A DNA stretch of 64,000 nt from NCBI GenBank assembly GCA_046160105.1, contig JBJXGT010000038.1, positions 6,837 to 70,836 of the forward strand, in the 5' to 3' direction. This DNA is from Gemmatimonadales bacterium (GTDB lineage Bacteria > Gemmatimonadota > Gemmatimonadetes > Gemmatimonadales > GWC2-71-9). The position numbers and the translations under genes were made by a program. Below the pieces are notes generated by a model. That model worked only from the letters and a program-made list of their open reading frames with translations. It searched no databases and had not been told where the DNA came from. The first letter of the stretch is position 1; each line of letters begins with the position of its first letter. Of the stretch, positions 1 through 64,000 are shown one piece after another.

Positions 1-558
1 TGCGTGGTGAACCCGTGTCCGTGGGGCAGCCAGCTGACTTCTCTGGTGGCGGTTCCCGCTGGTGTCGCCCAGCACCGACTGCGCCTTTACGTTGACCTCG
101 GCGGGCCGCCTACGCCCTCGATCACGGCCCGGCTCTACAACGGGCCCGCGGTCGCCAAGTCGCTGCAGGTCCTTCGCCCCCGTCCATCGACGATCATCGT
201 GGCCTCCGAATGCCCCGCCGTGGCCGCGGCCCCGCCGCTCCCCGGCGCAAGCACTCCCCCGCGAGTAGGTCCCACGGTCGTGGTCCGGGCGGCCGATCGT
301 ACCACCGGGTTGGGGGAATCGGTCGCATTGGCGGCCTCCGACCCCGCCGTGGTGCTGCCAGCCAGTGCGTCATATTCGGCGACCGTGTACGGCGCTCAGG
401 CGACGCCCTCCAATCCAATGCCGGTCGTGTTCCAGCACGGTCGGGCCTGCGCGGCAGTGACCTTTCCGAAACGAGATACCGCCGCGACCTACCGGATCAG
501 CGCCACTTCCGGCGGACTCTCGGTGAGCCAGGCCGTCACCATCCCGCCCAACCACTGA
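1..558 (+). CDS. C-terminal part of a hypothetical protein (5' end outside window)
   Basis: The frame is open from base 1 (no upstream stop in the window) to TGA 556-558. Codons are GC3-rich. The product is Ala/Pro/Val-rich with no family motif recognised by eye. Confidence 0.45.
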   Translation, partial: CVVNPCPWGSQLTSLVAVPAGVAQHRLRLYVDLGGPPTPSITARLYNGPAVAKSLQVLRPRPSTIIVASECPAVAAAPPLPGASTPPRVGPTVVVRAADRTTGLGESVALAASDPAVVLPASASYSATVYGAQATPSNPMPVVFQHGRACAAVTFPKRDTAATYRISATSGGLSVSQAVTIPPNH

Positions 559-616
559 TGTCCAGATTTGGCCGGGTTCGGCGCCGTGAGCGTGTCCCGA
601 ACTCCGGAGCGCTCCC

Positions 617-1327
617 GTGCTGCCATCCGTGCCCTGCCCGGCGGCCCCACCAGCCTGCCAATCCCTGACCCAGGACACCAGCGACTTTTCCGCGAAGCTC
701 CAGCACCTGGTCGACCGATTCGACGGGTTCATCCGCCGGACGGCGTCCCGTCGCGGCCTGGTCGGCGCCGACCTCGACGAGGTGGTGCAGGACCTCCGGA
801 TTCGGGTGTGGAAGGCCGCCATGGCGCCGGGCGGGATCCGGGTCGCCAGCGCCACCTACATCCACCGGACCGCGGTATCAGCCACCCTCGACGTGATCCG
901 CCGGGGACGGACCCGGAAGGCTCAGGCCGTGAGTCTCGATCTGGTGGCGCCGTCGGCCCTGACCGCCCCGAACGACCCGGGCCGTTCACTCGACGAGGCA
1001 GATCTGGTCGCGGTCGTCGAGCAGGCGCTGACCTGCCTCCAGCCGGCTCGCCGGGCCGCGGTCCAACGGTACCTGGCCGGGTTCGATCGGTTCGAGATCG
1101 CCGCGGCGCTGGGCTGGAGCGAGGGGAAGGCGCGCAACCTCCTCTACCGAGGGCTCGACGACCTCCGGCGGATCCTTCAGGGCCGGGGGATCACCTCCGC
1201 CGGACGGGCGGAGAATGCTCGCCATTCGCTTCGCACCAGCGCCCGGCCGCCGTGGTCGAGCGCGGTCACCCGCCATCGCCCTCGCCCCTCCGGCAACCTC
1301 GTCGCGGCCCATGGTGGCAGCCGATAG
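617..1327 (+). CDS. ECF-type RNA polymerase sigma-70 family factor
   Basis: GTG start at 617. Region-2-like DLDEVVQDLRIRVWKA and region-4 HTH FEIAAALGWSEGKARNLLYRGLDDLRR. The last ~50 codons overlap the convergent gene, so the 3' end is less certain. Confidence 0.8.
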   Translation: MLPSVPCPAAPPACQSLTQDTSDFSAKLQHLVDRFDGFIRRTASRRGLVGADLDEVVQDLRIRVWKAAMAPGGIRVASATYIHRTAVSATLDVIRRGRTRKAQAVSLDLVAPSALTAPNDPGRSLDEADLVAVVEQALTCLQPARRAAVQRYLAGFDRFEIAAALGWSEGKARNLLYRGLDDLRRILQGRGITSAGRAENARHSLRTSARPPWSSAVTRHRPRPSGNLVAAHGGSR

Positions 1328-2460
1328 AGCGCGACCCCGTCAGGAACCACCGCGGTGATCACCGGTGGCCCGTTCGGCTGGGCGACCTCGACCCGGTAGA
1401 ACGAGGCCGCGGCGGTGGGCTCCCAGCTGAAGCCGTCGGTCAGGTGGGCATTTGGGCCGGGGGTGAGCAGCACCAGCCGGCCAGCGGTCGCGGCGGAGAC
1501 CGAGTCGGGGACCGGCTCGAGGCCGCTCCCCACCAGATAGCGGAGCACCGGCATCGGGAACCCCGCGACCGCGCCGCCGGGCACCACCCCGCGGCCGGCG
1601 CCCGCGGCGGCCAGGTCGGAATCGCCCTCTTTGTCGCTGCTGACCTCGACTCGAAAGAGGAGGAGATGGACCCCGTCGACGGCGGTCGGAAGCAGCTTCG
1701 GGTCCGGTCCTGGCACGACCACCGATCCGGTCGGCGGCAGGAACAGGTTGAACCGGCCCACCTGGGTGTACCGCCGTTGGCTGGCCCGCTCCTCGACCGG
1801 CAAGGTGCCTTCGGTAAGGAGGTCTCGGCCGGTGGGAAGGTCCTCGCCGGGCAAGACGACTTCCCAGCGGCCCGTTAGGCGACCGGTGCCGGTGTAGGCG
1901 AGCGTGGCGGTCACGGCCGGCGGCGTCTCGCCCTGCCCGAGGTGGAGGATGTTGGTCTCGGGGACGAACGCCAGGCGGACGTCGACCAGCGAGAGCGGCG
2001 ACCGGGCGCCGCCACCGGCCATCCGGCAGGTCACCGCCACGTACTGATCGGGTCCGCCGGCGGCGCGGACGAACCGGCGGACATAGAAGAACGCCGACGG
2101 GCGGCCCGCCTCCGCCGCCTGGTAGGCCCGCCGGGCCACCGAGGCCGGAATGGTCATGATGTCGGTGAAGCCGTCGACCCCGCTGGCCGACGATTGGTCG
2201 AACCGAATCGGCAGCTGACCGAACAGCGTGGTCGGATCGCACCGCGAGCCGATGGCGGGCGCCGCGGGGATCAGCTCGCCGCACCAGAACGCTTCGGCGG
2301 CGCGATAGCCGGCCAGGCCGCCGAAGGTGAGGAAGACGCTAGTGGCGCCTTGGGTGGCCACGTTGACGCCGGTGGGATGGACCCGGATCTGGGCCGACGC
2401 GGTCGAGGCGACGAGGGCGCCGAGGCCGAACGACAGGGCTGCGCGGAGGAGCCGAGACAT
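1177..2460 (-). CDS. secreted hypothetical protein (427 aa)
   Basis: Trimmed from ORF 1177..2736 to the internal ATG (2460-2458), which gives signal peptide MSRLLRAALSFGLGALVASTASAQ. The start shares one base with the TGA of the upstream OMP gene (TGATG). No family recognised. Confidence 0.65.
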   Translation of the reverse strand: MSRLLRAALSFGLGALVASTASAQIRVHPTGVNVATQGATSVFLTFGGLAGYRAAEAFWCGELIPAAPAIGSRCDPTTLFGQLPIRFDQSSASGVDGFTDIMTIPASVARRAYQAAEAGRPSAFFYVRRFVRAAGGPDQYVAVTCRMAGGGARSPLSLVDVRLAFVPETNILHLGQGETPPAVTATLAYTGTGRLTGRWEVVLPGEDLPTGRDLLTEGTLPVEERASQRRYTQVGRFNLFLPPTGSVVVPGPDPKLLPTAVDGVHLLLFRVEVSSDKEGDSDLAAAGAGRGVVPGGAVAGFPMPVLRYLVGSGLEPVPDSVSAATAGRLVLLTPGPNAHLTDGFSWEPTAAASFYRVEVAQPNGPPVITAVVPDGVALYRLPPWAATRLPEGRGRWRVTALDHGGRALVRSEWRAFSARPAEVIPRP

Positions 2461-4529
2461 CAGAACGCCCTCAGGGAAGAACCCGCGGTGAGCATCCAGG
2501 TCAGGGTCGGTTGGAACGGGTCGTTGGTCGACAACGGCGCCAGCGCCGATCGGGTCCGCCCGTAGCGAACGAAGACTCGCCCCTGGGTACCGCCCTCGGG
2601 ACGGCGATAGAGATTGAACCCCTGCGACAGCTCGCCATACATCTCGGTGTTCCGGAGCCGCTGGTCGGAGCGAGGGTCTTCGCTCCACATCTGTGACACC
2701 GCGCCCGCCAGCGCGGCCCGCGTGGTCAGCTGCCATTGCAGGTTAGCGCCGATCCGCTCGACCCGCTGGGTCAACCCCAGCTCGTCGCTCCGGTTCCGCT
2801 CCACCCCGAGGTCGAGGCCGATGGTGAGGGTGCGCCCGGCCGGGCCGGTGACGGTGAGGCCATGGACGTCGGTGCGGAAGTCGGCCAGCTCCCGTCCCAC
2901 CTGGCGGTTGTCCTGGGTCGATCGATTCCACCGATAGCCGAGAGCCGCGGCCCCCAGCGTCCAATTGAGCGCGCCGGTTCGGTTGATGCTGACCTGGTCG
3001 GGGACGTGGGTCGGTTGGAAGCCACCGTCGACCGGGACCCCGTCGCCGAACTGCCGGGTGCGTTGCCACCCGAACGACGCGGCCGGCCAGTGCCACGAGG
3101 CTTTGACGCCGAAGAGCGATGCCACCGGCACGCTCGCGGACCAGCTGGAGGATCGGGTCCGAGTGGTGAGGATCGACGCGATGGCGCCGAGGTTGTCCCG
3201 AGCCGAGGTCGCGGCCCCCTGGAGCGACAGCGCGCCGAGGGTGCTCGACAGCTCGATCGCGTTCTGCTCCTGGTCGGCCGCCACGAAGGTGCCGACACTC
3301 CGGTAGAGGGGATCGACCCGTTCGTGCCGACCGGTGACGCCGACCGACGCGGCGATGGTCTTGGTGATCCGAGCGTTGTCGAGCAGCCGCACCGACAGCT
3401 CGCCGAAGCGGGCCTGCCGGGTCGTGGCCTGGACCGCGACGATCGCGCTGTCCTGGAACAGGAGCGGATCGGCCGGATTGGAGAACCGCGACCGGCTGAT
3501 CCCGGCCGAGAAGCGGAGCCGCTGTCGCAGGTCACTCGCCGCCAGGGAGAAGCCGACGCCGCGGCTGGTTTCCGCGTCGGTCGCGGCGCCCTGGTTGAAG
3601 CCCGCCACCGGGCGCACCGATCCGTCGACCGCGGTGACGTCGAGCTGGATCGCCCCCGGTCGGCTCGGAATCAGCTGGATGCCCAGGGCGGCCAAGCCGA
3701 TTCGATGATCGCTGTCGGTCATCCCGAGCAGGTTGGTCCAGCCGACCACGTTGGTTCCGCTCACCAGTCCCAGGCCAAGGTGCACGGCCGGGCTCAACTT
3801 GAAGCCCGCCTGCAGCCCGCGACTCCCGAAACCGTTCAGGAGAAACCGATTGGCGCCCAATGTGACGGCTCCGAGGGCCAACTCGGCGACGCCGACGGTG
3901 GTCCCGATCCGGTAGTCGGACAAATCGACCGCCGGCGCCTCTCGGCCGATCGCGTTCCAGCGGAGCCGTTGGGTTTCCTCGCTGACGCCCTGGAGGTTGG
4001 CCCGTCCCGAGATCGCGTAGCCACGCCCGGCGGCGGTCACGTCGACGCCCAAGTTGGCGGTGAGATCCTGATAGGTCGTCCGGTCCGGGGCGGGGGTGAC
4101 GGCGTTGCGGTCGAGCATGCCGGTCGAGTTCAGGTCGGCGGTCGGCGTGGCCCGGGCCCGGTCGAGCCCGATCGCTCCGCGGACCTTGAGGGGCTGCCTG
4201 CCGATCTCGGTCCAGGCGCCGGCGGAGTCGACGACGAAGACCGCTACCTCCGTTTCACCGATCGGCAGGTGAAACGGGTGAGGCCGATAGTGGATCAGAT
4301 CGCCGGTGCGATCGACCAGCGCCGACAAGTCGTGTCCGCCGACCACCATCGCGATCCGCTCGGCGGCAGTCGGGGGACGGGAAAGCCAGACCAGGAGCTC
4401 GGTCCGATTGGAGAGGAACCGATCGGTGGGCCAACCGAACTGCTTGACCGCGAGCGTCGCGGGCGGATCCTGAGCCAAGGCGGGGCCGGTCAGGAGACCC
4501 GCGAGCAGGAGGGTAACGCCAGGGCGCAT
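2460..4529 (-). CDS. putative outer-membrane beta-barrel protein (689 aa)
   Basis: Signal peptide MRPGVTLLLAGLLTGPALAQ. Long series of short alternating-polarity G/S/T/R-rich strands. The C-terminus ...TAGSSLRAF ends in Phe, as in BAM-dependent barrels. Confidence 0.6.
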   Translation of the reverse strand: MRPGVTLLLAGLLTGPALAQDPPATLAVKQFGWPTDRFLSNRTELLVWLSRPPTAAERIAMVVGGHDLSALVDRTGDLIHYRPHPFHLPIGETEVAVFVVDSAGAWTEIGRQPLKVRGAIGLDRARATPTADLNSTGMLDRNAVTPAPDRTTYQDLTANLGVDVTAAGRGYAISGRANLQGVSEETQRLRWNAIGREAPAVDLSDYRIGTTVGVAELALGAVTLGANRFLLNGFGSRGLQAGFKLSPAVHLGLGLVSGTNVVGWTNLLGMTDSDHRIGLAALGIQLIPSRPGAIQLDVTAVDGSVRPVAGFNQGAATDAETSRGVGFSLAASDLRQRLRFSAGISRSRFSNPADPLLFQDSAIVAVQATTRQARFGELSVRLLDNARITKTIAASVGVTGRHERVDPLYRSVGTFVAADQEQNAIELSSTLGALSLQGAATSARDNLGAIASILTTRTRSSSWSASVPVASLFGVKASWHWPAASFGWQRTRQFGDGVPVDGGFQPTHVPDQVSINRTGALNWTLGAAALGYRWNRSTQDNRQVGRELADFRTDVHGLTVTGPAGRTLTIGLDLGVERNRSDELGLTQRVERIGANLQWQLTTRAALAGAVSQMWSEDPRSDQRLRNTEMYGELSQGFNLYRRPEGGTQGRVFVRYGRTRSALAPLSTNDPFQPTLTWMLTAGSSLRAF

Positions 4530-4671
4530 CGATGATCGGCCTCGTCAGGGGTCGGCGGCGGACCATCAAGAGACGCCGCCCGGCAACGGGATTCTCACGG
4601 TCAGCGGTTGGTGAGCACCGCTGACGGGTCGTCGCGTCTCTTGGGACGAACCCCGAACGAGGAACGTCGCG

Positions 4672-5121
4672 ATGATCCGCCGCTGCCTGCCCGCCCTGGT
4701 GCTCGCTCTCGCAGGTACCGCGCCTGCCGCGGCCCAGAGTCCGGAACGGCCGAGACTGCCGGTCAAAACCCTGTCGGTGGATCTCGTGTCGGCCAAGGCA
4801 TACGACCTGGGATCGGTGACCTACGTTCGCGCCGGGCTCAAGCCCACCGAGTTTCGATTTGGGACCAGCCCGAGCTTGACGGGCGCAACCTGGAATGCGT
4901 TCACCGAGGGGCAGACCACCACGACCACGAGCGGCACGGGCACGAGGATTCAGGGGACCATTCCGTACGGGGTTCCCCCCATCCCGCCCCAAAGCGGATG
5001 TGGCCCGGGCGAGCTGCGGCTGCGGGCGTACCTCCAGTTCCGGACCCGGGTGATTCAGACGGGCCAACTGCTCACGTCGCCGATCAGGGGCGACTCTTCC
5101 TGCGTCTACGTCGGCGGCTGA
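4672..5121 (+). CDS. small secreted protein, unknown function
   Basis: ATG 4672 with GAGGAA upstream. Signal peptide MIRRCLPALVLALAGTAPAAAQ. Divergent from the OMP operon. Confidence 0.6.
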   Translation: MIRRCLPALVLALAGTAPAAAQSPERPRLPVKTLSVDLVSAKAYDLGSVTYVRAGLKPTEFRFGTSPSLTGATWNAFTEGQTTTTTSGTGTRIQGTIPYGVPPIPPQSGCGPGELRLRAYLQFRTRVIQTGQLLTSPIRGDSSCVYVGG

Positions 5122-5141
5122 CCGCCAGAACCGAGTCCATC

Positions 5142-6767
5142 ATGGCTCTCCTCTCTCCGATCCTTCGCCGCGCCGCGCGACTCGGCCTGACGGTGGCGCT
5201 CGTTGCCTCACCCCTCGATCGGCTCTTGGCCCAGTCGGGCATTTCGATCGTCGACGCGACCGTCTCGGAAGCCGGCACCTCCGGGTTTGGCCAGATCATC
5301 TTTCGGGTTCGGGTGTCTCGCGACACGACGGTTGCGTCCGGCCAAGTGTCGGTGCAGTTCCAGGGCGCGAGCGGCACCGCCACTGTCGTCGGCACTCAAT
5401 GCGGGCCCGGAGTGGATATCGTCCTCCAGGCGAGCACGGTGACCATCCCCGCCCACTTGAACGAAGGGCAGATCTCCGGGACCGTGTGCGAGGACCCGCT
5501 CGACGAGGCGGACGCGGAGACGTTCACGGTCAACCTGATGTCGCCGTTCGGGGCCACGATCCAGGACGGGCAGGCCACCGGCACGCTGATGGACGATGAC
5601 CCGACCCCGTCGCTCCGAGTCGCCGACGTGATGGCCCCGGAAGGGAACGCGGGCGAGCAACGGAACCTCACCTTCGCGGTTACGCTCAGCGCGCCGAGCG
5701 GGCGGGCGGTGTCGGTCGACTACGCGGTCGGCAGTGGTGGCGCTGGTACTCCGGCCGGGCAAGGTGGCGCGGCCTGCGGTGGCGCGGTGGACTACGTCAC
5801 CCGGACCGGGACCGAGACCTTTCCGCCTGGCACGACTTCGCGACAGGTGGCCGTGACGCTCTGCGGCGACGCGCTCTTCGAGCCGAACGAACGACTCGCG
5901 ATGTCCCTCTCCGGCGCCACCAACTCCACCCTCGCGGACGGCACCGGCGTGGGCACCATCGACGACGACGATCCCCAGCCCGATGTGCGAGTCGTGTTGC
6001 CAAACGACGGTAATCTGACCGAAGGCAGCAGCGGGCCGCACACCGTCTCCGTCCAGGTCACCCTGTCGACCCCGAACCACGCCGGCGCCAGCGTCACTTT
6101 CGCTCGGGGCGGCACCGCCGTGCGGGGCGCGACCTGTACCGGCACGGTCGACATGGTGGCCACCACCAACCAGGTGACCGTCTCGTGGCCCGCCAACAAC
6201 AACGCGCCCCAGACCATCGACCTGACGATCTGCGGCGATACCCGGGACGACGACAACGACACCATCGAGCTGAACCTCACCGCGGCGGTCACGGCGGCGG
6301 TGGCGCCGGGGAATCAAAACAACCGGATGGTGATCTTCGACGACGACCCGACCCCGACGCTCTCGGTGGTGGACGCGACCGTTACGGAGGGCGATCAGGC
6401 GGAGGTCACCGTGACGTTGTCGGCGGCGAGTAACCGCGACGTGGACGTGCTCCTGGGGTCGGCCGAGGTGACCGCGGCGACTACGAGAACACTGCCCGCG
6501 CGGGTCTCAGTGCCCCCGGCGACGTTGGGGAGCGCATGCGGTGGCGCCGTGGACTTCATCAAGACGGCGCACCAGCTCCGGGTGCCGGCCGGGGAACTCA
6601 CCGCGACGACGCCCCTTCGGATCACCACCTGCCGGAACAGTGATGCGACCGGGACCAATCGCCTCGCCGCGGGCCCTGACGCCGAACTGTTTCAGGTCGC
6701 CGCCTCGTCGCTGACCAACGCGACGGTTGCCCGGGCGGTCGGGATGGTGGTGATTCGAGAGCCCTGA
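5142..6767 (+). CDS. secreted protein with four tandem Calx-beta-like repeats
   Basis: Trimmed from ORF 4608..6767 to ATG 5142 (MALLSPILRRAARLGLTVALVASPLDRLLAQ). Four repeats of roughly 105-130 aa; three end in DDDP(T/Q)P (GTLMDDDPTP, GTIDDDDPQP, VIFDDDPTP), as in Calx-beta domains. Confidence 0.7.
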   Translation: MALLSPILRRAARLGLTVALVASPLDRLLAQSGISIVDATVSEAGTSGFGQIIFRVRVSRDTTVASGQVSVQFQGASGTATVVGTQCGPGVDIVLQASTVTIPAHLNEGQISGTVCEDPLDEADAETFTVNLMSPFGATIQDGQATGTLMDDDPTPSLRVADVMAPEGNAGEQRNLTFAVTLSAPSGRAVSVDYAVGSGGAGTPAGQGGAACGGAVDYVTRTGTETFPPGTTSRQVAVTLCGDALFEPNERLAMSLSGATNSTLADGTGVGTIDDDDPQPDVRVVLPNDGNLTEGSSGPHTVSVQVTLSTPNHAGASVTFARGGTAVRGATCTGTVDMVATTNQVTVSWPANNNAPQTIDLTICGDTRDDDNDTIELNLTAAVTAAVAPGNQNNRMVIFDDDPTPTLSVVDATVTEGDQAEVTVTLSAASNRDVDVLLGSAEVTAATTRTLPARVSVPPATLGSACGGAVDFIKTAHQLRVPAGELTATTPLRITTCRNSDATGTNRLAAGPDAELFQVAASSLTNATVARAVGMVVIREP

Positions 6768-6787
6768 CCGACGGGCGGGGTTGTGGC

Positions 6788-8224
6788 CTACTTCGTCGGG
6801 TCAACCTTGAGTTGCAGCGACTTGTACTCGAGGAACTCCTCCATCCCGAACTTGCCCAACTCCCGGCCATGGCCGGATTGCTTGTAGCCGCCGAACGGCG
6901 CCTGCATGTTGAACGGCCCGCCATTGATGTCGATCTGCCCGGCGCGAATCCGCCGCGCAACCCGCTTGGCGCGATCCTCATCCGCAGACCATACCCCGCC
7001 CGCGAGTCCATAGACGGTGTCGTTGGCGATCCGGACCGCATCGTCGTCGTTCTGGTAGGTGATGATCGACAACACCGGTCCGAAGATCTCTTCCCGCGCG
7101 ATCGTCGAATTCGGGTCGACGCGCCCGAATACGGTGGGCTGCACGAAGTATCCCTTGTCGGTGCCGGCGGGCTTCTCCAGGCCACCCGCGAGCAGCTCGG
7201 CGCCCTCCGCGATGCCCCGCTCGATGAAGCCGCGCACCCGGTCGAGCTGGGTCTTCGACACCAGCGGCCCGAGCTTGGTCTGTTCACTGAAGGGATCACC
7301 CACGGTGAATCTCCGCGCCTCCTCGACGGCGAGCTTCGCGGCCTCGGCGTACTTCGTTTCGGGCACGAGGAGCCGGGTATGCGCGCTGCAGGTCTGCCCG
7401 GAGTTGAGAAAGCAGGCCGATACCGTCCCCTTGATCGCGCTGGCCAGGTCGGCGTCGTCCAGCACGATCGCCGCCGACTTGCCACCCAATTCGAGCGCGA
7501 CCCGCTTCACCGATTGGGCGGCGAGCTCGGATACCCGCTTGCCGGCACGGGTCGAGCCGGTGAACGACACCATGTCGACCTCCGGATGCCGCGCCATGGC
7601 TTCGCCCACGACCGGTCCGTATCCGGTCACGAGATTGAACACGCCCTTCGGCACCCCGACCGAATCGATGATCTCCGCTAGAATGAACGCGTTGAGCGGC
7701 GCGACCTCCGACGGCTTCAGGACGACGGTGCAGCCGGCCGCCAGCGCCGGGGCGACTTTCGCGGCGATCTGATGCAGCGGGTAATTCCACGGCGTGATCG
7801 CCGCGACGACGCCGACCGGCTCACGCAGCACGAGCGAATTGCCGATCCGCTCTTCCCAGACGTACCCGCCCAGCATTTTGGCGTACATCGCGAAGGTGTA
7901 GGTGGGCGAGCCGACCTGGATCCGCCCGGCGAGCTTGATCGGCATGCCGACCTCCTGCGCGATGGTGCGGCCCAGCTCCTCGGCCCGGGCCTTCATCCCC
8001 TCGTGGATGCTCTGCAGGTATTCCGCGCGCTTGGCCGGTGGCAGCGCCGCCCATCCGTCGAACGCGTTGCGGGCGGCGGCGATCGCCGCGTTGGCGTCGG
8101 CCTCGTTGCACTCCGGGATGCGGGCCATCACCTCCTCGGTGGCGGCGTTGTGCACCTCGATGGTCCCCTTGCCGTGCGGGGCGACCCAGGCGCCGTCGAT
8201 GTAGATGTGGTCGCGAATCTGCAT
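6788..8224 (-). CDS. NAD(P)-dependent aldehyde dehydrogenase
   Basis: ALDH motifs LELGGKS and [10 protein letters not shown] (catalytic Cys). 478 aa, ATG at 8224. Confidence 0.92.
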
Positions 8225-8239
8225 TGCGTGCTCCTTCGA

Positions 8240-9349
8240 TCAGTCGTAGACGACGACGCCGCGGGCGTTCCTGCCGGCTTCCAGGTCGGCGAACGCCTGG
8301 GGCGCTTCGTCGATGCTATAGGTCTTGGTGATCAGCTCATCGAGCTTGAGGCGCTTGGACAGGTACAGCGAAATGAGCCGCGGGAAGTCTTCCCGCGGGC
8401 GGGCCGACCCGAAGTAGCTGCCGGTGAGGGTCTTCTCCTCGAACACCGCCATGGCCGGACGGATCGCCGCGGTGTCATCCCCTTTGGGCACCCCAACCGC
8501 GATGGTGATGCCCCCTTTGCGCGTGGCGCGAAAGAGGACCTCGGTCATCTTACCGATCCCGGCGCACTCGAAGCAATAGTCCGGACCGCCATCGGTCAGT
8601 TTCTTGATGGTCTTGACGAGGTTGTCCTCGCGGCTCGCGTTGATGGTGTGGGTCGCGCCAAACTGCCTGGCGAGCGCGAGTTTCTCATCGCTGATATCGA
8701 CGGCGATGATTTCCCGCGCCCCGACGATCGCCGCCGCCTGAATCGCGTTGAGGCCCACCCCGCCCGCCCCCGATACCAGCACCGAGCTGCCGGCCGCGAC
8801 CTTCGCGGTGTTGAAAACCGCGCCCACCCCAGTCATCACCCCGCAGGAAACCAGTGCGGCGGGGATGAGCGGCATGTCGGCCCGGATCTTCACGCAGTTG
8901 TCTCCGTGCAGGGTGGCATACTCGGCCATCACGCCGCAGCCGGAAAAGACGTTGAGCGCGTTGCCGGCGCGATCTTTGGTGCGAAGGGTGCCATCGGGCA
9001 GGGTCGCCAGCGTCCGGGCGCCTTGGTCGCAAAGGTGGGGCCGGCCGGTCGCGCAGTAGCGGCACTTCCCGCAGATCGACACGAACGAGGAGACCAGGTG
9101 GTCGCCAATGGCGAACTCGGTCACCCCATCGCCGACCTCGACGACGATGCCTGAGGCTTCGTGGCCGAGGATGACGGGCAAGGGCAACTTGATCGTGCCG
9201 TTGGTGGCTGACAGATCGCTATGGCAGACACCGGTAGCCGCCACCTTGATCATCACCTCGCCGCGCCGGGGCGATTCGACCTCGATCTCTTCGACGCCGA
9301 CCGGCGCGTCGAGGGTCCGGGCGACGACCGCACGTGCGTTTCTCGACAT
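8240..9349 (-). CDS. zinc-dependent alcohol dehydrogenase (class III-like)
   Basis: Zinc-ligand motifs GVCHSD and GHEASGIVVEVG, plus Rossmann GAGGVGLNAIQ. Lies 15 nt upstream of the ALDH gene on the same strand. Confidence 0.9.
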   Translation of the reverse strand: MSRNARAVVARTLDAPVGVEEIEVESPRRGEVMIKVAATGVCHSDLSATNGTIKLPLPVILGHEASGIVVEVGDGVTEFAIGDHLVSSFVSICGKCRYCATGRPHLCDQGARTLATLPDGTLRTKDRAGNALNVFSGCGVMAEYATLHGDNCVKIRADMPLIPAALVSCGVMTGVGAVFNTAKVAAGSSVLVSGAGGVGLNAIQAAAIVGAREIIAVDISDEKLALARQFGATHTINASREDNLVKTIKKLTDGGPDYCFECAGIGKMTEVLFRATRKGGITIAVGVPKGDDTAAIRPAMAVFEEKTLTGSYFGSARPREDFPRLISLYLSKRLKLDELITKTYSIDEAPQAFADLEAGRNARGVVVYD

Positions 9350-9376
9350 TGGCAGGTCCCTTGAGCGGGCTCGAGC

Positions 9377-10642
9377 CTACGGCCGTCTCAGCCGGTTGTA
9401 CTTGGCCAGGATCGCGCGGACCTGGTCGTGGGGTAGGGCCCAGGCGCGGCGGTAGTCGGCCCCGGTCATCGTCTCGGCGGCGAGCATGGCGTTGATGATC
9501 GCCTCCTCGGTGGCCTCCACGGTGGCGGTGAAGAGCGGGTCCATCAGGCCGGAGCCGAGTCGCTGCATGGTCGGGGCCGGGAGGGTGGAGCGGGCGCTGT
9601 TGCCCCAGTCGACGCCACGGTTGGCGGTCGAGAAGGCGATGAAGATGTCGCCGGAGCCGTTGCCGTTGTTGGACCCCATCCGTCCCATGCCTAACGCCAC
9701 CCGCCGGACCACCCGTTTGAGCTGATCGGGCGACAGCGGCGCGTCGGTGGCCACCACGATGATGATCGAGCCCTGTTCCGGCTCCTCGGCCGGCTGGTCG
9801 GCGTCGCCGGAGCCGCCACCGCAGATCGGGAACGGGGTCCCGTCGAAGGCGGTCACCGGCGGGTCGATCCGCTGGGCGACGCAAGGATCCAACCCAGTGA
9901 CTTCCCGCCCCACGGGAATGCCACCGAGCCGCAGTTGGGACCGGGTGCCGTAGTTGCATTGGAGCAGGACGCCGACGGTGAATCCGCCCTCGGCGGCGCT
10001 CAAGACGCGGGAGGACGTGCCGGTGCCTCCCTTGAACCCGTGGCAGTTCATCCCGGTGCCGCCACCCACGTTCCCCTCGGCGATCGGACCGGGCCGGGCG
10101 TTCTCGAGCGATTGAAAGGCGTGCTCCGCCTTGACGTGGAGCCCCTTCATGTCGTTGAGCCCGCCATCGGAGGTCTCGGCGACCACCGGGTACCAGAACG
10201 GGCCCGGCGCGTTCCGCTTGACCATCCAGTCGACCACCGCATCACGCACTGTGCCCACGCTCAGGGTGTTGGTGATCATGATCGGGGTTTCGAGCACCCC
10301 GGTCTCCTCGATCCAGTGGGTGCCAGTCATGTCGCCATTGCCGTTGCCGGCGTAGAACGCGGCGAACACCGGCTCCAGGGTGGCGCGGCCGCGGGGGAGC
10401 ACCGCGGTGACGCCAGTGCGGACCGGACCCTGGCCGATGACCCGTTTGCCCTCACCGCGGACCAAGGTGACATAGCCGACTTCGACGCCGGCGACGTCCG
10501 TGATAGCGTTGAGGCGGCCGGGCGTGCCGTCGAGTGGGATGCCGAGGTCGCGAGCCCGGGCCTTGCTTTGGGCCGTGGCCGTCGAAAGGGCGCCGGCGAG
10601 GGCGAGGGTGCAGTGCGCGGCGGCGTGGAACGGTCGATTCAC
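9377..10642 (-). CDS. P1/S58 (DmpA-like) family aminopeptidase, secreted
   Basis: Blocks NAITDVAGVEVGY, GGTGMN and GSGDIFIAFS are typical of the family. Start is uncertain: GTG 10642 gives signal peptide NRPFHAAAHCTLALAGALSTATAQS, and ATGs at 10738 and 10747 are also in frame. Confidence 0.75.
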   Translation of the reverse strand: MNRPFHAAAHCTLALAGALSTATAQSKARARDLGIPLDGTPGRLNAITDVAGVEVGYVTLVRGEGKRVIGQGPVRTGVTAVLPRGRATLEPVFAAFYAGNGNGDMTGTHWIEETGVLETPIMITNTLSVGTVRDAVVDWMVKRNAPGPFWYPVVAETSDGGLNDMKGLHVKAEHAFQSLENARPGPIAEGNVGGGTGMNCHGFKGGTGTSSRVLSAAEGGFTVGVLLQCNYGTRSQLRLGGIPVGREVTGLDPCVAQRIDPPVTAFDGTPFPICGGGSGDADQPAEEPEQGSIIIVVATDAPLSPDQLKRVVRRVALGMGRMGSNNGNGSGDIFIAFSTANRGVDWGNSARSTLPAPTMQRLGSGLMDPLFTATVEATEEAIINAMLAAETMTGADYRRAWALPHDQVRAILAKYNRLRRP

Positions 10643-10739
10643 GGGTGCCCCTGGGACGAAATTGGAAGAAGCAAGGCGGCCAATCGACCGCACTTTGGCG
10701 GATGCCGAGTTGCCAACCCCCACCCGCCGAGACGACATT

Positions 10740-11285
10740 ATGGCCATGCCTGTCAAAGTCCAACGATACACAGTGGACGAGATCGAATCGTGGCCCGACG
10801 ACGGCAACCGGTACGAGCTGCTCGACGGGTTCCTGCTGGTGACGCCTGGTCCGGCGTCACCCCACCAGGTCGTGGCCACCCGAATCGCGGCGTTTCTCGT
10901 CCAACGTCTCGGAGGCTTTCCCGATCTATGGGTCTCGGCGCCGGGGGCCATCATCCGGCGGCCCAAGACTTCGCTGATCCCCGACGTGCTGGTGTTTCGC
11001 GCCGCGGGCCCGCCCCCGAAGTGGGAGCAGGTCCGTGAACACCTCCTGGCCGTCGAGGTCGAGAGCCCTTCCACCAAGCGGTACGACAAGGACTTCAAGG
11101 GACCGGCCTACGTCACGCTGGGTGTGGCCGAGGTCTGGCGCGTCGTCACCGACGACCGGGCCATCTGGGTCAGCGACGGCGCCGGCGAGGAGCGCTGCCA
11201 CCGGACACCGTTCTACTGGGCCCCGCCCGGTCTCGATCGGTCCTTTCTCGTGCCGCTCGTCGATTTCTTTCGCGGCCTCGACTGA
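10740..11285 (+). CDS. Uma2 (DUF820) family endonuclease
   Basis: YELLDGFLLV, IPDVLVF and LAVEVESPST match the PD-(D/E)xK Uma2 pattern. ATG at 10740 or 10746. Confidence 0.75.
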   Translation: MAMPVKVQRYTVDEIESWPDDGNRYELLDGFLLVTPGPASPHQVVATRIAAFLVQRLGGFPDLWVSAPGAIIRRPKTSLIPDVLVFRAAGPPPKWEQVREHLLAVEVESPSTKRYDKDFKGPAYVTLGVAEVWRVVTDDRAIWVSDGAGEERCHRTPFYWAPPGLDRSFLVPLVDFFRGLD

Positions 11286-11294
11286 GCAACTCGC

Positions 11295-13208
11295 CTACCG
11301 CCCGGCCGACTCCGCCGAATTGTCCTTCAGGTACCGGCCGAAGAACTCCAACATGTCCTGCAGCATCTGCTTGGTGTTCTCCCGGCCGTACACGTAGTAC
11401 GTCTCCCCCGGATACGACTTGTACTCGACGATCTTGGAGTGCTTGGCCAACTCTCGCGCGTACTTCCAGGCCGCGTAGTCGGTGTCGAGCACGTCGAGCC
11501 CGTAGCCGTGGATGATCAGCGCCGGCGCGGTGGCGTCCTTGGCCTTGAGGATCGCCGAGCTGCGCCGATAGGTGGCCTCCACCTCCGGCGTCGAAGGCCA
11601 CTTGCCGAGCTCGTAGTGGAGCAGCTGGCTGTGCTGGAGGACCGGGACGATGTTGTGGAAATCCTTCACGTCGCCGTAGCCCGAGCCCGAGATCGCGGCC
11701 TGGAACACCCCCGGCGCGAACGAGATCGCGTACATCGTCAGCATCCCGCCGTAGCTGACCCCGGTGATCCCGATCTTGCCCGGGTTGACGTACGGCTGCT
11801 GCTTCGCCCAGGCCACTCCCGCCAGGACGTCGCGAAGGTCCCCATGGCCCCAGTCGCGGTTGTTGAGGTCCTCGAACCGTTTCCCGTACCCCGAGCTGCC
11901 CCGCACGTTGGGCGCGATCACCACGTAGCCCTGACTGGCGAAGAACTGGGGCTGGAGCTGGTAGCTGTCGCTGAACTGCGAGGTCGGCCCGCCGTGGACG
12001 AACATGATGACCGGGGCGCGGTCGCCGGGGCGGAGGTGCTTTGGCTTGTAGAGATAGGCGTTGATCGTCAGGCCCTCGTTCTTCCAGGCGATCTTCTCAG
12101 GCTCGATCAACAGGGCGGCCATCGCGCCTTCCGGATCGGCGTTGGTGAGCTGCTTCGGGGTGCCCCCCTCGGCCGCCACCACGTAGAGGTCCTGGGCCCG
12201 GGTCGGGGCGCCGAAGCCGTAGGAGATCCGCCGTCCGTCCGGCGACCACTCGGCCCGGGTGACCATGCCGAGGCCGGGCGCGACCACGGTGCGCGCCGCG
12301 CCACCGGCGGCGGGCGCGACCTTGAGACTCTGGGTCCCGTTGGTCATCGACAGGAACAACACCTGGCTGCCATCCGGCGACCACCGGGCATCGCTCTGGT
12401 CCGCCGACTCGGCCGCGAGCTGCCGGGGCGCTCCGCCGGCGAGCGGCATCAGCCAGTAGCTGGCCCAGCCGCTTCGCTGCGAGCGGAACATCACCGTCCT
12501 GCCGTTGGGTGAGACCCGGGTGAAGCCGAACGAGGCGCCCTGGCGATAGTCGAAGAAGTCCTTGTCGGCGAGCACCAGGCGCGGCGTTCCGCCGGTCGGG
12601 GAGATCTCGAAGACGTCGTGGTCGACCCAGCGGGAATCGAGCCGGGTGTAGAGGATCTTGGCGCCGTCGGGCGTCCACGAGGGGAACCCCTCGTAAAGCG
12701 GGCTCGAGGTGATCCGGGTGGTGGCGCCGTCGGCCACGTTGACGACGTAGATATCCTCGCTGCCGCTCCGGTCGTTGGCCAGCGCGATCCGGCCCCCGTC
12801 CGGCGAGAAGGAGTAGGAGCGGACGTTGCCCGAAAGCGTAGTGATCCGGCGTTCGCTGTTGGCGGAGAGGTCCCAGCCGAAGATGTCGTTGCCGCCGGGG
12901 GCACTCTTCACATAGGTCAGGAGGCGCCCGTCGGGCGAGCGCCGCAACTGCGTGGCGACGCCGATTGACGCAGCCATCCGGGTTGGGGCGCCGCCGTCGA
13001 CCCCGATCGACCAGAGGCCGCCGCCACCGAGGTAGTAGAGCCGGGTGCCGTCGGCCGACCAGACCGGTGCCTCGTTCGCGCCGATGGTCGGTTGGACGGA
13101 CTGTAGTTGATCGATCGAGGGGGCCGGTTGTTGCGCCGCGGCCGTGGATCCGACCGCGGTCGCGGCGGACAGGGCGGCAAGGACGGCGAATCGGGCGCGC
13201 GCGGTCAT
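11295..13208 (-). CDS. S9 family serine peptidase with N-terminal TolB-like propeller
   Basis: Signal peptide MTARARFAVLAALSAATAVGSTAAAQ. Repeated SPDG/WSPDG propeller motifs. GVSYGG nucleophile elbow in the C-terminal hydrolase domain. Confidence 0.88.
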   Translation of the reverse strand: MTARARFAVLAALSAATAVGSTAAAQQPAPSIDQLQSVQPTIGANEAPVWSADGTRLYYLGGGGLWSIGVDGGAPTRMAASIGVATQLRRSPDGRLLTYVKSAPGGNDIFGWDLSANSERRITTLSGNVRSYSFSPDGGRIALANDRSGSEDIYVVNVADGATTRITSSPLYEGFPSWTPDGAKILYTRLDSRWVDHDVFEISPTGGTPRLVLADKDFFDYRQGASFGFTRVSPNGRTVMFRSQRSGWASYWLMPLAGGAPRQLAAESADQSDARWSPDGSQVLFLSMTNGTQSLKVAPAAGGAARTVVAPGLGMVTRAEWSPDGRRISYGFGAPTRAQDLYVVAAEGGTPKQLTNADPEGAMAALLIEPEKIAWKNEGLTINAYLYKPKHLRPGDRAPVIMFVHGGPTSQFSDSYQLQPQFFASQGYVVIAPNVRGSSGYGKRFEDLNNRDWGHGDLRDVLAGVAWAKQQPYVNPGKIGITGVSYGGMLTMYAISFAPGVFQAAISGSGYGDVKDFHNIVPVLQHSQLLHYELGKWPSTPEVEATYRRSSAILKAKDATAPALIIHGYGLDVLDTDYAAWKYARELAKHSKIVEYKSYPGETYYVYGRENTKQMLQDMLEFFGRYLKDNSAESAGR

Positions 13209-13364
13209 GGCGGAAGCGTTCCTTCGAGAGCGATGAATTGTCGGGGGTCGACCGAAGATAACCTTTTCTCGGGCACACTGGCGGCCCGGTTCCTGGTTTC
13301 CCGGCGAGCACGGGCCTCGGCCCGAGGCGTGCCGGTCAGCACCGAAGACGGCGCCCCTACTGGC

Positions 13365-14417
13365 CTACGGACCGCGCCGCTCCGTCGAGAGGACGACCTT
13401 TCCCGTTACCCGCCGCTCATGCAGGTAGCGGTGGGCCGCCATCGCGCCGGCTCGATCGAACGGAAAGGTCCGATCCACCACGGTTTGGATGGCGCCCGCG
13501 GCGACTGCCTGATAGATCTCCGCCAGCGCGGCCCGGAGCAGGTTCTCCTTCTGGTGGAGGTGGAGGAGATGGATGCCCGACACGGCGAGGTTGGGCTCGA
13601 CCAGCGAGAGCGGGTGGAACCACGGGGTCCGGAGCCAGGCCCGGGCCATCGCCAGGTACTGCTTCCGGCCCCGCGGCATCGCGTCACTCAGGCCATAGAA
13701 CACCAACCTGCCTAACGGCGCGAGCAGGCGCCGGCAGGTGGCGGTGGTCCGGCCCCCGACCGCGTCGAGCGCCGCATCCAACCCGCGGGGTCCGAGCCGG
13801 CGCTCCACCTCGGCACCCCAGTCGCCAGCCGAGTCGAAGCAGGCCTCGGCGCCGAGCCGTTCGACCACGAACTGCCGTTTGGCCGCCGACCCGGCGGTGC
13901 CGAGCACCCGAAGCCCCCGCCATCGAGCCAGCTGCACCGCGGCGGTGCCGACCCCGCCGGCGGCGTTGGTCACCAAGACCGACTCTCCGGCGCGGACTCG
14001 GGCCGACTCGAACAGCGCCACCCACGCCGTCAGGAACGCCACCGGCACGGCCGCCGCGCGGACCGGATCGATGGCCTCGGGATAGCGAAAGAGATTGCGA
14101 GTCGGCACGATCAGGTCGCGGGCGTAGCCGCCGTAGCGGACCAGCCCGATGGCCCGATCGCCAGGGCGCCACTCGGTGACGCCGGCGCCCACCCGCCGCA
14201 CGGTGCCGGCAACCTCGAAGCCCGGACTGTAGGGCATCGGGGGGACGGTGGCATAGAGCCCGGCTCGCATCAGCAGGTCGGCGAAGTTGACGCCGGCGGC
14301 CTCGACCGCGAGATGAACCTCGTCGGTGCCGGGGTCGGCGAGGGCGACGGTCCGCTCGGCGAGGACGTCCGGCGGGCCGTGGCGTTCGATCAGGATCGCG
14401 GTCGTGGTGGCCGGCAT
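13365..14417 (-). CDS. NADPH:quinone oxidoreductase-like MDR family protein
   Basis: AAGVNFADL, PGFEVAGTV and NAAGGVGTAAVQLA. No GHE-type catalytic zinc motif. Confidence 0.85.
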   Translation of the reverse strand: MPATTTAILIERHGPPDVLAERTVALADPGTDEVHLAVEAAGVNFADLLMRAGLYATVPPMPYSPGFEVAGTVRRVGAGVTEWRPGDRAIGLVRYGGYARDLIVPTRNLFRYPEAIDPVRAAAVPVAFLTAWVALFESARVRAGESVLVTNAAGGVGTAAVQLARWRGLRVLGTAGSAAKRQFVVERLGAEACFDSAGDWGAEVERRLGPRGLDAALDAVGGRTTATCRRLLAPLGRLVFYGLSDAMPRGRKQYLAMARAWLRTPWFHPLSLVEPNLAVSGIHLLHLHQKENLLRAALAEIYQAVAAGAIQTVVDRTFPFDRAGAMAAHRYLHERRVTGKVVLSTERRGP

Positions 14418-14498
14418 AGCCCGGGGAGAATAGCCCGGCGACGCCGAGCCCGATACCCGAGTTGGCTCGGGTCGATCAAGGGCCGTGGTCGGGTCGGC

Positions 14499-16076
14499 TT
14501 ACTGGAGCGGCGGCGCCGCGGCCGGCGGGCGACGGTGGCGAGTGGCCTGCTCGTAGTCGTACCCCAGCTTGATCAGGGTCGCCTCGCTCCAGGCCCGGCC
14601 GAAGAACTGCAGGCCAGCGGGGAGGATGCCGCCGTTGAGGTAGCCCATCGGCACGGTGATGGCCGGGAAGCCGGTGCTCGGGCTGAAGAGTTGGTTGTTG
14701 TCGCCGTGCGGTGTGTTGAGATCGCCGATCCTGCGGGGTGGGTTGCTCCAGGTCGGGTAGGCCAGCGCGTCCAATCGGTGCCGGGTCATCATCTGCTCGA
14801 CCCCGGCCCGGAGTTTGGCGCGGAACTGATCGCGGCCCAGGCAGCCGGGCGACTGATCGGGGTCGCCCTCGGGAGCGGCTTGGCCGGCCGTCAGGCGAGC
14901 CTCGATCGAGGGGTGGAATTTCCGCGACTTGATGACCTCATCCAGCGTCTTGACGGGGACTCTGTCCCCGTGGCTCGCGAGCCACGCGTTCAAGTCCCGC
15001 TTGAAGGGAAAACAGCTGCCGGCCGACGCCCGCCGCCAGGCGTCGAGGCTGTCGATCGCGATCCCGTCGACCACCACGGCGCCGGCCGCCTCGAGATCGC
15101 GGAGGGCGCGCTGGAACACCTCGACGACCTCGGGATCGGTGGTGGGCGTCTCGTACGCCTGCCGGAGGACGCCGAGCCGCGCCCCGCGAAGGCCGCCGCG
15201 AACCAACGAGGCGGTGTAGTCGACGCGGGCCCGACCGCGACTCGCCGCGGTGGCGGGATCGGCGGGGTCCTCGCCGACGATCACTTGGAACACCGCCACC
15301 GCGTCGGCCACGGTGCGGGCCATCGGGCCGGCGATGTCGGTGCTCAGGTTGAGGGGGACGACCCCGCCTCGACTGGTGAGGCCCATCGTCGACCGAATCC
15401 CGACCAGCGCCTGGTGGGCCGATGGCCCTCGAATCGAGTTGCCGGTGTCGGTGCCAAGCCCGACGGCACCGAAGTTGGCGGCGACGGCCGCGGCGGTCCC
15501 CCCGGACGACCCGGCGGTCACCCGATCGAGCGCGTAGGGGTTCTTGCTGTACCCGGGCAGGATGGAGCTCACCGTCTCATAAGGACTGAAGGCGAACTCG
15601 GCCATGTTCGATTTGGCCAGGACGATCGCCCCGGCCTCCTTGATCCGCCTGACTTGAAACGCGTCCCGGCTCGAGACGAAACCGGCCAGGGATTGCGACC
15701 CGGCCGTCACCGGCAACTCGGTCGTCTCGAAGTTGTCCTTGACGATCATCGGGACGCAGTGGAGCGGGCCGACCGGGCCGGAGGTGGCCAACCGGCGATC
15801 GAGCGAGTCGGCCACGTCGAGCGCGGCCGGGTTGACCACGACGAGCGCGTTGATGGCCGGACCGTTCTTGTCGTAGGCACCGATTCGACGGAGGTACTGG
15901 CTGACGACCGAGCGGCAGGTGACCCGGCCGGTCGTCAGTGCCGTCTCGAGCTCGGCGATGGTGATCTCTTCGAGCCGGAACGGGGCCTGGGCGGCGGCGA
16001 CCTGGGGGACCTGAGTTGCCCCGGCTCCCCGGGCGCCTCCGGCGACCAACGCGACCAGCAGAAAGACCAAGGGCAT
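14499..16076 (-). CDS. amidase (amidase-signature family), secreted
   Basis: AS motifs GSSGGTAAAVAA and GTDTGNSIRGPSA. N-terminal signal peptide MPLVFLLVALVAGGARGAGA. Confidence 0.9.
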   Translation of the reverse strand: MPLVFLLVALVAGGARGAGATQVPQVAAAQAPFRLEEITIAELETALTTGRVTCRSVVSQYLRRIGAYDKNGPAINALVVVNPAALDVADSLDRRLATSGPVGPLHCVPMIVKDNFETTELPVTAGSQSLAGFVSSRDAFQVRRIKEAGAIVLAKSNMAEFAFSPYETVSSILPGYSKNPYALDRVTAGSSGGTAAAVAANFGAVGLGTDTGNSIRGPSAHQALVGIRSTMGLTSRGGVVPLNLSTDIAGPMARTVADAVAVFQVIVGEDPADPATAASRGRARVDYTASLVRGGLRGARLGVLRQAYETPTTDPEVVEVFQRALRDLEAAGAVVVDGIAIDSLDAWRRASAGSCFPFKRDLNAWLASHGDRVPVKTLDEVIKSRKFHPSIEARLTAGQAAPEGDPDQSPGCLGRDQFRAKLRAGVEQMMTRHRLDALAYPTWSNPPRRIGDLNTPHGDNNQLFSPSTGFPAITVPMGYLNGGILPAGLQFFGRAWSEATLIKLGYDYEQATRHRRPPAAAPPLQ

Positions 16077-16121
16077 GACGCTAAGGTCATGCCCCGGCAG
16101 TGGTTCCGCAACTCGGCTGGG

Positions 16122-16574
16122 TCAGCGGGTGGGAGGTGGGGTCTGCCACATGACGTGGCGGATCATCCATTTGCCGTCATACTTGGCGAGGAGGAAGTAG
16201 TCGGTACCCCAGTACGCGGTGACCTTGGCGCTCGCGGTCTGATCCTGAACCTCGTAGACCACCACGTCCTTCGGCGCGTTCGGCGGGGTCTTCTCCTGCC
16301 CGGACTTGACCCGGCGGGCGAAGCTGAAGAACTGCTGCCAGGGGAAACCGCCCCCTTTGTACACCCCCTTGTCGTCCTTCCAGAAGCCGAACTTGTCGAC
16401 CTCGGGCCGGACGCTGCGGATGAATCGGGTGCTGTCTCCCTCGTAGAATCCCTCGACGTAGTCGAGGACGGCGCTCCTGACCGCGTCCTTGTCGGCCTGG
16501 GTCTGGGCCTGGGCGGCGGGGGCCGTCAGGGCGGCGAAGGCCACGGCGGCGATGACGGGGCGGATGATCGGCAT
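16122..16574 (-). CDS. secreted NTF2-fold protein (putative lumazine-binding-like family)
   Basis: Trimmed to ATG 16574 (MPIIRPVIAAVAFAALTAPAAQA). DYVEGFYEGD and DYFLLAKYDGKWMI resemble that NTF2-like family. Confidence 0.6.
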   Translation of the reverse strand: MPIIRPVIAAVAFAALTAPAAQAQTQADKDAVRSAVLDYVEGFYEGDSTRFIRSVRPEVDKFGFWKDDKGVYKGGGFPWQQFFSFARRVKSGQEKTPPNAPKDVVVYEVQDQTASAKVTAYWGTDYFLLAKYDGKWMIRHVMWQTPPPTR

Positions 16575-16717
16575 GCGGATGTCCAGTGGTTGGTCTAGGA
16601 CCAAATACGCCGCCGGCCCCGGGCTGGTTTCCATCTGACGGATGCCTTGCAAACTGTCCCAAAAGCGGACAACATCAAGGTAGCGTCACCTCCTCAGTTT
16701 CAGCCCACAGCATCGGG

Positions 16718-19700
16718 ATGCCCATGGCTCGGATCGTTCTGCTCTTCATCGTGGCGCTCGTCGCCGGCTCCGTCACGTTCGTCGAGGGTCAAACTCGAAT
16801 CGATACCACCGCGTTCGGGGCCCTGTCATGGCGCAACATCGGGCCGCAGCGGGGGGGCCGGTCGGTCGCGGTGGCCGGGTCGACGAGTCGTCCGCAGGAG
16901 TACTACATGGGGACGACCGGTGGCGGGGTGTTCAAGAGCCTCGACGGCGGAGACACCTGGCAACCGATCACCGACAAGTACTTCGGTGGCACCATCGGGG
17001 CGATGGCGGTGAGCGAGACGAACCCCGACATCGTCTACGTCGGTGGCGGTGAGTACCCGATCCGGGGCAATACCTCGCACGGGGACGGCGTCTACAAGAG
17101 CACCGATGGCGGGAAGACCTGGGCGTACCTGGGTTTGGTCGAGACGCGCCATATCGCCAAGATCAGACTCCACCCGAAGAATCCCGACATCGTCTACGTG
17201 GCGGCGCTGGGGCCGGTGTTCAGCACTTCCTCACCGCATCGGGGGGTCTACAAGTCGGTCGACGGGGGGAAGACCTGGAAAAACATTCTCCGTCGACCGG
17301 GCAACGACTCGACCGGCGCTGTCGAGCTGGTGATGGATCCGAGCAATCCCGACGTGCTCTACGCCGGGTTGTGGGAGGCGTACCGGAAGCCGTGGCTGAT
17401 GAACAGCGGCGGGCCGGGCAGCGGGATCTTCAAGACCACCGACGGCGGCACGACCTGGAAGGAGATCACTCGGAACCCCGGATTGCCCAAGGGGTTGATC
17501 GGCAACATCGGGATCACGGTGTCTCCCGCCAACTCGAAACGCGTCTGGGCGATCGTCGAGGCCGACTCGGGCGGGGTGTTCCGGTCCGACGACGGGGGGG
17601 ACACCTGGTCCCAAGTCAACGACGAGCGGAAGCTCCGGCAGCGGGCCTGGTACTACAGCCGGATCTTCGCCGATCCGAAGGATGAGAACGGGGTCTACGT
17701 GCTCAACGTCGAGTTCTGGAAATCGACCGACGGCGGGAAGACCTTCCCCCGTCCGATCGACACCCACCATGGCGACTATCACGATCTGTGGATCGCGCCC
17801 AACGATCCGATGCGAATGGTGGTGGGCGATGACGGCGGCGCGGAAGTGACCTTCAACGGCGGCCGCAGCTGGACCGACTACGACTACCCGACCGCCCAGT
17901 TCTACCATGTCACCACGACCAATCACTTCCCCTACCGGGTCTGCGGCGCCCAGCAAGACAACAGCACCGTGTGCATGTCGAGCCAGCCCGACCCCGGCAG
18001 CCACCACGCCACGTTCTACGACGCCGGCGGTGGCGAATCGGGCTACATCGCGGCGCGGCCGGACAATCCCGACATCATCTTTGCCGGCAGCTACGGCGGG
18101 CACCTGACCCGGAAGGACACCAAGAGTGGTTTCGAGCGGAACGTCAATCCGTGGCCGCTCAACCCGATGGGCCACTCGGCGGTCGACTCGAAGTACCGGA
18201 TGCAGTGGACCTTCCCGATCGTCTTCTCGCCGCACGATCCCAACACGCTCTACGTCGGGTCGAGCGTGGTGTTCAAGACCACCAACGAAGGCGAGAGCTT
18301 CACCGCCATCAGCCCCGACCTGACCCGGAACGATCCCAAGACGTTAGGCCCCTCCGGCGGGCCGCTCACCCGGGACCAGACCTCGGTCGAGTACTACGGG
18401 ACCGTGTTTACCATCTCGGAGTCGCCGGTCGAGAAGGGCGTGATCTGGACCGGCTCGGACGACGGGGTGATCGCGGTGACCAGAAATGGGGGCCAGAGCT
18501 GGGAGCGGGTCACCCCGCCGGGCCTGCCCGAATGGGCCCGGGTCTCGATCATCGAGGCGTCGGCGCATGCCAAAGGCACCGCCTACTTCGCCGCGAATCG
18601 GTTCCAGCTCAACGATTTCGCCCCCTACCTCTACAAGACCGCGGACTACGGGAAGACCTGGACCAAGATCACCACCGGGATCATCGCGGGTGAGTTCACC
18701 CGGGTCATCCGGGAAGATCCGGTCCGGCAGGGACTCCTTTTCGCGGGCACCGAGCGCGGGGTGTGGGTCTCTTTCGACGACGGCGGCAACTGGCAGAGTC
18801 TTCGCCGCAATCTGCCGCCGGTGCCGATTCACGACCTCCAGGTCAAAGAGGGCGACGTGGTCCTCGGCACTCACGGTCGAGGCTTCTGGATCATGGACGA
18901 CATCTCCTCGCTCCGGCAGGTTCGCGCCGAGATCGTGGCGAAAGACGCCCATTTGTTCCAACCCAAGGATGCCCATCGCACCCTCGGTGGGGTGTCGATC
19001 CAGTACTGGCTCAAGCGGCCCGGGCAGAAGGTTACGCTCGACTTCCTCGACTCCAAGGGGCAGGTGATCCGCAGCTACAGCAGCGATCCCGATCCACTCT
19101 GGGTGGCCGACAGCCTTCGGCTGATGGCCGCGGAGCAGGTTCGTCTCGACAGTCTCGCGGCGCTCGGCGTGTTGTCGGAGAGCGTCCGGCGGCCGGCAAC
19201 GGTGCAGCGGCCGACGCCGTTCTCGAATTTCGAGGGCGGCTACCGGTACATCCCCCTGCCGAGCGTGCCGAACAAAGCCGGGGCGAACAGTTTCCGGTGG
19301 AACCTCCGATACCCCGAAGCGGTCGGGTTCCGGGGCCTGATCATGTGGGCCGCCGGGCTCCAAGGGCCGATCGCGCCGCCTGGCACCTATTCGGTGCGGC
19401 TCACCGCCGGCGACAAGACCGAGACCCAGACCTTCAAGCTGCTCAAGGATCCCCGGTCGCTGGGCTCCCAGGCCGATCTCGACGAGCAGTTCGCGTTCGC
19501 GATGCGGATCCGGGACAAGACCTCCGAAGCGAACAACGCGGTCCGGACGATTCGGAACCTCAAGGCCCGGATCAAGGAGCGGACCGGGCAAGTTCCCAGC
19601 GGGCGGGGCGTCGCGCTGGAACGGTTGGTCACGCCGTTGGTCGCCCAGCTGTCGGCGGTCGAGGCGGAGGTGTATCAGGTCAGGAACCGGAGCGGGCAGG

Positions 19701-19957
19701 ATCCGCTCAACTATCCGATCAAGCTCAACAATCAGATCGCCGCGTTGCTCGGCGTGGTGATGAGCTCGGAAACCAAGCCTACGGCGCAGTCGTACGAAGT
19801 CTTCACGGTGCTCTCGGGCGAGCTCGACGGGCAGCTGGCCAAACTGAAGGGCCTCCTCGACAAGGACCTGGCTCTGGTCAACGCCGAGCTGGGTCGGCTC
19901 GGACTCGCCGTCATCGCGCCGAGCCAGGTGGAAGTCGAAGAAGCGAGCGGATCATGA
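16718..19957 (+). CDS. BNR/Asp-box repeat, sortilin/Vps10-type beta-propeller protein (about 1079 aa)
   Basis: Trimmed to ATG 16718 (16724 also possible), which gives a signal peptide. Six Asp-box motifs: SLDGGDTW, STDGGKTW, SVDGGKTW, TTDGGTTW, SDDGGDTW, STDGGKTF. Confidence 0.85.
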   Translation: MPMARIVLLFIVALVAGSVTFVEGQTRIDTTAFGALSWRNIGPQRGGRSVAVAGSTSRPQEYYMGTTGGGVFKSLDGGDTWQPITDKYFGGTIGAMAVSETNPDIVYVGGGEYPIRGNTSHGDGVYKSTDGGKTWAYLGLVETRHIAKIRLHPKNPDIVYVAALGPVFSTSSPHRGVYKSVDGGKTWKNILRRPGNDSTGAVELVMDPSNPDVLYAGLWEAYRKPWLMNSGGPGSGIFKTTDGGTTWKEITRNPGLPKGLIGNIGITVSPANSKRVWAIVEADSGGVFRSDDGGDTWSQVNDERKLRQRAWYYSRIFADPKDENGVYVLNVEFWKSTDGGKTFPRPIDTHHGDYHDLWIAPNDPMRMVVGDDGGAEVTFNGGRSWTDYDYPTAQFYHVTTTNHFPYRVCGAQQDNSTVCMSSQPDPGSHHATFYDAGGGESGYIAARPDNPDIIFAGSYGGHLTRKDTKSGFERNVNPWPLNPMGHSAVDSKYRMQWTFPIVFSPHDPNTLYVGSSVVFKTTNEGESFTAISPDLTRNDPKTLGPSGGPLTRDQTSVEYYGTVFTISESPVEKGVIWTGSDDGVIAVTRNGGQSWERVTPPGLPEWARVSIIEASAHAKGTAYFAANRFQLNDFAPYLYKTADYGKTWTKITTGIIAGEFTRVIREDPVRQGLLFAGTERGVWVSFDDGGNWQSLRRNLPPVPIHDLQVKEGDVVLGTHGRGFWIMDDISSLRQVRAEIVAKDAHLFQPKDAHRTLGGVSIQYWLKRPGQKVTLDFLDSKGQVIRSYSSDPDPLWVADSLRLMAAEQVRLDSLAALGVLSESVRRPATVQRPTPFSNFEGGYRYIPLPSVPNKAGANSFRWNLRYPEAVGFRGLIMWAAGLQGPIAPPGTYSVRLTAGDKTETQTFKLLKDPRSLGSQADLDEQFAFAMRIRDKTSEANNAVRTIRNLKARIKERTGQVPSGRGVALERLVTPLVAQLSAVEAEVYQVRNRSGQDPLNYPIKLNNQIAALLGVVMSSETKPTAQSYEVFTVLSGELDGQLAKLKGLLDKDLALVNAELGRLGLAVIAPSQVEVEEASGS

Positions 19958-21021
19958 AACGAGGGACGTGGGTGGCGCTCGGGTTGGCGGTCGGCTGCGA
20001 AAAGGCCGCCGACCGCCGGGCGGAATCGGTGGTGGACGAGTCGCTTCCGCTGGCGGCCGATACGGTGGTGGTCCCGTGGAATCAAGTTCCGGAAACGGCC
20101 TGGTTGGGCGGTCGTCGGTGGGTGGCGGTGGGTGCCGAACACGACGCGGCGGTGGTGATCGACTTCGAGGCCGGCTCGGTCACGCCGTTAGGCGGGGAGA
20201 AGAACCCCGAGCTGGCCAAGCCGTTCGGGGTGTTTACGGTGGGCGATACCGCCTTCATCGCCGACTGGGGGAAGAGCCGGACTTCGAGGTGGACCGCCGC
20301 GGGACAGCTGGTCGGCTCGATCCCGGCGCCGACGGCGATCCGGGGGATTTTGCCCAAAGCGCGGGACGCGGCGGGGCAGTGGTATTTCGAGGTTCCGCCG
20401 ATCGCGGGCCCCGATGGCAGCGGCCTCAAGGACTCGGCCTTCGTCGTCCGCAGTGACGCCGGGCTCACCAAGTTCGACACCCTGGCGGGGTTGGCTCCGC
20501 TCGACGTGGCGGAGGTCACCGAGCAGCGCGGCAAACGATTCGAGCGGATGGTGTTCAGCGGCAATGACTGGTGGGGCGTCCGGCCCGACGGTCGGATCTG
20601 GATCGCCAGGGTCCGGCGCAACGAGGTGTCGACCATCGATCAGGGGAAGGAGAAGCGCGGCGAGCGACTCCCCGATCCGGTCCTCGAGGTCACTCGCGCC
20701 GATCGGCTCCAATACATCAACGGATTCCCCGAAGACCTCCGCCCGATGGCCGAGCGGCTCCCGTTCTCGCCGTTCAAGGCGAACTTCGAGCGAGCCTTCC
20801 AGGCGCCCGAGGGCCTGATCTGGCTGCGGAAGTCGAAGCACGCGGTTGACTCGGTCCGTCGCTACCAGGTCGTCGACGGCGACGGGAAGCTCCATCGGGT
20901 GTTCCTCACGATCGGGCCCGGCCTGGTCGTCGCGGCATCCAGCACGACTGCCTTGATGGCCGAACAATTCAAAGAGGGGGTGCGTTTGATGGAGGTACGC
21001 TTGCCCTCAGTGGTTCGATGA
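19954..21021 (+). CDS. lipoprotein, unknown function
   Basis: ATG 19954 overlaps the upstream stop (ATGA). Lipobox in MKRGTWVALGLAVGC. No family recognised. Confidence 0.65.
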   Translation: MKRGTWVALGLAVGCEKAADRRAESVVDESLPLAADTVVVPWNQVPETAWLGGRRWVAVGAEHDAAVVIDFEAGSVTPLGGEKNPELAKPFGVFTVGDTAFIADWGKSRTSRWTAAGQLVGSIPAPTAIRGILPKARDAAGQWYFEVPPIAGPDGSGLKDSAFVVRSDAGLTKFDTLAGLAPLDVAEVTEQRGKRFERMVFSGNDWWGVRPDGRIWIARVRRNEVSTIDQGKEKRGERLPDPVLEVTRADRLQYINGFPEDLRPMAERLPFSPFKANFERAFQAPEGLIWLRKSKHAVDSVRRYQVVDGDGKLHRVFLTIGPGLVVAASSTTALMAEQFKEGVRLMEVRLPSVVR

Positions 21022-22658
21022 GGCGTTTCGGCTGGTTGGTCGGGTCGGTGGTGATCGCGGCGGGGTGCCAAGGGGGCGCGGGGTCGGCGATCGTGCTGCA
21101 CAACGGCAAGGTGTTCACCGGAAATCCGACCGCTCCCTGGGCTCAAGCGGTGCTGATCGTGGGTGATCGGATCAGCCAAGTCGGCGGCAACGACGAGGTG
21201 CTCGCCGCGGCTCCCCGAGGGGCGCGCCGGGTCGACGTCGGGCAGCGGCCGGTGATTCCCGGTCTCAACGACGCGCACGACCACATCACCGCGGCGTTGC
21301 CGGCGCGAGTGGTGACGATGTCGAACGATCCCACGCCTGATCCGACCGGCAACGAGGTTCGGGACAGCATCGCGGCGGCGGCCCAGCGGTTCCCCGCGGG
21401 GACCCGGTTCCGGGTCAGCGTGGGCGAGCTGACCTTGTCCGATTCCCGGATTCGCCGGCCGCTGCTCGACCGGATCGCGCCGAACCACCCGGTGGAAATC
21501 GTCGCCTGGAGCGGTCACGGCATGATCCTCAACACCGCGGCGCTCACCGCCGCCGGGATCGCCGATTCGACTCCCGATCCGATCGGCGGCCGGTTCGAGC
21601 GCGACCCCGCCGGCCGATTGACCGGCTTGCTCGAAGAGTACGCCGGCTACAACGCCGCCGCGGCGGTCACCGAGCGCACCGATTCGGCCACGCTCGCCGC
21701 GTTCAACGAACGAGCCGCGATGGCGGTCCGCTGGGGCATCACCAGCATACAGAACATGACGCTCGGGGTCGATCCGGAGGTGATGCGCCGGATCGCGTCC
21801 CGACTCGACCTGCCGGTGCGGCTCCGGTTGATCCGATTCCCGCTGACGACCAAGTCGGGCGTTGAGCGGGGCGCGTTGAATGGATTGACCGTCGGTGCTG
21901 GCGTTCGGGTCTCGGGAATCAAGTGGATCGTTGATGGCACCCCGGTGGAACGGTTGGCCGCGTTGCGGGCGCCGTACTCGGATGCGCCCAACGGGTTCGG
22001 GCGGATCAACATCCCCGCCGACACGCTGCGGGCGCTGCTGGCCGAAGCGGTGGCGGCGAACGAGCAGCCCCATCTCCATGCGGTCGGCGACAGCGCGATC
22101 GGTCTGTCGCTCTCGCTGCTCGAGGCCGTCGCGCCCGACTCGGTGTGGCGGCGGATTCGTCCCCGGATCGAGCATGGCGATGGCCTGGCCGCGGATCAGC
22201 TGGAGCGTGCCAAGCGGCTCGGGGTGATCGTAGTTCAGAATCCGAGCCATTTTGCCCTCGGACCGCTCGCGGTCCGCCGGTATGGGGCGGCCCGGATGGT
22301 CGGATTCCAGCCGGCCCAATCACTGGTCCGAAACGGGATTCCGTTCGCGCTCGGATCCGATGGTCCGCCGAATCCGTTCCTCAATATCTTCCTCGCCACG
22401 ATCCACCCGGACAACCCGGCCGAGGCGCTGACGGTCGAGCAGGCAGTCACGGCCTACACGGCGACGTCGGCGTTCGCGGAGCATCAGGAGACCGAGAAGG
22501 GGCGAATCATGGTCGGTCAACTGGCCGACCTGGCGGTGCTGTCGCAGGACATCTTCTCGGTGCCCAAGCCGACTCTTCCAGGCACGGTGAGCGTGCTCAC
22601 CCTGCTGGGCGGGCGGGCGGTACGGGACAGCCTGGGCTGGCTCGGTCCGCCGCGCTAG
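21018..22658 (+). CDS. metal-dependent amidohydrolase (Amidohydro_3/YtcJ-like)
   Basis: HxH motif NDAHDHI and later HLHAVGD. 546 aa. ATGA overlap with the upstream lipoprotein gene. Confidence 0.85.
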
Positions 22659-22783
22659 CAGCGGGGGGCGATTGGGTTGGCTGGTTGAGTGCCCCGGGTG
22701 CCCGAGGGGGCTGCGACGCTTCCGCTTTGCCGGTCCGGCGGGTAATCTCCATCCCTTCCGCCGCACAATACGAGGAGAGTCTC

Positions 22784-23242
22784 ATGGCGACCATCACCGT
22801 CAACGGTCAGGCGAGAGAGGTCACCGCCGATCCGTCGATGCCGCTCTTGTGGGTCCTGCGCGACGTTCTCGGCCTGACCGGGACCAAGTACGGGTGCGGG
22901 ATCGCCCAGTGCGGGGCCTGTACCGTCCATCTCGACGGCAAACCGGTCCGTTCCTGCAGCGTGCCCTTGTCGGCCGTCGGGACCAAGCCGGTCGCGACGA
23001 TCGAGGGCCTGTCACCCGACGGGACCGACGCCGTGCAGCAGGCCTGGGTGGAGTTGCAGGTGCCCCAGTGTGGCTACTGCCAGAGCGGTCAGATCATGTC
23101 GGCCGTGTCGCTGATTCAGGTCAAGCCGAACCCGACCGATGCGGACATCGATCAGGCGATGAACGGCAACATCTGCCGCTGCGGCACCTACCAGCGGATT
23201 CGGGCGGCGATTCACCGGGCCGCCGAAATCAAGCGAGGGTAG
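22784..23242 (+). CDS. [2Fe-2S]-binding small subunit of a xanthine dehydrogenase/aldehyde oxidase-family Mo-hydroxylase
   Basis: Trimmed to ATG 22784 with GAGGAG 6 nt upstream. Cys clusters [11 protein letters not shown] and CGYCQSG...CRCGTY. Confidence 0.9.
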
Positions 23243-23246
23243 CCGA

Positions 23247-25385
23247 ATGACTCACTCGACATTCTCGCGCCGTGATTTCGTCCGGGTCGGCCTCGCGGCT
23301 GGCGGTGGACTCCTGGTCTTTGCCGGCTGCGGCCCGAAGGGCGGGGTGCCGATCGCGGGCGCCGGGCCGTTCGCCCCCAACCCGTTCCTCCGACTCGATC
23401 CGGATGGGTCGGTCACCATCTTTGCCAAGCATCTCGAGATGGGCCAGGGGACCTACACCGGCCTCGCGACGCTGATCGCCGAGGAGATGGATGCCGACTG
23501 GAGCAAGATCAAGGTCGAGGGCGCTCCCAACGACACCGAGAAGTACAAGAACCTCGCCTTTGGGATGATGGGCACCGGGGGCTCGAGCGCGATCGCCAAT
23601 TCGTGGGAGCAACACCGGAAGGCCGGTGCCTCGGCTCGGGCCGTGCTCCTGGCGGCCGCCGCCAAGCAGTGGGGCGTGACGGTTGCCGAGCTGACCACCG
23701 AGCCGGGCGTCGTGACTCACATCAAGAGCGACCGCCGGGCCCCGTACGGGACCCTGGCGGGTGCGGCGGCGGGGATGCCGGTGCCGGAGACCGTGGCCCT
23801 CAAGGACCCCAAGGACTTCCGCTACATCGGCAAGGATACCGGGACGCTCCGTCCCGACGCGAAGCCGAAGAGCACCGGGAAGGCGACCTTCACCCAGGAC
23901 GTCCAACTCGACGGGCTGCTCACCGCGGTCGTGGCCCATCCGCCGCTGTTCGGCGCCACGGTGAAATCGTTCGACGCGACCAAGGCCAAGGCCGTCACCG
24001 GGGTCAGCGACGTGGTGCAGATCCCGACCGGGGTGGCCGTGTTGGCGGTCAACTTCTGGGCCGCGAAGCAGGGTCGCGACGCCCTCACCGTGGAATGGGA
24101 CACCAGCGCCGCGAACACCATGGGCACGGCCGAGGTGATGGCCGAGCTCAAGAGTCTCACCGGGAAACCGGGCTCCGAGGTCCGCAAGGACGGCGACGCG
24201 GAGAAGGCGTTAGGCGAGGCGGCCAAGTCGATCGAGGCCACCTACGAGTTCCCGTTCCTCGCTCACGCCTCGATGGAGCCGCTCAACTGCGTCGTCCAGC
24301 TCAAGCCGGATGGTTGCGAGCTGTGGTACGGGGCTCAGTTCCAGACTCCCGACACCGGAGCGGTCGCCGCGTTCACCGGTCTCAAACCGGAGCAGATCAA
24401 GATCAACATGCTCTACGCCGGTGGGAGCTTCGGGCGCCGGGCCAACGGCAAGGCCGATTACATCATGGAAGCGGTGACGATCGCCAAGGCCATCAACGGT
24501 CAGGCCCCGGTCAAGCTGGTCTGGACTCGAGAGGACGACACGGCCGCCGGGTACTTCCGGCCCGCCTTCGTTCACAAGATCAAAGGAGGCCTCGACGCGG
24601 CCGGCAATCCGGTGGCGTGGTGGCACCGGATCGCGGGGCAGTCGACCACCGCGGGCACGCCCCTCGATCCCCCGGACGGGAAGGACGGCGCGGCGCACGA
24701 GGGGGTCAGCGACCATCCGTACACCGTCCCGAACGTGACGGTCGACGTCCACTGGCCCAAGATCGGAATCCCGGTTCAGTGGTGGCGGTCGGTGGGACAC
24801 ACCCACACGGCCTTTGCCATGGAGATGTTCGTCGACGAGCTGGCCCGGGCGGCCGGGAAGGACCCGCTCGAGTTCCGGCGCGGCTTACTGACCAAGGACC
24901 CGCGCCGCCTCGCGGTGCTCAACCTCGCGGCCGAGAAGGCGGGTTGGGGCACCCCGCTGCCGGCGGGTCGGGCCCGGGGGATCGCGGTCCACAAGTCGTT
25001 CAACACCTATGTCGCCGAGGTGGCCGAAGTGTCCCTGGTGGGTGGCCGGCCCAAAGTGCACCGGGTGGTGTGCGCGGTCGACTGCGGCATCGCGGTCAAC
25101 CCGGACGTGATCCGGGCCCAGATGGAGGGCGGGATCGCCTACGGCCTTTCCGCCGCGCTGTACGGGCAGATCGCGATCGACAAGGGCAAGGTCGTGAGCA
25201 CCAACTTCGACAGCTACCGGGTGCTTCGAATGAGCGAGATGCCGGCCGTCGAGGTGCACATCATGCCATCAACCGAGGCCCCCACCGGCGTTGGTGAGCC
25301 GGGCCTGCCGCCGATCGGACCCGCGGTGGCGAACGCGGTGGCGGTGTTGACGGGGAGGCCGGTGCGGAGGGCGCCGCTGGTGTAG
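23247..25385 (+). CDS. molybdopterin-binding large subunit (IorB/aldehyde oxidase-like), Tat-exported
   Basis: Tat motif [15 protein letters not shown]. Family blocks GGSFGRRA and [17 protein letters not shown]. Starts 4 nt after the small-subunit gene. Confidence 0.88.
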
Positions 25386-25390
25386 GATTC

Positions 25391-25501
25391 AGGACTCAAG
25401 ACTCAGGACTCAAGACTCAAGGGTGGTGAGGGGCGGCCGGGGTGCGAAACCCGGCCGCTTCGTCTTGAGTCCTGAGTCTTGAGTCTTGAGTCTTGAGTCC
25501 T
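25391..25501. repeat. inverted arrays of a 7-nt tandem repeat (4 copies vs 5 copies) flanking a GC hairpin
   Basis: Left arm is AGG plus ACTCAAG, ACTCAGG, ACTCAAG, ACTCAAG (25391-25421). Right arm is CTTGAGT, CCTGAGT, then CTTGAGT x3, plus CCT (25464-25501), the reverse complement of the left unit. Confidence 0.85.
25433..25466 (+). terminator. intrinsic-terminator-like hairpin after the Mo-hydroxylase genes
   Basis: Perfect 9-bp stem GCGGCCGGG (25433-25441) / CCCGGCCGC (25450-25458) with an 8-nt loop, followed by TTCGTCTT. Confidence 0.55.
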
Positions 25502-26768
25502 ACGCCTTGCCCCCAGCCCGGCGCGGCTCCAGCACCAACGTCGCCGCCAACGCTCCCGCCACGTTCACCGGGGTTCGCGCCATGCCGAGCAGCGGCTCGA
25601 CCCCGAGCACCAATCCGATCGCCCCCGGCGGTACGCCCACCCCCGCGACCACCGTGGCGAGGAGGGGGACGATGCCGCTGGGGATTCCTCCGGCCGCGAT
25701 CGCGGTGACCGTCGCCAACCCGATCACGCTGAGCACCCCGCCGGCGGTTACCCCGAGGCCGATCACCTGGGCGAGAAACAACGCCGTCGCCGCCGTGAAG
25801 GCCGAAGTGCCGGCCCGGCTCAGCGTCGCCCCGAGGGGAATGACGAAACTGGCGATCGACGGCGTGGCGGCCAGCCCCTCGCGGGCGACCCGGATCGTGG
25901 TCGGCAGGGTGGCGTTGGAGCTGGCGGTGGCGAAGGCGGTGACCAAGGCCGGGCGGCTCGCGGCGAAGAAGGCCCCCGGCCGCACCCGGGTCCGGAACCG
26001 GAGCAACGCCGGGAGAAAGACGCCCACTACCACGGCGAGGCTCGCGAGAACCACGAGGACGAAGTAGAGCAACGGAAGCAGGAGCTCCCAGCCGAACCGG
26101 CCCAGATTGGCGAAGGCGAGTCCGAAGACACCGAGCGGGGCCACCTTCATCACCAGCCGAACCATCGCGCCGCAGACCTCCCCGAGCGCGTCGAGAAACC
26201 GGTGGAGCGGAGCCGCGACGGCCGTCGGGAGACTGGTCAGGGCGGCGCCGAAGAGGAGCGTGAACACCAGGAAGGGCAGCAGGTCGCCGCGGGCCGCCGT
26301 GGCGAAGACGTTGGTCGGGATCAGGCCGACGATCGCGTCGAGCCCGATCGCCGTCGCGTGCCCGGGGCCGCCGGCACCAGCCGCTAACTGTTCGCGGAGC
26401 CGATCCCCGACGATCTCGCCGGGCCGAAACCCGAGAACCAATCCCGCCCCAGTCACCGCGCCGGTCAACGCCAGACCGAGATAGAGCCCCACGGTTCGGA
26501 TCCCGAGCCGGCCGACCTCGCGGAGACCGCCGAGCGCCATCATCCCGGTGGTCACCGTGGCGAACACCAGCGGAATGACCACCATCAGCAGCGATCGGAG
26601 AAAGATCTGCCCGATCGGCTCGGCGACGTTGGCGAGCACCCAGTCGAGGCGAGTCGATCCCCGCCAGACCACGTTGGCGGCCACCCCGAGCCCCGCCCCC
26701 GCCAGGAAGCCGACCAGGATGGGGAGATGGTCCGATCGGGCTCGCACGGGCGTTTCAGGGGAGCTCAT
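25500..26768 (-). CDS. dicarboxylate/amino acid:cation symporter (DAACS family)
   Basis: 422 aa polytopic protein with the SSNATLP motif and overall sodium:dicarboxylate symporter layout. ATGA overlap with the upstream oxidase gene. Confidence 0.85.
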   Translation of the reverse strand: MSSPETPVRARSDHLPILVGFLAGAGLGVAANVVWRGSTRLDWVLANVAEPIGQIFLRSLLMVVIPLVFATVTTGMMALGGLREVGRLGIRTVGLYLGLALTGAVTGAGLVLGFRPGEIVGDRLREQLAAGAGGPGHATAIGLDAIVGLIPTNVFATAARGDLLPFLVFTLLFGAALTSLPTAVAAPLHRFLDALGEVCGAMVRLVMKVAPLGVFGLAFANLGRFGWELLLPLLYFVLVVLASLAVVVGVFLPALLRFRTRVRPGAFFAASRPALVTAFATASSNATLPTTIRVAREGLAATPSIASFVIPLGATLSRAGTSAFTAATALFLAQVIGLGVTAGGVLSVIGLATVTAIAAGGIPSGIVPLLATVVAGVGVPPGAIGLVLGVEPLLGMARTPVNVAGALAATLVLEPRRAGGKA

Positions 26769-27904
26769 CGGAACCGGTCGAGCCGAAAGGCCGACAGGTC
26801 GACCCGCGGCACCTCGTCAGCCGCTAGTTGGGCCACCGCCTCACCGATCGCGGCCGCGTACTTGAAGCCGTGGCCCGAGCAGGGACTCACGACGAGTACC
26901 GCTGGATGCTCGGGATGTCGGTCGATGATGAAGTGCAGGTCCGGGGTGTTGGTGTAGACGCAGGTGCGAGCCCGAACGAACCGGCCCGCCGCCGACGGCA
27001 TGTGGCGTTCGAGCGCCACCCGGATCGGGGCGATGTCGCGATCGTCGACCTCTCGGCGGACGGTGTCGACCGTGGTGGCCTCCCCGCCGTGGTGGCGAGC
27101 CACCTTGATCCCGTCGCCCCAGAGTGGCACCCCATAGAGCGTGAAGTCGGGGCCCAGTTCCCACAGGTAGATGGGACAGTGGTCCGCGTCGAAGCGCTCG
27201 GCGTGGTCGCGGGGCGCGAACCAGAGGAGGACCTGGCGCTCGACCGCGAGCGGCAGTGACGGCAGCAGACCGGGCAGCCAGGCCCCGGTGGCGAGGACCA
27301 ACTTGTCGGCGGCGTAGCGGCTTCGGCTGGTCGCCACCTCGACACCGCCGGGGCCGGCCCGCCAGGAGAGCAGCGGCTCGTCGAACCGGAAATCGGCGCC
27401 GAAGCGACGGGCTTGGTCGAGTTGGGCTTCGACACACGGCTCGGCGAACAACATGCCCGCTCGGGCCTCGTAAACGCCGACCATGTCCGCGGAGGGGGCG
27501 AAGGCCGGGAACCGACGGGTGACCTCCGCGGCGTCGACCACCTCGATCGGCAGATCGAACTCGCGAGCCGTCGCGATCGCGCCGGCTATGGCCGGGCCCT
27601 CGGGCGACCCCATCATCATCCGGCCGGTGATCCGAAGCAGCGAACGACCTGATTCCCGCTCCAGCTCCTCCCAGAGGTCGAAGGCCCGTTGGAGGAGGGG
27701 GACGTAGCCGGGGCTCTCGTAGATAGCCTGGCGGATGTTGCGGGTCTCGCCATGAGACGACCCGTGATCGTGGGGCGGGTGGAACCGATCGAGGCCGATC
27801 ACCCTGAGTCCCCGCCGGGCGGCGTGATGGGCCACCGCGCTCCCCATGACACCGAGGCCCGCGACCAGGACATCGCAGCGCGTCAATGCGGTCGGCACGG
27901 GCAC
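26765..27904 (-). CDS. FAD-dependent amine oxidase (monomeric sarcosine oxidase / N-methyltryptophan oxidase-like)
   Basis: Trimmed from ORF 26765..28402 to GTG 27904 (27898 also possible). DVLVAGLGVMGSAVA dinucleotide fold. SPCSGHGFK contains the Cys used for covalent FAD in MSOX/MTOX. Confidence 0.82.
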   Translation of the reverse strand: MPVPTALTRCDVLVAGLGVMGSAVAHHAARRGLRVIGLDRFHPPHDHGSSHGETRNIRQAIYESPGYVPLLQRAFDLWEELERESGRSLLRITGRMMMGSPEGPAIAGAIATAREFDLPIEVVDAAEVTRRFPAFAPSADMVGVYEARAGMLFAEPCVEAQLDQARRFGADFRFDEPLLSWRAGPGGVEVATSRSRYAADKLVLATGAWLPGLLPSLPLAVERQVLLWFAPRDHAERFDADHCPIYLWELGPDFTLYGVPLWGDGIKVARHHGGEATTVDTVRREVDDRDIAPIRVALERHMPSAAGRFVRARTCVYTNTPDLHFIIDRHPEHPAVLVVSPCSGHGFKYAAAIGEAVAQLAADEVPRVDLSAFRLDRFR

Positions 27905-27924
27905 CTCGCGCGTTCGGGACCCGA

Positions 27925-28332
27925 CTACGTCCGCACCGTCCAGGCCTTCCGAATCAGCCCGCCACGAATCTCGTACATCCAGGTCGCATGGTTTCGTTCG
28001 CCGGGCTTGGCGTCCCAGACTTCGTACTCCACCACGAACGCGCCGTCGACAATTCTCGGTTCCACTCGGACCGGCGGCATCGCGGGTCCGGCGAACATGC
28101 CGGCATATCGTGCGCGGATGGCGGCCTTGCCCTGCCAGAGGACCTTGCCCGAGGGGAATTCGTGGACGACGGCGTCGTCGGCGTAGAGGGCCATGAACCC
28201 GTCGATGTCCTTCTGGTTGAAGGTCTCGATCTGGCGCCGGGCCACAGCGGTCGGGGTGGTGTCGCGCACTGCTTGCGCGCCAAGGTTCGAGGAGATCGCG
28301 ACGAGCGCCGCGGCGAGGGCGAGGCTTCTCAT
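27925..28332 (-). CDS. secreted NTF2/SnoaL-like protein
   Basis: Trimmed to ATG 28332 (MRSLALAAALVAISSNLGAQA). ETFNQKDIDGFMALYADDAVVHEF is typical of SnoaL-like folds. ATGA overlap with the upstream gene. Confidence 0.65.
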   Translation of the reverse strand: MRSLALAAALVAISSNLGAQAVRDTTPTAVARRQIETFNQKDIDGFMALYADDAVVHEFPSGKVLWQGKAAIRARYAGMFAGPAMPPVRVEPRIVDGAFVVEYEVWDAKPGERNHATWMYEIRGGLIRKAWTVRT

Positions 28333-29363
28333 GGTTTCTCTCGATCCTTGAGCTGGTGAAGTTGATCGTCGAGCCGTTCCGGCAAACCCAGGGTGTCGGC
28401 AATCTTGGCGAGAGACTCGGCGTCGCGCCAGGCGGCTTCGAGCTCGAGGAGTTCGCCGGCGAGCCAGACCCGCTCGGTCTCTTCGTGGGCGGCCATTTCC
28501 AGCGCCAGACTTAGCTCTTTGGGCTGGCGTCCGAGCTCGCGTTGCCCCGCGAACTTGGCTCCGGCCACCCGTTTCGCCAAAGTAGCGAAGTGGGTCGTGG
28601 GGTCTGTGAGGCCGTCGAGTAAGCGGGCTGCCTCGCTCACCACCCGACGGCTGCCCCCGGTCGCGTTGACTTTGGGGAGTATTCTCCCCGCGGCCCTGAG
28701 AGCGGCATCGCCCTCCAGCCGATGAAAGCCCTGGCCATGTGTCCGGATGATCACGGTTCCAATGCGATGAGGGACCAACAGAATGGGCTGGTCGGATTGG
28801 GGGTCCCGCGCCAACTGGGCATTGGCGACTTGGGCTGGCACCAGGTGGATCGGCCGCTGATCTGGTCCGTCGATCGTCACCGAGGTTCGCCGGGACCAGT
28901 AGAAGATCCAGCTGTTGGAGAGGAGCTGGAACGCCGTCCCGATCCCGGCGATGCCAGCCAACCATGGGGCGGCGACCAACCCCACGACCGCAGTCGTCGC
29001 GGCGGCGCCGAGCAGGGCGTTCCGTCGCCGGCGCCGGCCGAACTGATCACCGTAGCGCCACGCCGCAAACTCCGGCCGAAGCGGCGCCCCGATTCGCACG
29101 AGCTCGAGTCCCTCGGCCAGCCGGGCCAGGCCGATGTGGTCGGTCCCGAAGCGGCGGCTGGTGTCGCGGTAGGCCTTCTCGCATGCTTCGATCGCCTCCC
29201 ACCGCTCGTCGAACGGGGTCAGGTTCCACCGCTCGCATCTACGACAGACGACCCAGAGCCGTCCGTTCGGCTGGTCGAAGGCGAGCCGTCGGCCGATCGG
29301 CAGCGCTTCGATTTCGCGGTTGGCGCCGAGGTCGGCGTGGCAGAAGAGGCAGGTGCGATACAT
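28329..29363 (-). CDS. zinc-ribbon membrane protein, unknown function
   Basis: Trimmed to ATG 29363. N-terminal CLFC...CRRC zinc ribbon, central hydrophobic pair (ALLGAAATTAVVGLVAAPWLAGIAGIGTAF), and an acidic helical C-terminus. Confidence 0.6.
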   Translation of the reverse strand: MYRTCLFCHADLGANREIEALPIGRRLAFDQPNGRLWVVCRRCERWNLTPFDERWEAIEACEKAYRDTSRRFGTDHIGLARLAEGLELVRIGAPLRPEFAAWRYGDQFGRRRRRNALLGAAATTAVVGLVAAPWLAGIAGIGTAFQLLSNSWIFYWSRRTSVTIDGPDQRPIHLVPAQVANAQLARDPQSDQPILLVPHRIGTVIIRTHGQGFHRLEGDAALRAAGRILPKVNATGGSRRVVSEAARLLDGLTDPTTHFATLAKRVAGAKFAGQRELGRQPKELSLALEMAAHEETERVWLAGELLELEAAWRDAESLAKIADTLGLPERLDDQLHQLKDREKP

Positions 29364-29386
29364 GGCCGCCCCGAGGGCGCCGGGGG

Positions 29387-30130
29387 TTACGGGTCGGAGT
29401 TTTCCGACTCCGGCGGGGGCGATGTTGGCGACCCGGCGGTCTTGGCTTCCTGGCTGGCCAGCCGGCTGAGGCGGCGCTGGCGACCCTCCTCGTACCAACG
29501 GCGGGTGATCTCGCCGGCCAAGTCACGATTGCCGAGACCGAACGCCAGACCGGCCGCCAGCGCGATGGCGCCGACGGTGGCGGTGAACGCCGCGGTGATG
29601 ATCTCGGCGGCGACCCCCATCTGCTGCATCGCCATGAAGACCGCGATCAGCACCACCGCCACCTTGGCCACCTTGGCCAGGGTGGGAACGCCTTCGACGC
29701 CGCCCGCCGAGGCCAGCACGATGGCCCGGACGAACTCGCCGACGATCATCCCGAGGATCACGATGATGACGGCCGCGAACAGGGTGGGGATGTAGGACAG
29801 CATCGTCCCGAACATCACGTTGATGCTGTTCAATCCGAGCGCGGCGCTCGCCAGCAGGATCACCACCAGCATCACCAGCCAGAAGAGCAGCTTGCCGATC
29901 ACGTGAATCGGATCGAGCCGGGTCCCGGTTCGCCCGACGGCTTCGGAGATCCCGCCCGCTTCGGCCATCTTGTTGAAGTTGAGCCGGGACAGCACCGCGT
30001 CGGTCCACCGTTCGATCAGGCGGGCCACCAGGTAGCCGACCAGGAGGATGCCAGCGGCGAACAGGAACGACGGCAGGATGTTGATCAGCTGATCGAACCC
30101 CACCTTCAACCGTTCCCAGATGGCGTTCAT
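29387..30130 (-). CDS. polytopic membrane protein with conserved-TM-helix repeats (mechanosensitive-channel-associated type)
   Basis: Trimmed to ATG 30130. Several hydrophobic helices and a charged Ser/Pro/Glu C-tail. ATGA overlap with the upstream dehydrogenase gene. Confidence 0.5.
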   Translation of the reverse strand: MNAIWERLKVGFDQLINILPSFLFAAGILLVGYLVARLIERWTDAVLSRLNFNKMAEAGGISEAVGRTGTRLDPIHVIGKLLFWLVMLVVILLASAALGLNSINVMFGTMLSYIPTLFAAVIIVILGMIVGEFVRAIVLASAGGVEGVPTLAKVAKVAVVLIAVFMAMQQMGVAAEIITAAFTATVGAIALAAGLAFGLGNRDLAGEITRRWYEEGRQRRLSRLASQEAKTAGSPTSPPPESENSDP

Positions 30131-31161
30131 GTACTCACCTCGATCACCAGCTTGCCCATTTGGTCGCCCCGGGCGAGCCGTTGGTAGGCGGCGACGCCGT
30201 CCTCCATCGGGAAGACCGTGTCGACGATCGGAGTCAACTTGCCCTGATTGGCGACCGCCATCATCGCGGCGAACTCGCCCATCGAGCCCATCGTCGATCC
30301 GAGCAGCGACCACTGGAACCAGAATAAGCGGCGGATGTCGAGCTGGACGATCGGACCGGTGGTGGCGCCACAGGTGACCAATCGCCCGCCGGGACGGAGC
30401 GCGCGGAGCGACTTCTCCCAGGTCTTCTCGCCGACCGAGTCGACCACCACGTCGGCCCCGACCTTGGTGAGGGCCCGGGTTTCCTTGGCGATGTCCTGAG
30501 TCCCGTGGTTGAGGGTGACGTCGGCGCCTAACGATTTCGCGACCGCGAGCTTGGCGTCGGAGGAGCTGGTGGCGATGACCCGAGCGCCGAGATGCTTGGC
30601 GATCTGGAGCGCGGCCAAGGAGACCCCGCCGCCAATGCCCCAGATCAGCACCGTCTCGCCGGCCGTGACCTTGGCGCGGGTGGTGAGCATTCGCCACGCC
30701 GTCAGCGTCGCCAACGGGAGCGCCGCGGCTTCGGCCCAACTCAAGTGGCTGGCGACCCGGGTCACGTTGCGGGCGGGCACCACGATATACTCGGCGGAGG
30801 TGCCCGGAAGGTGCTCCCCGACGATCCCGAACGATCGACAGAAGGGGTCCTGGTCGGCCAGACAGGCCGGGCACTGGCCGCACGAGATCCCGGGATTGAT
30901 GACCACCCGGTCGCCCGGGGCGAGCGCGGTGACCCCCGCGCCGACCGAGTCGACCAGGCCGGCGGCGTCGGTCCCGACCACATGGGGGAAGCCGAGCTTG
31001 ATCCCTGGCATGCCCTCTAAGACGAATAGATCCAAGTGGTTAAGGGCCGAAGTCCGGACCGCGATCCGGACCTGGTCGTCCCGCTCGATAGCAGGTTTGG
31101 CCAGGTCCTGGACTAGAACCCGGTCGAGCCCGCCGTGGCCGCTCAATGTCAGTGCGCGCAT
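30127..31161 (-). CDS. zinc-binding alcohol dehydrogenase family (MDR) protein
   Basis: Trimmed to ATG 31161. Structural-zinc Cys cluster CGQCPACLADQDPFC and Rossmann GIGGGVSLAALQIA. Confidence 0.82.
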   Translation of the reverse strand: MRALTLSGHGGLDRVLVQDLAKPAIERDDQVRIAVRTSALNHLDLFVLEGMPGIKLGFPHVVGTDAAGLVDSVGAGVTALAPGDRVVINPGISCGQCPACLADQDPFCRSFGIVGEHLPGTSAEYIVVPARNVTRVASHLSWAEAAALPLATLTAWRMLTTRAKVTAGETVLIWGIGGGVSLAALQIAKHLGARVIATSSSDAKLAVAKSLGADVTLNHGTQDIAKETRALTKVGADVVVDSVGEKTWEKSLRALRPGGRLVTCGATTGPIVQLDIRRLFWFQWSLLGSTMGSMGEFAAMMAVANQGKLTPIVDTVFPMEDGVAAYQRLARGDQMGKLVIEVST

Positions 31162-31262
31162 AGCTTGCAGAAGTTCGAAAGTTGTGCAAGATATATGGCG
31201 CTTGTTCGGTTGTCGCCCCGAAACTCGGAACTTGGTACCACTTGTCGCTGGGAGGAGTGAGC

Positions 31263-31706
31263 ATGGCCGCGTTTGACGATACGGAAATGGGCTGGTCGGG
31301 GTCGGGTTGGATGGAACCGGTGGCGTCTTCGCCCCCGCCGGCGGCACCCGCGCCGCCCGCCGTACCCGCGGCTCCCGCACCGGTGATCGCCCCGGCACCG
31401 ACGCCCAAGGCGGCTGCTCCGGCGACCACGGCCATGCCGGCCTCTCCCAAGAAGGCGACCGCCCCCAAGAAAGCGGCCGCGGCAAAGAAGAAGAAGAAGG
31501 CTCCGAAGAAGGCCGCCAAGAAGGCCGCCAAGAAACCGGCCAAGAAGGCCAAGAAGGCCAAGAAGGTCGCCAAGAAGTCGGTCAAGAAGTCGGCGAAAAA
31601 GGCGGCCAAGAAAGGAAAAAAGGCGGCCAAGAAAGTGAAGAAGGCCGTCAAGAAGGGCGGCAAGAAGAAGGGTGGGAAGAAAAAGAAGGGTGGGAAGAGG
31701 AAGTAG
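31263..31706 (+). CDS. histone-H1-like Lys/Ala-rich protein
   Basis: ATG 31263 is preceded by GGAGG. Pro/Ala-rich middle region, then a KKAAKK-type tail (46 Lys in the last 86 residues by my count), almost entirely AAG codons. Confidence 0.75.
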   Translation: MAAFDDTEMGWSGSGWMEPVASSPPPAAPAPPAVPAAPAPVIAPAPTPKAAAPATTAMPASPKKATAPKKAAAAKKKKKAPKKAAKKAAKKPAKKAKKAKKVAKKSVKKSAKKAAKKGKKAAKKVKKAVKKGGKKKGGKKKKGGKRK

Positions 31707-32561
31707 TTGGAGGTAGCGTCATACTTCGCTCGTAGGTCCACCCGGCAGGGATGGATCGCTCGGCGACTCCTCGGCCGAGCCGAGCCGACCGATCCCACCC
31801 TCCGGGATCACCTCATCGCCGCGATCAGCGGCACGATTCGCCCCGATGGCAGCGTAGGCGGCAACGCCCTCGCCACCATCGGGGCGATTCACGAGATGCT
31901 GGAGCTCGAGGCGGCCCCGGCGGCCTACGCCGCTCCCCTCGATTGGGTGCTGGCGCTCGAGGGACGGCCCGGCACCTTCGCCGAGGGATGCAGCGCGGCC
32001 CGTCACGCCCACCGCGTCTGCGAGCACTTTCTCGGGGGCTTCTTCTCTCCCGCACCTTCGACCACCCGAGTCGCTCCCGTCACCTTCCCGAACGGGAAGA
32101 GCTACCGGGTGGAGTCGCAGGCGCGCTTCGCCGTGAGCTGCTACGCCCTCCAGGTCGTCCTGATGACCGGCGCGGCCCCAGGTCCCGGGGTGGCTCGGCA
32201 CCTCGACAGCTTCGCCCATCTGTTCGAGGAGTGGGCGGCCCCCGGCGACCATCTCGCGCTCGACCTGGCGTTCGCCGCCTTGGGCGCAACGGCAGCGGCC
32301 CCCGATCGTTGGGCGGGGGTAGCCGACGGGCTCCTCGGGGTGATTGCTCGGCAGCAACTCCCCGATGGCACCTGGCAACGGGCCGACTTCTTCAACGCGC
32401 TCGACGCCGTGTCCCGCTGCGGGCGACCGGGTGCCGCGCCGGTGCTCCGCCGGGCCCTGCCGGCCCTGCTCCAGCGGCAGCGGGACGACGGTTCGTTCGG
32501 GTCGGTTGCCCAGGACGAGCGGGCGCTCATTGGGGTCAGGGTTCTACAGGCCGTCGGGTAG
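31707..32561 (+). CDS. hypothetical protein with prenyltransferase/squalene-oxidase-like repeats
   Basis: TTG start immediately follows the TAG of the H1-like gene. QxxDG(S/T)(W/F)-type repeats: RPDGSVGG, QQLPDGTWQ, RQRDDGSFG. Start is uncertain. Confidence 0.5.
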   Translation: MEVASYFARRSTRQGWIARRLLGRAEPTDPTLRDHLIAAISGTIRPDGSVGGNALATIGAIHEMLELEAAPAAYAAPLDWVLALEGRPGTFAEGCSAARHAHRVCEHFLGGFFSPAPSTTRVAPVTFPNGKSYRVESQARFAVSCYALQVVLMTGAAPGPGVARHLDSFAHLFEEWAAPGDHLALDLAFAALGATAAAPDRWAGVADGLLGVIARQQLPDGTWQRADFFNALDAVSRCGRPGAAPVLRRALPALLQRQRDDGSFGSVAQDERALIGVRVLQAVG

Positions 32562-32597
32562 GGCGCAAGGCGCAAGCCGCAGGCCTGCGACCGTCGG

Positions 32598-33311
32598 TCA
32601 GCCGCCGAGGCCGAGGCTGGATCCGATCCAGTAGGTGCCGGTGACGATGCTGACCAGTGCGATCAACTCCCCGATCCGACGTCCCCACGACAACGACCGC
32701 GCCGAGGTCCGCCGGAGAGCCTCGGCCAGACCCAGCGCGAACAAGACCATCCCGGTGGTGACCCCGACGCAGAAGGCCACCAGGTAGGCCAAGCCCGCTT
32801 GCCAGTTCGACAGCAGGGTTACCGGGACGATGGCGAGCGCGCCGCTGGTGCCGGCCAGGCCGTGGAGCAGGCCGACCAGCATGGGCCGTCGGGGATGGTG
32901 ATGAGCTTCGCGGGGGCTGGGGTGGCCATGCTCATGCTTGGGGGGCGCCTGGCCGTGGACGTGGAGGTGCGCGTGATCGCCGTGGGCGGGGGGGCCATGA
33001 AGGTGTAAGTTGCGGAGCGACCGGAGCGCCATGAGCCCGAGGGCGATCAGCATCACGCCGACGGCGCCCTCGGCCCACTGGTCGAACCGCGGATCGATCC
33101 GGAGGCCAAGCGCGAGCACCAGCGAACCCGCCACTAAGACGGTCACCGAGTGTCCGGCGCCCCAGCGGACCCCGTAGCCGATGGCGGTGCGGAGGGCGGG
33201 GCGACCCGCGACGAAGGTCGAGACGGCCACCGCGTGATCGACGTCGATCGCGTGGATCAGGCCGAGCACCAAGGCGGTACCCAGGGGAAGGAGAACGGAC
33301 GTGAGTGACAT
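32598..33311 (-). CDS. NiCoT-type nickel/cobalt transporter family protein
   Basis: Trimmed to ATG 33311. Signature HAIDVDH in an early TM helix. His-rich loop HGPPAHGDHAHLHVHGQAPPKHEHGHPSPREAHHH. Confidence 0.72.
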   Translation of the reverse strand: MSLTSVLLPLGTALVLGLIHAIDVDHAVAVSTFVAGRPALRTAIGYGVRWGAGHSVTVLVAGSLVLALGLRIDPRFDQWAEGAVGVMLIALGLMALRSLRNLHLHGPPAHGDHAHLHVHGQAPPKHEHGHPSPREAHHHPRRPMLVGLLHGLAGTSGALAIVPVTLLSNWQAGLAYLVAFCVGVTTGMVLFALGLAEALRRTSARSLSWGRRIGELIALVSIVTGTYWIGSSLGLGG

Positions 33312-34368
33312 CGAACGGGACGAGCGGCCTCGAATTCGGTTGTCGACGCTATCCCACGGCGCCGGTTGAGCCTGCAAACTCGGCCAGGCCGAGCTGGCGC
33401 AGGTTCTGCGTCACGTTCCAGGGAATCAGGACCCCAATGTGCTGGTGGACGCCACGACGCGGGATGACGCGGCGGTCTATCGTATTGCCCCGGACCGTGC
33501 CCTCGTCGTCACCGTCGATTTCTTCACCCCGATCGTGGACGAGCCCCGGGATTGGGGGGCGATCGCCGCGGCCAACGCGTTGAGCGACATCTACGCGATG
33601 GGGGCCAGGCCCCTCTTGGCGTTGAATCTAGTGGGGTGGCCGCGTGAGAAGCTGCCGCTGGAAATGCTCGGGGAAGTGCTCGCCGGCGCCCAGGAAGTCG
33701 CCGCGCGGGCGGGCTGCCTGATCCTGGGCGGCCATTCGATCGACGATCCCGAGCCCAAGTTCGGGATGTGCGTGGTTGGCGAAGGACACCCCGATCATCT
33801 GTTGACCAACACCGGTGCTCGTCCCGGGGATCTGATCGTCCTCACCAAGCCGCTGGGTACCGGAATCCTGGCGACCGCGCTGAAACGCGGCCTGATCACC
33901 AGTGACGAGATGACCGGCGCGGTCACCGTGATGACCACTCTCAACGACCTGGCGTCGCAGGCGGCCCTCGCCCACGGTGCCACCGCGGCCACCGACGTCA
34001 CCGGATTCGGGTTGATCGGACATCTCCGCAACATCCTCCTCGGCAGCAAAGTGGGGGCTCGACTCGACATTACCCGGATTCCGTTCCTGCCCGGGGCCGT
34101 GGAGTTGGCCGCGCAGCACGCGATCCCCGGCGGTTCTCAGCGCAATCTCGACTCGACCCCCGTGGAGTGGGACGACGTTTCCGAGACCGAGGCGATCCTC
34201 TGCGCCGATGCCCAAACGTCGGGCGGGCTGCTGATCATCGTCCCCGAAGATCGGGTCCGCGGCCTGATGGAGGCCCTCCGCGTCGCCAAGACGCCGGCCC
34301 ATCGGGTGATCGGCGAGATCACCGATGAGTACGGGGTGCTTCGGGTCAGTCGAGGGTCGTTGATCTAG
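33301..34368 (+). CDS. selD: selenide, water dikinase (selenophosphate synthetase), selenocysteine-containing
   Basis: ORF track starts at GTG 33439. Reading through the in-frame TGA 33367-33369 gives IRLSTLSHGAG-U-ACKLG, which matches the SelD motif IRLTQYSHGAGCGCKI. Downstream TRDDAAVY, DFFTPIVD and GGHSIDD are also present. GTG 33301 is the likely start. Confidence 0.88.
33370..33404 (+). promoter_or_regulatory. candidate bacterial SECIS stem-loop directly 3' of the selD UGA
   Basis: GCCUGC (33370-75) pairs with GCAGGU (33399-404). Upper stem is CUCGGC (33379-84) / GCCGAG (33388-93). The apical loop lies about 16-18 nt from the UGA. Confidence 0.5.
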
Positions 34369-34380
34369 CTAGATTAGGGC

Positions 34381-34599
34381 GTGCCATTTCATTGGACTCC
34401 CGCCCGGATGGATCAGCTCGAGCGCGCCGCCCGCGATGGGCGGAAAGTGTCGATCACCCGGCGTGGCACCGAGTTCGTGGTGTTCGCCCGGCGGCTCGAC
34501 ACCTTCGGCAAGACCGAGCGATTCGTCGGCATCCTCCCGATGACCGGTGACGAGATCGCCTTCGAGCTTGGCCACGTCGAAGATTTCCGCGTCATCTGA
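34381..34599 (+). CDS. small hypothetical protein (72 aa)
   Basis: GTG 34381. GC3-rich codons. Ends 8 nt before the RNase H start. No family recognised. Confidence 0.45.
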   Translation: MPFHWTPARMDQLERAARDGRKVSITRRGTEFVVFARRLDTFGKTERFVGILPMTGDEIAFELGHVEDFRVI

Positions 34600-34606
34600 T
34601 GCTCTC

Positions 34607-35245
34607 GTGAGCAAGCCGCTGCCGATCGCGATCGCCCACCTCGACGAGAGTTGCCTGGGCAACGGCCGGGAGGGCGACAATCCCGGCGGCGCCGCCGGGA
34701 TCATCGAGATCCGGCTGGCCACGGGCATCGAGCGCCGTGAGTTCGCGATCCACTCCCCCAAGACGACCAACAACCAGATGGCGCTCGCCGGCGCGATCGC
34801 CCTCCTTCAGCTGTTGGCCGGCAAGGGCCGCCGGCTCCGGGTCCTGATCATCTCCGACTCCGAATATCTGGTCCGCGGGGTGCGAGAATGGCTCCCCGGT
34901 TGGGTGAGCCGGGGCTGGAAGCGCAAGAGCGGTCCGATCGAGAACCTCGACCTGTGGCGCGCGCTGCATGCCTCCCTGACGGTGCACGAGACCACCTTCT
35001 GCTGGGTCCGAGGCCACGCCGGCCATCTCAAGAACGAATTCGCCAACGATCTCGCGGTCCGCGCCGCGAAGGAGCAGCGGACCACGGCCGGGATCGTGGC
35101 GTCGACCTTCGACGAGTGGCTCGCCGCTCAACGGGCCAAGGGGAAGTACTCGTCGGACGATCCGGACGCGGCTTTCGCCAAGTTGGAGCGCCGAGTCGCG
35201 GCAGGCGAACGACTGCCGCTGGCGCTCGAGGAGGGAGGAGCATGA
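34607..35245 (+). CDS. rnhA: ribonuclease HI homolog with C-terminal extension
   Basis: GTG 34607. LDESCLGNG, TTNNQMALAGAI, ISDSEYL, GHAGHLKNEFANDLA align to E. coli RNase HI. Ala sits at the position of catalytic Glu48. About 60 extra C-terminal residues. Confidence 0.75.
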   Translation: MSKPLPIAIAHLDESCLGNGREGDNPGGAAGIIEIRLATGIERREFAIHSPKTTNNQMALAGAIALLQLLAGKGRRLRVLIISDSEYLVRGVREWLPGWVSRGWKRKSGPIENLDLWRALHASLTVHETTFCWVRGHAGHLKNEFANDLAVRAAKEQRTTAGIVASTFDEWLAAQRAKGKYSSDDPDAAFAKLERRVAAGERLPLALEEGGA

Positions 35246-36021
35246 CCGATCTGGAGCGTTTGGTGGCCCGGCTGATCGAGGTGTTGCGGAACCGCGACGC
35301 CTCCAGTCTCCATCGTCCGCTGACGGTTGCCGACCTGCGCGCCACGGTGTTGCCCTATCGACTCCACCGCTCGGCGATCGGCCTGTCGAGCGCGGAAGAC
35401 TATGACTTGCTGGTGCTCCGGCTCATGGCTGAAGAAGACGGTTGGGTTCGGACCTTCCCGCCCGAGGCCGCCGCCAAGGCGCGGACCGAGGTCGCGTCGT
35501 CCAACCCCGATCTCGAGCTGGTCGAAGCGCTGGGCGACGCCACCGTCCAGATCGGGGCCGCGACCGTGGCTCGGTTCGACGAAGCCCCGGCCGAATCGCC
35601 GCGGGCCAGCAGCTGGGCGCCGCCGCCGCCGATCGCCGCAGCCGAGGCTGCCCTAGTTCCCGAGGTGCCGGCGGTGCCGGACGTGGCCGCCCCCCCGGCC
35701 ACCGCCGCGTTCCCGGTTGTCGCGCCGTCCCCGGTTGACGCCCCGCCGCCGCCTCCGCCGCCACCCGCGGTCGAGATCCCGATGTTCGAGTCGGTGGTCG
35801 TCGAATCGGCGGCCCCGTCCTCCGAGCCCGAGACCCCGACCTGCAAGGCCTGCCACCAGGCCCTGCCTACCCATCGACCGGTGGGGTTCTGTCCCTTCTG
35901 CGGCCGGCAGGTCGGGGTGCTGCGCTGCGCCCGCTGCTCGGAGGAGATCGAGCCGGGCTGGCGCCACTGTATCAATTGCGGTCTGGCGGCCGGTTCCGGC
36001 CCGGGGCCAGCCGTTCCTTGA
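35242..36021 (+). CDS. double zinc-ribbon protein with Pro/Ala-rich linker
   Basis: ATGA overlap with rnhA. C-terminal CKAC...CPFC...CARC...CINC. Contains a run of 8 consecutive Pro. Confidence 0.65.
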   Translation: MTDLERLVARLIEVLRNRDASSLHRPLTVADLRATVLPYRLHRSAIGLSSAEDYDLLVLRLMAEEDGWVRTFPPEAAAKARTEVASSNPDLELVEALGDATVQIGAATVARFDEAPAESPRASSWAPPPPIAAAEAALVPEVPAVPDVAAPPATAAFPVVAPSPVDAPPPPPPPPAVEIPMFESVVVESAAPSSEPETPTCKACHQALPTHRPVGFCPFCGRQVGVLRCARCSEEIEPGWRHCINCGLAAGSGPGPAVP

Positions 36022-36076
36022 AGCGCGTCCCTCGGGACGCGATATTCCAGCCCCTCGTAGATCGAAGGTTCAGGCA

Positions 36077-36967
36077 GTGACTGCGCCCTCCGGCGGCAAT
36101 TCTCCGATCGACCGCGCGGCCCTCGACCGGATCATCCAACGGGCCGCGGAGCTCCAGACGGGCGCTCGCGACATCGGCGATCAGCTGACGCCGGATGAAG
36201 TGCTGGCCCTCGGTAAGGAAGTCGGGATCCCGCAGCAGTACCTCCAGCAGGCGATGCTCGAGCACCAGACCGCGGTCCAGGCGCCGACGGACGGCAGTCT
36301 CCTGGCACGGGTCGTTGGTCCTCGCGACGTTCGGGCCCAGCGGGTGGTGCAGGGAAGCCCGGACGACGCGATCCGATCTCTGTTGGGCTGGATGGAGCGG
36401 AACGAATTGCTGGTGGTGCAGCGCCATCAGGCGGGTTGGGCCAGCTGGGAGCCGCTCAAGGGCATGCAGGCCGCGATTCGGCGGGGCACCGCGGCGCTCG
36501 ACACCAGCAAGCCCAAGTTCATGCTGTCCCGCGCCGACGTGGTGACCGCCACCGCGACCCCGCTCGAAAGCGGCTACACGCACGTCGCGATGACCGCGAC
36601 CGTGGGGAGCGCGCGTCGGGACCACCTCATCGGCGCCAGTGTGTCGGGCTTGGTCGGCGTGGGCGCGGCCGCGACGATCGTCGCCGTGGGGTTGCTCCCC
36701 CTCCTGGCGGTGGTGCCGATCGTGGGGGCCGGACTGATCAGCGCCACCGCCCTTCGGAGCTACCGGCCGATCAGCGATCGGGTCCAGCTCGGTCTCGAGC
36801 GTTCGCTCGATTTCCTCGAGCGGGGCGGCGTCAAGCCGGGCCACGAGTCACTGGGCCGCGGGCCTGGATTGCTCGAGGTGCTGGCCACTGAAGTCCGCCG
36901 AGCCATCTCTTCCAGCTCCGAGGCGAAGACCGAAGGCCAGCGGCGGTTGCCGGACCGCACCAAATGA
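36077..36967 (+). CDS. membrane protein, unknown function
   Basis: GTG 36077 (start uncertain). Soluble N-domain followed by a hydrophobic pair GLVGVGAAATIVAVGLLPLLAVVPIVGAGLI. Confidence 0.5.
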   Translation: MTAPSGGNSPIDRAALDRIIQRAAELQTGARDIGDQLTPDEVLALGKEVGIPQQYLQQAMLEHQTAVQAPTDGSLLARVVGPRDVRAQRVVQGSPDDAIRSLLGWMERNELLVVQRHQAGWASWEPLKGMQAAIRRGTAALDTSKPKFMLSRADVVTATATPLESGYTHVAMTATVGSARRDHLIGASVSGLVGVGAAATIVAVGLLPLLAVVPIVGAGLISATALRSYRPISDRVQLGLERSLDFLERGGVKPGHESLGRGPGLLEVLATEVRRAISSSSEAKTEGQRRLPDRTK

Positions 36968-37668
36968 CCGCGGTGACGATGCGAGCCGTGGGGGCGAGTG
37001 CCGTGGTGGCGCTTGCCGTGGCGGCATGTCGGGCCACCACCGCGCGGCCGACCTTCACCCCGTTTCCCGAAGCCGAGCACAGCGAGATCGGCTTCGACCT
37101 CGCCGGAGAAGACGAGACCATTTTCATGGTCACTGACACCGTCGCCGCCCGGCTCCTGGCCGACAGCGTGCCGCTGGCCAAGGTCCGGCGGTTCGACGGA
37201 TTCATCGAGAGCCGGTGGTTCGACGCCACGACCAAACGGCCGATCAGCGGCCGTCCGCTCGGGCCGGACGCGGTCCGGGTCCGAGCCTGGATCGATCCTG
37301 GTAAGCCCAGTTTCGCCAAGGTCGAGATCGAAACAGTTTATATCCCCAAGGCAGATCCGTCGCTGCCCGACCGCGAGCAGGAAGTTCCGGTGCCGGTCGT
37401 CCACCCGGTCAACCGGAAGATGGGCGAACTGCTCAAGGCCCTGGCCGCGACCTACGGCGTGCCCGAAGATGAGAAGGGCCCCGCCGCGGTCGCGCCGGCC
37501 GCGACCCCCGGCGCTCGGCGGCCGGGCGACACCACCCAGGCTGGCCGTGACCCGACGGTCCGGCCGGCGACGCCAGTCCAGCCCACTCCGCGGCCGGTGC
37601 CACCGGCACCGCCCCCGCCGCCACCTCCACCTCCCCCGCCGCCGCCCGCCAGCCCGGGGCGCGCCTAA
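36964..37668 (+). CDS. lipoprotein with C-terminal polyproline tail
   Basis: ATGA overlap with the upstream gene. Lipobox in VVALAVAAC. The C-terminus contains 13 consecutive Pro codons. Confidence 0.6.
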   Translation: MTAVTMRAVGASAVVALAVAACRATTARPTFTPFPEAEHSEIGFDLAGEDETIFMVTDTVAARLLADSVPLAKVRRFDGFIESRWFDATTKRPISGRPLGPDAVRVRAWIDPGKPSFAKVEIETVYIPKADPSLPDREQEVPVPVVHPVNRKMGELLKALAATYGVPEDEKGPAAVAPAATPGARRPGDTTQAGRDPTVRPATPVQPTPRPVPPAPPPPPPPPPPPPPASPGRA

Positions 37669-37674
37669 CGTTCG

Positions 37675-39321
37675 ATGGCGGGCCCCCGATTCGCCGGCAT
37701 CTGGCGGGAGGATGATCGCGCCCGGGCCGCCTACTCCGAAGGGGCCGGGATCTATCGCATCGTGCCCCGCGCCGTCGCGATTCCCTCGACGACGCGAGCG
37801 CTGGTCGACATCGTGCGTTGGGCCGGGGCCGAGGGCGTGCCCCTGGTGCCGCGCGGTTCCGGCAGCGGCATGCCGGGCGGCAACGTCGGCGACGGCGTCC
37901 TCGTCGATCTGACCGTGCTCGACGGCGCGCCGCTGGCGGTCAACGCCACCGCCTTCGAGGCGACCACCGGTACCGCGACCCGGCTCGGTTCGCTCGACGC
38001 CGAGGCTGGGCGATTCGGCCTGCGGATGCCGGTGGATCCATCGAGCGCCCGCTTCGCGACGGTGGGCGGCGCGGTGTCCACCAACGCCGCCGGCAGTCGG
38101 ACCGTTCGCTACGGGCCGGTCCGTCGCTGGGTCACCGGGCTCTCGCTGGTCACCGCCGGGGGACGGCTGGTGCGGCTCGAGCGGGGCCAACCGGCTAGCG
38201 ATCCCACGCTCGCCGCCATCGAGGAAGAGATCGGCACGACCCTCCGACTCGCCAAATGGCGGGTGGCGACGGGCTACCCCAGAGTGCGGAAGAACACCGC
38301 TGGGTACGCCCTCGATGCCTACCTCGAGTCCGGTGACCTCCTCGACCTGATCATCGGCGCCGAGGGCACCCTCGGATTCGTAACCGACGTGTCGTGGCGC
38401 CTGGAACCGATCCCTCCGTATCGGGCCGGGGTCCGGGCGGGGCTGCGCGATCTCAAGCGGCTGACCCATTGCCTGCCCGCGCTGCTCGAGCTCGCCCCCA
38501 GCCGGCTCGAGTTTCTCGATGCCAGCTTCCTTCGCTTCGTCGAGGAGGCGGTGCGGGCCCTGCCGCGGGGCGATCGGCTGGTGGGTGGAGCGGTCCTGCT
38601 GATGCTCGAACTCGAGGGTCCCGACCCCGCGGCGGTGGACCGCGACCTCGAGCGGGCGGTCGGTATCCTCCGGTCCGAGAGCATCGACGTCGAAGTCGGT
38701 CGCGACGGTCCCGAGATCGACACCCTCTGGGCGATCCGTCACGCCGCGAGCCCCAAGCTCGCTTCCCTGGGTAATACGATGCGCTCCCTCCAGGTCATCG
38801 AGGACGCCTGCGTTCCAGTGCTCCGGCTCGGCGAGTATCTCCTCGCGGTTCAGGCGATCGCCGGCCAACGGGGCGTGCCGGTGGTGATGTTCGGCCACGC
38901 GGGCGACGGCAACGTCCACGCGAATCTCCTCGCCAACGTGACCGAGCCGGGCTGGGAAGGCCGGGTCAAGGCGATCTTCGACGACGTGAGCCAGCTGGTA
39001 GTCGCGATGGGGGCCTCGCCGAGCGGGGAGCACGGGGACGGCCGGCTCCGGGCCGGGTTGGTCGATCGGGTCTACGGAGCGGAGGTCGGCCAGCTGCTCC
39101 GGGTCGTCAAGCGAGCCTTCGATCCGAACGGGATCATGAACCCCGGCATCAAGCTCGGCGACGGCGAGCCGATCAGCCGGCTCAAGGTCGGCGCCCAGGC
39201 CGCGCCGATCGATCCGGAGATCGCCGCCGGCCTCCGCCGGATCGAACGCGACGCCGGATACTCGACCGGTCGGCTCCAGCTGGCCGACGATCCCGGGACC
39301 ATCTCGGTCCAGACCGATTAG
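37675..39321 (+). CDS. FAD-linked oxidase (GlcD/D-lactate dehydrogenase-like)
   Basis: FAD_binding_4-type [23 protein letters not shown]-terminal GEHGDGRLR block. Confidence 0.85.
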
Positions 39322-39331
39322 CTTATTCGGC

Positions 39332-40126
39332 GTGCGACAGTATCACGAGCTCCTCCGCCGTATTCTCGACACCGGCCAGCCCAAAGAGGACCGGACCGGC
39401 ACCGGCACGCTCAGCGTCTTCGGTCACCAGATGCGGTTCGACCTGAGCGAGGGTTTTCCCCTCCTGACCACCAAGAAGGTCCACACCAAGTCGATCATCC
39501 ACGAGCTGCTCTGGTTCCTCCGAGGCGAGACCAATGTCGGCTTCCTGCGGGAACGGGGCGTGTCGATCTGGGATGAGTGGGCCGACGGGGAAGGGAACCT
39601 GGGACCTATATATGGGTATCAGTGGCGGTCCTGGCCGCTGCCCGGGGGCGGGTCGGTCGACCAGATCGCCGAGGTGGTCCGGCAGATTCGTGAGACGCCC
39701 CATTCCCGGCGCCTGATCGTGAGCGCCTGGAACGTGGCCGACGTTCCCAAGATGGCCCTCGCCCCCTGTCACGTCCTGTTCCAGTTCTACGTGGCCGGCG
39801 GGAAGCTCTCCTGTCAGCTCTATCAGCGGAGCGCCGACGTCTTCCTCGGGGTTCCCTTCAACATCGCGTCCTACGCCTTGCTGACGTTGATGGTGGCCCA
39901 GGTCACCGGGCTTCAACCCGGCGAGTTCATCCACACGTTCGGCGATGCCCATCTCTATACCAACCACCTTGAGCAGGCCCGCCTCCAGCTCAGCCGCGAG
40001 TTCCGACCGCTTCCCACCATGCGACTTCGAGCCGGGGTCGCCTCGATCTTCGATTTCGAGTACGAGGACTTCATCCTCGAAGGCTACGCCCCCCATCCCC
40101 ACATTCGGGCCCCGGTGGCGGTGTGA
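39332..40126 (+). CDS. thyA: thymidylate synthase
   Basis: MRQYHELL...[12 protein letters not shown] and the catalytic [12 protein letters not shown]. 264 aa. Confidence 0.97.
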
Positions 40127-40611
40127 TCGTCTCGCTGGTGGTGGCGATGGCGGAGAACGGGGTGATTGGCGCCAACGGCCGGCTTCCCTGGCACCTTCCC
40201 GATGAGATCAAGCACTTCAAGCGGCTCACGGTCGACCACACCGTCATCATGGGGCGGAAGACCTACGACGAGGTCGGCCGACCGCTGCCCAACCGGCGCA
40301 ACGTGGTGATCTCCCGGAACCCAGCCTTTCGTCCGCCCGGTGTGACCGTGGTGCCGAACCTGGACGAGGCCCTCGCCCTCGGAGCGACCGAGACGGAGGT
40401 CTTCGTGATCGGCGGGGCCGAGATCTACCGACTGGCGCTGCCCCGCGCGGATCGCCTCTACCTCACCGTGGTGCACGCCACCTTCGAGGGGGACGTGGTC
40501 TTCCCGCCGTTCGACCAGGCCGCGTGGGTCCTCGAGGACGAGACCTTCCACCCCGCCGACGAGCGGCATTCTGCAAGCTTCACCATCCGCCGCTACGTTC
40601 GCCTTCGCTGA
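40123..40611 (+). CDS. folA: dihydrofolate reductase
   Basis: GTGA overlap with thy[24 protein letters not shown]. 162 aa. Confidence 0.95.
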
Positions 40612-41721
40612 TCAGGGTCGTAGTCGAAGCGGTGCCGCGGCCGTCACCCTTGCAGTTTGCCAGTCTTCCCCGAGCAGTCGGGCGATGGTCGCCGCGAACT
40701 GACTTTGGGTTCCGCTCTGCCGTCGAAGCGCCTCGGTTGGCGTGATCGACGGTCCCATCACCGCCATCCAAATCCGGTCCGCGGGCGCCATATCTTCGCC
40801 GTGATCGGTCCAGTCGCGGCTGGTCGGCCCACGGCCGTGGTCGGTCGAGATGATCAGGTGAGTCCGCCCGCGATAGCCCGGGAGCGACTGGGCTCTGGTC
40901 CACAGTCGCTCGATGAATCGATCGGCGCGATGGGTCGCGTCCAGGTAGAGATCGTAGCGGCGCTGGTGGGCCCATTCGTCGGTTTCCCCCAGGAGAACCA
41001 CCAGGACCCGGGGCTGTCGCACGGCGAGCGCCTCGAGGGCCGCGGCCATGGTCGGCGCGTCGAGCCGCGCGCTCGGCCACAGCACCGGCAGCCACTCCGC
41101 CATCTCGTTGAGCGCCCGCTCCACCGGACGGCGCGCGGTAGGGAAGGGCGGGCCGTCGCCGTTGACCGGGAGTCGACTCCGCTCGGTATTGATGATGAAA
41201 GGGAACACGTCCCACGAGCCGTAGACCTCGACCTGCCCTCGGTAGCGCGGCCGGGTGGCGAGCCACTCGAGCACCGTCACGTTGGGGTTGGGGACCTTCG
41301 CGTTGCTGTCGATCCGATCGTCCGCTTCCCCGACGAACAGCTCGTTGTAGCCCGGGTACGAGAACCGCCGGCCGTTGGTGACCCGGAACACGCTCCCCTC
41401 GGTGGAGTCCCCGAGCAGCATCCCCGACTCGGCCACCCGCCCCACCAGAAACGGCATCAGGGCTCGCCGCCGCTCGGCTTCATCCGGGCGCCAGAACCGT
41501 CGGAGGGTCGCGGTGGTGTCGGCGACGCCGCCATCCGGACTGGTGATCACCGCGCGATCCGCGCCGCCGAAGATCTCCTGCCAGCGCATTCCATCGAGGG
41601 TCACCACGATCACGCGATCGCTGGATTGGGCGCTCGCGATGGTCGTCGCGCCCGCCAGCATCGCTCCGATGATGGACGCGAAGAGGGCGTGTGGGCTCCG
41701 ATTGTGGCGTTTTGCACTCAT
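40612..41721 (-). CDS. alkaline-phosphatase-superfamily (phosphodiesterase-like) secreted protein
   Basis: Signal peptide. Metal-site-like VVTLDGMRW and ISTDHGRG. Its stop codon abuts the folA stop. Confidence 0.6.
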   Translation of the reverse strand: MSAKRHNRSPHALFASIIGAMLAGATTIASAQSSDRVIVVTLDGMRWQEIFGGADRAVITSPDGGVADTTATLRRFWRPDEAERRRALMPFLVGRVAESGMLLGDSTEGSVFRVTNGRRFSYPGYNELFVGEADDRIDSNAKVPNPNVTVLEWLATRPRYRGQVEVYGSWDVFPFIINTERSRLPVNGDGPPFPTARRPVERALNEMAEWLPVLWPSARLDAPTMAAALEALAVRQPRVLVVLLGETDEWAHQRRYDLYLDATHRADRFIERLWTRAQSLPGYRGRTHLIISTDHGRGPTSRDWTDHGEDMAPADRIWMAVMGPSITPTEALRRQSGTQSQFAATIARLLGEDWQTARVTAAAPLRLRP

Positions 41722-41883
41722 CGATCACCTCGTTGATGGCGTTCTCGCGCGATTTTGGCCCGACTTTTGTCAGCAAATGTATTGTGCGATCATCACGAGC
41801 TTCTTAGTTTAGTAGTGCGTAGTCGTTCGGAACACCACGAAGAGTAGTTGCGGGGCCTGATTGACCCTTTGCAAGGAGATCTT

Positions 41884-42999
41884 TTGGCGGTCCGAATAGG
41901 GTTCGCGTTCAATCTCAAGCCTAGTCACCTGAGTTCCTCCTCGAGCTCCGACGCCTCGGCGCCGGCCGCTTCGATCGACCCCAAGAGTGCCGCGCGGGCG
42001 CTCCGCTCCGATCTCCCTCAGCCCGATCTCTACGCCGAGTGGGACGAGCCGGAGACCATCGACGCCGTGGAGAAGGCGCTCTCCGGGCTCGGGAAGGTGA
42101 TCCGGCTCGACGCCGACGCCGAGTTTCCCCGACGGGTCTTGGCGGCTCGGCCCGACTTCGTCTTCAACATCGCCGAGGGGCTCTACGGGGTGAACCGGGA
42201 GGCACACGTCCCGGCGATCTGTGAGTTCCTCGGGATCCCCTACCACGCGTCCGATCCGCTCACCTTGAGCCTGTCCCTCCACAAGGGCCGGACCAAGGAG
42301 ATCCTCGCGTATCACGGAGTGCCGACGGCGCCGTTCATCGTGGCCAACTCCCGCGCCGACGCCCGGAACGTGAACCTGCCGTTCCCGCTCTTCGCGAAGC
42401 CGGCCCTCGAGGGGTCGAGCAAAGGGATCACCACCCGGAGCCTCTGCGCCAACCGGGCCAAGCTGGTGTCGGTGGTGGGTGACCTGCTCGACGTCTATCA
42501 GGAGCCGGTCCTGATCGAGACCTACCTGCCGGGGCAGGAGTTCACGGTCGCGATCATGGGTAACGGCCGCGAGGCCCGCTGCCTCCCGATCGTCGGGATG
42601 AAGTTCGACGAGTTGCCGCTCAACGCCCCGCCGATCTACGGCTACGAGGCGAAGTGGCTCTGGGATACCCCCGAACGGCCGCTCGAGCTGTTCGAGTGCC
42701 CGGCCCGGATCGACAAGGAGCTCGCCCGCGAGATCCGCAGCGTGGCGCTGGCATCCTATCGGGTCCTGGGCTGCCGCGATTGGTCGCGGGTCGACGTCCG
42801 TTGCGACGCCTCGGGCCGTCCCATGGTGGTCGAGGTCAATCCGCTGCCGGGGATCCTTCCCAACCCGAAGGACAACTCCTGCTTCCCCAAGGCGGCTCGG
42901 GCCGCCGGGATGAACTACGACACGTTAATCCAGACCGTCGCGGATATCGCCTGGCGGCGGATCAGCGGCAAATCCCTCCTCGCCAAGGCGGCCGCTTGA
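41884..42999 (+). CDS. D-alanine--D-alanine ligase-family ATP-grasp protein (paralog 1)
   Basis: TTG 41884 lies 5 nt after AAGGAG. NIAEGLYG, FAKPALEGSSKGI, ETYLPGQEF and VEVNPLPG are Ddl-like blocks. Ser-rich insert near the N-terminus. Confidence 0.8.
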   Translation: MAVRIGFAFNLKPSHLSSSSSSDASAPAASIDPKSAARALRSDLPQPDLYAEWDEPETIDAVEKALSGLGKVIRLDADAEFPRRVLAARPDFVFNIAEGLYGVNREAHVPAICEFLGIPYHASDPLTLSLSLHKGRTKEILAYHGVPTAPFIVANSRADARNVNLPFPLFAKPALEGSSKGITTRSLCANRAKLVSVVGDLLDVYQEPVLIETYLPGQEFTVAIMGNGREARCLPIVGMKFDELPLNAPPIYGYEAKWLWDTPERPLELFECPARIDKELAREIRSVALASYRVLGCRDWSRVDVRCDASGRPMVVEVNPLPGILPNPKDNSCFPKAARAAGMNYDTLIQTVADIAWRRISGKSLLAKAAA

Positions 43000-44003
43000 A
43001 GGTTGGCCTCGTCTATGACGCGGGCAGCGGTGACTGGGACCCGAAGGACGTAAAGGCGGTTCTCCAGAACGCCAAGAGCGTCGAGAAGTCGCTGCGCCGG
43101 GGTGGGCATCAGACCGTGCTCATCCCGGTTCGGCTTGGCGACGTCCAGTGGCTCGCCAAGGTCCAGCGCTGTGAGGTGATCTTCAACCTCTGCGAGGGGG
43201 TCAACGGGATCGCCCGCTACGAGGACTACGCGGTCGCGGCGCTCGACCTGACCCGGGTCCCGTTCACCGGCTGCGGCTCGTGGACCGTGACCATCGCCCA
43301 CCGGAAGCACATCGCCAACACTCTGCTGGCAGCCCACGGGGTGCCGGTGCCGCCGTTCGCGTTGGTCGACCGCGGCAGCTTGCCCACCGGCCTCAAGTTC
43401 CCGGTCATCGTCAAGCCGTCTGGGGAAGACGCCAGCGTCGGGATCGACGCGGGCGCGGTCTGCACCACCAAGAAGGCCCTGAAAGAGCGGCTCGCCAAAG
43501 TCGCCGGGATGTGGGAAGACACTCTGGTGCAGGAGTACGTGCCGGGGCGCGAGATCAACGTCGGGTTCGTCGGCGCGGAGATACTGCCGATGTCCGAGAT
43601 CGACTTCCAGAATATGCCCGACGGGAGCTGGCCGATCGTCACCTACTCCGCCAAGTGGGACACCGGCAGCCCCGAAGACCTCGGCACCATCCCGAAGGTG
43701 CCGGCACCACTGGCGCCCGAGCTCGCCAAGCGGGTTGCCGCCGTGGCCCAGGCCGCCTGGCGATTGATCGGCCAGGAGAAGGGCTATGGGCGGGTCGACA
43801 TCCGGATCGCGCCGGACGGCCAACCCTTCGTGCTCGAGGTCAATCCGAACCCGGACATCTCCGATGACGCCGGGCTGAGCCGGATGGCGGCCGCCCGCGG
43901 GTGGAACTACGACACCTTGATCCTCAAGGTGCTCGAGGAGGCGGTGGCTCGGGGCGATCGCCGGCGGGTGGCCGAAGCCCAGTACCTCAAGCAGCCGGTG
44001 TGA
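42996..44003 (+). CDS. D-alanine--D-alanine ligase-family ATP-grasp protein (paralog 2)
   Basis: TTG 42996 overlaps the upstream stop (TTGA). NLCEGVNG, VKPSGEDASVGI, QEYVPGREI and LEVNPNPD parallel paralog 1. Confidence 0.8.
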   Translation: MKVGLVYDAGSGDWDPKDVKAVLQNAKSVEKSLRRGGHQTVLIPVRLGDVQWLAKVQRCEVIFNLCEGVNGIARYEDYAVAALDLTRVPFTGCGSWTVTIAHRKHIANTLLAAHGVPVPPFALVDRGSLPTGLKFPVIVKPSGEDASVGIDAGAVCTTKKALKERLAKVAGMWEDTLVQEYVPGREINVGFVGAEILPMSEIDFQNMPDGSWPIVTYSAKWDTGSPEDLGTIPKVPAPLAPELAKRVAAVAQAAWRLIGQEKGYGRVDIRIAPDGQPFVLEVNPNPDISDDAGLSRMAAARGWNYDTLILKVLEEAVARGDRRRVAEAQYLKQPV

Positions 44004-44500
44004 GCGCCACGGCGGCCCCACCGACCGTTCGCCTCCTCGAACCGCGGGACCGCCTTCGAGTCGAGGCGATGACCCGGTCGGTGGGGCTGTTCTGGGACTG
44101 GGAACTGCCGATCGCGCTGGAGGTGTTCGACGACGCCGTCGGCACCAACGCCAGTCGGACGGTGGATCCTGACTACGAGACGGCCGGGGTCGACCTCGAT
44201 GGGCAGTTGGCGGGGTGGGCCGTGTGGGGCCCACGCCCCAGCGAGCCGGCGACCTTCGATCTCTACTGGATCGTGGTCGATGCCGCGGCACAGGGCCGGG
44301 GCATCGGTGGGCGGCTGCTGGCGGAGATGGAACGGCGGATCGCCGGGCGAGCCAGCCGAGTGATCGTCGAGACGTCGGGCCGGGCCGACTACCAGCCCAC
44401 CCGCCGGTTCTACGAGGCGCGCGGCTATCGGCGGATCGGCACGGTGCCAGACCACTACGCGCCCGGCGACGACCAGGTGGTCTACGAGATGCGGTACTGA
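44000..44500 (+). CDS. GNAT family N-acetyltransferase (166 aa)
   Basis: GTG 44000 overlaps the upstream stop (GTGA). Acetyl-CoA motif QGRGIGGRLL and C-terminal FYEARGY. Confidence 0.8.
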   Translation: MSATAAPPTVRLLEPRDRLRVEAMTRSVGLFWDWELPIALEVFDDAVGTNASRTVDPDYETAGVDLDGQLAGWAVWGPRPSEPATFDLYWIVVDAAAQGRGIGGRLLAEMERRIAGRASRVIVETSGRADYQPTRRFYEARGYRRIGTVPDHYAPGDDQVVYEMRY

Positions 44501-44517
44501 AGGCTTGGGGGAAACCA

Positions 44518-45675
44518 ATGTCCACGTGGCAGGAGCTGTTGAAGGAGCGGTCGATCGCCAGCCTGGAGAACCTGGCCATTCGGTTCGGGGACGAGCACGT
44601 CCCCCAGATCGAACGGCTCCGCCAGGCAGTCGACAACTTCGAGTTCCGGATTTCGCCGGCGATGGTCGATCTGATCAAGGAACCGGGCGACCCGATCTGG
44701 CGGCAATACGTCCCGACCCTGGCCGAGCTGGACGTCCAGGACGGCGTCGTCGATTCACTCAACGAGGACGGCGACAGCCCGGTCCCCAACATCACCCATC
44801 GGTATCCGGATCGGGCCCTGTTCCTGGTTTCGCCGGTCTGCGCCAGCTATTGCCGGTTCTGCACTCGGCGGCGGAAGGTGGGCGATCCCGAGAAGATCCC
44901 CCTGTCGCAGTTCGAGTCGGCCTTCCAGTACCTCGAGCAGCACACCGAGATCCGCGACGTGATCATGTCGGGCGGCGACCCGCTGATGTTGTCAGACCGG
45001 CGGCTCGACGCCGTCCTGACTCGCCTCCGGTCGATCCCCCACATCGAGATCGTCCGGATCGGCAGCCGGATCCCTTGTCACTTGCCCGAGCGGATCACCC
45101 CGGAGCTGTGCGACACGCTCCGGAAGTTCCACCCGCTCTTCATCAACACCCATTTCAACCACCCCGACGAGCTTACCCCCGCGGCGGTCCGGGCCCTCGG
45201 TATGTTGGCCGACGCCGGGATCCCGTTGGGCTGTCAGACGGTGCTCCTCCGCGGCATCAACGACACGCCCGAGGTAATGGTGCGGCTGATGCAGAGGCTG
45301 CTGATGGCCCGGGTCCGGCCCTACTACATCTATATGGCCGACCAGGTGGCCGGCGGCGAGCACTTCCGGACCTCGGTGGAGACCGGGCTCAAGATCATGA
45401 AGGCCTTGCGAGGCTGGACCAGCGGGTTGGCCAGTCCGCACTTCGTGATCGACGCGCCGGGCGGGGGCGGGAAGATTCCGTTGCTGCCGAACTACGTCGA
45501 GTCCTGGGGTGAGGACGAAGTGGTGCTCCGGAACTTTCGGGGGGACCGGTACTCTTACAAGCAGCCAGAAGACGGGGCGGTGCCGGCGCGGCGGACGGAC
45601 CCGGAGTATCTGTTCAATCCGGGGTTCGACCTGCCCGTCAAGCGGCCGGTGGGACGGAAGCGGAAGACGGCGTAG
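44518..45675 (+). CDS. KamA-family radical SAM aminomutase (lysine 2,3-aminomutase-like)
   Basis: ATG 44518. CASYCRFCTRR (CxxxCxxC), SGGDPLML, and PYYIYMADQVAGGEHFR, which is typical of KamA/AblA/EpmB relatives. Confidence 0.88.
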   Translation: MSTWQELLKERSIASLENLAIRFGDEHVPQIERLRQAVDNFEFRISPAMVDLIKEPGDPIWRQYVPTLAELDVQDGVVDSLNEDGDSPVPNITHRYPDRALFLVSPVCASYCRFCTRRRKVGDPEKIPLSQFESAFQYLEQHTEIRDVIMSGGDPLMLSDRRLDAVLTRLRSIPHIEIVRIGSRIPCHLPERITPELCDTLRKFHPLFINTHFNHPDELTPAAVRALGMLADAGIPLGCQTVLLRGINDTPEVMVRLMQRLLMARVRPYYIYMADQVAGGEHFRTSVETGLKIMKALRGWTSGLASPHFVIDAPGGGGKIPLLPNYVESWGEDEVVLRNFRGDRYSYKQPEDGAVPARRTDPEYLFNPGFDLPVKRPVGRKRKTA

Positions 45676-45756
45676 GCCGGGGTCTCGTCGGTTGGTCCGC
45701 CGGAGCGCAGGTCCGGTCTCGCGTGGCGTCTCGAGCGACGCCAGCGGAGGTGACCC

Positions 45757-46287
45757 GTGGCATTGGTGGTCTTGCTGAGAGGGGTCAACGTTGGCGGGCA
45801 CAAAACCTTCCGACCCGCCTTACTCGCCGGACAGCTGAAGCACCTCGACGCCGTCAACATCGGCGCGGCGGGGACCTTCGTGATCCGGCGGCCCGTCACC
45901 CGGACCCAGCTCCGCGCCGAGTTTGCCCGAAGGCTCCCCTTCACCACTGAGATTGTGATCTGCCAGGGCCGCGAGATCGTTCAGCTGATGTCGGCGGACC
46001 ATTTCGCGGACATCCCCGTGCGACCCGACCTCGTCCGCTTCGTGAGCGTCCTGTCCAGACCCGGCCGCACGGTGCCATCGACGCCGGTGAGCCTTCCCCC
46101 CAGAGGTCGGTGGCTGGTCAAGATCCTCGCGAGGGACAACCGGTTCATCTTCGGCGTGTACCGCCGCCACCTGAAGGTGATCGGCTACCTCGGCACCTTG
46201 GACCGGCTCTTCGGGGCTCCGGTCACCACACGCAACTGGAATACCATCACCGCGATCGCGACGGCGTTGGGCACCGGCGGGACGTGA
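45757..46287 (+). CDS. DUF1697 family protein
   Basis: N-terminal VVLLRGVNVGGHKTF is characteristic of the family. GGAGG upstream of the GTG start. Confidence 0.7.
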   Translation: MALVVLLRGVNVGGHKTFRPALLAGQLKHLDAVNIGAAGTFVIRRPVTRTQLRAEFARRLPFTTEIVICQGREIVQLMSADHFADIPVRPDLVRFVSVLSRPGRTVPSTPVSLPPRGRWLVKILARDNRFIFGVYRRHLKVIGYLGTLDRLFGAPVTTRNWNTITAIATALGTGGT

Positions 46288-46302
46288 ACCCGTCGGCGAG
46301 CC

Positions 46303-47040
46303 CTACTGTCCCTTCTTGGTCATCTCCCCGAACGGGGCTTGCAGGGTTCCGTCGTCGTTGATGTCGATCTCCATCGTCCCCTCTTCTCCGAGCAGGGTGA
46401 TGAAGAGCTTCCCGTCTCCCATCCAGCACTCCCCGCGCTGGTTCTCGCCCATCAGCGAGAGGGTGACCTTCCCCGACCGGAAGGTCATCTGGACCGGCAT
46501 GGCGCCGCCGGCGGCGTAACGGCCCTCGATTTTTCCGGCACAGCTGACCAGACCCGGCCGCGGCGGCTTGCCGGCCTCGGCGACGGCCTTCGGCGGAGCC
46601 TCGCTGACGAACTGCAGCTGCTCCGGTTTCGCCCACCCCATCATGTTCCCCGGCAGTTCCACCTGGTACTCCATTCCCAGACCCTGGATCACCCGGCTGT
46701 CGATCCACTTGCCCTGGTAGTTCACCTTGACCCGGTCGTCGACCTCGTAGATGCCGTTGGCGTGATCGTACGCGGTGGGCTTGCCGCGGCGCCGCAATTC
46801 GGCGGGGTAGCGTTTGAAGACCACCGGCCCGTTGACGACTTGCACCCGGAAGACGTGGCCCTCGGCGCCGACCACGATGGCCATGACCCATCCCTGGCCC
46901 GTTCCCACGGTGACGGTATCGCCCGGCGCGAGGCCGATGCCGTCTTGCGCTTGGGCCAAGGCGGCGCGCGGCCGAGCGGACGTCGCGAGGGCGAGGATTG
47001 CGGCGGTGCCGGCCAGGAGGCCGGTGGGGGAGATCGACAT
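46303..47040 (-). CDS. secreted hypothetical protein
   Basis: Trimmed to ATG 47040 (MSISPTGLLAGTAAILALATSARPRAALAQA). No family recognised. Confidence 0.55.
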   Translation of the reverse strand: MSISPTGLLAGTAAILALATSARPRAALAQAQDGIGLAPGDTVTVGTGQGWVMAIVVGAEGHVFRVQVVNGPVVFKRYPAELRRRGKPTAYDHANGIYEVDDRVKVNYQGKWIDSRVIQGLGMEYQVELPGNMMGWAKPEQLQFVSEAPPKAVAEAGKPPRPGLVSCAGKIEGRYAAGGAMPVQMTFRSGKVTLSLMGENQRGECWMGDGKLFITLLGEEGTMEIDINDDGTLQAPFGEMTKKGQ

Positions 47041-47279
47041 GGCGGTTCTCCGGTGCTCGGTGGATAGGCCGGGGCGACCTGGACCAATCCCGGGTACCCC
47101 TAGTATCCGACAGGCCGGTTCACTCGGCAAGGCGCCCCCGGGCGCGACGGGTCCGCAGCCAAACCGTCGGTCGGCGCGGGCTTGCCGATCAGCGACGCGC
47201 CCAAGGAAGTCGACTAGTTTTGGGAAATGCTCTTGGCGATTTCCGCGTGCTGCGGCCGTCGCCGGCACCGTCACCTTGA

Positions 47280-47804
47280 ATGGAGTGGCGAGCCATGATC
47301 ACTCGACGCGACGTCGGTCGGGCCGCGCCGGCACTGATGCTGATGACCGGGGCGATGCTCACCTTCACGACCTGCACCTCGAGGGCGACACCGATGAATC
47401 AAGCCGCGCTGACCGACTTCGCCACCCGCTATGCCGCCGCGTGGAGCAGCCAGGATCCGGCCCGGCTCGCGTCCTTCTACGCCGAGAACGGCTCCCTCTC
47501 CGTCAATGGCGGGGCACCGTCCGTGGGGCGAGCGGCGATCACGGCGACGGCGGGGGGATTCATGACCGCCTTTCCTGACATGGTGGTGAAGCTGGATGGG
47601 ATCAGTCAGGAGGGGAACACTGCCGTCTTCCGGTGGATCTGGACCGGGACCAATACCGGTCCCGGAGGCACCGGAAAGTCCGTTCGGATCAAGGGCTACG
47701 AGGAGTGGACGATTGGCGACGACGGCCTCATCGCGGAGTCGAAGGGTCACTACGACGAGGCCGAGTACCAACGGCAGCTGCAGTCCGGTCCTCCCCCGGG
47801 ATGA
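47280..47804 (+). CDS. SnoaL-like (NTF2 fold) ester-cyclase-type protein
   Basis: YAAAWSSQDPARLASFYAENGSLSVNGG and a polyketide-cyclase-like layout. ATG 47280 or 47295. Confidence 0.65.
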   Translation: MEWRAMITRRDVGRAAPALMLMTGAMLTFTTCTSRATPMNQAALTDFATRYAAAWSSQDPARLASFYAENGSLSVNGGAPSVGRAAITATAGGFMTAFPDMVVKLDGISQEGNTAVFRWIWTGTNTGPGGTGKSVRIKGYEEWTIGDDGLIAESKGHYDEAEYQRQLQSGPPPG

Positions 47805-48613
47805 CGCCGCCGCGGGCCATCCTGCGGTCGGCCGCGGACCTCCGGGCGGCCGCGCGCGGTGGCGAATGGCGCGGCACGACGGGCGGGCACTGCCCCGCCT
47901 ACCAACAGGCGAACTTGGCCATCCTTCCCAAGGAAGCGGCCGCCGAGTTTGCCTCCTTTTGCAGCCGCAACCCCGCCCCGTGCCCGATCGTCGAGATCCT
48001 CCCGCCCGGCGATCCGGAGCCGATCCGCTCGGCCCCCGGGGCGGATCTTCGCACTGATTTGCCCGGTTACCGCGTCTACCGCGACGGGGTGTTGACCGAG
48101 CGCCGGGCCGAGATCCTGGAACTCTGGCGCGATGATCTCGTCGCGTTTCTGCTTGGCTGCAGCTTCACCTTCGAACACGCGCTGGTCGAGGCGGGCGTGC
48201 CGCTCCGACACGCCGAGCGGGGCACCACCGTTCCGATGTTCGTCTCTACCCTCGGGTGCGTTTCGGCCGGCCGTTTCCGCGGGCCGATGGTGGTGACCAT
48301 GCGCCCGATCGCCGCGGGGCAGGTCGACCGCGTTCGCGACCTGTCGGCGCGGTACCCGCACGCCCATGGCGCGCCGGTTCACCAGGGCGACCCTGCGGCG
48401 ATCGGGATCGCCGACCTGGCCCGGCCCGATTATGGCGAGCCGGTCCCGATCCACCCCGACGAGGTGCCGGTCTTCTGGGCCTGCGGGGTGACCCCGCAAG
48501 CCGTCGCGGTCGCGGCCCGGGTGGAGTTCATGATCACCCACGAGCCCGGACAGATGTTCGTGACGGACCTTCCCCGCGAGGGCGAACCGCGATTCCCGAA
48601 GGAGGCCCGATGA
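47801..48613 (+). CDS. DUF1445 / putative hydro-lyase (D-glutamate cyclase-like)
   Basis: ATGA overlap with the upstream gene. GHCPAYQQANLAILP, FLLGCSFTFE and VFWACGVTPQ are characteristic of UPF0317/DUF1445. Confidence 0.75.
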   Translation: MTPPRAILRSAADLRAAARGGEWRGTTGGHCPAYQQANLAILPKEAAAEFASFCSRNPAPCPIVEILPPGDPEPIRSAPGADLRTDLPGYRVYRDGVLTERRAEILELWRDDLVAFLLGCSFTFEHALVEAGVPLRHAERGTTVPMFVSTLGCVSAGRFRGPMVVTMRPIAAGQVDRVRDLSARYPHAHGAPVHQGDPAAIGIADLARPDYGEPVPIHPDEVPVFWACGVTPQAVAVAARVEFMITHEPGQMFVTDLPREGEPRFPKEAR

Positions 48614-48960
48614 TTATCCGGCTGATCCCGAAGATCTTCTTCGATCGGATGAGCGACGGCCTCGATCTGTTCGTGGACGGACTCGGGTTCACCGTGCGGC
48701 ACCACGCCGGTTCGCTCGCCGTGGTGGAGCGAGACGGGGCGAAGGCCTACCTGGTCGAGAGTCCGGCGGATGCGGCGAAGGATCGGCCCGAGATCGCGCT
48801 CGAAACCGACGCCATCGACGACGTCTATGCCGAAATCTCGGCGAAACGTCCCGACCTGCTCCATCCCAACTCGCGACAGGTGGCGGTGAAGCCGTGGGGT
48901 TCCCGAGAATTCGCGCTGCTCGACAAGACCGGCGTGTGCGTGGTCTTCCGGCAGTGGTAG
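48610..48960 (+). CDS. VOC (glyoxalase/bleomycin-resistance) family protein
   Basis: ATGA overlap with the upstream gene. 116 aa with a betaalphabetabetabeta-like pattern. PWGSREFALLDKTG is typical of the fold. Confidence 0.65.
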   Translation: MIIRLIPKIFFDRMSDGLDLFVDGLGFTVRHHAGSLAVVERDGAKAYLVESPADAAKDRPEIALETDAIDDVYAEISAKRPDLLHPNSRQVAVKPWGSREFALLDKTGVCVVFRQW

Positions 48961-49020
48961 CCGTCGATGGGATTCCCTCGGCCGGTGCGGATCGGCGAGT
49001 CTTGCTGGTCTACCCGCGGG

Positions 49021-49734
49021 TCAGGACGCCGCCCCGAGCGTGCGCGGTTGCTCGACCAACCCGGCGGCTCTGAGGCCCGCCTCGAGCACCCATTCCCAGC
49101 CGATCCTATTCCGGTACTCTCTCAAGGTGGCGCCGAGACACTCCTCGGTCCAGGCGCGCACGGTCCGCGGTTCCGTGCCGAGCGAGGCGGCAAAGCGCTC
49201 CACCGACAGGCCCAGATCGCGCGACTTGCCGTGGACCAACTTGAGGAGCCGAAGCCAGTCGTGCCGGCCAAATCGCCCGGACCGGCGGAGGCGATAGCGG
49301 ATCGTGCGCTCGGCGGAGAGCTGGTACGAGGGGAGTTGCGGCGCCCAGATTTGTTCGAGGGTCTGGCCCAGCGACGGCGACAGGGTCCGATTGGTCACGT
49401 AGGCCACCAACTGGGATACCGGAGCCTGTGGCCGCTTGGCGACGGCGGCGGCGATCGCGGCGGGGGTCGGGTCACCCTGACCGCGTCCGGCGATCAGGAA
49501 TCCCGGTTGCCCCGGCAATCCCCAGATGGCATGGAGCGTCTCCACCGACACGGCCCCGGCGGTCACCACCACGCACGAGGCGCACCACGGATAGGTCTCC
49601 AGGTACTCGTGGAGCTGCCCGAGCGCGTCGGCCGCCGCGGTCAGCCGGACCACGGCGATGCTGCCGAGGCTCGGCTCCGCGGTGGCGGCGGTTTCGACTT
49701 GGTAGGGAGGCTGCAACAGCGTCACGGCCAGCAC
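49021..49734 (-). CDS. hypothetical protein with C-terminal HTH-like segment
   Basis: GC3-rich frame. The C-terminal SVERFAASLGTEPRTVRAWTEE resembles a helix-turn-helix. No family recognised. Confidence 0.45.
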   Translation of the reverse strand: MLAVTLLQPPYQVETAATAEPSLGSIAVVRLTAAADALGQLHEYLETYPWCASCVVVTAGAVSVETLHAIWGLPGQPGFLIAGRGQGDPTPAAIAAAVAKRPQAPVSQLVAYVTNRTLSPSLGQTLEQIWAPQLPSYQLSAERTIRYRLRRSGRFGRHDWLRLLKLVHGKSRDLGLSVERFAASLGTEPRTVRAWTEECLGATLREYRNRIGWEWVLEAGLRAAGLVEQPRTLGAAS

Positions 49735-49841
49735 TTGGACATTTCACCGATTCGGGGAGCCTGAGTGTACCGGCCCCACCAAAACCGGCAAGAGGGCCAA
49801 ATGGACCTATCGGGTCACGACTTGGCCGCTACCGGGTCACC

Positions 49842-51509
49842 TCAGCGCGGCATCCTCCAGTTCCGAGCCTGGCTGAGCCAAGAAAAGGGGTCGATCGGGA
49901 GCGAGGCGACCCGGTCGGTCATCACCGCCACGCTGGTCGGCGTATAGAGGAACACCGCCGCGGCGTCCCGGTTGAGCCGATCGATGGCCGCGTGCCAGGC
50001 AGATCGGGCTCGATCGACGGTCGGAGCGGCCATCGCCACGGCGGCGAGCGAGTCGAAGGTCGGGTTTGCATAACGTCCCTGGTTCCGCTGCCCCCAGCCG
50101 CTTCGGCCCCAGGCCTCCGCCAGCCCTCGGGGGCTCGGCTCGTCGAGCCAGGCGCCGATCATCGCGTCGAACTTCCCTTGCTGGAGCCGCTCCTGAAAGA
50201 CCGGGAAGTCGACCGCCGTGACGGTCGCATCGATCCCGATCGTCCGCCACATCTCCTGGATCCCCTGGGCCAGTGCCCGGCGGACCCCGCTCGTGGCCGG
50301 CACGAGGATGTCGACCGTAAGGCGGCGGCCGCCTCGGGCCCGGACCTGCCCGGAGCCCCGGGTCCACCCTAACGAGTCGAGCAGCCGACTGGCGGCGGCC
50401 GTGTCCGCCCCGGCGACCGGCTGATCCCTCCACAGCCAGAGGGCCCGTGACATCGGACCCTCGGGCACCGCGGCCTCCGGCCCGAGCACCGCCTTGACCA
50501 CTGCCGCCCGATCGATCGCGGCGGCCAGCGCGCGGCGGAGTGCCGCGTCGCTCAGCACCGGGTGGGGCAGGCCGGCCTCGTCGTGATGACGAAACCCTAA
50601 GTAGCCGTACACGGCCGACGGATAGGGTCGGAGGATCAGACCGGAATCCTGCTGGGCCCGTTCCCGGGCGGCGGGGTTGGTCACCGTCTCGAGGAGGTCC
50701 GCCTCGCCGGACAGCGCCAGGTTCAAAGCGGCGTCCTGATCACCGGCGAAGCGCCAGACGATCTCCCGGAGATTGCCCTTCGGATCGCCGACCCGTTCGA
50801 TCCGCAGGAACCGGCCTCGCTGCCACTCCGTCACCTTGAACGGCCCCGACCCGACCAGCCGGGCCAGGCCGGTATCGGCCGCCCAGTCGGCCCGGGGGAT
50901 GGCGTTCCAGACGTGCTTGGGCAGGATCCGGACCTGGAAGGTCGCATCGAGGAGCTGCTCCGGATACGGCCGGGGGAACCGGACGGTGACCCGACCAGCG
51001 GCCCCGCTGGTCACGGTCACCTCCCCCAGCGCGCCAGCGGCCGGGGCGCCTAACGCCGGGTCCACGAAGGCGGCGAACGAGAACAGCACATCCTCGGCGG
51101 TGACCGGAGTGCCGTCGTGCCAGGCGGCACCCGCGCGGAGGGTGAATCGCCAGGTCAGCGAATCGACCCGCTCCCACCGGGTGGCAAGCCCCGGGAGGTA
51201 GGCGGCGGTGTCGCTCGGAATGCCGCCGGTCTTGAGGTCGGCGAGCCGCTCGAAGACGAAGTCGGTGATGTCGCGGCCAACGGCCTCCCTGATCAGGGGC
51301 GGGACCAGGGTCGTCGGCTCGCCGGTGGCGGCCACAACCATCAGATCGCAGCGATCGCACGGCTCTTCGGCCCGCGGGCAGCCGGCCAAAGTGAGTGTCG
51401 CGATCAGGATCGCCAGCCGCCCCCGGGCACGAGCCCGATGTAACGTTCCGTTACAGGCGGCCATGAACCGATGCGGCTGGGCGGAGAATGAGGCGGCGTG
51501 AAGATTCAT
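49842..51509 (-). CDS. ABC transporter substrate-binding protein, family 5 (peptide/nickel type), lipoprotein
   Basis: Lipobox in ILIATLTLAGC. SBP_bac_5 block TRWERVDSLTWRFTLRAGAAWHDGTPVTAEDV. The start could be ATG 51509 or 51464. Confidence 0.82.
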   Translation of the reverse strand: MNLHAASFSAQPHRFMAACNGTLHRARARGRLAILIATLTLAGCPRAEEPCDRCDLMVVAATGEPTTLVPPLIREAVGRDITDFVFERLADLKTGGIPSDTAAYLPGLATRWERVDSLTWRFTLRAGAAWHDGTPVTAEDVLFSFAAFVDPALGAPAAGALGEVTVTSGAAGRVTVRFPRPYPEQLLDATFQVRILPKHVWNAIPRADWAADTGLARLVGSGPFKVTEWQRGRFLRIERVGDPKGNLREIVWRFAGDQDAALNLALSGEADLLETVTNPAARERAQQDSGLILRPYPSAVYGYLGFRHHDEAGLPHPVLSDAALRRALAAAIDRAAVVKAVLGPEAAVPEGPMSRALWLWRDQPVAGADTAAASRLLDSLGWTRGSGQVRARGGRRLTVDILVPATSGVRRALAQGIQEMWRTIGIDATVTAVDFPVFQERLQQGKFDAMIGAWLDEPSPRGLAEAWGRSGWGQRNQGRYANPTFDSLAAVAMAAPTVDRARSAWHAAIDRLNRDAAAVFLYTPTSVAVMTDRVASLPIDPFSWLSQARNWRMPR

Positions 51510-51549
51510 AAGTTGTTATCCCGTAACGTTTTGCTCTAATGGCCACAGA

Positions 51550-51566
51550 GGGCATCCCGGTTGCAA
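51550..51566 (+). promoter_or_regulatory. candidate sigma-54 (-24/-12) promoter
   Basis: gGGCATcccggTTGCAa has correct GG-N10-GC spacing (GG 51551-52, GC 51563-64) against the consensus TGGCAC-N5-TTGCA. It lies about 60 nt upstream of ATG 51625. Confidence 0.55.
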
Positions 51567-51624
51567 CCGAAAGCTCGGCGCATGGTCGTGTAGTCGGCAA
51601 CCGGCTTCTCCAGGAGGTCCTCAA

Positions 51625-52422
51625 ATGATGGTCCGTAAGATTGCTCCGACGCTCCTCATTGTCACCGGCCTAGCGGCCTGTTCCGACGGATTCGGCCCCG
51701 GGGGCGACCCGATCCGGCGAGTTTCCTTCACCGTCTCGACGTCGGCACCGGGCGCGGCGCCCGGCTTCGCGGCCGCCGACTCGATCGTCAGAGGAGGGCA
51801 CACCCTGGTGCTGTCGAAGGTCGAGCTGGTGCTCCGGTCCATCAAGCTGCACCGAGTCGAACGGTCGACCGATTGTTCCGACGACGACGACGATTCGAAC
51901 TCCGGTTCGTCGAGCGCCTCCTCGGCGACGTCGAGCGACGACGACTACTGCGAGAAATTCGTCGCCGGGCCGATGCTGCTCGATCTGCCGTTGGGTGCTG
52001 ACGTCCGCCGATTGGTGACCGTAGAGGTCGACACCGGCACTTACCGCCGGCTCGAGTTCAAGATCCACAAGCCGGAGGACGACGGCGACGACGCCGAGGA
52101 TACCCAGTTCCTCCGGGACCATCCCGACCTCGACCGGATCAGCACTCGGGTGACGGGGACCTACGATGGGCGGACCTTCGTCTACATTTCGGACCTCAAC
52201 GCCAAGCAGCGGACCGACCTGGTCCCGCCGCTGGTGGTGGGGGCGCGGGCCAACACCGATCTCACCCTGGTGGTCGACGTTCGGAAGTGGTTCGTCGACC
52301 GGGCGGGCGCCTTGATCGATCCGCAGAGCGGTCTCAAGGGCCAGCGGAACGACGATTTGGTGCGCGACAATATCCGACGGTCGTTCCGGTTCTTCCAGGG
52401 TAACAACAACGACGACGATTGA
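51625..52422 (+). CDS. lipoprotein with acidic Ser/Asp tract (DUF4382-like)
   Basis: AGGAGG lies 7 nt upstream. Lipobox in IVTGLAAC. LLDLPLGADVRRLVTVEVDTGTYRRLEFKI resembles DUF4382. Confidence 0.6.
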   Translation: MMVRKIAPTLLIVTGLAACSDGFGPGGDPIRRVSFTVSTSAPGAAPGFAAADSIVRGGHTLVLSKVELVLRSIKLHRVERSTDCSDDDDDSNSGSSSASSATSSDDDYCEKFVAGPMLLDLPLGADVRRLVTVEVDTGTYRRLEFKIHKPEDDGDDAEDTQFLRDHPDLDRISTRVTGTYDGRTFVYISDLNAKQRTDLVPPLVVGARANTDLTLVVDVRKWFVDRAGALIDPQSGLKGQRNDDLVRDNIRRSFRFFQGNNNDDD

Positions 52423-52432
52423 ACGAGGGCTG

Positions 52433-53761
52433 ATGGCCAAGTCCGTACCCGAGGTGAGCGTGATCCAGCTGTCGGACAGTTTCGCCGACTCCGTCGACCA
52501 GATGGTGGTCGCCGCCGGGTTGACGCCGAAGCGGGTCGAGTCGTCGGACCGGCCGCCGGGCAACTCGGCGGCCGCTCTGCTGCTCGCCGGTGGCGCCGAG
52601 CCCGAGGCGATCGATTGGCTCAGCGCTCGCGGCCGCCCGGAGGGGCCGGTCTACGTGATCGGGGCGTCCTCCGATCACCGGGTGGCCTCGGCGATGGTGG
52701 CCCGAGGGGCGCGCGACTACCTCTGCCTTCCCGGCGACGTCGACCTCCTCCGCCGCACCCTGGAGCGAATCGGCCGGGAGGCCGTCGCCGCCACCGAGGC
52801 CGAGGGATTCGCCGCCGCCGAGCGGGAAGCCCTCGGCTTCGATGCCATCATCGGGCAGAGCGGATCGCTCGCCGCCGTGATCGCCAGTGCCCGCCGGGCG
52901 GCCCAGATCCGGGACGTCACCGTCCTGATCGGCGGCGAGACCGGCACCGGGAAAGAGCTCCTCGCGCGCGCCGTGCACTACCATTCACCGCGGTCCAAGG
53001 CGCCGTTCGTCGAAATCAACTGCGCCGCGATTCCGGCCAACCTGCTCGAGAGCGAGCTGTTCGGGCACGAGAAGGGCTCCTTCACCGGCGCGGTCGCCGC
53101 CAAGCCGGGCCTCCTCGAGATCGCCGACGGCGGCACCGTCTTCCTCGACGAGATCGGCAATCTCCCGATCGACCTCCAGCCCAAGCTGCTCCGCGCCCTC
53201 GAGTCGCGGGAAATTCGCCGGGTCGGCGGACAGCTGTCGAAGCGGATCGACGTCCGGGTCATCGGCGCCTCCCACGTCGACCTCGCCGCCGCGGTGGCGA
53301 ACGGCACCTTTCGGGAAGACCTCTACTATCGCCTGAACGTCGTTCAGCTGGTCCTCCCGCCGCTGCGCGACCGGGGCGACGACGTCGTCATCCTGGCCCT
53401 CGCCTTCCTCGAGCGGCTCGCCGGGCAACATCAGCTACCGGTGCCGGCGCTCACTGCCGAGGTCCAGGCCGCGCTCCGGGCGCATCCCTGGCCCGGGAAC
53501 ATCCGGGAGCTCCGCAACTCGATCGAGCGGGCCCTGGTGCTCTCGGCGCCGGGCACCCTCGAGCTCGACGGCCTGCTCCAGCCCCGGATGGCCCGTCCGG
53601 AGTCAGGTACGCTGCCCTTTCCGGCTCCGTTAGGCACGATCATCCGCGCCGCGATCCTCGAGACCCTCGCCCGGGTCGACGGCAACAAGAGTGAGGCCGC
53701 CCGCCGGCTCGGCATCTCGCGGCCCCGGCTCCAACGCATTCTCGATGGGGATACTGAGTAA
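52433..53761 (+). CDS. sigma-54-dependent Fis-family transcriptional activator
   Basis: Walker A GETGTGKE, sigma-54 contact loop GSFTGA, and C-terminal HTH GNKSEAARRLGISRPRLQRIL. Confidence 0.92.
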   Translation: MAKSVPEVSVIQLSDSFADSVDQMVVAAGLTPKRVESSDRPPGNSAAALLLAGGAEPEAIDWLSARGRPEGPVYVIGASSDHRVASAMVARGARDYLCLPGDVDLLRRTLERIGREAVAATEAEGFAAAEREALGFDAIIGQSGSLAAVIASARRAAQIRDVTVLIGGETGTGKELLARAVHYHSPRSKAPFVEINCAAIPANLLESELFGHEKGSFTGAVAAKPGLLEIADGGTVFLDEIGNLPIDLQPKLLRALESREIRRVGGQLSKRIDVRVIGASHVDLAAAVANGTFREDLYYRLNVVQLVLPPLRDRGDDVVILALAFLERLAGQHQLPVPALTAEVQAALRAHPWPGNIRELRNSIERALVLSAPGTLELDGLLQPRMARPESGTLPFPAPLGTIIRAAILETLARVDGNKSEAARRLGISRPRLQRILDGDTE

Positions 53762-54387
53762 TGAAACGTCCGATCTGGGCCCTTGCCTCGCTGCTGTCGG
53801 GGTCGGCCATCGCGCTGGGATGCTCCGACGCGATCGCTCCCGATCCGCCGGGCACCACCAAACCTCCCAGCGCCCTGAGGATTCTGCGGCTGCCGACCAA
53901 CGCGCTGCCCCTGTTCAACGACTCGGTGGCCTTCTATGCCAAGGTCGGTGAGGATGCCGAAGGGTTCATCTATTTCAGGAATCCGAGCGGCGGTCGGGGC
54001 GAGAAGTTCGCCCGTCTGAAACTCGACGAGGCGAGCCTGTTGTCCCGTCCCGATGGATCCTCGTTCGGGCCGAACGACTCGATCCTGATCGTCATGAAGG
54101 TGACCGACCCGGCCCTGCTGCAAGTCGAGATGTCGCCGGCCGGGCTGCGATTCCGGACCAGCGATCCGGCCGAGCTGCGGCTCGAGTACGAGGAGACCGA
54201 TGGCGATCTCGACGGCGACGGCGACGAGGACGACGAGGATGACGACGAGATCGAACAGTTGCTCTCGATCTGGCGTCAGGAGCGACCCGGTGATCCCTTC
54301 GTGAAGCTCGGGACGGTGAAGACCGAGGGGTTGCGCGAGCTCAAGGCGGACCTGCTCGGCTTCACCCGCTTCGCGGTGGCCTACTGA
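53761..54387 (+). CDS. lipoprotein with poly-acidic tract
   Basis: The ATG shares one base with the activator stop (TAATG). Lipobox in SAIALGC. Acidic tract DGDLDGDGDEDDEDDDE. Confidence 0.6.
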   Translation: MKRPIWALASLLSGSAIALGCSDAIAPDPPGTTKPPSALRILRLPTNALPLFNDSVAFYAKVGEDAEGFIYFRNPSGGRGEKFARLKLDEASLLSRPDGSSFGPNDSILIVMKVTDPALLQVEMSPAGLRFRTSDPAELRLEYEETDGDLDGDGDEDDEDDDEIEQLLSIWRQERPGDPFVKLGTVKTEGLRELKADLLGFTRFAVAY

Positions 54388-54399
54388 GGACCGACGACC

Positions 54400-55374
54400 G
54401 TGATCACTCCTGACGACCTCGATCCCGCCGCCGCCCTCCGGGCGCTGCTCGGGCGTGGCCGCTATCAGGAGGTTCTCGATCGACACGCCCAGTCCGAGGA
54501 GGCGTCCCGCGATCCGGCGGTCGCGCTCGCGGTGGCGACGGCCGCCACCAGGCTCGGCCGGTATCAGGACGGCCAGCTGCTCGCCGACCGGGCCCACGGC
54601 GCGTTTCGGAGCCGGGCCGACGACGATGGCCGGCTCCGGGCGCTCAACCTCCTGGGCGCCATTCGCTACGAGCGGGGCGAACTCGCCGCGGCCGCCAGCC
54701 ATTGGACCGAGGCGCTCGCCCTCGCCCGGGCGCTCGCCGATACCACCCTCGTCGCCCGCACCAGTAACAACCTCGGGATCACCCACTACATCGCCGGGCG
54801 GACCGAAGATGCCCGGGCCGCCTATCAAGAGGCCCTGCTGGCCTACCAACGGCTCGGCGATCGGCGGGGGCTTGCCGAGACCCTCCACAATCTCTCGATC
54901 ATCGCCCGCCGGGACGGCGCCCTGGAGCGCGCGGCCGACCTCAGCATCGAGGCCGTCCGTCACGCCGAGGCGGTGGACGATCCGGTGTTGCTGAGCCTGG
55001 TGGTCATCGGACGGGCCAAGGTCCACCTCGATGCCAACGATCTCGAGATGACCCGAGTCGAGGCCCAGCGAGCCGACGCGCTGGCGCGGGCCGGCGGCGA
55101 TGAGTTGGGCGAGGCGGAGGCGGCCTGGGTGATGGCGGAGCGATCGCTCAAGATGGGCGAGGCGGCGGCGGCCCGGGATGGAGCGCTGCGAGCGCGAGAG
55201 ATCGCCGAGCGACTCGAGAGCCGACTGCTCCAGGCCGAGAGCGCGGAGCTCGCCGGCGCCGCACTCCGGCGACTCGGGGACGCTACCGCCGCGGACGCCC
55301 TGCTGACCGAGGCTCGGGCGCTCTATCAACGGCTCGGCGCCGTCCCCTGGCTCGAACGGATACCCGAGGCCTGA
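54400..55374 (+). CDS. tetratricopeptide-repeat protein
   Basis: GTG 54400. Repeated A/L/R-rich 34-aa units with W/Y..AL..A patterns (HWTEALALARAL, AYQEALLAYQRLGD). Confidence 0.7.
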   Translation: MITPDDLDPAAALRALLGRGRYQEVLDRHAQSEEASRDPAVALAVATAATRLGRYQDGQLLADRAHGAFRSRADDDGRLRALNLLGAIRYERGELAAAASHWTEALALARALADTTLVARTSNNLGITHYIAGRTEDARAAYQEALLAYQRLGDRRGLAETLHNLSIIARRDGALERAADLSIEAVRHAEAVDDPVLLSLVVIGRAKVHLDANDLEMTRVEAQRADALARAGGDELGEAEAAWVMAERSLKMGEAAAARDGALRAREIAERLESRLLQAESAELAGAALRRLGDATAADALLTEARALYQRLGAVPWLERIPEA

Positions 55375-55492
55375 GCGACGGCCTCCGGGGCCGTTGAGCC
55401 CGCAACTTCCGGTTATCTCCCCCCGTAGACCTGGAAGGAGCGACCGCTCATGAGTCGCTCGCCGCAAACCGCTCCGAGAAACGGCAGGATGG

Positions 55493-55969
55493 ATGAAAGC
55501 GACCTGGTTGTTGCTGTCGGTGGTCGTCCCGACGCTGGCTCACGGACAGGCCTCCCCACCCTCGATCAAGACCGCCGCAGGCGGGTTCTTCGCGCTGTCG
55601 GTCGCCGACCTTCCGGCCAGCGTCAAGTGGTACTCCGAGAAACTCGGCCTCACGGTCGTCATGGAGGCTCCGAAACGGGATGGGGTCGCTGTGACGGTGC
55701 TCGAAGGCGGCGGGCTGATCGTCGAGTTGATCCAGCATGACGCCGCAGTACCCATGAGCGTCGCCGCTCCGGCGGTGACGGACCGTCAGTTCGCTCACGG
55801 GCTCTTCAAGGTCGGGGTCGTGGTCGAGGATTTCGACCGGGCCGTCGCGTCACTGCGGGCTGGCGGCGTCACCTTCGTCGCCGGGCCGTTCCCCGCTCGG
55901 CCCAATCAGCGAGCCAACGTCCTCTTTCGGGACAACGCGGGGAACTTGATCCAGTTCTTCGGGAACTAG
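55493..55969 (+). CDS. secreted VOC/glyoxalase-fold protein
   Basis: Signal peptide MKATWLLLSVVVPTLAHG. VKWYSEKLGL and GNLIQFF are typical of the glyoxalase fold. Confidence 0.65.
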   Translation: MKATWLLLSVVVPTLAHGQASPPSIKTAAGGFFALSVADLPASVKWYSEKLGLTVVMEAPKRDGVAVTVLEGGGLIVELIQHDAAVPMSVAAPAVTDRQFAHGLFKVGVVVEDFDRAVASLRAGGVTFVAGPFPARPNQRANVLFRDNAGNLIQFFGN

Positions 55970-56385
55970 GGGACGGCGGGGCGGTCCACCCGGATCGTAG
56001 CGCGATAGACCCGTTTCGTGTCGGTGGAGCGCGGCACCGGATCGAGGTTGACCAACGTGAACACGAACCCGAGCGCCGTGCCGGCGTGGGGTTCGAGGAA
56101 GGTGTGGAGTGACAGCTGCTGGGCCGGTCCCTCCCCGGTCAGCGGCCCCACCGTCAGCACCACTTCCGCGTCGCCAGCCCAGGCGCAGACCACGTCCTCC
56201 GGACAGCGAGAGTCGCCCTTCACCTCGGAGAACCGGGCCCCGACCCCGCCGATCGTGGCCGTTTCGCCGACCTCGAGGGTCACGGTCGCCGGAAGCTGGC
56301 GGACATCGAGATTCGGGCCGGTTACGCTGGAACCGGCACAGCCGGCCGTGACGGCGAGGATGGCGAGGGTGGCAAGGCGGCGCAT
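55966..56385 (-). CDS. lipoprotein, unknown function
   Basis: Lipobox in LAILAVTAGC. GC3-rich frame. Its stop overlaps the convergent gene's stop in a CTAG. Confidence 0.55.
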   Translation of the reverse strand: MRRLATLAILAVTAGCAGSSVTGPNLDVRQLPATVTLEVGETATIGGVGARFSEVKGDSRCPEDVVCAWAGDAEVVLTVGPLTGEGPAQQLSLHTFLEPHAGTALGFVFTLVNLDPVPRSTDTKRVYRATIRVDRPAVP

Positions 56386-56592
56386 GGATTCCTCAATCGG
56401 TTGCTGGTCTCCACGGCAGATACCCGGCTGGCCGGCGATTCGTCACCGCCTCAGGCCACCCGGGGCCGCCGGTCGCCCGGTTCGAGGCCTGGACCCAGAT
56501 CCGTCCTGGATTGTCGGTTCACCCCACTGCGACTACCGTACTAGGCGCGGTCGGGAGCCCCGCCGCCGAGCCTACCCGCAACGGAAGCAACC

Positions 56593-57042
56593 ATGCCCAA
56601 GCCATCGAAGCAACCAGTCGTGGACGCCCTCTCGGCGCTCCTCGCCAGCAGCTACATCCTCTATCTCAAGACGCAGAACTACCACTGGAACGTCACCGGC
56701 CCGATGTTCACGACCCTCCACACGATGTTCGAGGCCCAATACACCGAGCTCGCGATGGCGGTGGACGAGATCGCCGAACGGATTCGCGCCCTGGGCGCCT
56801 TTGCCCCCGGAAGCTTCTCCGCGTTTACCCCGCTCAGCTCGGTCAAGGAGGAGACGGGACGTCCCGATGCCAAGAAGATGATCCGCACCCTCGTCGCCGA
56901 TCAGGAGAAGATCGCCGAGCTGGCCCGCGCCGTCATCGAAGCGGCCGAGGCGATTCGTGACCAGGCGAGCGCCGATCTGGCGACCCGGCGGCTCGACGTA
57001 CACGGGAAGAGCGCCTGGATGTTGCGCAGCCATCTGGAGTAG
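56593..57042 (+). CDS. dps: Dps family DNA-protection/ferroxidase protein
   Basis: LYLKTQNYHWNVTGPMF and HTMFEAQYTEL...VDEIAERI ferroxidase-site pattern. 149 aa. Confidence 0.9.
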   Translation: MPKPSKQPVVDALSALLASSYILYLKTQNYHWNVTGPMFTTLHTMFEAQYTELAMAVDEIAERIRALGAFAPGSFSAFTPLSSVKEETGRPDAKKMIRTLVADQEKIAELARAVIEAAEAIRDQASADLATRRLDVHGKSAWMLRSHLE

Positions 57043-57055
57043 AGTGACCCGACCC

Positions 57056-58339
57056 ATGTCCTTGGTCCGTCCGGCCTTGGCGAGCCTTGGTCTCCTCGGC
57101 CTGGCGTGTGGCTCGCCGATGCCTGGAACCGCCGAGCCCGCGCGCTTCCTCTATGTCTGGGCCGGCGACAAGGACGAGCGGGACAGCGACTTCCTCGCCG
57201 TCTTCGACGTCCGCCCCGGCAGCCCGACCTACGGCGATGTGATCCGCACCGAACCGGTCAACATGACCGGGACGCTGCCGCATCACCTCGAGTACTCGTT
57301 GCCGACGAGCGGGCGCCTCCTCTTCGGCAACGGCCACCACCACGAGGCGGTGTTCCTCTTCGACCTCACCGACGCCGAACACCCCCGGTTGGCCGGCCGG
57401 GCGGACTCGGCGCCCCCGTTTCGCTATCCCCACGACTTCGCCCGCTTGCCGAGCGGGAACGTTCTGATCGGCTACCTGCGGAGCGACGGACCGAGCCCGG
57501 TGGCCGGTGACTCGACTTTTCCCGGCGGGCATGGCGGCATCGCCGAGTTCACCCCGGAGGGGCGCCTGATCCGCTCGGCGAGCGCGGCCGGCGGCGCGTC
57601 GGCCGACGGGGGAAAACCGGTCCGCCCGTACGCCTTCGCGTTGCGGGCCGACGTCGATCGGGTCGTGGTCACCAGCGCGGCGATGATGGAACCGGTCAAC
57701 GCCAACGTCGTCCAGATCTACCGGCTCTCCGACTTCGCCTTGCTATCGACGTTGGCGCTGCCGCCCGCGCGCCTCTCCGGCGGTCGGACCCTCTCGGCGG
57801 GCCACGAGCTGCCGTTCGAGCCCCGGGTGATGCCCGACGGCTCCGTCCTGCTCAATGCGTATGGCTGCGGGTTCTACCGGGTCACCGGGATCGAGACCGA
57901 AGCGCCCCGAATCGAGAACGTCTACACCATCGACGTGCCCACCGAGTTGGTGCCCGACGGGACCATGGCCGCCTGCGGGGTGCCGGTCGTGGTCGGCCGC
58001 TTCTGGGTGATGTCGGTCGGGGGGCTCAAGACACTCATCGTTCTCGACGTCTCCGATCCGGCCCATCCGGTCGAGGTGTCGCGCCTCGCGGCCGACTCGG
58101 TCTTCCGACCGCACTGGATGGCGAAGGATCCCGGGTCCGACCGGATCGCCGTCGGCGCGGAGAACGGCGGCGAGGAACGGATGCTGATCGCTCGGATCGA
58201 CGAGGCGACGGGCCGGCTGACGTGGGACGAGTCGTTTCGCGCGGCCGACGGTCGGCTCGGCGTGAGCTTCGTTCGCGCCGCGTGGCCCCACGGTCCCACC
58301 GGCGAGGCGTTCGGGCACGCCGCGCTGTTCCGCCAGTGA
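57056..58339 (+). CDS. beta-propeller lipoprotein, possibly SBP56 (selenium-binding protein/methanethiol oxidase)-like
   Basis: Trimmed to ATG 57056. Lipobox in LGLLGLAC. FLYVWAGDKDERDSDFLAVFDVRPGSPTYGDVIRT resembles the SBP56 N-terminal block [21 protein letters not shown] as I recall it. Confidence 0.45.
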   Translation: MSLVRPALASLGLLGLACGSPMPGTAEPARFLYVWAGDKDERDSDFLAVFDVRPGSPTYGDVIRTEPVNMTGTLPHHLEYSLPTSGRLLFGNGHHHEAVFLFDLTDAEHPRLAGRADSAPPFRYPHDFARLPSGNVLIGYLRSDGPSPVAGDSTFPGGHGGIAEFTPEGRLIRSASAAGGASADGGKPVRPYAFALRADVDRVVVTSAAMMEPVNANVVQIYRLSDFALLSTLALPPARLSGGRTLSAGHELPFEPRVMPDGSVLLNAYGCGFYRVTGIETEAPRIENVYTIDVPTELVPDGTMAACGVPVVVGRFWVMSVGGLKTLIVLDVSDPAHPVEVSRLAADSVFRPHWMAKDPGSDRIAVGAENGGEERMLIARIDEATGRLTWDESFRAADGRLGVSFVRAAWPHGPTGEAFGHAALFRQ

Positions 58340-58343
58340 CCGC

Positions 58344-58817
58344 CTAGACGGTGACCACCGCCGCGCCCCAAGCCTTCGGATCCTTGTCGCTCTCGATCGT
58401 GGCATCCACCGACACGACGACCTTCCCCCCGTCCCGCCGGATCGGATAGCGGTCCATGTGCCGAGTGGCCCGGCCGGAGATGAACTCGCCGGTCGGCTGA
58501 TACCGCGATTTGTGTTTGCTGCACTGGAACCGCTGGTCCTCCTCGTCCCACCGGAGCATGGTTCGCTGATGGGGACAGGAGAGCGCGAACGCCGCCACCA
58601 GGTTGCCCCGGCGGGCCAGGATCACCTCGTTGTCCCGATCGATGGTCGCCCCGTCCGCCGCCGGGACCGGATAGCTCACCTCGGCCCGATCATCCGATCG
58701 CTTCCCGGTGGCGAACGCCGGGGTCCCTCCGATCAGCCACAGTCCCCCGACCGTGGCCACCGTCTGGATCACGAAACGTCGCCGGCCCTCGCACCCCGCG
58801 CACTCGTGGTCGCTCAT
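58344..58817 (-). CDS. Rieske [2Fe-2S] domain protein, Tat-type N-terminus
   Basis: Trimmed to ATG 58817. CPHQ...CSKH Rieske ligands. RRRFVIQTVATVGGLWLIGG signal/anchor. One-base overlap (TGATG) with the upstream gene. Confidence 0.82.
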   Translation of the reverse strand: MSDHECAGCEGRRRFVIQTVATVGGLWLIGGTPAFATGKRSDDRAEVSYPVPAADGATIDRDNEVILARRGNLVAAFALSCPHQRTMLRWDEEDQRFQCSKHKSRYQPTGEFISGRATRHMDRYPIRRDGGKVVVSVDATIESDKDPKAWGAAVVTV

Positions 58818-59389
58818 CAGAACACCATGATCGACCAGCTCAGCACCGAGACCGCCATCGACCCTAACGCGATGTTGCGGTGCCACTGGTTGGGCCGACC
58901 CGAGGCGTGGATGTTGTCGCCCTGGGCCGTAACGTAAGCGAAGCCCGCGCCCGCGGCCAGGAAGAGAGCGCTGTGAATGAGCCGCTTCTTCCGATCGGTC
59001 GGATCCTTCCGGCCCTCCCAGAGATTCCACACCCCGGTGAGGGTGTTCATCCCGAACAGAATGGCCGTTCCCGCCGCGAGCGGGCCGTGGAGATCCCGAG
59101 TCCACTGGGGGGCCTGATCCTTCTTGTTGCGAAGCTGAAAGCCGGTATAGCCGGCCCCGACGAACAACGGGATCATCGCGTAGCTCATCACCCGGTGGAC
59201 GCTCAACCGGGTGTGGTAGACCTCGCTGTACTCGACCAGCGGCGCCTTCTTTCGCTTGCCGGTGTCGGCGAGAGTCGCGTCGTAGAAGTGACCGAGATCC
59301 CACCGAGGCATCGCGAGCGAGGCGGGCGGCGGGGTGGAATCGAACGCGGCCAGCACCAGGGTCGTTTGGAGCAGCAGTCCGGAAAGCAT
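58817..59389 (-). CDS. four-TM membrane protein with conserved His near each helix
   Basis: Four hydrophobic helices, each adjacent to a His (HRVMSYAMIPLF, HGPLAAGTAILF, IHSALFLAAGAGF, HRNIALGSMAVSVL). Confidence 0.55.
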   Translation of the reverse strand: MLSGLLLQTTLVLAAFDSTPPPASLAMPRWDLGHFYDATLADTGKRKKAPLVEYSEVYHTRLSVHRVMSYAMIPLFVGAGYTGFQLRNKKDQAPQWTRDLHGPLAAGTAILFGMNTLTGVWNLWEGRKDPTDRKKRLIHSALFLAAGAGFAYVTAQGDNIHASGRPNQWHRNIALGSMAVSVLSWSIMVF

Positions 59390-59396
59390 CGTCAGC

Positions 59397-59885
59397 TCAG
59401 AAAGCGGGAAGGGCGGCCCCGAGGCCGAGGGCCAGAAACCAAAGGGCGAGGCTCACGACGACGGCCGACCTGAGCCGGCCCCGCCATCGTGGCGAGTCGG
59501 TGGCGCCGGCCGCGAGGCACCGGGCGGTCTGTCGGATCCGCCAGCCGTTGCCGATCAGCGCGATCAACACCGCCATTTTGGTCCAGAAGACCGGCGACCG
59601 TACCAGGCCGTCGAGGTCGGCCGCGAGCATCAGGAAGCCGGTCATGAAGGTCAGGGCGAGACCGATCACCACCGGGCGATGGACCGAATCGAGCTCGGCC
59701 AGGTGACCGGCCAGGGGCTCCGGGCGTCGCAACGCCCGCAAGGTGCTCCGGTCGGACGCCAGCGCGAGGCCGCCGCCCAGCAGCATCCCGCCCAGATGGA
59801 CCGAGGTCACCGCCGTCGACACCATCGAGGAGTCTCCGTACCAGTCGGCCCAGCCGGCCACGAGGTCCATTGCCGCGAGGATCAT
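59397..59885 (-). CDS. polytopic membrane protein, unknown function
   Basis: Trimmed from ORF 59397..60137 to ATG 59885 (59870 also possible); the longer N-terminus is Arg-rich and non-protein-like. Four hydrophobic segments. Confidence 0.5.
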   Translation of the reverse strand: MILAAMDLVAGWADWYGDSSMVSTAVTSVHLGGMLLGGGLALASDRSTLRALRRPEPLAGHLAELDSVHRPVVIGLALTFMTGFLMLAADLDGLVRSPVFWTKMAVLIALIGNGWRIRQTARCLAAGATDSPRWRGRLRSAVVVSLALWFLALGLGAALPAF

Positions 59886-60096
59886 CGGGTCGATCAGGGG
59901 CAATCGGGGTGCCAGGCGTGGCGTCTGGATGTCGGCCCAATCCGCTGCAGGAGCCTGCGCTTCGGGGACTCCTCGCGGTCGTCCGAGGCCCCGGGACTGC
60001 CATCGCTGGCACTCGCCCGGCACCCGGCGGCACAGAATGCAAGGGTGCCGGCGGCGCGGCCGTGCTCGCTGACCGTTCAGGTCCAGTAGTCGCCGC

Positions 60097-61734
60097 TCAC
60101 GCTCTCCGTCGGCGAATCGCCAGGTAGAGCGCGGCAACCAGGAGGGCGAGGAGGGTTGCGGCTCCCGTCATCACGGCAACGAGGTGGCCACTCACGAGAC
60201 GAGCCGCGGCATAGACCCGATCGATTCGCTCCAGACGCGCCCGGTTCGGAATGGGCCCTGGGCCGACGTTGTCACCCAGGTTCATCACCTGGCGAGGCGA
60301 CCTGTCGACGGCGGGCCACGGCGGTAGGCCCGGCCCATTCGGATCGCCCCTGGCGGCGAAGTTGGTCCAATACGCCGGCATGATCGAGGCGAGTTCTCGA
60401 TCCTTTTCCGCCCACGGCACGGGCTGTTGGTCCAGGTGGTCGAACACGTAGGGCATTTCCATCCCATGGGTCGCGCCCAAACCGTGGTAGCGCTCGCCGT
60501 TCCGAAAGGGCGGAGTGCGCGCAAACTGGTAGAGGAATACCTTGCGTTGGCCCCCCGCTGCCGCGAGCCGCGCCCAGGTCCACATGTCCCAACGGAACCG
60601 GACGTCGCCCTCGAACGCCGCCGCAGACGCCCGTGCCTCCGCGTTGGTCGCGCCTGGCTTCGCTCCCACCAGCCAGACGAGCAGAGAGGGGAAGTGTGCC
60701 GTCAGGACATCTGTGAAGTTTGCCACCGTCACGACCGTGCTGTCCAAGAACCACTGCCCCTCGTCGGCGTTGGAGCCAACCAAGAGATCGACGGGTTGCT
60801 GTTCGCCGGCGACATAGGCGTCGTAGGGCGACTTGGTCAGTGCGAAGCCGTCGACCGTGAAGTGCGGGGAGAAATCCACCGCCAGCAGTGTCTCCACTGG
60901 CAGGCGCCGCAGCTCGGCGAGCGACGTTGCCCTGGCCCGGCGGGCAAAACCCTCACCCTCCTGCTCGGCTCCCGCGAGCGCGAACCCAGGGTCGAGCGCG
61001 ACGGGCTCGAACAGGCCGCCGCTTTGGCCGATCGCCCGGTGGAACAAGCCCTTGGTGAGGGGCGACGCGATCAGCGCGCTGATCGAGATCGACCCGGAGG
61101 ACTGGCCGAAGATGGTGACCCGGGTGGGATCGCCTCCGAAGGCCGCGATGTTGCGCTGGACCCAGTTCAGCGCGGCGACTTGGTCGAGGAGGCCGTAGTT
61201 GCCGGACCCCCGGTGTGCGGATTCGGCACTGAGGCTCGGATGCGCCAAGAAACCCTGCACGCCCAAGCGATAGTTGAAGGTGACCACCACGACTCCCCGG
61301 CTCGACAACCGCTCCCCTGAATACAGGGGGGTGGATGCCGACCCGTTCCTCAGCCCGCCGCCGAAAATCCAGACCATCACGGGCAACCTTGCCGCCGGGT
61401 TCGCGGGCGTCCAAACATTGAGCGTGAGGCAGTCCTCGCTCATCTGTTCAATCGGCGATTCGGGCGGATAGGCCCCCTTCTGCGGGCACACGGGCGAGAA
61501 CGTGGCCGCCTTTCTGACGCCCTGCCAGGGGGCCACCGGCTGCGGGGCGCGCCACCGCAATTCGCCTATGGGCGGCGCCGCATAGGGGATACCCTTGAAC
61601 ACCATGACCATGCCGTCACGAACACCCTCGACCAGCCCACCGTCCATCGCGACTGGTTGAGCGGAGGCGCCCGCCACGGCCGCCGCCGTAAGGACGGTGA
61701 TCAACAGCGTGACGTTGGATGGCGGTTTCAGCAT
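60097..61734 (-). CDS. type-B carboxylesterase/lipase with C-terminal membrane anchor
   Basis: Trimmed from ORF 60097..62481 to ATG 61734 (signal peptide). FKGIPYAAPP, EDCLTLNVW, nucleophile elbow FGQSSGS. C-terminal helix LLALLVAALYLAIRRRR. Confidence 0.88.
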   Translation of the reverse strand: MLKPPSNVTLLITVLTAAAVAGASAQPVAMDGGLVEGVRDGMVMVFKGIPYAAPPIGELRWRAPQPVAPWQGVRKAATFSPVCPQKGAYPPESPIEQMSEDCLTLNVWTPANPAARLPVMVWIFGGGLRNGSASTPLYSGERLSSRGVVVVTFNYRLGVQGFLAHPSLSAESAHRGSGNYGLLDQVAALNWVQRNIAAFGGDPTRVTIFGQSSGSISISALIASPLTKGLFHRAIGQSGGLFEPVALDPGFALAGAEQEGEGFARRARATSLAELRRLPVETLLAVDFSPHFTVDGFALTKSPYDAYVAGEQQPVDLLVGSNADEGQWFLDSTVVTVANFTDVLTAHFPSLLVWLVGAKPGATNAEARASAAAFEGDVRFRWDMWTWARLAAAGGQRKVFLYQFARTPPFRNGERYHGLGATHGMEMPYVFDHLDQQPVPWAEKDRELASIMPAYWTNFAARGDPNGPGLPPWPAVDRSPRQVMNLGDNVGPGPIPNRARLERIDRVYAAARLVSGHLVAVMTGAATLLALLVAALYLAIRRRRA

Positions 61735-62010
61735 TGGCCTCCCTCGCAGTGGGCGCCCTCTCGCTGGGTCTCGGGCACGCACGCCGCGCTGACGCCCGGC
61801 CAAATGTCCATGGACCCAACGCTGATTGGGTCGAGCGGGTTCCGGTGAACGGAAACGTGGCTGTCCCCGTGGGGTTCGCCGGGGGTCCCGCGCGCGGTTG
61901 TGGCGTTTGCCGGACCCGCTCGGGCGGTCGCGGACGGTTCGGCCCAACCGACTTTCGCACCGTTCCGGTGCCTGGTTTCCTTTTCCCCGTGGCGGCCGCA
62001 GATTCCCGCC

Positions 62011-62718
62011 ATGACGAGCCCCACCGCGTTGGTCACCGGCGCCACCGAGGGAATTGGCCGAGCCACCGCCAAGGCCCTCGGTCGGGCCGGGTACCGGGTG
62101 GGAGTCACCGCCCGGAACGCGGCCAAACTCGAGGCCCTGGTGGCCGAGCTTCGCCAGGCCGGGGTGGCGGCCGCGGGCCGCCCGGCGGACGTCGCCGATC
62201 CCACCGAGGTCGAGGGCCTGGTCCGCCACGTCGTTGATGCGCTCGGGCCGATCGAGGCGCTGGTGAACAACGCCGGGGTGGCCTTCACCAAGCCGATCCT
62301 CGACACCACACTGGAAGAGTGGGATCGGACCTTCGCCACCAACGTGCGGGGCCTCTTCCTGGTCACCCGTGCGGTTCTCCCCGGCATGCAGTCCCTCGGC
62401 CGCGGCGACATCGTCAACATCGCCAGCCTGGCCGGCAAGAACGGCGTCGCCAACGCGGTGGCCTACAGCGCCTCCAAGCACGCCGTGATGGGATTCAGCC
62501 GATCGCTGATGCTCGAGGTGCGGCGTGACGGCATTCGGGTCATCACCATCTGTCCCGGCAGCGTCGACACCCCGCTTCTTCGCAACGCTCCGGCGTTCGC
62601 GCCCAAGTTCGATCGAATCCTCCAGCCCGAGGACGTGGCCGACACCGTGGTCGACGCCTTGAAGCTCCCCCGACGGGCGATGGTGAGTGAGCTCGAGATC
62701 CGCCCCTCCAATCCCTGA
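62011..62718 (+). CDS. short-chain dehydrogenase/reductase
   Basis: Trimmed to ATG 62011. TGATEGIGRA, NNAG, and the catalytic YSASKHA. Confidence 0.9.
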   Translation: MTSPTALVTGATEGIGRATAKALGRAGYRVGVTARNAAKLEALVAELRQAGVAAAGRPADVADPTEVEGLVRHVVDALGPIEALVNNAGVAFTKPILDTTLEEWDRTFATNVRGLFLVTRAVLPGMQSLGRGDIVNIASLAGKNGVANAVAYSASKHAVMGFSRSLMLEVRRDGIRVITICPGSVDTPLLRNAPAFAPKFDRILQPEDVADTVVDALKLPRRAMVSELEIRPSNP

Positions 62719-64000
62719 CCGGCGGTGGGGCTCCCGCTGGGACGAGCCGTTCCGCCTCGCGGCGGGCGCGATCTTCCTCGGCTGGCTGGCGTTCGGCGCG
62801 GCCCAGCTCCGTCATTGGATCGCCTGGCCGATCGGTATCGCCGGCAGCCTTCTCGCGCTCCGGGCCTTCCATCGCGGCCGCGTCCTCGCCGAGTCTCGCC
62901 ACGCCGAGGTGGCCGCGGCCGCCGAGGCGACAGCCGCCCGCAATCGCGAGCTCGACCTGTTGCGCGGCCTGGCGTCGACCCTGCTCTCGTTTCGGTCTTC
63001 CGACGAGCTGTTCGAGGAAGTGGCCCAGGTGGCCAAGGATCTCCTCCGGGCCGAAGGCGGCGCCGTGATGATCCGCTCGCCCGAGGGGGATTTTCTCCGG
63101 GTCACCGCCGGCGATGGGCTGCTCCGCCCGGGCGTGGGCCGGCTCCTGCCGGTCGACGGATCGTTCGCCGGCACCGCGATCGTCACCAACGAACCGATCC
63201 GCACCGATCGCCTCCGGGAGGATCCCCGCAACCACCCGGTGGCTGGCGTTGATCAGTCGCTCGACGCCGCGGCGGTCGTTCCGCTGCGCTCGCGAGGCGA
63301 GACCATCGGCGTCATCGCCGCCTATCGCAGGACCGGCAGCGGCGCCTTCACCGATCTCGACATCAGCCTGCTGGAAGCCCTGGCCGAACAGGTCGAAGTG
63401 GGCCTCGACCGCGCCGCGCTGCTGGAGGACGCCAAGCGCAATCAGCTCGCTCTCGAGGAATCGAACCGCGAGCTGGTCAAGGCGACCGAGATGAAGAGCC
63501 AGTTCCTCGCTAACATGTCCCACGAGCTGCGGACCCCGCTCAACGCGATCATCGGCTTCGCCGATCTCCTCGACTCCGACCCGCGGCTCGACGAAACCCA
63601 GCGCGATTACCTCGAGTCGATCGCCCGCAACGGCCGTCACCTCCTCGGGATGATCACCAGCGTCCTCGACGCCGCCAAGCTCGAGGCCGGCCGGATGATC
63701 CTCCACGCCGAGCCCACCGACCTGGTGGCGCTGGTGGCCGGCGCCATCGCCGATACTGAGAGCCTCCGGGTCGCCAAGCGGCAGACTTGCAAGGCCAACC
63801 TCGGCGCCGATCCTCTCGAGTGCCAAGTCGACGCCGGCAAAGTCCGCCAGGTCCTACTCAACCTCCTGTCGAACGCCGCGAAGTTCACCCCGGCGGGCGG
63901 CGAGGTCGCGGTATCGCTGACCAGGACCCAGGCCCCGGTCGCGGATCCGGCCGGTGGGGGTCTCGCCGTCCGGGAGGTGGCGTGGATCTCGGTCAAGGAC
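62687..64000 (+). CDS. GAF-domain sensor histidine kinase (3' end outside window)
   Basis: Not in the ORF track because it runs off the window. Frame is open from GTG 62687 (after an in-frame TGA at 62684). Two TM helices, a GAF-like region, H-box FLANMSHELRTPLNAI and N-box LLNLLSNAAKFT. Confidence 0.85.
   Translation, partial: MSSRSAPPIPDRRWGSRWDEPFRLAAGAIFLGWLAFGAAQLRHWIAWPIGIAGSLLALRAFHRGRVLAESRHAEVAAAAEATAARNRELDLLRGLASTLLSFRSSDELFEEVAQVAKDLLRAEGGAVMIRSPEGDFLRVTAGDGLLRPGVGRLLPVDGSFAGTAIVTNEPIRTDRLREDPRNHPVAGVDQSLDAAAVVPLRSRGETIGVIAAYRRTGSGAFTDLDISLLEALAEQVEVGLDRAALLEDAKRNQLALEESNRELVKATEMKSQFLANMSHELRTPLNAIIGFADLLDSDPRLDETQRDYLESIARNGRHLLGMITSVLDAAKLEAGRMILHAEPTDLVALVAGAIADTESLRVAKRQTCKANLGADPLECQVDAGKVRQVLLNLLSNAAKFTPAGGEVAVSLTRTQAPVADPAGGGLAVREVAWISVKD

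Follow-up and report, generated by a model that had tools for sequence, protein, structure and literature searches.

A widespread four-gene cassette of two Ddl-type ligases, an N-acetyltransferase and a KamA-family aminomutase, and its possible role in beta-lysine-derived amide synthesis

In this study, we analysed a 64,000-nucleotide stretch of DNA (the window) from a Gemmatimonadales bacterium and identified a cassette of four coupled genes on the same strand (41884-45675, + strand), which encode two Ddl-type ATP-grasp ligases (AG1 and AG2), a small GNAT N-acetyltransferase and a KamA-family aminomutase. The best reading is that this cassette represents a widespread uncharacterised pathway, in which lysine would be converted to beta-lysine, two amide bonds would be formed and an amino group would be acetylated; its product and role are inferred. 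We give roughly even chances to the view that the four genes act together as a single operon, with a small amide compound derived from beta-lysine as the product of its biosynthesis. The features of the locus are as follows:

41873..41878, + strand: AAGGAG, Shine-Dalgarno-like, read in the sequence, 5 nt 5' of the AG1 TTG start
41884..42999, + strand: AG1, Ddl-type ATP-grasp ligase, 371 aa, TTG to TGA (Pfam Dala_Dala_lig_C 2e-33)
42996..44003, + strand: AG2, second ATP-grasp ligase of the Ddl type, 335 aa, TTG start (Pfam Dala_Dala_lig_C 2e-24)
44000..44500, + strand: small GNAT N-acetyltransferase, 166 aa, GTG start (Pfam Acetyltransf_1 2e-10, Acetyltransf_7 9e-10)
44518..45675, + strand: KamA-family radical-SAM, PLP-dependent 2,3-aminomutase, 385 aa, ATG start (Pfam LAM_C 4e-22, Radical_SAM 4e-12)

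The start codon of AG2 overlaps the AG1 stop as TTGA (42996-42999), that of the GNAT overlaps the AG2 stop as GTGA (44000-44003), and a 17-nt gap separates the end of the GNAT gene (44500) from the ATG of the KamA homolog (44518). A first-pass annotation had reported both overlaps, the gap and the AAGGAG, all of which were found in place when the sequence was read; the coupling that it claimed is borne out by these junctions and by the recurrence of the same 4-nt overlaps in relatives, such as L002, L047 and L054. The AG1 start at 41884 agrees with the N-termini of homologs (MAVRIGFAYNLK...), whereas a longer open reading frame from 41848 does not and was set aside. The 160-nt intergenic region upstream of AG1 (41722-41883) has a lower G+C content and contained no Rfam match and no sigma70-consensus site. 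The G+C content of the cassette is that of the surrounding DNA.

The adjacency of these genes is not due to chance. We compared 70 species-representative loci, one per species-level genome in which the DNA downstream of the AG1 homolog was long enough. Of these, 61 had AG1-AG2-GNAT-KamA in the same order, and they span at least six phyla, with members in Gemmatimonadota, Bacteroidota/Ignavibacteria, Chlorobiaceae, Acidobacteriota, Desulfuromonadales and others. The four genes are strongly co-conserved, a point on which the first-pass proposal had been made to depend. A permuted order, KamA-AG1-AG2-GNAT, was observed in Desulfovibrionales, Planctomycetota and Myxococcota, often behind a sigma54 activator, and KamA-AG1-AG2-(HDAC)-GNAT was seen in Desulfovibrionales and Planctomycetota. 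The two ligases are fused in the arrangement KamA-AG1::AG2-GNAT (L089 and the Myxococcota locus L091), and Rosetta-stone KamA::AG1 fusions were found in both orders, AG1 being the ligase type that occurs fused to KamA in other lineages. Three Gemmatimonadota loci (L002, L009 and L013) had AG1-AG2-GNAT without an adjoining KamA and three loci (L031, L032 and L058) had the cassette without GNAT, which implies that the unit is not obligatory in cis.

The last gene carries the motifs CASYCRFC, SGGDPL and PYYIYMADQ, on which its earlier assignment as a KamA-type aminomutase had been based, and this assignment is supported by a score of 275 bits with TIGR00238, the model of the KamA subfamily (cut-off 199), and by an active site of the lysine type. 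The protein fails the more specific models AblA TIGR03820 (the best-scoring one; 438.6 bits, cut-off 525.4), EpmB TIGR03821 (228 bits, cut-off 369), Glu-2,3 (383, cut-off 650) and Arg-2,3 (306, cut-off 600); by its EpmB score it is not in the EpmB clade, a placement that the first-pass annotation had considered. Scores across the lineages tested were similar (AblA, 430-472 bits versus 525; EpmB, 228-265 versus 369). In the alignment to C. subterminale LAM 2A5H (E 5e-110), residues C125/C129/C132, R134, D293, D330 and K337 are identical, and they are invariant in 68 cassette orthologs wherever the aligned residue is present, except for a single K337R and for a divergent paralog that occurs in L011. 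The lysine-type residues are also retained in Desulfovibrio-type and fused aminomutases. In one fusion protein, P0312, Gln takes the place of Asp293, and a different amino acid is suggested as its substrate. The cassette enzymes lack the C-terminal Cys cluster and carry another residue instead of the Zn ligand C268. Judged by aligned residues and model scores, the active site is of the lysine type and the enzyme is not an equivalog of EpmB or of AblA.

AG1 and AG2 are paralogs, as had been proposed from shared motifs (32% identity over 266 aa, E 4e-42), and both were confidently modelled by AlphaFold with the Ddl fold (pLDDT 92 and 90, respectively), the best PDB fold matches of AG1 being Ddl enzymes (TM about 0.8). 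Both fall far below the NCBIfam Ddl cut-offs; AG1 reached 169.7 bits with the best Ddl subfamily model (cut-off 243) and is not a bona fide D-Ala-D-Ala ligase. The residue-level reading of both ligases depends on alignment to E. coli DdlB, with an approximate sequence for its first 20 residues, and on the functional roles assigned to DdlB residues in the literature. In AG1, K97, K144, E180, E187, K215, R255, D257, E270 and N272 (DdlB numbering) are invariant in 79 orthologs, as are EGS(S/G) at 148-151, G276 and S281, and Y210 is retained in 78 of the 79; its acceptor site looks like a canonical Ddl-like site with the equivalent of the carboxylate-binding Ser281. Residues 20-44 of AG1 form a disordered Ser/Ala-rich insert in the AlphaFold model. 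The catalytic residues of AG2 are conserved in 78 orthologs, with E or Q at position 180, together with a near-invariant signature of E-D-A-S at 148-151, V at 210, D at 276 and A-G at 281-282, which makes its substrate site different from that of AG1 and more acidic. Both ligases have therefore retained the full ATP-grasp catalytic set, yet their site signatures are distinct.

The GNAT carries an acetyl-CoA motif (QGRGIGG), and its best NCBIfam match was rimI (36 bits, cut-off 86). No AblB model was among its NCBIfam matches, in agreement with the earlier view that it does not fit AblB. The nearest solved structure is 2R7H, a 'putative D-alanine N-acetyltransferase' (E 4e-23, full length), whose gene was located in the same kind of cassette on an Oleidesulfovibrio alaskensis-type contig.

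No other neighbour was conserved across phyla in the cassette loci, which are flanked by housekeeping genes that differ between lineages (for one group thyA-folA, for another recG-gpsA-plsY). A protein of the HDAC/acetylpolyamine-amidohydrolase family is a recurrent accessory in several lineages, and GNAT~HDAC fusions were found in L082, L086, L087 and L070. In L076 and L052, genes for SpeY, a ureohydrolase homolog and PvlArgDC, a trio that constitutes the agmatine/SpeY homospermidine pathway (PMC13625781), form a chain with AG1-AG2 and a methyltransferase gene through overlaps of 4 nt. The ligase pair lies here beside polyamine genes without an aminomutase, which implies that beta-lysine may not be the sole or direct substrate. 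The deacetylase and the SpeY operon as accessories hint at polyamine-like amine chemistry. Such chemistry was not among the options considered in the first-pass annotation.

It is possible to propose a series of reactions for the cassette. The KamA homolog would act on L-lysine like lysine 2,3-aminomutase, yielding (3S)-beta-lysine through the same radical-SAM/PLP mechanism, a step well supported by its residues. AG1 would then use ATP to form an acyl-phosphate and join beta-lysine to a partner amino acid, and AG2 would form a second amide bond. Since the AG2 site lacks the carboxylate-binding Ser and has gained two near-invariant Asp residues, AG2 probably accepts an amine that carries a positive charge, candidates being a polyamine and the beta-lysine unit with its free amino end. 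The GNAT might acetylate a remaining free amino group; because several lineages add the HDAC/acetylpolyamine-amidohydrolase-family deacetylase, the acetyl group could, depending on the lineage, cap the finished product or protect it until removed. No exporter, membrane protein or carrier was conserved with the cassette, and the product is thus most likely a soluble cytoplasmic metabolite. Candidates include an N-acetylated beta-lysine di- or tripeptide and a beta-lysine/polyamine conjugate, which, if so, may act as a solute or a polyamine-like cation. An acetylated beta-lysine di- or tripeptide, perhaps serving as a compatible solute, or a beta-aminoacyl modification, as the first-pass annotation had suggested, would be plausible. 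None of the present observations favours the osmolyte role in particular. Neither NCBIfam models nor full-text searches of the openly accessible literature revealed a description of the cassette or a characterised cluster matching it; as no matching pathway was found in these searches, the product is probably a new beta-lysine-containing compound.

Other explanations were also considered. The ligases might attach beta-lysine to a protein, at a lysine or at the C-terminus, or else to a precursor of peptidoglycan or the envelope, with the GNAT acetylating the adduct; EF-P would be one candidate target, the ligases being a non-orthologous replacement of EpmA. The KamA relatives EpmB do supply beta-lysine for EF-P, KamA::AG1 fusions that stand alone, lacking both the GNAT and a further ligase, represent a minimal 'make and attach' pair, and the cassette lies amid housekeeping genes in most phyla. 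We regard macromolecule modification as unlikely, however, given that the KamA homologs fall outside the EpmB equivalog and that none of 91 loci showed an efp or epmA closer than about 10 kb, either in Pfam gene lists or by tblastn with approximate E. coli EF-P and EpmA sequences (the sole tblastn match was a 497-aa ORF of LysRS size). This agrees with the absence of an EpmA-like gene stated in the first-pass annotation. In addition, protein substrates are not known for Ddl-fold enzymes, attachment would not call for a pair of different ligases together with an acetyltransferase and, in some cases, a deacetylase, and the dedicated sigma54 activator of the Desulfovibrionales operon suggests conditional rather than constitutive expression.

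Two ligase sites, often fused in a protein of roughly 700 aa, also resemble two-site polymerases, and iterative ATP-grasp action has precedents in RimK and CphA (cyanophycin synthetase). The cassette might accordingly make a polyamide containing beta-lysine, a cationic polymer for storage or protection that the GNAT would cap or regulate, and in L090 an AG1xAG1 double protein adjoins a Peptidase_S58 (DmpA/BapA-family) gene. However, no primer-binding, granule-associated or depolymerase gene was conserved with the cassette, the nearest folds are the strictly dipeptide-forming Ddl enzymes, and an acetyltransferase/deacetylase pair better suits small-molecule amine handling, which makes such a polymer quite unlikely. 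It is very unlikely, in our opinion, that the cassette is an ordinary AblA/AblB osmolyte system (KamA plus GNAT) with unrelated cell-wall Ddl paralogs travelling along. AblA is the top specific model for the aminomutase, the GNAT adjoins it, and acetylation of beta-lysine is an established way to an osmolyte in methanogens and was proposed for Pelobacter (PMC3543383). Nevertheless, no lineage tested has an aminomutase that reaches the AblA cut-off, no AblB match was obtained for the GNAT, and both ligases are below the Ddl cut-offs. The GNAT is also about 100 aa shorter than AblB. Moreover, the ligases remain with KamA and GNAT through three gene orders, are fused to KamA and to each other, and lie between KamA and GNAT in the permuted cassettes.

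Model scores and gene content agree with the first-pass annotation that the cassette fits neither AblA/AblB, EpmA/EpmB nor Ngg. AblA (lysine 2,3-aminomutase) and AblB (beta-lysine N-epsilon-acetyltransferase) make N-epsilon-acetyl-beta-lysine, a methanogen osmolyte, and likewise combine a KamA-family enzyme and a GNAT in one operon, but the cassette aminomutase lacks the Zn/Cys C-terminal element as well as an AblA-level score, its GNAT is small and not AblB-like, and its two Ddl-type ligases are integral (co-conserved and fused). In EpmB/EpmA, a KamA-family enzyme also feeds beta-lysine to an ATP-dependent amide-forming partner, which is a LysRS paralog and not an ATP-grasp enzyme. Ngg/AsnO (NAGGN) and mammalian NAT8L plus RIMKLA (N-acetyl-aspartyl-glutamate) similarly use a GNAT and an ATP-grasp enzyme for N-acetylated di- or tripeptides, but they have no aminomutase and belong to another ATP-grasp subfamily, and the cassette has no amidotransferase. 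Compared with the Ddl/Van family, AG1 and AG2 share the fold (TM about 0.8) and the catalytic residues, but both have Trp instead of Tyr216, AG2 is also altered at Gly149, Ser150, Gly276, Ser281 and Leu282, and the genes adjoin the aminomutase and GNAT rather than mur or fts genes. The pyrrolysine system differs in that PylB, which yields 3-methylornithine, neither belongs to the KamA family nor uses PLP, and in having one ligase instead of two and PylD in place of a GNAT; no Pyl model was among the NCBIfam matches listed (best 25 of 34 for AG1 and best 25 of 40 for AG2). Its logic would nevertheless be the same by analogy, as in PylB/PylC lysine is first rearranged by a radical-SAM enzyme, and the resulting amino acid is then linked through an amide bond by an ATP-grasp enzyme of the Ddl fold.

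The cassette consists of four genes on the forward strand, for which the first-pass annotation had given starts, overlaps and a gap at 41884-45675 that are all present in the sequence exactly as described:

41884 (TTG)-42999 (TGA), forward strand: first ATP-grasp ligase (AG1), 371 aa, with AAGGAG upstream at 41873-41878
from 42996 (TTG), forward strand: second ATP-grasp ligase (AG2), 335 aa, starting in a TTGA overlap with the AG1 stop
44000 (GTG)-44500, forward strand: acetyltransferase (GNAT), 166 aa, in a GTGA overlap with AG2
44518 (ATG)-45675, forward strand: KamA-type aminomutase (KamA), 385 aa, 17 nt after the GNAT gene

Homolog N-termini favoured the AG1 start at 41884 over a longer ORF from 41848. 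Pfam searches detected Dala_Dala_lig_C in both AG1 (2e-33) and AG2 (2e-24), Acetyltransf_1 in the third protein and Radical_SAM plus LAM_C in the fourth, in agreement with the families assigned at first pass, and the supposed paralogy of the two ligases was borne out (32% identity, E 4e-42). The closest homologs of KamA and AG1 were all from Gemmatimonadales metagenome bins, which places the window in this order, and an exact-sequence look-up returned no record for the window KamA. In its N-terminal domain AG1 carries a low-complexity insert rich in Ser and Ala (residues 20-44, window 41941-42015), which is predicted to be disordered (pLDDT < 50) and is missing in AG1 orthologs outside Gemmatimonadales.

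The four genes are co-conserved across genomes, as their reading as one cassette had supposed. A profile scan with a 12-sequence alignment of AG1 relatives, in which each GTDB species was represented by a single genome, yielded at least 594 confirmed matches, and the best 80 loci were fetched. Of the 70 loci with 3.7 kb or more of DNA counted from the AG1 start, 61 had AG1-AG2-GNAT-KamA in the same order and on the same strand in tblastn searches with the four window proteins. Taxon labels of the fetched loci included Gemmatimonadota, Bacteroidota/Ignavibacteria/Melioribacter/Kryptonia-type bacteria, Chlorobiaceae, Acidobacteriota, Desulfuromonadales and Rokubacteria. In addition, a 'Bacillota bacterium' bin (L005) had an AG1 that was 72% identical to the window AG1 together with Gemmatimonadales flanking synteny, and a 'Syntrophomonadaceae' bin (L067) had a cassette with Ignavibacteria-type flanking synteny; both are probably mis-binned contigs and not occurrences in Firmicutes.

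All-against-all clustering of flanking ORFs gave no further gene common to cassettes across phyla, and only lineage-specific housekeeping synteny was observed. An FAD-oxidase-thyA-folA block is kept upstream of the cassette in Gemmatimonadota. In the Ignavibacteria group the cassette lies between ispD-plsY-gpsA-recG on its upstream side and NAD kinase on its downstream side. It follows that the cassette is a self-contained unit placed within housekeeping DNA. The alternative that it is a horizontal-transfer island was rejected because its G+C equals that of the flanks and the thyA-folA synteny is kept across Gemmatimonadales. Two neighbours in the window were observed apart from these blocks. 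A phosphodiesterase/alkaline-phosphatase-superfamily gene (40612-41721, reverse strand), whose protein has a hydrophobic N-terminal segment resembling a signal peptide, lies between folA and the cassette; it looks like a local insertion, since thyA-folA nearly abuts AG1 in the relative L001. The ORF at 34888-36021 encodes a Pro/Ala-rich protein with a double CxxC...CxxC zinc-ribbon-like C-terminal motif (CKACHQ...CPFCG...CARCS...CINCG).

A search with the sequence of the solved structure 2R7H retrieved further cassettes in Desulfovibrionales, Planctomycetota and other contigs, in which the order is (sigma54 activator)-KamA-AG1-type-AG2-type-GNAT. At the Desulfovibrionales-type loci (regions L082:4293-4569, L083:4310-4465, L087:2363-2903 and L089:3892-5349) the gene preceding kamA encodes a sigma54 enhancer-binding protein. 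A sigma54-type -24/-12 element (TGGCATATCTGTTGCT) lies upstream of kamA in L082. The DNA upstream of kamA also contains two CGGAAC-N5-6-GTTCCG palindromes in each of L082 and L083, and in L087 a single imperfect copy of the palindrome together with a weaker sigma54-type match. Judged from these sequence elements, the activator and palindromes look like a regulon of their own that is so far undescribed. The cassette genes go unmentioned in the paper on the D. vulgaris sigma54 regulome. Rfam searches revealed no riboswitch or leader, either upstream of the window cassette (41400-42100, permissive E-values) or in the window and four Desulfovibrio/Planctomycetota loci at gathering thresholds. The intergenic regions upstream and downstream of the cassette folded no better than shuffles, and a sigma70-type promoter scan gave no site. 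The only terminator-like match was on the reverse strand inside AG2, with fewer sites than in shuffles.

With regard to the aminomutase, the window protein passed the KamA subfamily model TIGR00238 (275.2 bits, cut-off 199.2) and failed the AblA equivalog TIGR03820 (438.6 versus 525.4) as well as the Glu-2,3 (383 versus 650) and Arg-2,3 (306 versus 600) models. A place inside the EpmB clade, which had been considered at first pass, is contradicted by its score against TIGR03821 (228.1 versus 369.3 bits). Cassette KamA proteins from five other lineages had the same pattern of passes and failures; scores in other phyla were 247-265 bits for EpmB and, with one KamA::AG1 fusion included, 430-472 bits for AblA, again below the cut-off. 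Alignment with the lysine 2,3-aminomutase of C. subterminale (2A5H; E 5e-110) showed that the CxxxCxxC cysteines, Arg134, Asp293, Asp330 and the PLP-binding Lys337 are identical. These active-site residues are invariant wherever aligned in 68 cassette orthologs, except for one K337R and the divergent L011 paralog, and are likewise kept in Desulfovibrio-type and fused forms. Cys268, a Zn ligand, is substituted, and no cysteine occurs in the C-terminal tail of the window protein. The epsilon-ammonium group of lysine is bound by Asp293 and Asp330, positions that are taken by Lys and Asn in glutamate 2,3-aminomutase. Because the lysine-specific residues are kept, conversion of lysine to beta-lysine is the best-supported step of the predicted pathway. 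In one Gemmatimonadales genome, a divergent 462-aa KamA-family paralog (L011:12706-14094; 29% identical) replaces the cassette aminomutase. It has DVPFVGKRW instead of DAPGGGGK, retains Asp293 and Asp330, and scored under every NCBIfam cut-off, including that of the generic KamA model.

Predicted structures of both ligases had the Ddl fold (pLDDT 92 for AG1 and 90 for AG2; TM ~0.8 to DdlB), and the top Foldseek matches of both were Ddl structures only, which did not discriminate between substrates. We aligned about 79 orthologs of each ligase to E. coli DdlB, with residues 21-304 taken from the retrieved sequence and with residues 1-20, like the roles of individual residues, supplied from background knowledge. 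K97, K144, E187, K215, R255, D257, E270 and N272 are kept in both families; at position 180, AG1 has E and AG2 has either E or Q. Since the ATP-grasp catalytic residues are kept, both ligases should be catalytically active. AG1 keeps the Ddl-like EGS(S/G), Tyr210, Gly276 and Ser281, the last being the D-Ala2 carboxylate ligand of Ddl. The AG2 signature, which has hardly any exceptions, is E-D-A-S at 148-151 with Val210, Asp276, Ala281 and Gly282. From these differences we infer that the acceptor of AG1 would be an amino acid with a free carboxylate and that of AG2 a cationic amine without a nearby carboxylate.

Gene fusions provided additional information on how the activities are related. A profile-free AG1 search among 1.84 billion representative proteins gave 1,039 clusters of AG1 relatives (50% identity) at E < 1e-30, many of them 600-790 aa long. 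Pfam revealed double AG::AG proteins as well as KamA::AG proteins with either domain first. By signature, the ligase domain joined to KamA is always AG1-type, and the double ligases are mostly AG1-type followed by AG2-type. In L089 and the Myxococcota locus L091, a fused AG1::AG2 gene separates kamA from the GNAT gene, and stand-alone KamA::AG1 fusions occur in L084 and L085. Names of cluster members for the fusion proteins were just 'D-alanine-D-alanine ligase' or 'hypothetical'. The occurrence of three gene orders and two kinds of fusion is strong evidence that the four activities serve one pathway, and also indicates that AG1 acts directly on the aminomutase product. One AG1-type::aminomutase fusion (P0312, L084:6001-8088) has Gln at the position of Asp293, scored slightly higher as a glutamate than as a lysine 2,3-aminomutase, and adjoins a class I/II aminotransferase gene; it may represent a sister module for another beta-amino acid. 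Another protein (P0245, L090:7001-10432) is an AG1-type::AG1-type double ligase and is followed by a Peptidase_S58 (DmpA/BapA-family) gene, a family that includes beta-peptide-cleaving aminopeptidases.

The GNAT matched Acetyltransf_1 (41.4 bits versus 20.7) and carries the acetyl-CoA motif (Q/RxxGxG/A) as QGRGIGG. Its best solved-structure match, at full length, was 2R7H, 'putative D-alanine N-acetyltransferase' (E 4e-23), and over the part of 2R7H used as query (residues 23-174) the GNAT of L083, a G20-like contig, was 99% identical to it. The cassette of Oleidesulfovibrio alaskensis G20 is probably Dde_3041-3044, because 2R7H is presumably the Dde_3044 product and the SpoIIE gene three genes downstream of the cassette in L083 matches the name Dde_3047. 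This name belongs to a Ser/Thr phosphatase gene (PMC8836040). A fifth protein of ~580 aa, in which a weak GNAT-like N-terminus is fused to a strong Hist_deacetyl domain (PF00850, 1e-72), recurs in Desulfovibrionales, Planctomycetota and Desulfuromonas and matched no NCBIfam model:

L087:6250-8004: cassette member
L086:6265-8004: cassette member
L082:8629-10386: cassette member
L070:7963-9690, reverse strand: divergent gene upstream of AG1 in a Desulfuromonas locus

The HDAC family includes acetylpolyamine amidohydrolases. Some loci have the ligase pair but neither GNAT nor KamA adjoining it, and two of these (L076:2837-8302 and L052:6059-11358) encode, in this order, a DHS/SpeY homolog, an agmatinase (ureohydrolase) homolog, a pyruvoyl arginine decarboxylase, the ligases AG1 and AG2, and a class I methyltransferase, which ties the pair of ligases to polyamine biosynthesis. 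In L076, 4-nt overlaps link every gene of this series up to AG2. SpeY, the agmatinase homolog and pyruvoyl arginine decarboxylase constitute the agmatine/SpeY pathway for homospermidine (PMC13625781). Considered with the GNAT and the HDAC-family gene, this trio offers a lead that the accessory genes may serve the handling of polyamine-like primary amines, which would be acetyl- or methyl-capped and sometimes uncapped.

Several known systems share components with the cassette, and the poor fit to AblA/AblB, EpmA/EpmB and Ngg noticed at first pass holds by score and gene-content tests. The AblA/AblB pair was rejected as the aminomutase falls below the AblA cut-off and no AblB model was among the six NCBIfam matches of the GNAT at E <= 0.01, the best of which was rimI, under its own cut-off. 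Similarly, an EpmA/EpmB system was rejected on the EpmB score; neither efp nor epmA was found in the 64-kb window or the 91 related loci by Pfam gene lists and tblastn with E. coli EF-P and EpmA queries, the single tblastn match being a 497-aa ORF of LysRS size. The Ngg/AsnO (NAGGN) system was rejected since the GNAT is a separate gene and no amidotransferase is present in the cassette or its conserved flanks. It was also considered that AG1 and AG2 might be real Ddl enzymes, whose fold they share. This was rejected because both fail the Ddl model NF002378 (169.7 and 128.9 bits, cut-off 243) and fall still further below the cut-offs of other Ddl and Van models, and because the D-Ala site set Ser150/Tyr216/Gly276/Ser281/Leu282 is changed to S,W,G,S,C in AG1 and A,W,D,A,G in AG2. 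The four cassette proteins have no specific model in NCBIfam and gave no match to PADLOC anti-phage defence models, and no description of the cassette was found in the full-text literature outside subscription-only journals. The gene combination, its breadth and the AG1/AG2 subfamilies appear undescribed, although the enzyme families themselves are familiar.

Overall, the first-pass reading is partly supported: its structural claims hold and none of the three outcomes named as refuting it was observed, but the product and role that it proposed are putative. In the best explanation, for which the chances seem evenly balanced, the operon makes beta-lysine, forms two amide bonds by two different ligases and adds an N-acetyl group, which would yield a soluble beta-lysine peptide or amine conjugate. 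A wider and more doubtful proposal is a phylum-spanning pathway to a cationic metabolite based on beta-lysine. This could be an aminoacyl-beta-lysine or a beta-lysine/polyamine amide, with its charge tuned by acetylation and deacetylation and a polyamine-like or stress-protective role; AG1 and AG2 would then represent a new class of ligases with the Ddl fold that act on beta-amino acids and polyamines. Beta-lysine has few known bacterial fates, such as EF-P modification, lysine fermentation and a handful of antibiotics. If correct, the four-gene unit would add a new branch of beta-lysine metabolism coupled to two distinct ATP-grasp ligations. Conservation of the cassette reaches from Gemmatimonadota as far as Desulfovibrionales and Planctomycetota, and AG1 relatives form more than 1,000 clusters at 50% identity. 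The pathway would also assign a function to many proteins that currently carry the annotation 'D-alanine--D-alanine ligase', an annotation that bears on predictions of cell-wall synthesis and vancomycin resistance. The cassette is present in the genetically tractable O. alaskensis G20, and a GNAT structure (PDB 2R7H) is solved. The overall logic, in which a rearranged amino acid is joined by ATP-grasp amide formation and capped by a GNAT, is familiar from systems such as PylB/PylC, NAGGN or AblAB.
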